Assembly: GCA_963721455.1 (NCBI GenBank) | Contig: CAVRJG010000049.1 | Location: forward strand, 1-10,199 | Length of the DNA stretch: 10,199 nt | Source of the DNA: an uncultured Methanosarcinaceae archaeon | GTDB taxonomy: Archaea; Halobacteriota; Methanosarcinia; Methanosarcinales; Methanosarcinaceae | Direction of reading: 5' to 3' | Part shown: positions 1 to 10,199 of the stretch, one piece after another | Layout of the letters: each line of letters starts with the position of its first letter | Numbering within the stretch: the first letter of the stretch is position 1 | Notes under the pieces: generated by a model | Database searches by the model: none | What the model saw: only the letters and a program-made list of their open reading frames with translations | What the model was told of the DNA's origin: nothing | Made by a program: the position numbers and the translations under genes

Positions 1-888
1 CACTTTTTGAACTATACCATGTTTTCCCCATTTTTACCGCATCCAGAAGCCCCTGCCTGGCCCGCAGGCTAAGATATTCCTGAGAATAAGGAGTCATCGG
101 GGCAAGTTCTTTGAGGGGTAGAAGTTCGTCGGTCCCGCCGAGATCGAGAGGTACAGGGTCAGGTTTTCATCCACGGCTTTTGCAATAAAATTGGCAAATG
201 GGCCGAGGTTCCCTGCATCTGCAGCTTTAAGGGATTTATAGTATTTTCCTCGATCCTCCTTTTTGAGCACGACAGGAGGATAATCTCTTGCAATCAAATA
301 CAGATTTGTGAGGAGTCGGGCTACTCTGCCGTTTCCGTCACTGAAAGGATGAATCTCAACAAATTTGTGATGCAGGAACGAAGCTGTTTCAACGGGATGA
401 TCCTTACTTTCAGCTATCTTTTCAATCAGTTCGTCCATCAGTTTCACTATCTTTGACCAATCAGGAGGAGCCTTTACTGCGCCGGTTATCCTCACATTTC
501 TGGTACGGTATCTACCGGCCTCTTCAAGTATACCTCTGGTTACTATTTCATGGATCTCCTGAATTGTAATATGGTCTATTGAACGTTTTTTCTTTGCAAG
601 CTCTTCCATTAGGTCAAAAGCTTTTGCGTTATTGCTCGCCTCAAGATGTTCTCGGAGAGATTTCCCGCCGATGGTCAACCCTTCTTCCAGAACAAGTTTT
701 GTCTCTTGGAGTGTTAATGTGTTCCCTTCTATCGCATTGGAGTGATAGGTATGTGCCAACCTCATCTCTTCATGCAGCTTTCCTAAAGCATCTGCCGGAA
801 TGGGTCGCATAGAGTCGAGCCGCTTCATTTTTTCATCTATTCGTTCAAGAAGTTCTTCTTGAATCAAGGGAGTATCGGTATTCGTCAT
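1..888 (-). pseudogene. Class II Fic (Fido) family protein with C-terminal HTH, frameshifted near 141; 3' end runs off the window
   Basis: ORF 888->94 has the Fic catalytic motif HPFSDGNGRVAR and the inhibitory (S/T)xxxE(G/N) motif SNAIEGN. At ATC-TC-GGC (144-137) a second frame continues without a stop to the window edge: GGTDELLPLKELAPMTPYSQEYLSLRARQGLLDAVKMGKTWYSSKS. This resembles an excisionase/MerR-type HTH and implies one missing base (real lesion or sequencing error). Confidence 0.88.
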
Positions 889-956
889 AATTAGGCATAT
901 CCGATATGTATCTCCTGATATATATCGGTATCGGAATTATTTCGAGTGATCCGATA
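873..956. promoter_or_regulatory. Putative fic promoter/operator: TATA-like tract plus clustered CCGATA/TATCGG motifs
   Basis: TATCGG at 873, 923 and 929; CCGATA at 901 and 951. A 9/10 inverted repeat (901-910 / 919-928) overlaps an ATATATAT tract ~30-37 bp upstream of the ATG at 888. Confidence 0.4.
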
Positions 957-1015
957 ATAATTTTGTTTAAAAAGTTAAGGAAAAGAGAAGAGTATCCATT
1001 CCCTGGATAAATCTT

Positions 1016-1196
1016 GGTCGCCCATTGATACAAGGTTGGTGTTTTCAGGATAAAAATTTCCAATGCGATTCTTGATTCCGTTTTGATGCTTTTGCGACAC
1101 AACCGTTCTACAAATGCCATAGGCATGGAAAAGAATGTGAGTAGACGTTATTTCGATTACTGTGAAATATTAACAACTGAATACAAATGGACGACC
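1016..1196. mobile_element. 181-bp non-autonomous element (MITE) with GGTCGYCCATT terminal inverted repeats
   Basis: Left end GGTCGCCCATTGATA; right end (reverse complement) GGTCGTCCATTTGTA. The right 66 bp recur inverted at 2916-2981 (63/66 identical). No target-site duplication seen; IS family not assigned. Confidence 0.7.
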
Positions 1197-1258
1197 TATT
1201 CAAACAGGGAAACTCTAATTATCCACGGTAATTCTCGGACAGCCTGTATAGGTTTTGG

Positions 1259-1319
1259 GGTTCCGTTGCAAAAAATCGGCTTTTTCACAAAATCAGTAAA
1301 AACCATCACAATTCGGAAA
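1259..1319. mobile_element. Truncated IS6-like MITE end (GGTTCCGTTGCAAAA)
   Basis: Near-perfect inverted copy of 2155-2216 (1 mismatch, 1 indel). The terminus resembles the IS257/IS26 TIRs GGTTCTGTTGCAAA / GGCACTGTTGCAAA. Confidence 0.8.
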
Positions 1320-1429
1320 TTTGTCCAGTACTTGCAAATGCTACAATATTGGGTCTCACCGTCTGAGCGCAATTTCAAGTTCGCATGGCATTTTGGACAT
1401 ATTGAAGTCGTATTGCTTCGTACCAGCAT
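1320..1429 (-). pseudogene. Small Zn-ribbon (CPxC...CxxC) protein, C-terminus cut by a MITE end
   Basis: From ATG at 1429: MLVRSNTTSICPKCHANLKLRSDGETQYCSICKYWTN, after which the frame runs into MITE sequence at 1319. The listed ORF 1196..1483 is therefore a chimera. Confidence 0.55.
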
Positions 1430-1477
1430 AGGACAAAAACAGATATTCGGTGAGCTACTTACACTAAAAAGGCAATT

Positions 1478-2035
1478 ATGCATATTAACTACCCTGATAT
1501 TGGAATCTGTGGACTTTCTTGTAGACTTTGCTCCATGTACAATACCGAAGCAAAGAGCAGATGCTTAGGATGCAAAAGTCCAACCAGAATGGTTGTTGGG
1601 TGCCCGTTTATCACATGTGCTGTAAAGAAAAAAGGAATTGAATTTTGCTGGGAGTGCGAAGAAAGCAATACTTGTGAAAAATGGAGGAAACACAGAGAAG
1701 CAGGTAAAAGACATGATTCTTTCAAATGTTATCAAACACTTGAGGAGGATATTTCGTTTATACATAAGAATGGCATCAATGAATTTGAAAAAATACAGAA
1801 ACAAAGAGAGCAGTTACTAAAAGAGATGTTAAAAGACTTTAATGAAGGTCGTTCAAAAAGCTATTACTGTATTGCTGCGACCGTTTTAGAACTTGAAGAA
1901 CTTAAGGAAGCTCTGACCCAAGCAAAAAAAGAATCTGATGGAATTGATAGTATTAAAGAAAAATCAAAGATTCTTCATTCGATTTTAGATGACATCTCTT
2001 TTAAGAAAAAATATTACTTGAGATTAAGGAAATGA
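1478..2035 (+). CDS. DUF3795-like Cys-rich (metal/Fe-S binding) protein, 185 aa
   Basis: Intact ORF. N-terminal pattern CGLSCRLC...CLGC...CPFITC...FCWECEESNTC is typical of DUF3795; C-terminus is helical and charged. Confidence 0.85.
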   Translation: MHINYPDIGICGLSCRLCSMYNTEAKSRCLGCKSPTRMVVGCPFITCAVKKKGIEFCWECEESNTCEKWRKHREAGKRHDSFKCYQTLEEDISFIHKNGINEFEKIQKQREQLLKEMLKDFNEGRSKSYYCIAATVLELEELKEALTQAKKESDGIDSIKEKSKILHSILDDISFKKKYYLRLRK

Positions 2036-2066
2036 ACAAGCTAGCAAAGCAGTGTGCAATTTTTTC

Positions 2067-2216
2067 GGTTCCGTTGCAAAAAAAATATTTCTGCAATTTG
2101 ACACTATAATTTTCACCTTTATGTATCATTTTCTTTCTAATGAAAATGATTAACTTTCCGAATTGTGATGGTTTTTACTGATTTTGTGACAAAGCCAGAT
2201 TTTTTGCAACGGAACC
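2067..2216. mobile_element. 150-bp IS6-like MITE
   Basis: Perfect 17-bp TIRs GGTTCCGTTGCAAAAAA / TTTTTTGCAACGGAACC. Colinear (inverted) with the diverged copy at 5506-5654. No TSD seen. Confidence 0.88.
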
Positions 2217-2239
2217 AGTCAGGTTATGTTTTTTTCCAT

Positions 2240-2892
2240 TCAGTGTGATTCCGGCTTTTCATTCCTAAGTCGAGTCTCATTGAGTAGCTTTGTAAGTCCG
2301 GTTCTGTCAACTAAATTAATGTCATTTGCTCTAGCTAATTGTATCGCCGAATCCGTAAAATAACTATTCGTAACTACCATTCCCTTACTGCATTTATGAA
2401 AACCTTTTGCAGCTACAACTTCCTGAACTGCACCATTTGAGACCTTTCCTGAATATCTTTTGAGCTGAACAGCTGTCCTTATCCCCTCATTTGATGTTAT
2501 AATAAATATCGGCCCCTTGATCGCCTGATAACGGAGTATGATGTGTCGAATATCCTGAAATTTTCAAAAACACGCTTGATATGCTTTTCAAACTCATACC
2601 CGTCCATTGCATCTATATCTGCTAATGTACATTGCTCCGGCATTGCATCTATTCCTGTGAATGTACGTTGTGCTGGAATAGTTTTTCTATGTATATCCTC
2701 TAAAACATCTTTAAATATATATTTTATAATTTTATATCCACACCACAAAATAAAAAAATAAGACGTAAATCTAATTAAAAAATCGTTTCCAGAGAATGAT
2801 ATAAACACAAATATAAACACAACCGCGACTAGACTCCAAGCCCAACGCGGAAGTAGTTTTTTTTCGTTCTTTTCTTTCTCAGTATCATCCAT
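2240..2892 (-). pseudogene. Membrane-anchored Mrr_cat (type IV restriction endonuclease-like) protein with two +1 frameshifts
   Basis: N-terminus has two hydrophobic segments, then IDAMDGYEFEKHIKRVFEN. A shift near 2558 gives SGYSTHHTPLSGDQGADI; a shift near 2505 gives IITSNEGIRTAVQLKRYSGKVSNGAVQEVVAAKGFHKCSKGMVVTNSYFTDSAIQLARANDINLVDR, with TGA at 2242-2240. The D..D..QxK catalytic pattern of Mrr_cat is present. Confidence 0.88.
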
Positions 2893-2915
2893 TTAATCGC
2901 CTATGTAAAAAATAT

Positions 2916-2981
2916 GGTCGCCCATTTGTATTCAGTTGTTATTATTTTACAGTAATCGAAATAACGTCTACTCACATTCTT
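2916..2981. mobile_element. Truncated second copy of the GGTCG-end element
   Basis: 63/66 identical to the reverse complement of 1131-1196. Starts 24 bp upstream of the Mrr-like start codon and breaks off at the MITE beginning at 2983. Confidence 0.8.
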
Positions 2982-2982
2982 A

Positions 2983-3103
2983 GGACTCGTGTCGAAATAA
3001 CCTATGCAACACATAATTATTTTGGAATTAAATCGATGAGCTTGCTTGTGAAAATGGTTGAGTGCAGTCTAAAAAGTTATCTATATTATTTCGCGGTGAA
3101 TCC
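2983..3103. mobile_element. 121-bp MITE, probably IS5-family related, with TTA duplication
   Basis: Imperfect TIRs GGACTCGTGTCGAAATAA vs GGATTCACCGCGAAATAA (reverse complement), 13/18. TTA flanks both sides (2980-2982, 3104-3106), matching the TWA targets of some IS5 subgroups. Confidence 0.6.
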
Positions 3104-3213
3104 TTAGCTCACGTGGAAGGATTGCGGTAGCAACGGTAGGGATCAAGGTCTTTACAGCAAACGTGAACAGGACTCTAAAAAGAAAACTCCCTTAAAGGGA
3201 AACTCGGAAATTT

Positions 3214-3389
3214 GTATCCTCTTCAAATTCGAAGGGGAATTTTCCAACCGAAAAAAAATGCAACAATTTTATCGTACAGTTTGGACGTTGAATATGTCTC
3301 ATGAGTATGTTTTTTAAACGTAGTTAAATTCTTAAATTTTCAGCACATGTGTGAAATTTACTTTTTCCCCCACAATTTGAAGAGGATAC
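3214..3389. mobile_element. 176-bp MITE with perfect 16-bp TIRs and 8-bp TSD (IS66-like signature)
   Basis: TIRs GTATCCTCTTCAAATT / AATTTGAAGAGGATAC. Direct repeat GGAAATTT at 3206-3213 and 3390-3397. A GTA terminus with an 8-bp TSD suggests IS66 (inference). Confidence 0.92.
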
Positions 3390-3769
3390 GGAAATTTTAA
3401 GAGTGAGGCCTTCTTACTTTACCAATTTTTTGATTTTTATAGCCTGCTTGTAGGTTAATAACTGTTCATTAAAAAGTGGTAGAGTGATATGCTAGAGGTT
3501 CCTTTTATGAGTTCATTGGATACGCCTAACTAATTAATAACAATGGTTTGTTTACGATTCGGTACACAGGAAACTCTCTAACATACCAACATTATAAATT
3601 ATTATCTTTTTGTATATATTTGTTCTGTCGGTGTCTGGTTGTATCTCATCTCTTTAGAAAAGAAGTCAGAAGCTGCCAAAAGGCAGATGTGCAAGAAAAC
3701 AGATCAGAAGCCGTCAGAAAGCAGGCCTGAGAAATGCAGTAATTTTCCCCCAAAACTACTGGATTATCT

Positions 3770-4669
3770 GGCCTTGTTGCAAAATCAGTGTAAACTTTAA
3801 CTATCAGGTTTTACGACAAAACCTTGCGGTTGTAAAGACTATAAATCTGTTTTTTGCGAAAGAAATAATGGTGAGTAATTCAGATTTGTCGGGTAAGTCG
3901 GGAGGATTGCTCCTCCTTTCTCCCCTAGGAACCGTACTTGAAAGTTTCCCTTCATACGGCTCGAGTGTTTTCAAACCTTTTCTGTATCAGGCATCAGTTA
4001 TTGTGCTAACTGATTTTGTGATTCTGGATAACAGTTCACTAACATAACTGTCTGTAAGCCTCTCACCTGTCGGTGTATTTGAGTATCCCACATTCGTGAA
4101 TTTGTTTCCGTTCACACATGAAAACACCATCAGTAAGTCTGCATCCTTTCGAATTGAGGCAAAGTTTGAACCTCTATCCAATCCATTACAGATTGGCATT
4201 CGCTTTTTACTGAATCCTATGCCCTCTACGTTATCGTTAGCCTTTGCAGACGTTTCTACCTTTTTTTTTTAAAGGGACGTATAGGGTTTACCAAGTTCTA
4301 TTTCATGAATAGTTGCAGATGCCTTAGGAGCCATCTATGAGCCGAAAATCATTTGTCCATTTTCCATAATGTTCTGTAAGCCATTATGGCCTGATTTTGT
4401 ACCTTTTGGTTTAAGCGTATCAATCCAGATTTCGCTTATTCAAATTTACGACTCTTACAATGATTCACTTTACGTTCTCCATAGCACCTTTATCCTGGCA
4501 AATTGTCTAAACTGGATTTTTAGAGGTCTTCACATTGTCCCAGAAGCTTTGTACCTAAACATTACTGTAAACGCACATCCTGGTAGGATTACTCCAAATG
4601 GAAGGAGTAGCACATAGGCAATTCATGAAACAGCTTCTTGTCGCACTACAGAACTTTTGATACACTGCC
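3770..4669. mobile_element. ~141-bp IS6-like MITE interrupted by the group II intron (halves 3770-3887 and 4647-4669)
   Basis: Ends GGCCTTGTTGCAAAA and (reverse complement) GGCAGTGTATCAAAA are 11/15 inverted matches and both resemble IS6 TIRs. Removing the intron gives 141 bp, close to the 149-150 bp IS6-like MITEs nearby. No TSD. Confidence 0.6.
3888..4646 (-). ncRNA. ORF-less group II intron (self-splicing ribozyme), 759 nt
   Basis: 5' end GTGCGACAAGAAG at 4646. Canonical 34-nt domain V GAGCCGTATGAAGGGAAACTTTCAAGTACGGTTC (3962-3929; AGC triad, GAAA loop). Domain VI has a bulged A at 3894 and the 3' end ACCCGAC at 3888. The EBS1 hairpin (stem 4364-4371 / 4382-4389) displays TACAGAA, complementary to the 5' exon end TTCTGTA. 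Too short to hold an RT ORF, and no RT motifs seen. Confidence 0.95.
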
Positions 4670-4710
4670 GTAACTGCATGTAGTGCACCAATAGTTCTGT
4701 AACTTCTGAT

Positions 4711-5130
4711 TTACTCCGTACTCTTTTTCTTTATCACTGTGGAAATATTATTTTTGCAACAGAGCCGTTTTTTCTTCCCTCTAGGACTCACCATTTCTTC
4801 TCGTGGTTCTGGAATCAATTCGTTTTCCTTCAGGATTGCTACTATTTCTTCCAGGTATCTGTAGAGAGATTTCATGTCATTCCCTACCAATTTGAAATCT
4901 TGTGCCACCGTTTCTTTATACTTTCTTAGATCCTCTTCTAAGTCTCGAATCTGGATACGAAGAAGCTGCACCTCTTTTTTTCCAACTTTTTTGATGTCTG
5001 CTATTTTCTTGCTCCCGCACTTGGAACAATGGGGAAGAGAAGACTTTGTTCTGAATTCATGCCCACACTTGAGGCAAATAACCAATTTTCTTTCGAGAAT
5101 TTCATTTCTTTGACTGCTGCTTGGATTCAA
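4711..5130 (-). CDS. Hypothetical Zn-ribbon plus coiled-coil protein, ~139 aa (TTG start uncertain)
   Basis: CLKCGH-x8-CSKCGS zinc ribbon followed by a heptad-like segment (LRIQIRDLEEDLRKYKETVAQDFKLVGNDMKSLYRYLEEIV). TATA-like ATATATAAA with an upstream GAAAAA BRE-like tract lies ~30 bp upstream on the minus strand. Confidence 0.7.
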   Translation of the reverse strand: MNPSSSQRNEILERKLVICLKCGHEFRTKSSLPHCSKCGSKKIADIKKVGKKEVQLLRIQIRDLEEDLRKYKETVAQDFKLVGNDMKSLYRYLEEIVAILKENELIPEPREEMVSPRGKKKRLCCKNNISTVIKKKSTE

Positions 5131-5155
5131 AGGTAAAAATACCCCCTGAGTCTGA

Positions 5156-5238
5156 ATTTATATATCTGTTTTTCAGGGTCATAAACGCTCATATAATCAC
5201 CATTCTTTCGGTCATAAAAGGTCATAAACGCACATAAA
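5156..5238 (-). promoter_or_regulatory. Putative BRE/TATA promoter with upstream GGTCATAAA direct repeats
   Basis: GGTCATAAA at 5177, 5210 and 5220 (first and third extend to GGTCATAAACGC); degenerate CACATAAA at 5231. TATA-like tract at ~5157-5165. Confidence 0.5.
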
Positions 5239-5505
5239 TTTTTCCCTTTTTTGGGCGAAAACAGATGAGAAAATATATTTCATATACTAGAGATTCAGAA
5301 ATCATTCCGTAACTACCAAAAAAATTTTGTATTAATGGACTCTCTAGTACTATATGCAAAGAACATCCTAATTTTTTGCAATGAATCTTAGGAAGTCTGC
5401 TATCTATTTTTGGCAATTCTGGTTCTGCTTAGAGTCTATCCGAAAAATCAATAATGGCATGTTATGGAAGTTACAATGAGTTATCATATCGAGTATAAGT
5501 TAAGT

Positions 5506-5654
5506 GGTTCTGTTGCAAAAAATCTGGCTGTTTTACCAAACCAGTGAAAAACATCACAGTTGGGATATTAAGATGTCATAAGCAGATCAATAATAACACA
5601 AAAAGAAATTATTATAGCCTAAAAGGGTAGAAAAATTATTTTTGCACCAGAACC
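5506..5654. mobile_element. 149-bp IS6-like MITE (diverged relative of 2067-2216)
   Basis: TIRs GGTTCTGTTGCAAAAA / TTTTTGCACCAGAACC. The interior aligns colinearly with the reverse complement of 2067-2216. Confidence 0.85.
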
Positions 5655-5815
5655 TTATTAGGACTTACGCGGTTGAGCTGAGAAATCAATAGCATTAAAC
5701 CTTCAACTGTCTAAAATATGAATTCAACCACAACTCCTGTTGTACGTGATTTTGTACTTCAAGTGCGTAAGTCCTACTTATTTTTGCACCAGAACCTTAT
5801 TTTTGCACCAGAACC
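5636..5815 (+). repeat. Three identical 19-bp copies of the MITE right end (TTATTTTTGCACCAGAACC), interrupted by a second MITE
   Basis: Copies at 5636-5654, 5778-5796 and 5797-5815. Removing 5659-5776 plus one CTTAT restores a perfect 3x tandem. Confidence 0.92.
5659..5776. mobile_element. 118-bp MITE with TAGGACTTACGC TIRs and 5-bp TSD (IS701/ISH3-like)
   Basis: Perfect 12-bp TIRs TAGGACTTACGC / GCGTAAGTCCTA. CTTAT is duplicated at 5654-5658 and 5777-5781. Family assignment is an inference. Confidence 0.9.
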
Positions 5816-5868
5816 GTATACTTTATCATGGAATAAAGAATTTTAGCAGTAACATTCAAGGGAACATA

Positions 5869-7322
5869 ACGACTGATGTTGACGCGATCTATAAAAAGTT
5901 CAACTACGTCATAAGCAAAAAGTATTTCCTGTGAAACACTCAAAAATAAGTGGAAAATATTAGCGAGATTTGCCCGAAGCAAAGGCTCCTGTACTGGTTG
6001 CCAAAAAATTGGGCTTCTCGGATGTAGACGGTGACAGTGTGAAGGTTGCAGACATTACAGATGAGAATAACAATGTTAGTTTTATTGCCAGGATCGTTTC
6101 TGGCTTTGAAGTCAAGGAGTTTACTCGAGACGACGGGACTATTGGAAGAGTCGGAAACCTGATAGTGGGAGATGAGACCGGAAAAATCCGGATAACTCTT
6201 TGGGACAACATTGCAGACCTTATAAAAACGGGGAAAATCAAGGTAGGACAGACCATCCAGATCAGCGGACACGTTAAATTGGGCCATTCAGGGGTAGAGG
6301 TTCATGTCGGAAACAATGATAGCCTGACCGAAAGTGAGGAACAGATTGAAGTGGCCGAAAGGGTTCAGCAGATAAAAGATATTAGGGACAGCATGGGCGA
6401 CCTTAATTTCACTGGAAAAGTCTTAGAAATTTCAGACGTTCGGATTTTTCAGCGCAAAGATGGGACCGCTGGAAAAGTGGGAAACCTACTTATCGGAGAT
6501 TCCACAGGTGCAATTCGGATTATCCTTTGGGATGAAAAAACCGATATTTTAACCAGCGTCAAGTGTGGAGATGCCATAGATATTATCAACGGCTACGCCC
6601 GAGAAAGTGCCTTCAGCCACAAAGTGGAACTGCAGATCGGAAAACAAGGTATAATCCGGAAAAGCGAAAAACAGGTTGAATATGAAGAAAAGTTTCTCCC
6701 GATTGCAGATATAGTGGCTGATATGTATGATATAAATGTTTTTGGAAAAGTGCTTGACATTTCGGCAACGAGAACTTTCGAGAAAAAGAATGGGTCATCT
6801 GGAAGAGTCCGAAATTTCCTGCTGGGCGATGCCACGGGCAAGATAAGTGTTAGCCTCTGGGATGAAAAAATCGATTTATTGGAAGGAGTCAATTTTGACG
6901 AAACTGTAGAAATACTCCATGCTGATTCTCGAGAAAATGTTTTCAGTCAGCAGGTGGAACTGAATCTCGGAGCCAGAGGAGTCATAAGGAAGAGCGAAAA
7001 GACGGTGGAATACAGGGAAAAGTTCACGGATATTGCCAATATCATCCCCGGGAAAAGTTATTCCGTCCAGGGGAAAGTCTCCGAAATCGGGGACCTCCGG
7101 GAATTTGGGCGGGAAGATGAAACCGAAGGTGTGGTTGCAAATCTCGAACTCAAAGACGAAACCGGTAGCATCAAGCTGACTCTCTGGGGAGATCAGGCGT
7201 ATGTAATCGAGAATCTTGATATCGACTCTGAAATCCAGATCATTAACGCTTATGCCAAGAAGGGCTTATATGAAATAACAGAACTTAGTGTGGGAAACCG
7301 GAGCAGAGTGGTTATTCTCTGA
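5869..7322 (+). pseudogene. rpa: Replication protein A (RPA1-type, four OB folds) with a decayed 5' end; 5970-7322 remains open
   Basis: Four OB repeats (GDETGKIRITLWD, GDSTGAIRIILWD, GDATGKISVSLWD, KDETGSIKLTLWG). Upstream frame from ACG at 5869 reads TTDVDAIYKKFNYVISKKYFL*NTQK*VENISEIC, resembling the Methanosarcina RPA1 N-terminus as I recall it, but with a lost ATG, stops at 5932 and 5947 and a frameshift near 5974. Confidence 0.85.
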
Positions 7323-7348
7323 TTTCTTCTCAGATTTCGGTTTTTTAC

Positions 7349-7420
7349 GTATCCTCTTCAAATGTGATGAGTCTTACTTACGCTTCTGCTACTGCCCCTG
7401 GCTGACTCTTGAAGGTCTCA
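7349..7420 (-). mobile_element. Solo terminus of the GTATCCTCTTCAAAT element family, possibly the end of a truncated parental IS
   Basis: 15-bp identity (7349-7363) to the TIR of the 3214-3389 MITE, but a different interior. A short minus-strand frame FETFKSQPGAVAEA* ends just inside it. Confidence 0.45.
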
Positions 7421-7421
7421 A

Positions 7422-7821
7422 ACCAAGCGAGATTGGGCTGGGTTTCTGGAAGAAATTGCACTTCAACAGGAAAACACAGATAAAATTACGCTGGTAATGG
7501 ACAATCTAAACACGCATATTCCAGGATCTCTCTATGAAATATTTCCACCAGCAAAGGCGAAGGCTCTATGGGATAGGTTTGAGTTTGTGTACACACCAAA
7601 ACATGGAAGCTGGTTGAATATGGCAGAGATTGAATTGAATGTACTTACAGGTCAATGTTTAAAAAGGAGAATGGATAACATCGAGGCTGTTAGGAAAGAA
7701 GATTAGCCTGGAAAGTTCAGAAACAACAAAAATGCAAAGGTTAATTGGCAATTCACAACAGAAGATGCAAGGATAAAATTATCACGTCTTTATCCGACAC
7801 TTGAGGATTGACGCGACACTA
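7422..7821 (+). mobile_element. IS630-family transposase 3' remnant with right end
   Basis: Reads TKRDWAGFLEEI...ITLVMDNLNTH...FVYTPKHGSWLNMAEIEL (second D and E of the DDE_3 triad), then a local indel/stop at 7704, then FRNNKNAKVNWQFTTEDARIKLSRLYPTLED* (7811). Ends at GACGCGACACTA, consistent with a TA target. 5' half absent. Confidence 0.92.
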
Positions 7822-7901
7822 GTGCATCGATTCCTAATTATCTCGGTGATAGGAATGATTAACTTTCCTAATTATGAGAGTTTGTTGTCGAGTTGGTTTT
7901 T

Positions 7902-8909
7902 TCATTTTACAGGGACAATAATGTTTCTAAGGTCGGCCAACTCTTTTGCGTAACCTGCAAGCATTAGATCGGTAAAGACCTTTATCATTTCTACATTTTG
8001 ATTATTATTGCCTGATGTCAGGGCTGAAATATATGCTTCCCTAGATTCTTTTGGAATAATCAGTTGTGGATACCTTTCTTTTTTCAAAAGATAATTCAAA
8101 ACTTCACGCCCAGTTCTTCCATTACCATCAGAAAAGGGATGGATCAATTCAAACTTGTAAGTCAACAATATAGCCTGCTCGAAAGGATGCTTTTTATTTT
8201 TAATGGCATCATAATAGCTGTTAATTAGATCCTTCAAGTCTACCTCAATCATATTAGCAAGCGTAACGCTTAGATCACAACCACCTATATAGACAAGGTT
8301 GTGCCTTCTGAAAGTTCCCGGGCTCTCAAAACGCATGTCAATATTATTCATTATCAAAGAGTGCAATTTTCGAATAAACTGCAGATTTACTTTACCTTTG
8401 TACTGTTCCACATAAGCCTTTACATATTTGTAATTTTGAACCTCATTTATTTCTCTCAAAGATTTTTCTTTTGGCACAATCTCTTCATTTAAGAGATAGT
8501 GTGTTTCCTGCAATGTCAATGTGTTTCCTTCTATTGCAGTAGTGCCATGGATATACAAATTTTCGTTTTGCTGTGTATAGACTTCAAGTTCTATTTTGTT
8601 GAGTGATGAAATGTATGAATTGTGTAGGAATCGAAGCTTCTCAATTTTCTTAATTTCTGATTGACTAAGATAATCTGCTGTGTAATGAGAATAAGCCACA
8701 TCTGCTACTTTCTCGGCAGCTTTCAATTCAAGATCATAAGCATAGTCTCTAATGGCTTTTGCTAGGGCTTCAGAAGTAGGCTCAGTGGTGCCTAAATATT
8801 GTCTCACCCTGCTATTCTTTCCCTTAAATGAAATATAGCGTACCAGGAAATACTTAGGGGATCTATTCTCGGACTTTTCTGATTCTGATTCGTACCTTAA
8901 AGGTTCCAT
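7902..8909 (-). CDS. Class II Fic family protein with ~100-aa N-terminal extension, 335 aa
   Basis: Intact ORF with HPFSDGNGRTGR, the inhibitory motif TTAIEGN, and a basic N-terminal segment KYFLVRYISFKGKNSRVRQYLG. Confidence 0.92.
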   Translation of the reverse strand: MEPLRYESESEKSENRSPKYFLVRYISFKGKNSRVRQYLGTTEPTSEALAKAIRDYAYDLELKAAEKVADVAYSHYTADYLSQSEIKKIEKLRFLHNSYISSLNKIELEVYTQQNENLYIHGTTAIEGNTLTLQETHYLLNEEIVPKEKSLREINEVQNYKYVKAYVEQYKGKVNLQFIRKLHSLIMNNIDMRFESPGTFRRHNLVYIGGCDLSVTLANMIEVDLKDLINSYYDAIKNKKHPFEQAILLTYKFELIHPFSDGNGRTGREVLNYLLKKERYPQLIIPKESREAYISALTSGNNNQNVEMIKVFTDLMLAGYAKELADLRNIIVPVK

Positions 8910-8955
8910 GATGCCTAATATGGGTGGCGTACCATTTTACTCTTTTGGTATAACG

Positions 8956-10196
8956 TTCATGTCCACAGACCTCTTGCAGTAAATATAATTTGAATCTTCT
9001 GACATATTTGTAAAAACAAATCAACATCTATAGTTTAGAGGCTAAATACTGCAACTGTAGATGAGTACAAAATGTTATTTTTTGCAGCAATTATAGGCGT
9101 TACTATATGTCTGAAATACATGTTTATAAATGGGAAGATATCCGAAAATATTTTCCACCTGAAAGAGTGGCAGAAATTCGAGCCAAAGTCCTTGAACCGC
9201 GAAAATCTGGAAAATATACCGATAGAGAACTGTGGGAAATGCATGGAATGAGCGAATGCACTTTCTATTATCTTGTTGAAAGAGCAAAAGATGGAAGTAC
9301 AGCAGAAGACTTAAAGGACAGGCCTTCGAAGCCCAAAAATCCATATCGAAAGCTAACGGATGAAGATAAAGCTGAAATAATAAATCTCTTTTTGGATGAT
9401 ACAAACAGAATCGAATCATCTAAACATGCGTTTGTTGATGCAATGGGAAAAACAGCCAATGCCTTAAAACCAGAGAGAGTTCAGCAATTGACGGGATTAA
9501 TGGATAAAGCTGTGAAGGGAGTTCGAAGAATTGCAGCTTCATTCAGTAGAAAAAAGGAGAACAAAAAGAAAGCTCAGTTCGTGTTGGCAAATCATGGGTT
9601 CATCATATTCTTGCTATTGCTGGGCTTACTGGAAAAACAGAAGACGGCTATAAATTCCAAACATCTTCAACGCCCTCAAGAACCATTGAACTCTTTTAAT
9701 ATGGACTATACTCAACGGAGAATTGGAAGTGGCGAGACTGCGTATGCTTTTGGTGTGCTTGATATGTTTAACAGTGGTATCGTAATCCTTGATGCTCATA
9801 AGACAAAATCAGGTGCAAATGTAATAGAATCTCTTCACCAATTACGCAAAATGGTACCAAAGATGTTGTAATAGAGATTCGATCTGATGGAGGTTTGGAG
9901 TTTAATAATGCGACTGTGCGTGAATATTGTAATAAAAATAATATTATACACCATATTCTTCCAAAGGCACATCCGTGGTTAAACGCTTTCATTGAACGAG
10001 CAATAGAGACTTTGCAATATGAATTCATAAATTTACAATACCATGCGACGTTTAATGATTTTCAGAACTTTCTTGTGATTGCGAAAAATGGATACAATTT
10101 ACGTGAGCATTCATCATTCAACTATCGAAGTCCAGTGGAAATATGGATTCTCGGGAGTTTCATTAAGTGTTACTGCAGGAGGTCTGTGGACATGAA
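8956..10196 (+). mobile_element. IS481/IS3-like insertion sequence (~1.24 kb) bounded by 27-bp TIRs
   Basis: TTCATGTCCACAGACCTCTTGCAGTAA (8956-8982) vs 10170-10196 inverted, 26/27. Exact ends are ambiguous: TGT..ACA at 8960/10192, or degenerate ends at 8954/10198. TSD cannot be assessed at the window edge. Confidence 0.88.
9107..10192 (+). pseudogene. Frameshifted HTH plus integrase-core (rve) DDE transposase
   Basis: N-terminal HTH (DRELWEMHGMSECTFYYLVER...LKDRPSKP) and first D in FNMDYT. After a -1 shift near 9860 it reads IRSDGGLEF...PWLNAFIERAIETLQYEF...YNLREHSSFNYRSPVE, supplying the second D and the E. Confidence 0.88.
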
Positions 10197-10199
10197 GAT

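Follow-up and report, generated by a model that had tools for sequence, protein, structure and literature searches.

The locus raises the question of what a group II intron that encodes no protein takes as its homing site, and by which route it could have arrived there. The window (the whole stretch of 10,199 nucleotides that was analysed) contains at positions 4646 to 3888, transcribed in this direction from the minus strand, a genuine group II intron of 759 nt without a protein, in a Methanosarcina genome. Its boundaries were set from an alignment with 12 paralogues and from contigs that join position 3887 to 4647 exactly, and the termini, GTGCG at 4646-4642 and CCGAC with the final GAC at 3890-3888, fit the 5′ GUGYG / 3′ AY rule. 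The original prediction of an ORF-less group II intron was borne out by two Rfam matches above gathering. Domains V and VI, i.e. the catalytic hairpin and the branch-site helix (3888-3964, minus strand), matched RF00029 over the full model (1-77) with 61.3 bits at a gathering threshold of 40, and this alignment also shows the AGC triad and, within CUUACCC, the bulged A. The 5′ part of domain I (D1; 4476-4609, minus strand) matched group-II-D1D4-7 (RF02012) with 60.0 bits (gathering threshold 34, E 1.2e-10). An RT ORF was absent from the intron, the sole ORFs of at least 60 aa being 3987-4199 on the minus strand (70 aa) and 4369-4617 on the plus strand (82 aa), neither of which matched a Pfam family at E≤0.01.

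What is left of the RT gene is a scar in domain IV (3992-4102, minus strand). Alignment with the metagenomic RT-encoding intron L084 and with the C15 intron revealed that the body of the RT ORF was deleted, with ~16 codons at its start and the stop region retained. According to the alignment, the deletion junction is common to the window intron and a local ORF-less copy (C59), and the 77-97% identity of the scar stretch to C25, L080 and G011 agrees with a shared deletion. Among the features that bear on a IIB-like structural class and a chloroplast-like RT class, the exon-binding site EBS2 lies in an internal loop, the EBS3 candidate is one co-varying column with two exceptions, and an HNH domain was found in the RT of L084 only; CL1A is the commonest class of group II introns in archaea (PMC8919778).

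The sequence that was interrupted is the end of a DNA transposon. The 5′ exon (4647-4669, minus strand) consists of GGCAGTGTATCAAAAGTTCTGTA, the outermost 23 nt of a left inverted repeat of IS256 type, and in it IBS1 occupies 4654-4647 and IBS2 4660-4656. The 3′ exon (3790-3887, minus strand) is the rest of a 121-bp IS256-end remnant, here called T, and is 88-90% identical to two intron-free copies (C50:15576-15696 and C10:1290-1395). The insertion point thus lies after nt 23 of the repeat, and the rejoined exons read ...GTTCTGTA followed directly by AAATCTG... at the junction. The repeat, GGCAGTGTAYCRAAAGTTCTGTA, with the variants CAAAAGTTCTGTA, CGAATTTTCTGTA and CGAATTTGCTGTA, terminates elements of ~1270 bp that encode a Mutator-family transposase. 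One of them, C52:70997-72266, has the repeat at both ends; its ORFs match Transposase_mut (PF00872) at 2.4e-24 and 9.6e-76, the gene being split into two frames. The target element therefore is a member of the IS256 family, with a Mutator-type DDE transposase.

The intron-free copies confirm that the rejoined flanks are a repeated sequence, as had been proposed, and EBS1 does match the outer end of a transposon-derived repeat, namely the IS256-type inverted repeat. The nature of the host is different. Instead of a multicopy, two-ended MITE, T (3790-3887 plus 4647-4669) is a one-ended remnant with three copies in the genome and, across 58 further genomes from the genus, a single match (82%). 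Like a MITE it is short and non-coding, but it lacks two-ended repeats, a target duplication and a high copy number: no second inverted repeat was found among the matches listed, nor a target duplication around T. Target duplications of the IS256 family measure 8-9 bp. Two-ended IS256-type MITEs of 136 bp do occur in the genome (n = 9), and an 8-bp target duplication was recognized by eye in two of the nine. T may be a decayed MITE of this kind, given a weak alignment of its far end to the right repeat of the 136-bp element; this was the only match of that sort, and the view that T is itself two-ended was rejected. Back to back with T, 9 bp apart, lies a second, degenerate IS256-type left-end fragment, U (4679-4737, plus strand), with 7 substitutions in 30 positions relative to the repeat and 78-82% identity to the left ends of full IS copies. 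Because the host is a three-copy, one-ended remnant and not a multicopy two-ended MITE, the suggestion that a transposase might move the 900-bp composite found no support. The idea of a non-autonomous element inside a non-autonomous element holds, and the nesting is more general than first thought.

The pairing between intron and exon was examined across relatives. EBS1, TACAGAAC (4378-4371, minus strand), lies in the terminal loop of a hairpin with compensatory changes (RNAalifold) and pairs at 8 of 8 positions with the 5′ exon end GTTCTGTA (4654-4647), as had been predicted. Over 25 distinct intron/exon combinations, this loop formed on average 6.40 of 7 pairs with the last 7 nt of its own exon, against 3.77 of 7 with the exons of other introns. 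Three EBS1 variants exist in the genome and each fits its own 5′ exon: TACAGAAC with GTTCTGTA, CTGCGGA with TCCGCAG and CTGCCGA with TCGGCAG. EBS2, AATTTGA (4446-4440, minus strand), falls in the RNAalifold structure into an internal loop without pairing, 5′ of the following hairpin (columns 32-41). In the same 25 combinations this position paired with exon positions -14 to -8 at 5.48 of 7 in the own exon and 3.48 of 7 in others. In the window intron itself only TTTGA (4444-4440) pairs, giving 5 bp with IBS2 (4660-4656), and the EBS2 is better suited to repeat variants of the CRAATT type. The consensus fold comprises 34 pairs, 14 of them with compensatory changes, with EBS2 in the internal and EBS1 in the terminal loop; both the EBS1-IBS1 and the EBS2-IBS2 pairing co-vary.

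A different EBS2 had been proposed, TTGATAC at 4423-4417, complementary to GTATCAA at 4663-4657. The complementarity is present in the sequence, but the role as EBS2 was rejected. The segment lies outside the EBS2 loop, in the terminal loop of the next hairpin, AAGCG...CGCTT (4413-4437, minus strand), whose stem shows compensatory changes (columns 42-47/64-69) and whose loop motif YTGAYAC is conserved regardless of the exon. Its best pairing was no better with the own exon (4.68 of 7) than with other exons (4.54 of 7), a comparison made with the 7-mer ATTGATA, one base 5′ of TTGATAC. By rough arithmetic ~0.7 complementary 7-mers are expected by chance among ~15 exon positions and 759 intron positions, and therefore the match alone is not significant. 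For EBS3, T4337 (minus strand), opposite the first 3′-exon base A3887, is a tentative candidate: in this column T accompanies a 3′ exon starting with A in most lineages and C accompanies G in the C25/C12 and C15/C19 introns, with two exceptions. A delta-delta′ pairing beside EBS1 was dropped in its favour. The window intron and the local families have T immediately 5′ of EBS1, which fits a 3′ exon starting with A or G, yet the G018/G005 lineage has G at this position and a 3′ exon starting with A.

The IS6-like sequences near the intron belong to another element. This is MITE-A, an IS6-derived MITE of 150 bp with ~40 copies in the genome, and an 860-bp relative with MITE-A ends encodes a fragment of a DDE_Tnp_IS240 (IS6-type) transposase. 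An internal piece of MITE-A lies at 3766-3795 (plus strand; aligned with 18 MITE-A copies) and lacks the outermost 17 nt of the MITE; its right end lies at 4736-4766 (plus strand), where its outer repeat, read as GGCTCTGTTGCAAAAA on the minus strand, ends at 4766. The IS6-type repeat GGTTCTGGTGCAAAAA belongs to these two pieces, and the intron-free paralogues of the exons do not contain it; there the sequence shared with the window begins only at ~3790. The 141-bp element with IS6-like ends thus resolves into two unrelated elements, an IS256-type repeat at 4669 and an internal MITE-A piece, formerly taken for the left terminal repeat, at 3770; the repeat adjoining the intron is of the IS256 and not of the IS6 type. 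A join of 3795 to 4736 in an RNA contig (run X10, side 27) was taken as a MITE-A copy from elsewhere.

The intron is a mosaic, to judge from identity profile, segment trees and informative sites, with D1 exchanged between an ORF-containing and an ORF-less lineage. D1 (nt 1-420) is 97-100% identical to that of L084, an RT+HNH intron with the same target and one of the RT-encoding relatives that exist elsewhere. The 3′ part (~nt 456-759), the ORF-deletion scar included, matches with 90-100% identity the ORF-less family that has multiplied in the genome. Up to nt 420, 113 informative sites group the window intron with L084 and 3 with C59; after nt 420 the numbers are 5 and 35 (Fisher 5e-26, breakpoint scanned), which places the recombination breakpoint within nt 420-456 (4191-4227, minus strand). 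As the informative-site test used three sequences only, L084 could instead be the recombinant. The suggested retargeting of the lineage to a MITE did not happen through the window intron, since the RT+HNH intron with nearly the same D1 already targets the same repeat position.

Splicing and mobility of the window intron would rely on an RT/maturase acting in trans. Four intact RT loci are present in the genome, 65%, 65%, 65% and 58% identical to the RT of L084; they align only to its residues 1-490 and have no HNH domain, and the cognate RT+HNH intron is missing from the 98.5%-complete assembly. The shared D4-D6 part may be what lets a resident RT serve the window intron, and the near-identical ORF-less copies in the genome imply trans-mobilisation in the past. 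Current mobility in this genome is therefore doubtful: of the 24 repeat copies whose 8-nt IBS1 is perfect, 22 stand empty, and the genome has a single intact intron of the window type.

In two public runs, X1 and X2, there are contigs in which 3887 is joined exactly to 4647; the X1 contig is free of differences over 4647-4793. This join is the form without the intron at the same locus, i.e. an empty site; the runs are labelled ‘DNA?’ by guess, and spliced RNA is another conceivable source of the join. The two RNA runs examined (X8 and X10) yielded no spliced junction, which does not speak against splicing; they contained only the unspliced 5′ junction, from a relative, with DNA carry-over possible. 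Parts of the region 3700-4800 were without cover in some runs.

The same junction recurs in other copies and genomes. A truncated copy in this genome, C50:19942-19989, is a 48-nt fragment, and genome G008 contains two copies (C74 and C40) with differing outer flanks, the contigs of which end 102-127 nt into the intron. The junction was found at 8 loci in 6 Methanosarcina/Methanosarcinaceae records and at 14 metagenome loci. Of the 22 collection loci examined, 2 have a Mutator-type transposase gene directly after the intron on the same strand, and RT-encoding introns at this junction include some in front of a transposase gene. The question whether other copies sit in unrelated targets has a divided answer: the 12 other ORF-less copies in the genome are located elsewhere, in a different target, whereas copies with the D1 lineage of the window are all at the same IS256 repeat position. 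For this clade of RT-encoding and ORF-less Methanosarcina introns the natural homing site is nt 23 or 24 of the IS256-type left repeat, upstream of the transposase gene and in the same sense, and the EBS2 sequences of the clade follow the variants of the repeat.

Altogether, we consider it probable that these observations have one joint explanation: an intron with a deleted ORF sits after nt 23 of an IS256-type left-end remnant, its target having been chosen by base pairing (8 of 8 for EBS1/IBS1, 5 bp for EBS2/IBS2 and perhaps T4337/A3887 for EBS3), the intron being a mosaic of a D1 and a 3′ part of different origin and its RT being supplied in trans.

The identity of the intron could be right and the intron nevertheless immobile, perhaps not even spliced, having arrived with an RT+HNH intron of the L084 type and now decaying in a dead remnant. 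This would fit the single intact copy and the one 48-nt fragment in the face of 22 empty perfect IBS1 sites, the missing HNH-bearing RT in the assembly, the weak EBS2 pairing and the single repeat of the host remnant. However, the divergence of D1 from its counterpart in an intact RT-encoding intron is only ~2%, the 3′ half shares 90-100% identity with a family whose near-identical genome copies necessarily moved in trans recently, and the Rfam scores are far over threshold. In addition, the insertion is young, because the form without the intron at the same locus is found in public runs. We therefore regard a stranded intron as rather unlikely.

Another reading starts from the intact outer 23 nt of the repeat, which would allow a Mutator-type transposase still to move IS256-type elements or MITEs that carry an intron, spread then being due to DNA transposition as well as retrohoming. 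Identical repeat+intron junctions with different outer flanks, as in the two G008 copies and in L075, L076 and L087, point in this direction, as do the two-ended 136-bp MITEs with their occasional target duplications and one G008 intron whose 3′ exon ends in an inverted IS256-type repeat ~117 nt downstream. Independent homing into different copies of the element explains different flanks equally well, though, the host element in the window has one repeat only, and a target duplication was not found around any composite. L075 and L077, considered as a transposed intron-carrying IS, proved to be a single locus (99.3% identity over 9.1 kb) whose left side is rearranged, and not two transpositions. 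Joint movement of intron and transposon is thus a very improbable account.

The original reading, in which EBS1 and an EBS2 at 4423-4417 fit the end of a multicopy IS6-like MITE (3770-3887 plus 4647-4669) and an IS6 transposase could move the 900-bp composite, can draw on the existing IS6-like termini at 3770 and 4766, the ~40 MITE-A copies and the 7-nt complementarity, but is hardly tenable given the IS256-type exon, the intron-free paralogues that start at ~3790, the MITE-A piece without its own outer end and a loop that is terminal and indifferent to the exon.

The preferred explanation, an IS256-end remnant targeted by base pairing, makes the window intron one case of a genus-wide habit of homing into transposon ends. 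Of the other introns of the genome, 11 of 15 sit 14 nt inside the ends of a second transposon family, DUF4277/DDE_Tnp_1, which also has MITEs; intron-in-intron nesting was seen once, in the relative L034. On this basis we tentatively put forward a broader view, to which we give somewhat less than an even chance as a whole: that Methanosarcina group II introns are altogether specialised on the terminal inverted repeats of DNA transposons. Their sites would be nt 23/24 in left ends of IS256 type and nt 14 in DUF4277/DDE_Tnp_1 ends and MITEs, with EBS1 and EBS2 following the variants of these repeats. ORF-less introns would gain targets by swapping a whole D1 onto a common ORF-deleted D2-D6, which in turn would be served in trans by whichever RT is resident. 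If this is true, a terminal repeat offers a self-renewing and host-neutral homing site, because it must stay conserved and is copied at every transposition; at the same time the repeat is interrupted by the intron, which may inactivate the transposon or regulate it.

Three layers of genetic parasitism meet at this archaeal locus: an intron without an enzyme, the end repeat of a dead transposon fragment and the enzymes of other introns, on which the first would depend. Homing into terminal repeats recurs across the genus and with two transposon families, which suggests a general route to harmless, renewable sites. As natural co-variation fixes the exon-binding sites, genome sequences reveal the target rules of the clade. 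The targeting domain has a history separate from that of the protein-dependent part, a natural counterpart of the retargeting of group II introns in the laboratory. Known group II intron biology is not changed by this but extended to a new intron-transposon pair; among titles and abstract openings from the open-access literature, none pointed to a description of Methanosarcina group II introns with IS256-type repeats or MITEs as their homing sites.

One of the closest known systems belongs to the same genus. Dai and Zimmerly are said to have described in 2003, in RNA 9:14, ORF-less as well as RT-encoding group II introns of Methanosarcina acetivorans and M. mazei. In the portions of the literature drawn on here, the resemblance extends to ORF-less introns beside RT-encoding relatives, to site-specific homing into other mobile DNA with exons outside any host gene, and to intron-in-intron nesting, of which the L034 case is an example. 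The M. acetivorans twintrons are treated in part of a later review (Zimmerly & Semper 2015, PMC4424553). As far as these accounts go, the pattern in the two species is homing into ORFs of related introns, whereas here the site is nt 23/24 of the IS256-type repeat or nt 14 of the end of the second family.

Thermosynechococcus elongatus offers a bacterial parallel. In the sections consulted of Mohr, Ghanem & Lambowitz 2010 (PMC2882425), the ORF-less introns TeI3/TeI4 go back to a single ORF deletion and owe their mobility to the RTs of related introns, their families differ in EBS/IBS, F4 occupies a conserved site in ISEL1 (IS200 family), and preferential insertion into other mobile elements is the rationale given. 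The ORF deletion, the family-specific EBS/IBS and the insertion-element target are alike on this evidence. By the same partial account, the TeI3/TeI4 target lies inside an IS200-type element, and the introns considered here occupy instead a terminal inverted repeat, either of IS256-type or of DDE_Tnp_1 elements and their MITEs; the specificity of TeI3/TeI4 changed by sequence divergence, whereas here a whole D1 module was exchanged between an ORF-containing and an ORF-less lineage; and the trans-mobilisation of TeI3/TeI4 was demonstrated by assay, while that of the window intron is deduced. Moreover, their host is a bacterium and the present one an archaeon.

The RT of RmInt1 is not known to have an endonuclease domain, and the resident RTs of the present genome, devoid of HNH, can be likened to it. 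In Sinorhizobium meliloti, the introns RmInt1 and RmInt2 have ISRm2011-2 (IS630 family) and ISRm17 as homing targets, and ectopic sites are used where the IBS resembles the natural ones, according to the relevant passages of Toro et al. 2018 (PMC5894124). Within what these passages cover, the natural homing site in a multicopy insertion sequence is the common trait; RmInt1, however, encodes its own RT, its site is described simply as lying within the insertion sequence, and its host is a bacterium, while the window intron is ORF-less and resides in a terminal repeat, in an archaeon.

We regard the intron on the minus strand (4646 to 3888), with good confidence, as an ORF-less group II intron of mosaic composition that EBS1 and EBS2 would aim at nt 23 of an IS256-type left inverted repeat and that would depend on an RT acting in trans. 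When the window was scanned with Rfam, two group II intron models were matched, both on the minus strand: RF00029, covering DV/DVI (3964-3888; 61.3 bits, gathering 40), and RF02012, covering the 5' part of domain I (4609-4476; 60.0 bits, gathering 34). No further Rfam match was obtained anywhere in the window. Read on the minus strand, the intron starts with GTGCGACAAG at 4646 and ends with CTTACCCGAC at 3888, which gives a length of 759 nt. Only two ORFs of at least 60 aa are present within it (70 and 82 aa), and neither matched a Pfam family at E ≤ 0.01. Thus, with both models above gathering and no RT ORF, the original observation of a complete intron without RT was upheld. As a whole, the original observation was confirmed in part, and its interpretation likewise found partial support.

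Contigs of four public sequencing runs were placed on 3700-4800. Runs X1 and X2, whose kind is given as ‘DNA?’, each contain one contig joining 3887 to 4647, with exactly 759 nt skipped. The X1 contig shows zero differences over 4647-4793; since this match covers sequence outside the repeat unit, it represents the same locus and not one of the intron-free paralogues on contigs C50 or C10. A further X2 contig spans the occupied 3' junction (3818-3962). Should these runs be DNA, the intron would be polymorphic at this site and its insertion young; should they be RNA, the join would reflect splicing. Under both readings the intron boundaries are exact. In the RNA runs X8 and X10, contigs were found only across the unspliced 5' junction, originating from a relative with 5-9 differences. 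That the intron is a fossil, inactive now, appears rather unlikely to us.

The preferred reading, an intron aimed at a transposon end, starts from the 5' exon, the 23-mer GGCAGTGTATCAAAAGTTCTGTA (4669-4647). Uninterrupted by an intron, it continues into AAAATCTG at C50:15576 and C10:1290. Close variants terminate elements of ~1270 bp present in at least eight copies in the source genome (e.g. C52:70997-72266), two ORFs of which match the Mutator-family transposase model (2.4e-24 and 9.6e-76). This identifies the target as the left inverted repeat of an IS256-type element, with the intron inserted after nt 23 of that repeat. The unit that the window shares with both intron-free copies extends from ~3790 to 4669 minus the intron (121 bp), and no second inverted repeat was found for it. 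Among the 58 other genomes of the genus, a single match covers most of this unit (82%, nt 1-104), and its IS end (first 40-70 nt) is matched in 49 of 59 genomes, source genome included. A perfect 8-nt IBS1 occurs in 24 repeat copies of the source genome, two of them occupied (the window copy and an intron fragment on C50). A 136-bp MITE family was also observed, with IS256-type repeats at both ends and nine listed copies (e.g. C38:2693-2828, C46:54424-54559, C50:46415-46550); 8-bp target duplications were judged by eye in C46 and C8, and, among repeat variants, their left repeat (…CRAATTTGCTGTA) would fit EBS2 of the window intron best.

For EBS1, the 13 ORF-less copies of the source genome were aligned with their flanks. 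The loop at 4378-4371 takes three forms, each complementary to its own 5' exon: TACAGAAC with exon GTTCTGTA in the window copy, CTGCGGA with TCCGCAG in 10 copies, and CTGCCGA with TCGGCAG in C25, C12 and the three RT-bearing copies. For EBS2, 5' exons of relatives from 41 genomes (matched in 25), a species-genome collection and metagenomes were tabulated against two candidate intron segments. The segment 4446-4440, between GTCGT and AAGCG, varies along with the exon: ACTTTTG occurs with CGAAAGT or CAAAAGT, ACTCATG with CATAAGT, AAATTTG with CAAATTT or CGAATTT, AAAACC with GGTTTT, ACCATG with CATGGT, and AAGTGG with CCACTT. Its pairing with exon positions -14 to -8, taken over 25 distinct combinations, is 5.48/7 for the own exon versus 3.48/7 for exons of other introns; the corresponding EBS1 values are 6.40/7 and 3.77/7. 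For 4423-4417, proposed originally as EBS2, pairing was 4.68 with own and 4.54 with other exons (best of 11 registers; the scored 7-mer was one base off), so that own and foreign exons do not differ, and its sequence YTGAYAC is almost constant irrespective of the exon. An RNAalifold consensus of 18 diverse copies (34 pairs, 14 with compensatory changes) places 4446-4440 in an internal loop, EBS1 in a terminal loop, and 4423-4418 in the terminal loop of the next hairpin (stem AAGCG/CGCTT), with C4417 within the stem. The EBS1 assignment was thus borne out and EBS2 at 4423-4417 was rejected. In the window itself, EBS2 pairing is limited to TTTGA (4444-4440) with TCAAA (4660-4656). T4337 may be EBS3, as judged from a single alignment column, which has T opposite 3' exons starting in A and C in lineages with a 3' exon starting in G, with two exceptions. 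Together, EBS1 and EBS2 would direct the intron to nt 23 of the repeat.

The second end of the proposed host, a 141-bp element with IS6-like ends, had to be given up: the piece at 3770 is internal to a different element, a 150-bp MITE, and the unit starts at ~3790. This MITE has GGTTCTGGTGCAAAAA ends, of which ~40 pairs lie roughly 150 bp apart, and an 860-bp relative encodes a DDE_Tnp_IS240 fragment. A second MITE piece ends at 4766, and between it and 4669 lies a degenerate IS256-type left end in opposite orientation (4679-4737). The locus is an intergenic pile of transposon debris. The two IS256-type left ends, separated by 9 bp, are arranged back to back (window 4670-4737), one ending at 4669 and the other starting at 4679, which resembles abutted transposon ends. 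Further copies of the IS6-derived MITE lie at 2067-2216 and 5506-5654, with isolated ends at 1259, 5796 and 5815, and MITE debris fills the whole intergenic region of the window. The intron could be transcribed by read-through from a 139-aa ORF (4711-5130) on its own strand, which overlaps this debris, stops ~40 nt upstream of the 5' exon and has weak, zinc-ribbon-like Pfam matches below cut-off. Two ORFs with Fic/DOC domains and an RPA-like protein that has multiple OB folds (94-888, minus; 7902-8909, minus; 5970-7322, plus) are ordinary neighbours outside the finding.

The same junction was found elsewhere. The C50 intron fragment directly follows GGCAGTGTACCGAAAGTTCTGTA, and genome G008 has two contigs in which GGCAGTGTTGCGAATTTGCTGTA continues into intron sequence with 96% identity to the window intron; their outer flanks differ and both end after 102 nt. 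Scanning the species-genome collection and metagenomes for the repeat joined to GTGCGACAAGA gave 8 loci in 6 species-genome records, all titled Methanosarcina or Methanosarcinaceae, and 14 metagenome loci. In most, the intron follows nt 24 and EBS1 is shifted to TTACAGA to match. Of the 22 collection loci inspected, two (L075 and L077, found to represent a single locus) have an RT-bearing intron of 2.07-2.12 kb directly followed on the same strand by a Mutator-type transposase gene, so the natural site lies between left repeat and transposase start. Over 9.1 kb, starting 22 nt before the intron, L075 and L077 are 99.3% identical; the outermost 16 nt of the repeat and all sequence to the left of the repeat differ, which indicates that a rearrangement breaks inside the transposon end. 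In metagenome loci L079 and L081, a short duplication flanks the intron: the 3' exon opens with AAATTTGCTGTA, a repeat of the final 12-13 nt of the 5' exon (…CAAATTTGCTGTAA).

With the window intron as DNA query, 23 places were matched in the source genome (3.94 Mb, 73 contigs, 98.5% complete; the window is contig C49). Besides the window copy, they comprise 12 further ORF-less copies (748-756 nt, 80-81% identity) and three ~2.14-kb copies matching intron nt 1-557 and 649-722 at 74-75%, each encoding a 497-aa ORF with RVT_N, RVT_1 and GIIM domains. The rest are fragments, including C50:19942-19989, 96% identical to the first 46 nt; downstream of this 48-nt fragment, C50:19700-19941 holds a tandem duplication of a ~95-nt unit (TCAATTGACGTGTTAGG…).

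Identity to relatives shifts along the window intron. In metagenome locus L084, nt 23 of GGCAGTGTGCCAAAAGTTCTGTA is followed by a 2326-nt intron with a 552-aa ORF containing RVT_N, RVT_1, GIIM and HNH domains; C59, a local ORF-less copy, was used for comparison. Over nt 1-420 (seven 60-nt bins) identity is 95-100% to L084 versus 58-83% to C59, over nt 421-540 88-92% versus 95-97%, over nt 541-660, across the ORF deletion, 35-58% versus 82-90%, and over nt 661-759 79-90% versus 95-98%. In the alignment, the window intron and C59 have a common ORF-deletion junction, in agreement with high identity to C25, L080 and G011 over this stretch. Informative sites shared with L084 and C59 number 113:3 up to nt 420 and 5:35 beyond (Fisher 5e-26, only indicative because the breakpoint was picked by scanning). 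The segment trees agree with this split: for D1, the window intron is sister to L084 (support 96) within the repeat-targeted intron clade, and for the 3' half the distance to the local ORF-less family is ~0.04 for the window intron and ~0.17 for L084. The local family is also mixed, with D1 ~92% identical to a resident RT-bearing intron and the 3' end 62-63%. These sequences point to a mosaic origin of the window intron, and either direction of exchange fits them.

Four intact RT ORFs are present in the source genome (C19, C15 twice, C35), with 65, 65, 65 and 58% identity to the L084 RT; the alignments are limited to L084 residues 1-490, and hence the HNH part is absent from them. Copies of the local ORF-less family are nearly identical to one another, so some resident RT has moved such introns, and the D4 remnant and D5-D6 are common to this family and the window intron. 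From both observations we infer that a resident RT may serve the window intron, which would rely on RT supplied in trans.

Every other intron is preceded by 14 nt (CCTGCTTTCGGCAG, CCCACTTTCCGCAG and variants) that form the extreme terminus of another repeat family: paralogues of the 3' exons without intron begin with the same 14 nt, preceded by unrelated sequence. Such evidence was obtained for 12 of 16 full-length introns, window intron counted, and no such paralogue was found for C52a, C30, C13 and C8. Most other introns of the source genome thus also lie in transposon ends. With up to 2 mismatches allowed, 147 occurrences of the motif were found, among them 31 inverted pairs, 24 of which are spaced 230-280 bp (MITE size) and several 1.7-1.9 kb; two of the long elements with these ends encode a DUF4277 + DDE_Tnp_1 transposase. 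The RT-encoding introns C19 and C15a (C19:60612-62991, C15:59908-62310) lie 14 nt inside 237-260-bp MITE-size units with CCTRCWTTCGGCAG ends of this family and an inverted 14-mer downstream. C61:12185-12444 is an intron-free copy of such a unit, 96.6% identical over the 3' exon. Of the 59 genomes of the genus, source genome counted, 12 have the junction of 14-nt end and intron start; the reversed control pattern gave zero matches.

In the titles and abstract beginnings searched, we found no description of a terminal repeat serving as homing site across a genus and in two transposon families, nor of D1 module exchange. For M. acetivorans, nested homing has been reported (PMC4424553); a twintron resembling those of that species was observed in another family of the order, where an ORF-less intron (L034, G039:C44, ~1471-2268) follows nt 30 of another group II intron (5' exon GTGCGACAAGAAGCTACATCACAAATTGCC). 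ORF-less families with diverged EBS, all mobilised by RTs of related introns, are established (PMC2882425), one of them occupying a conserved position in an IS200-type element. Homing of group II introns into insertion sequences is likewise established, for RmInt1 into ISRm2011-2 and RmInt2 into ISRm17 (PMC5894124). The window locus is of the same kind as RmInt1, RmInt2 and the IS200-sited ORF-less family, and represents a new intron-transposon pair.
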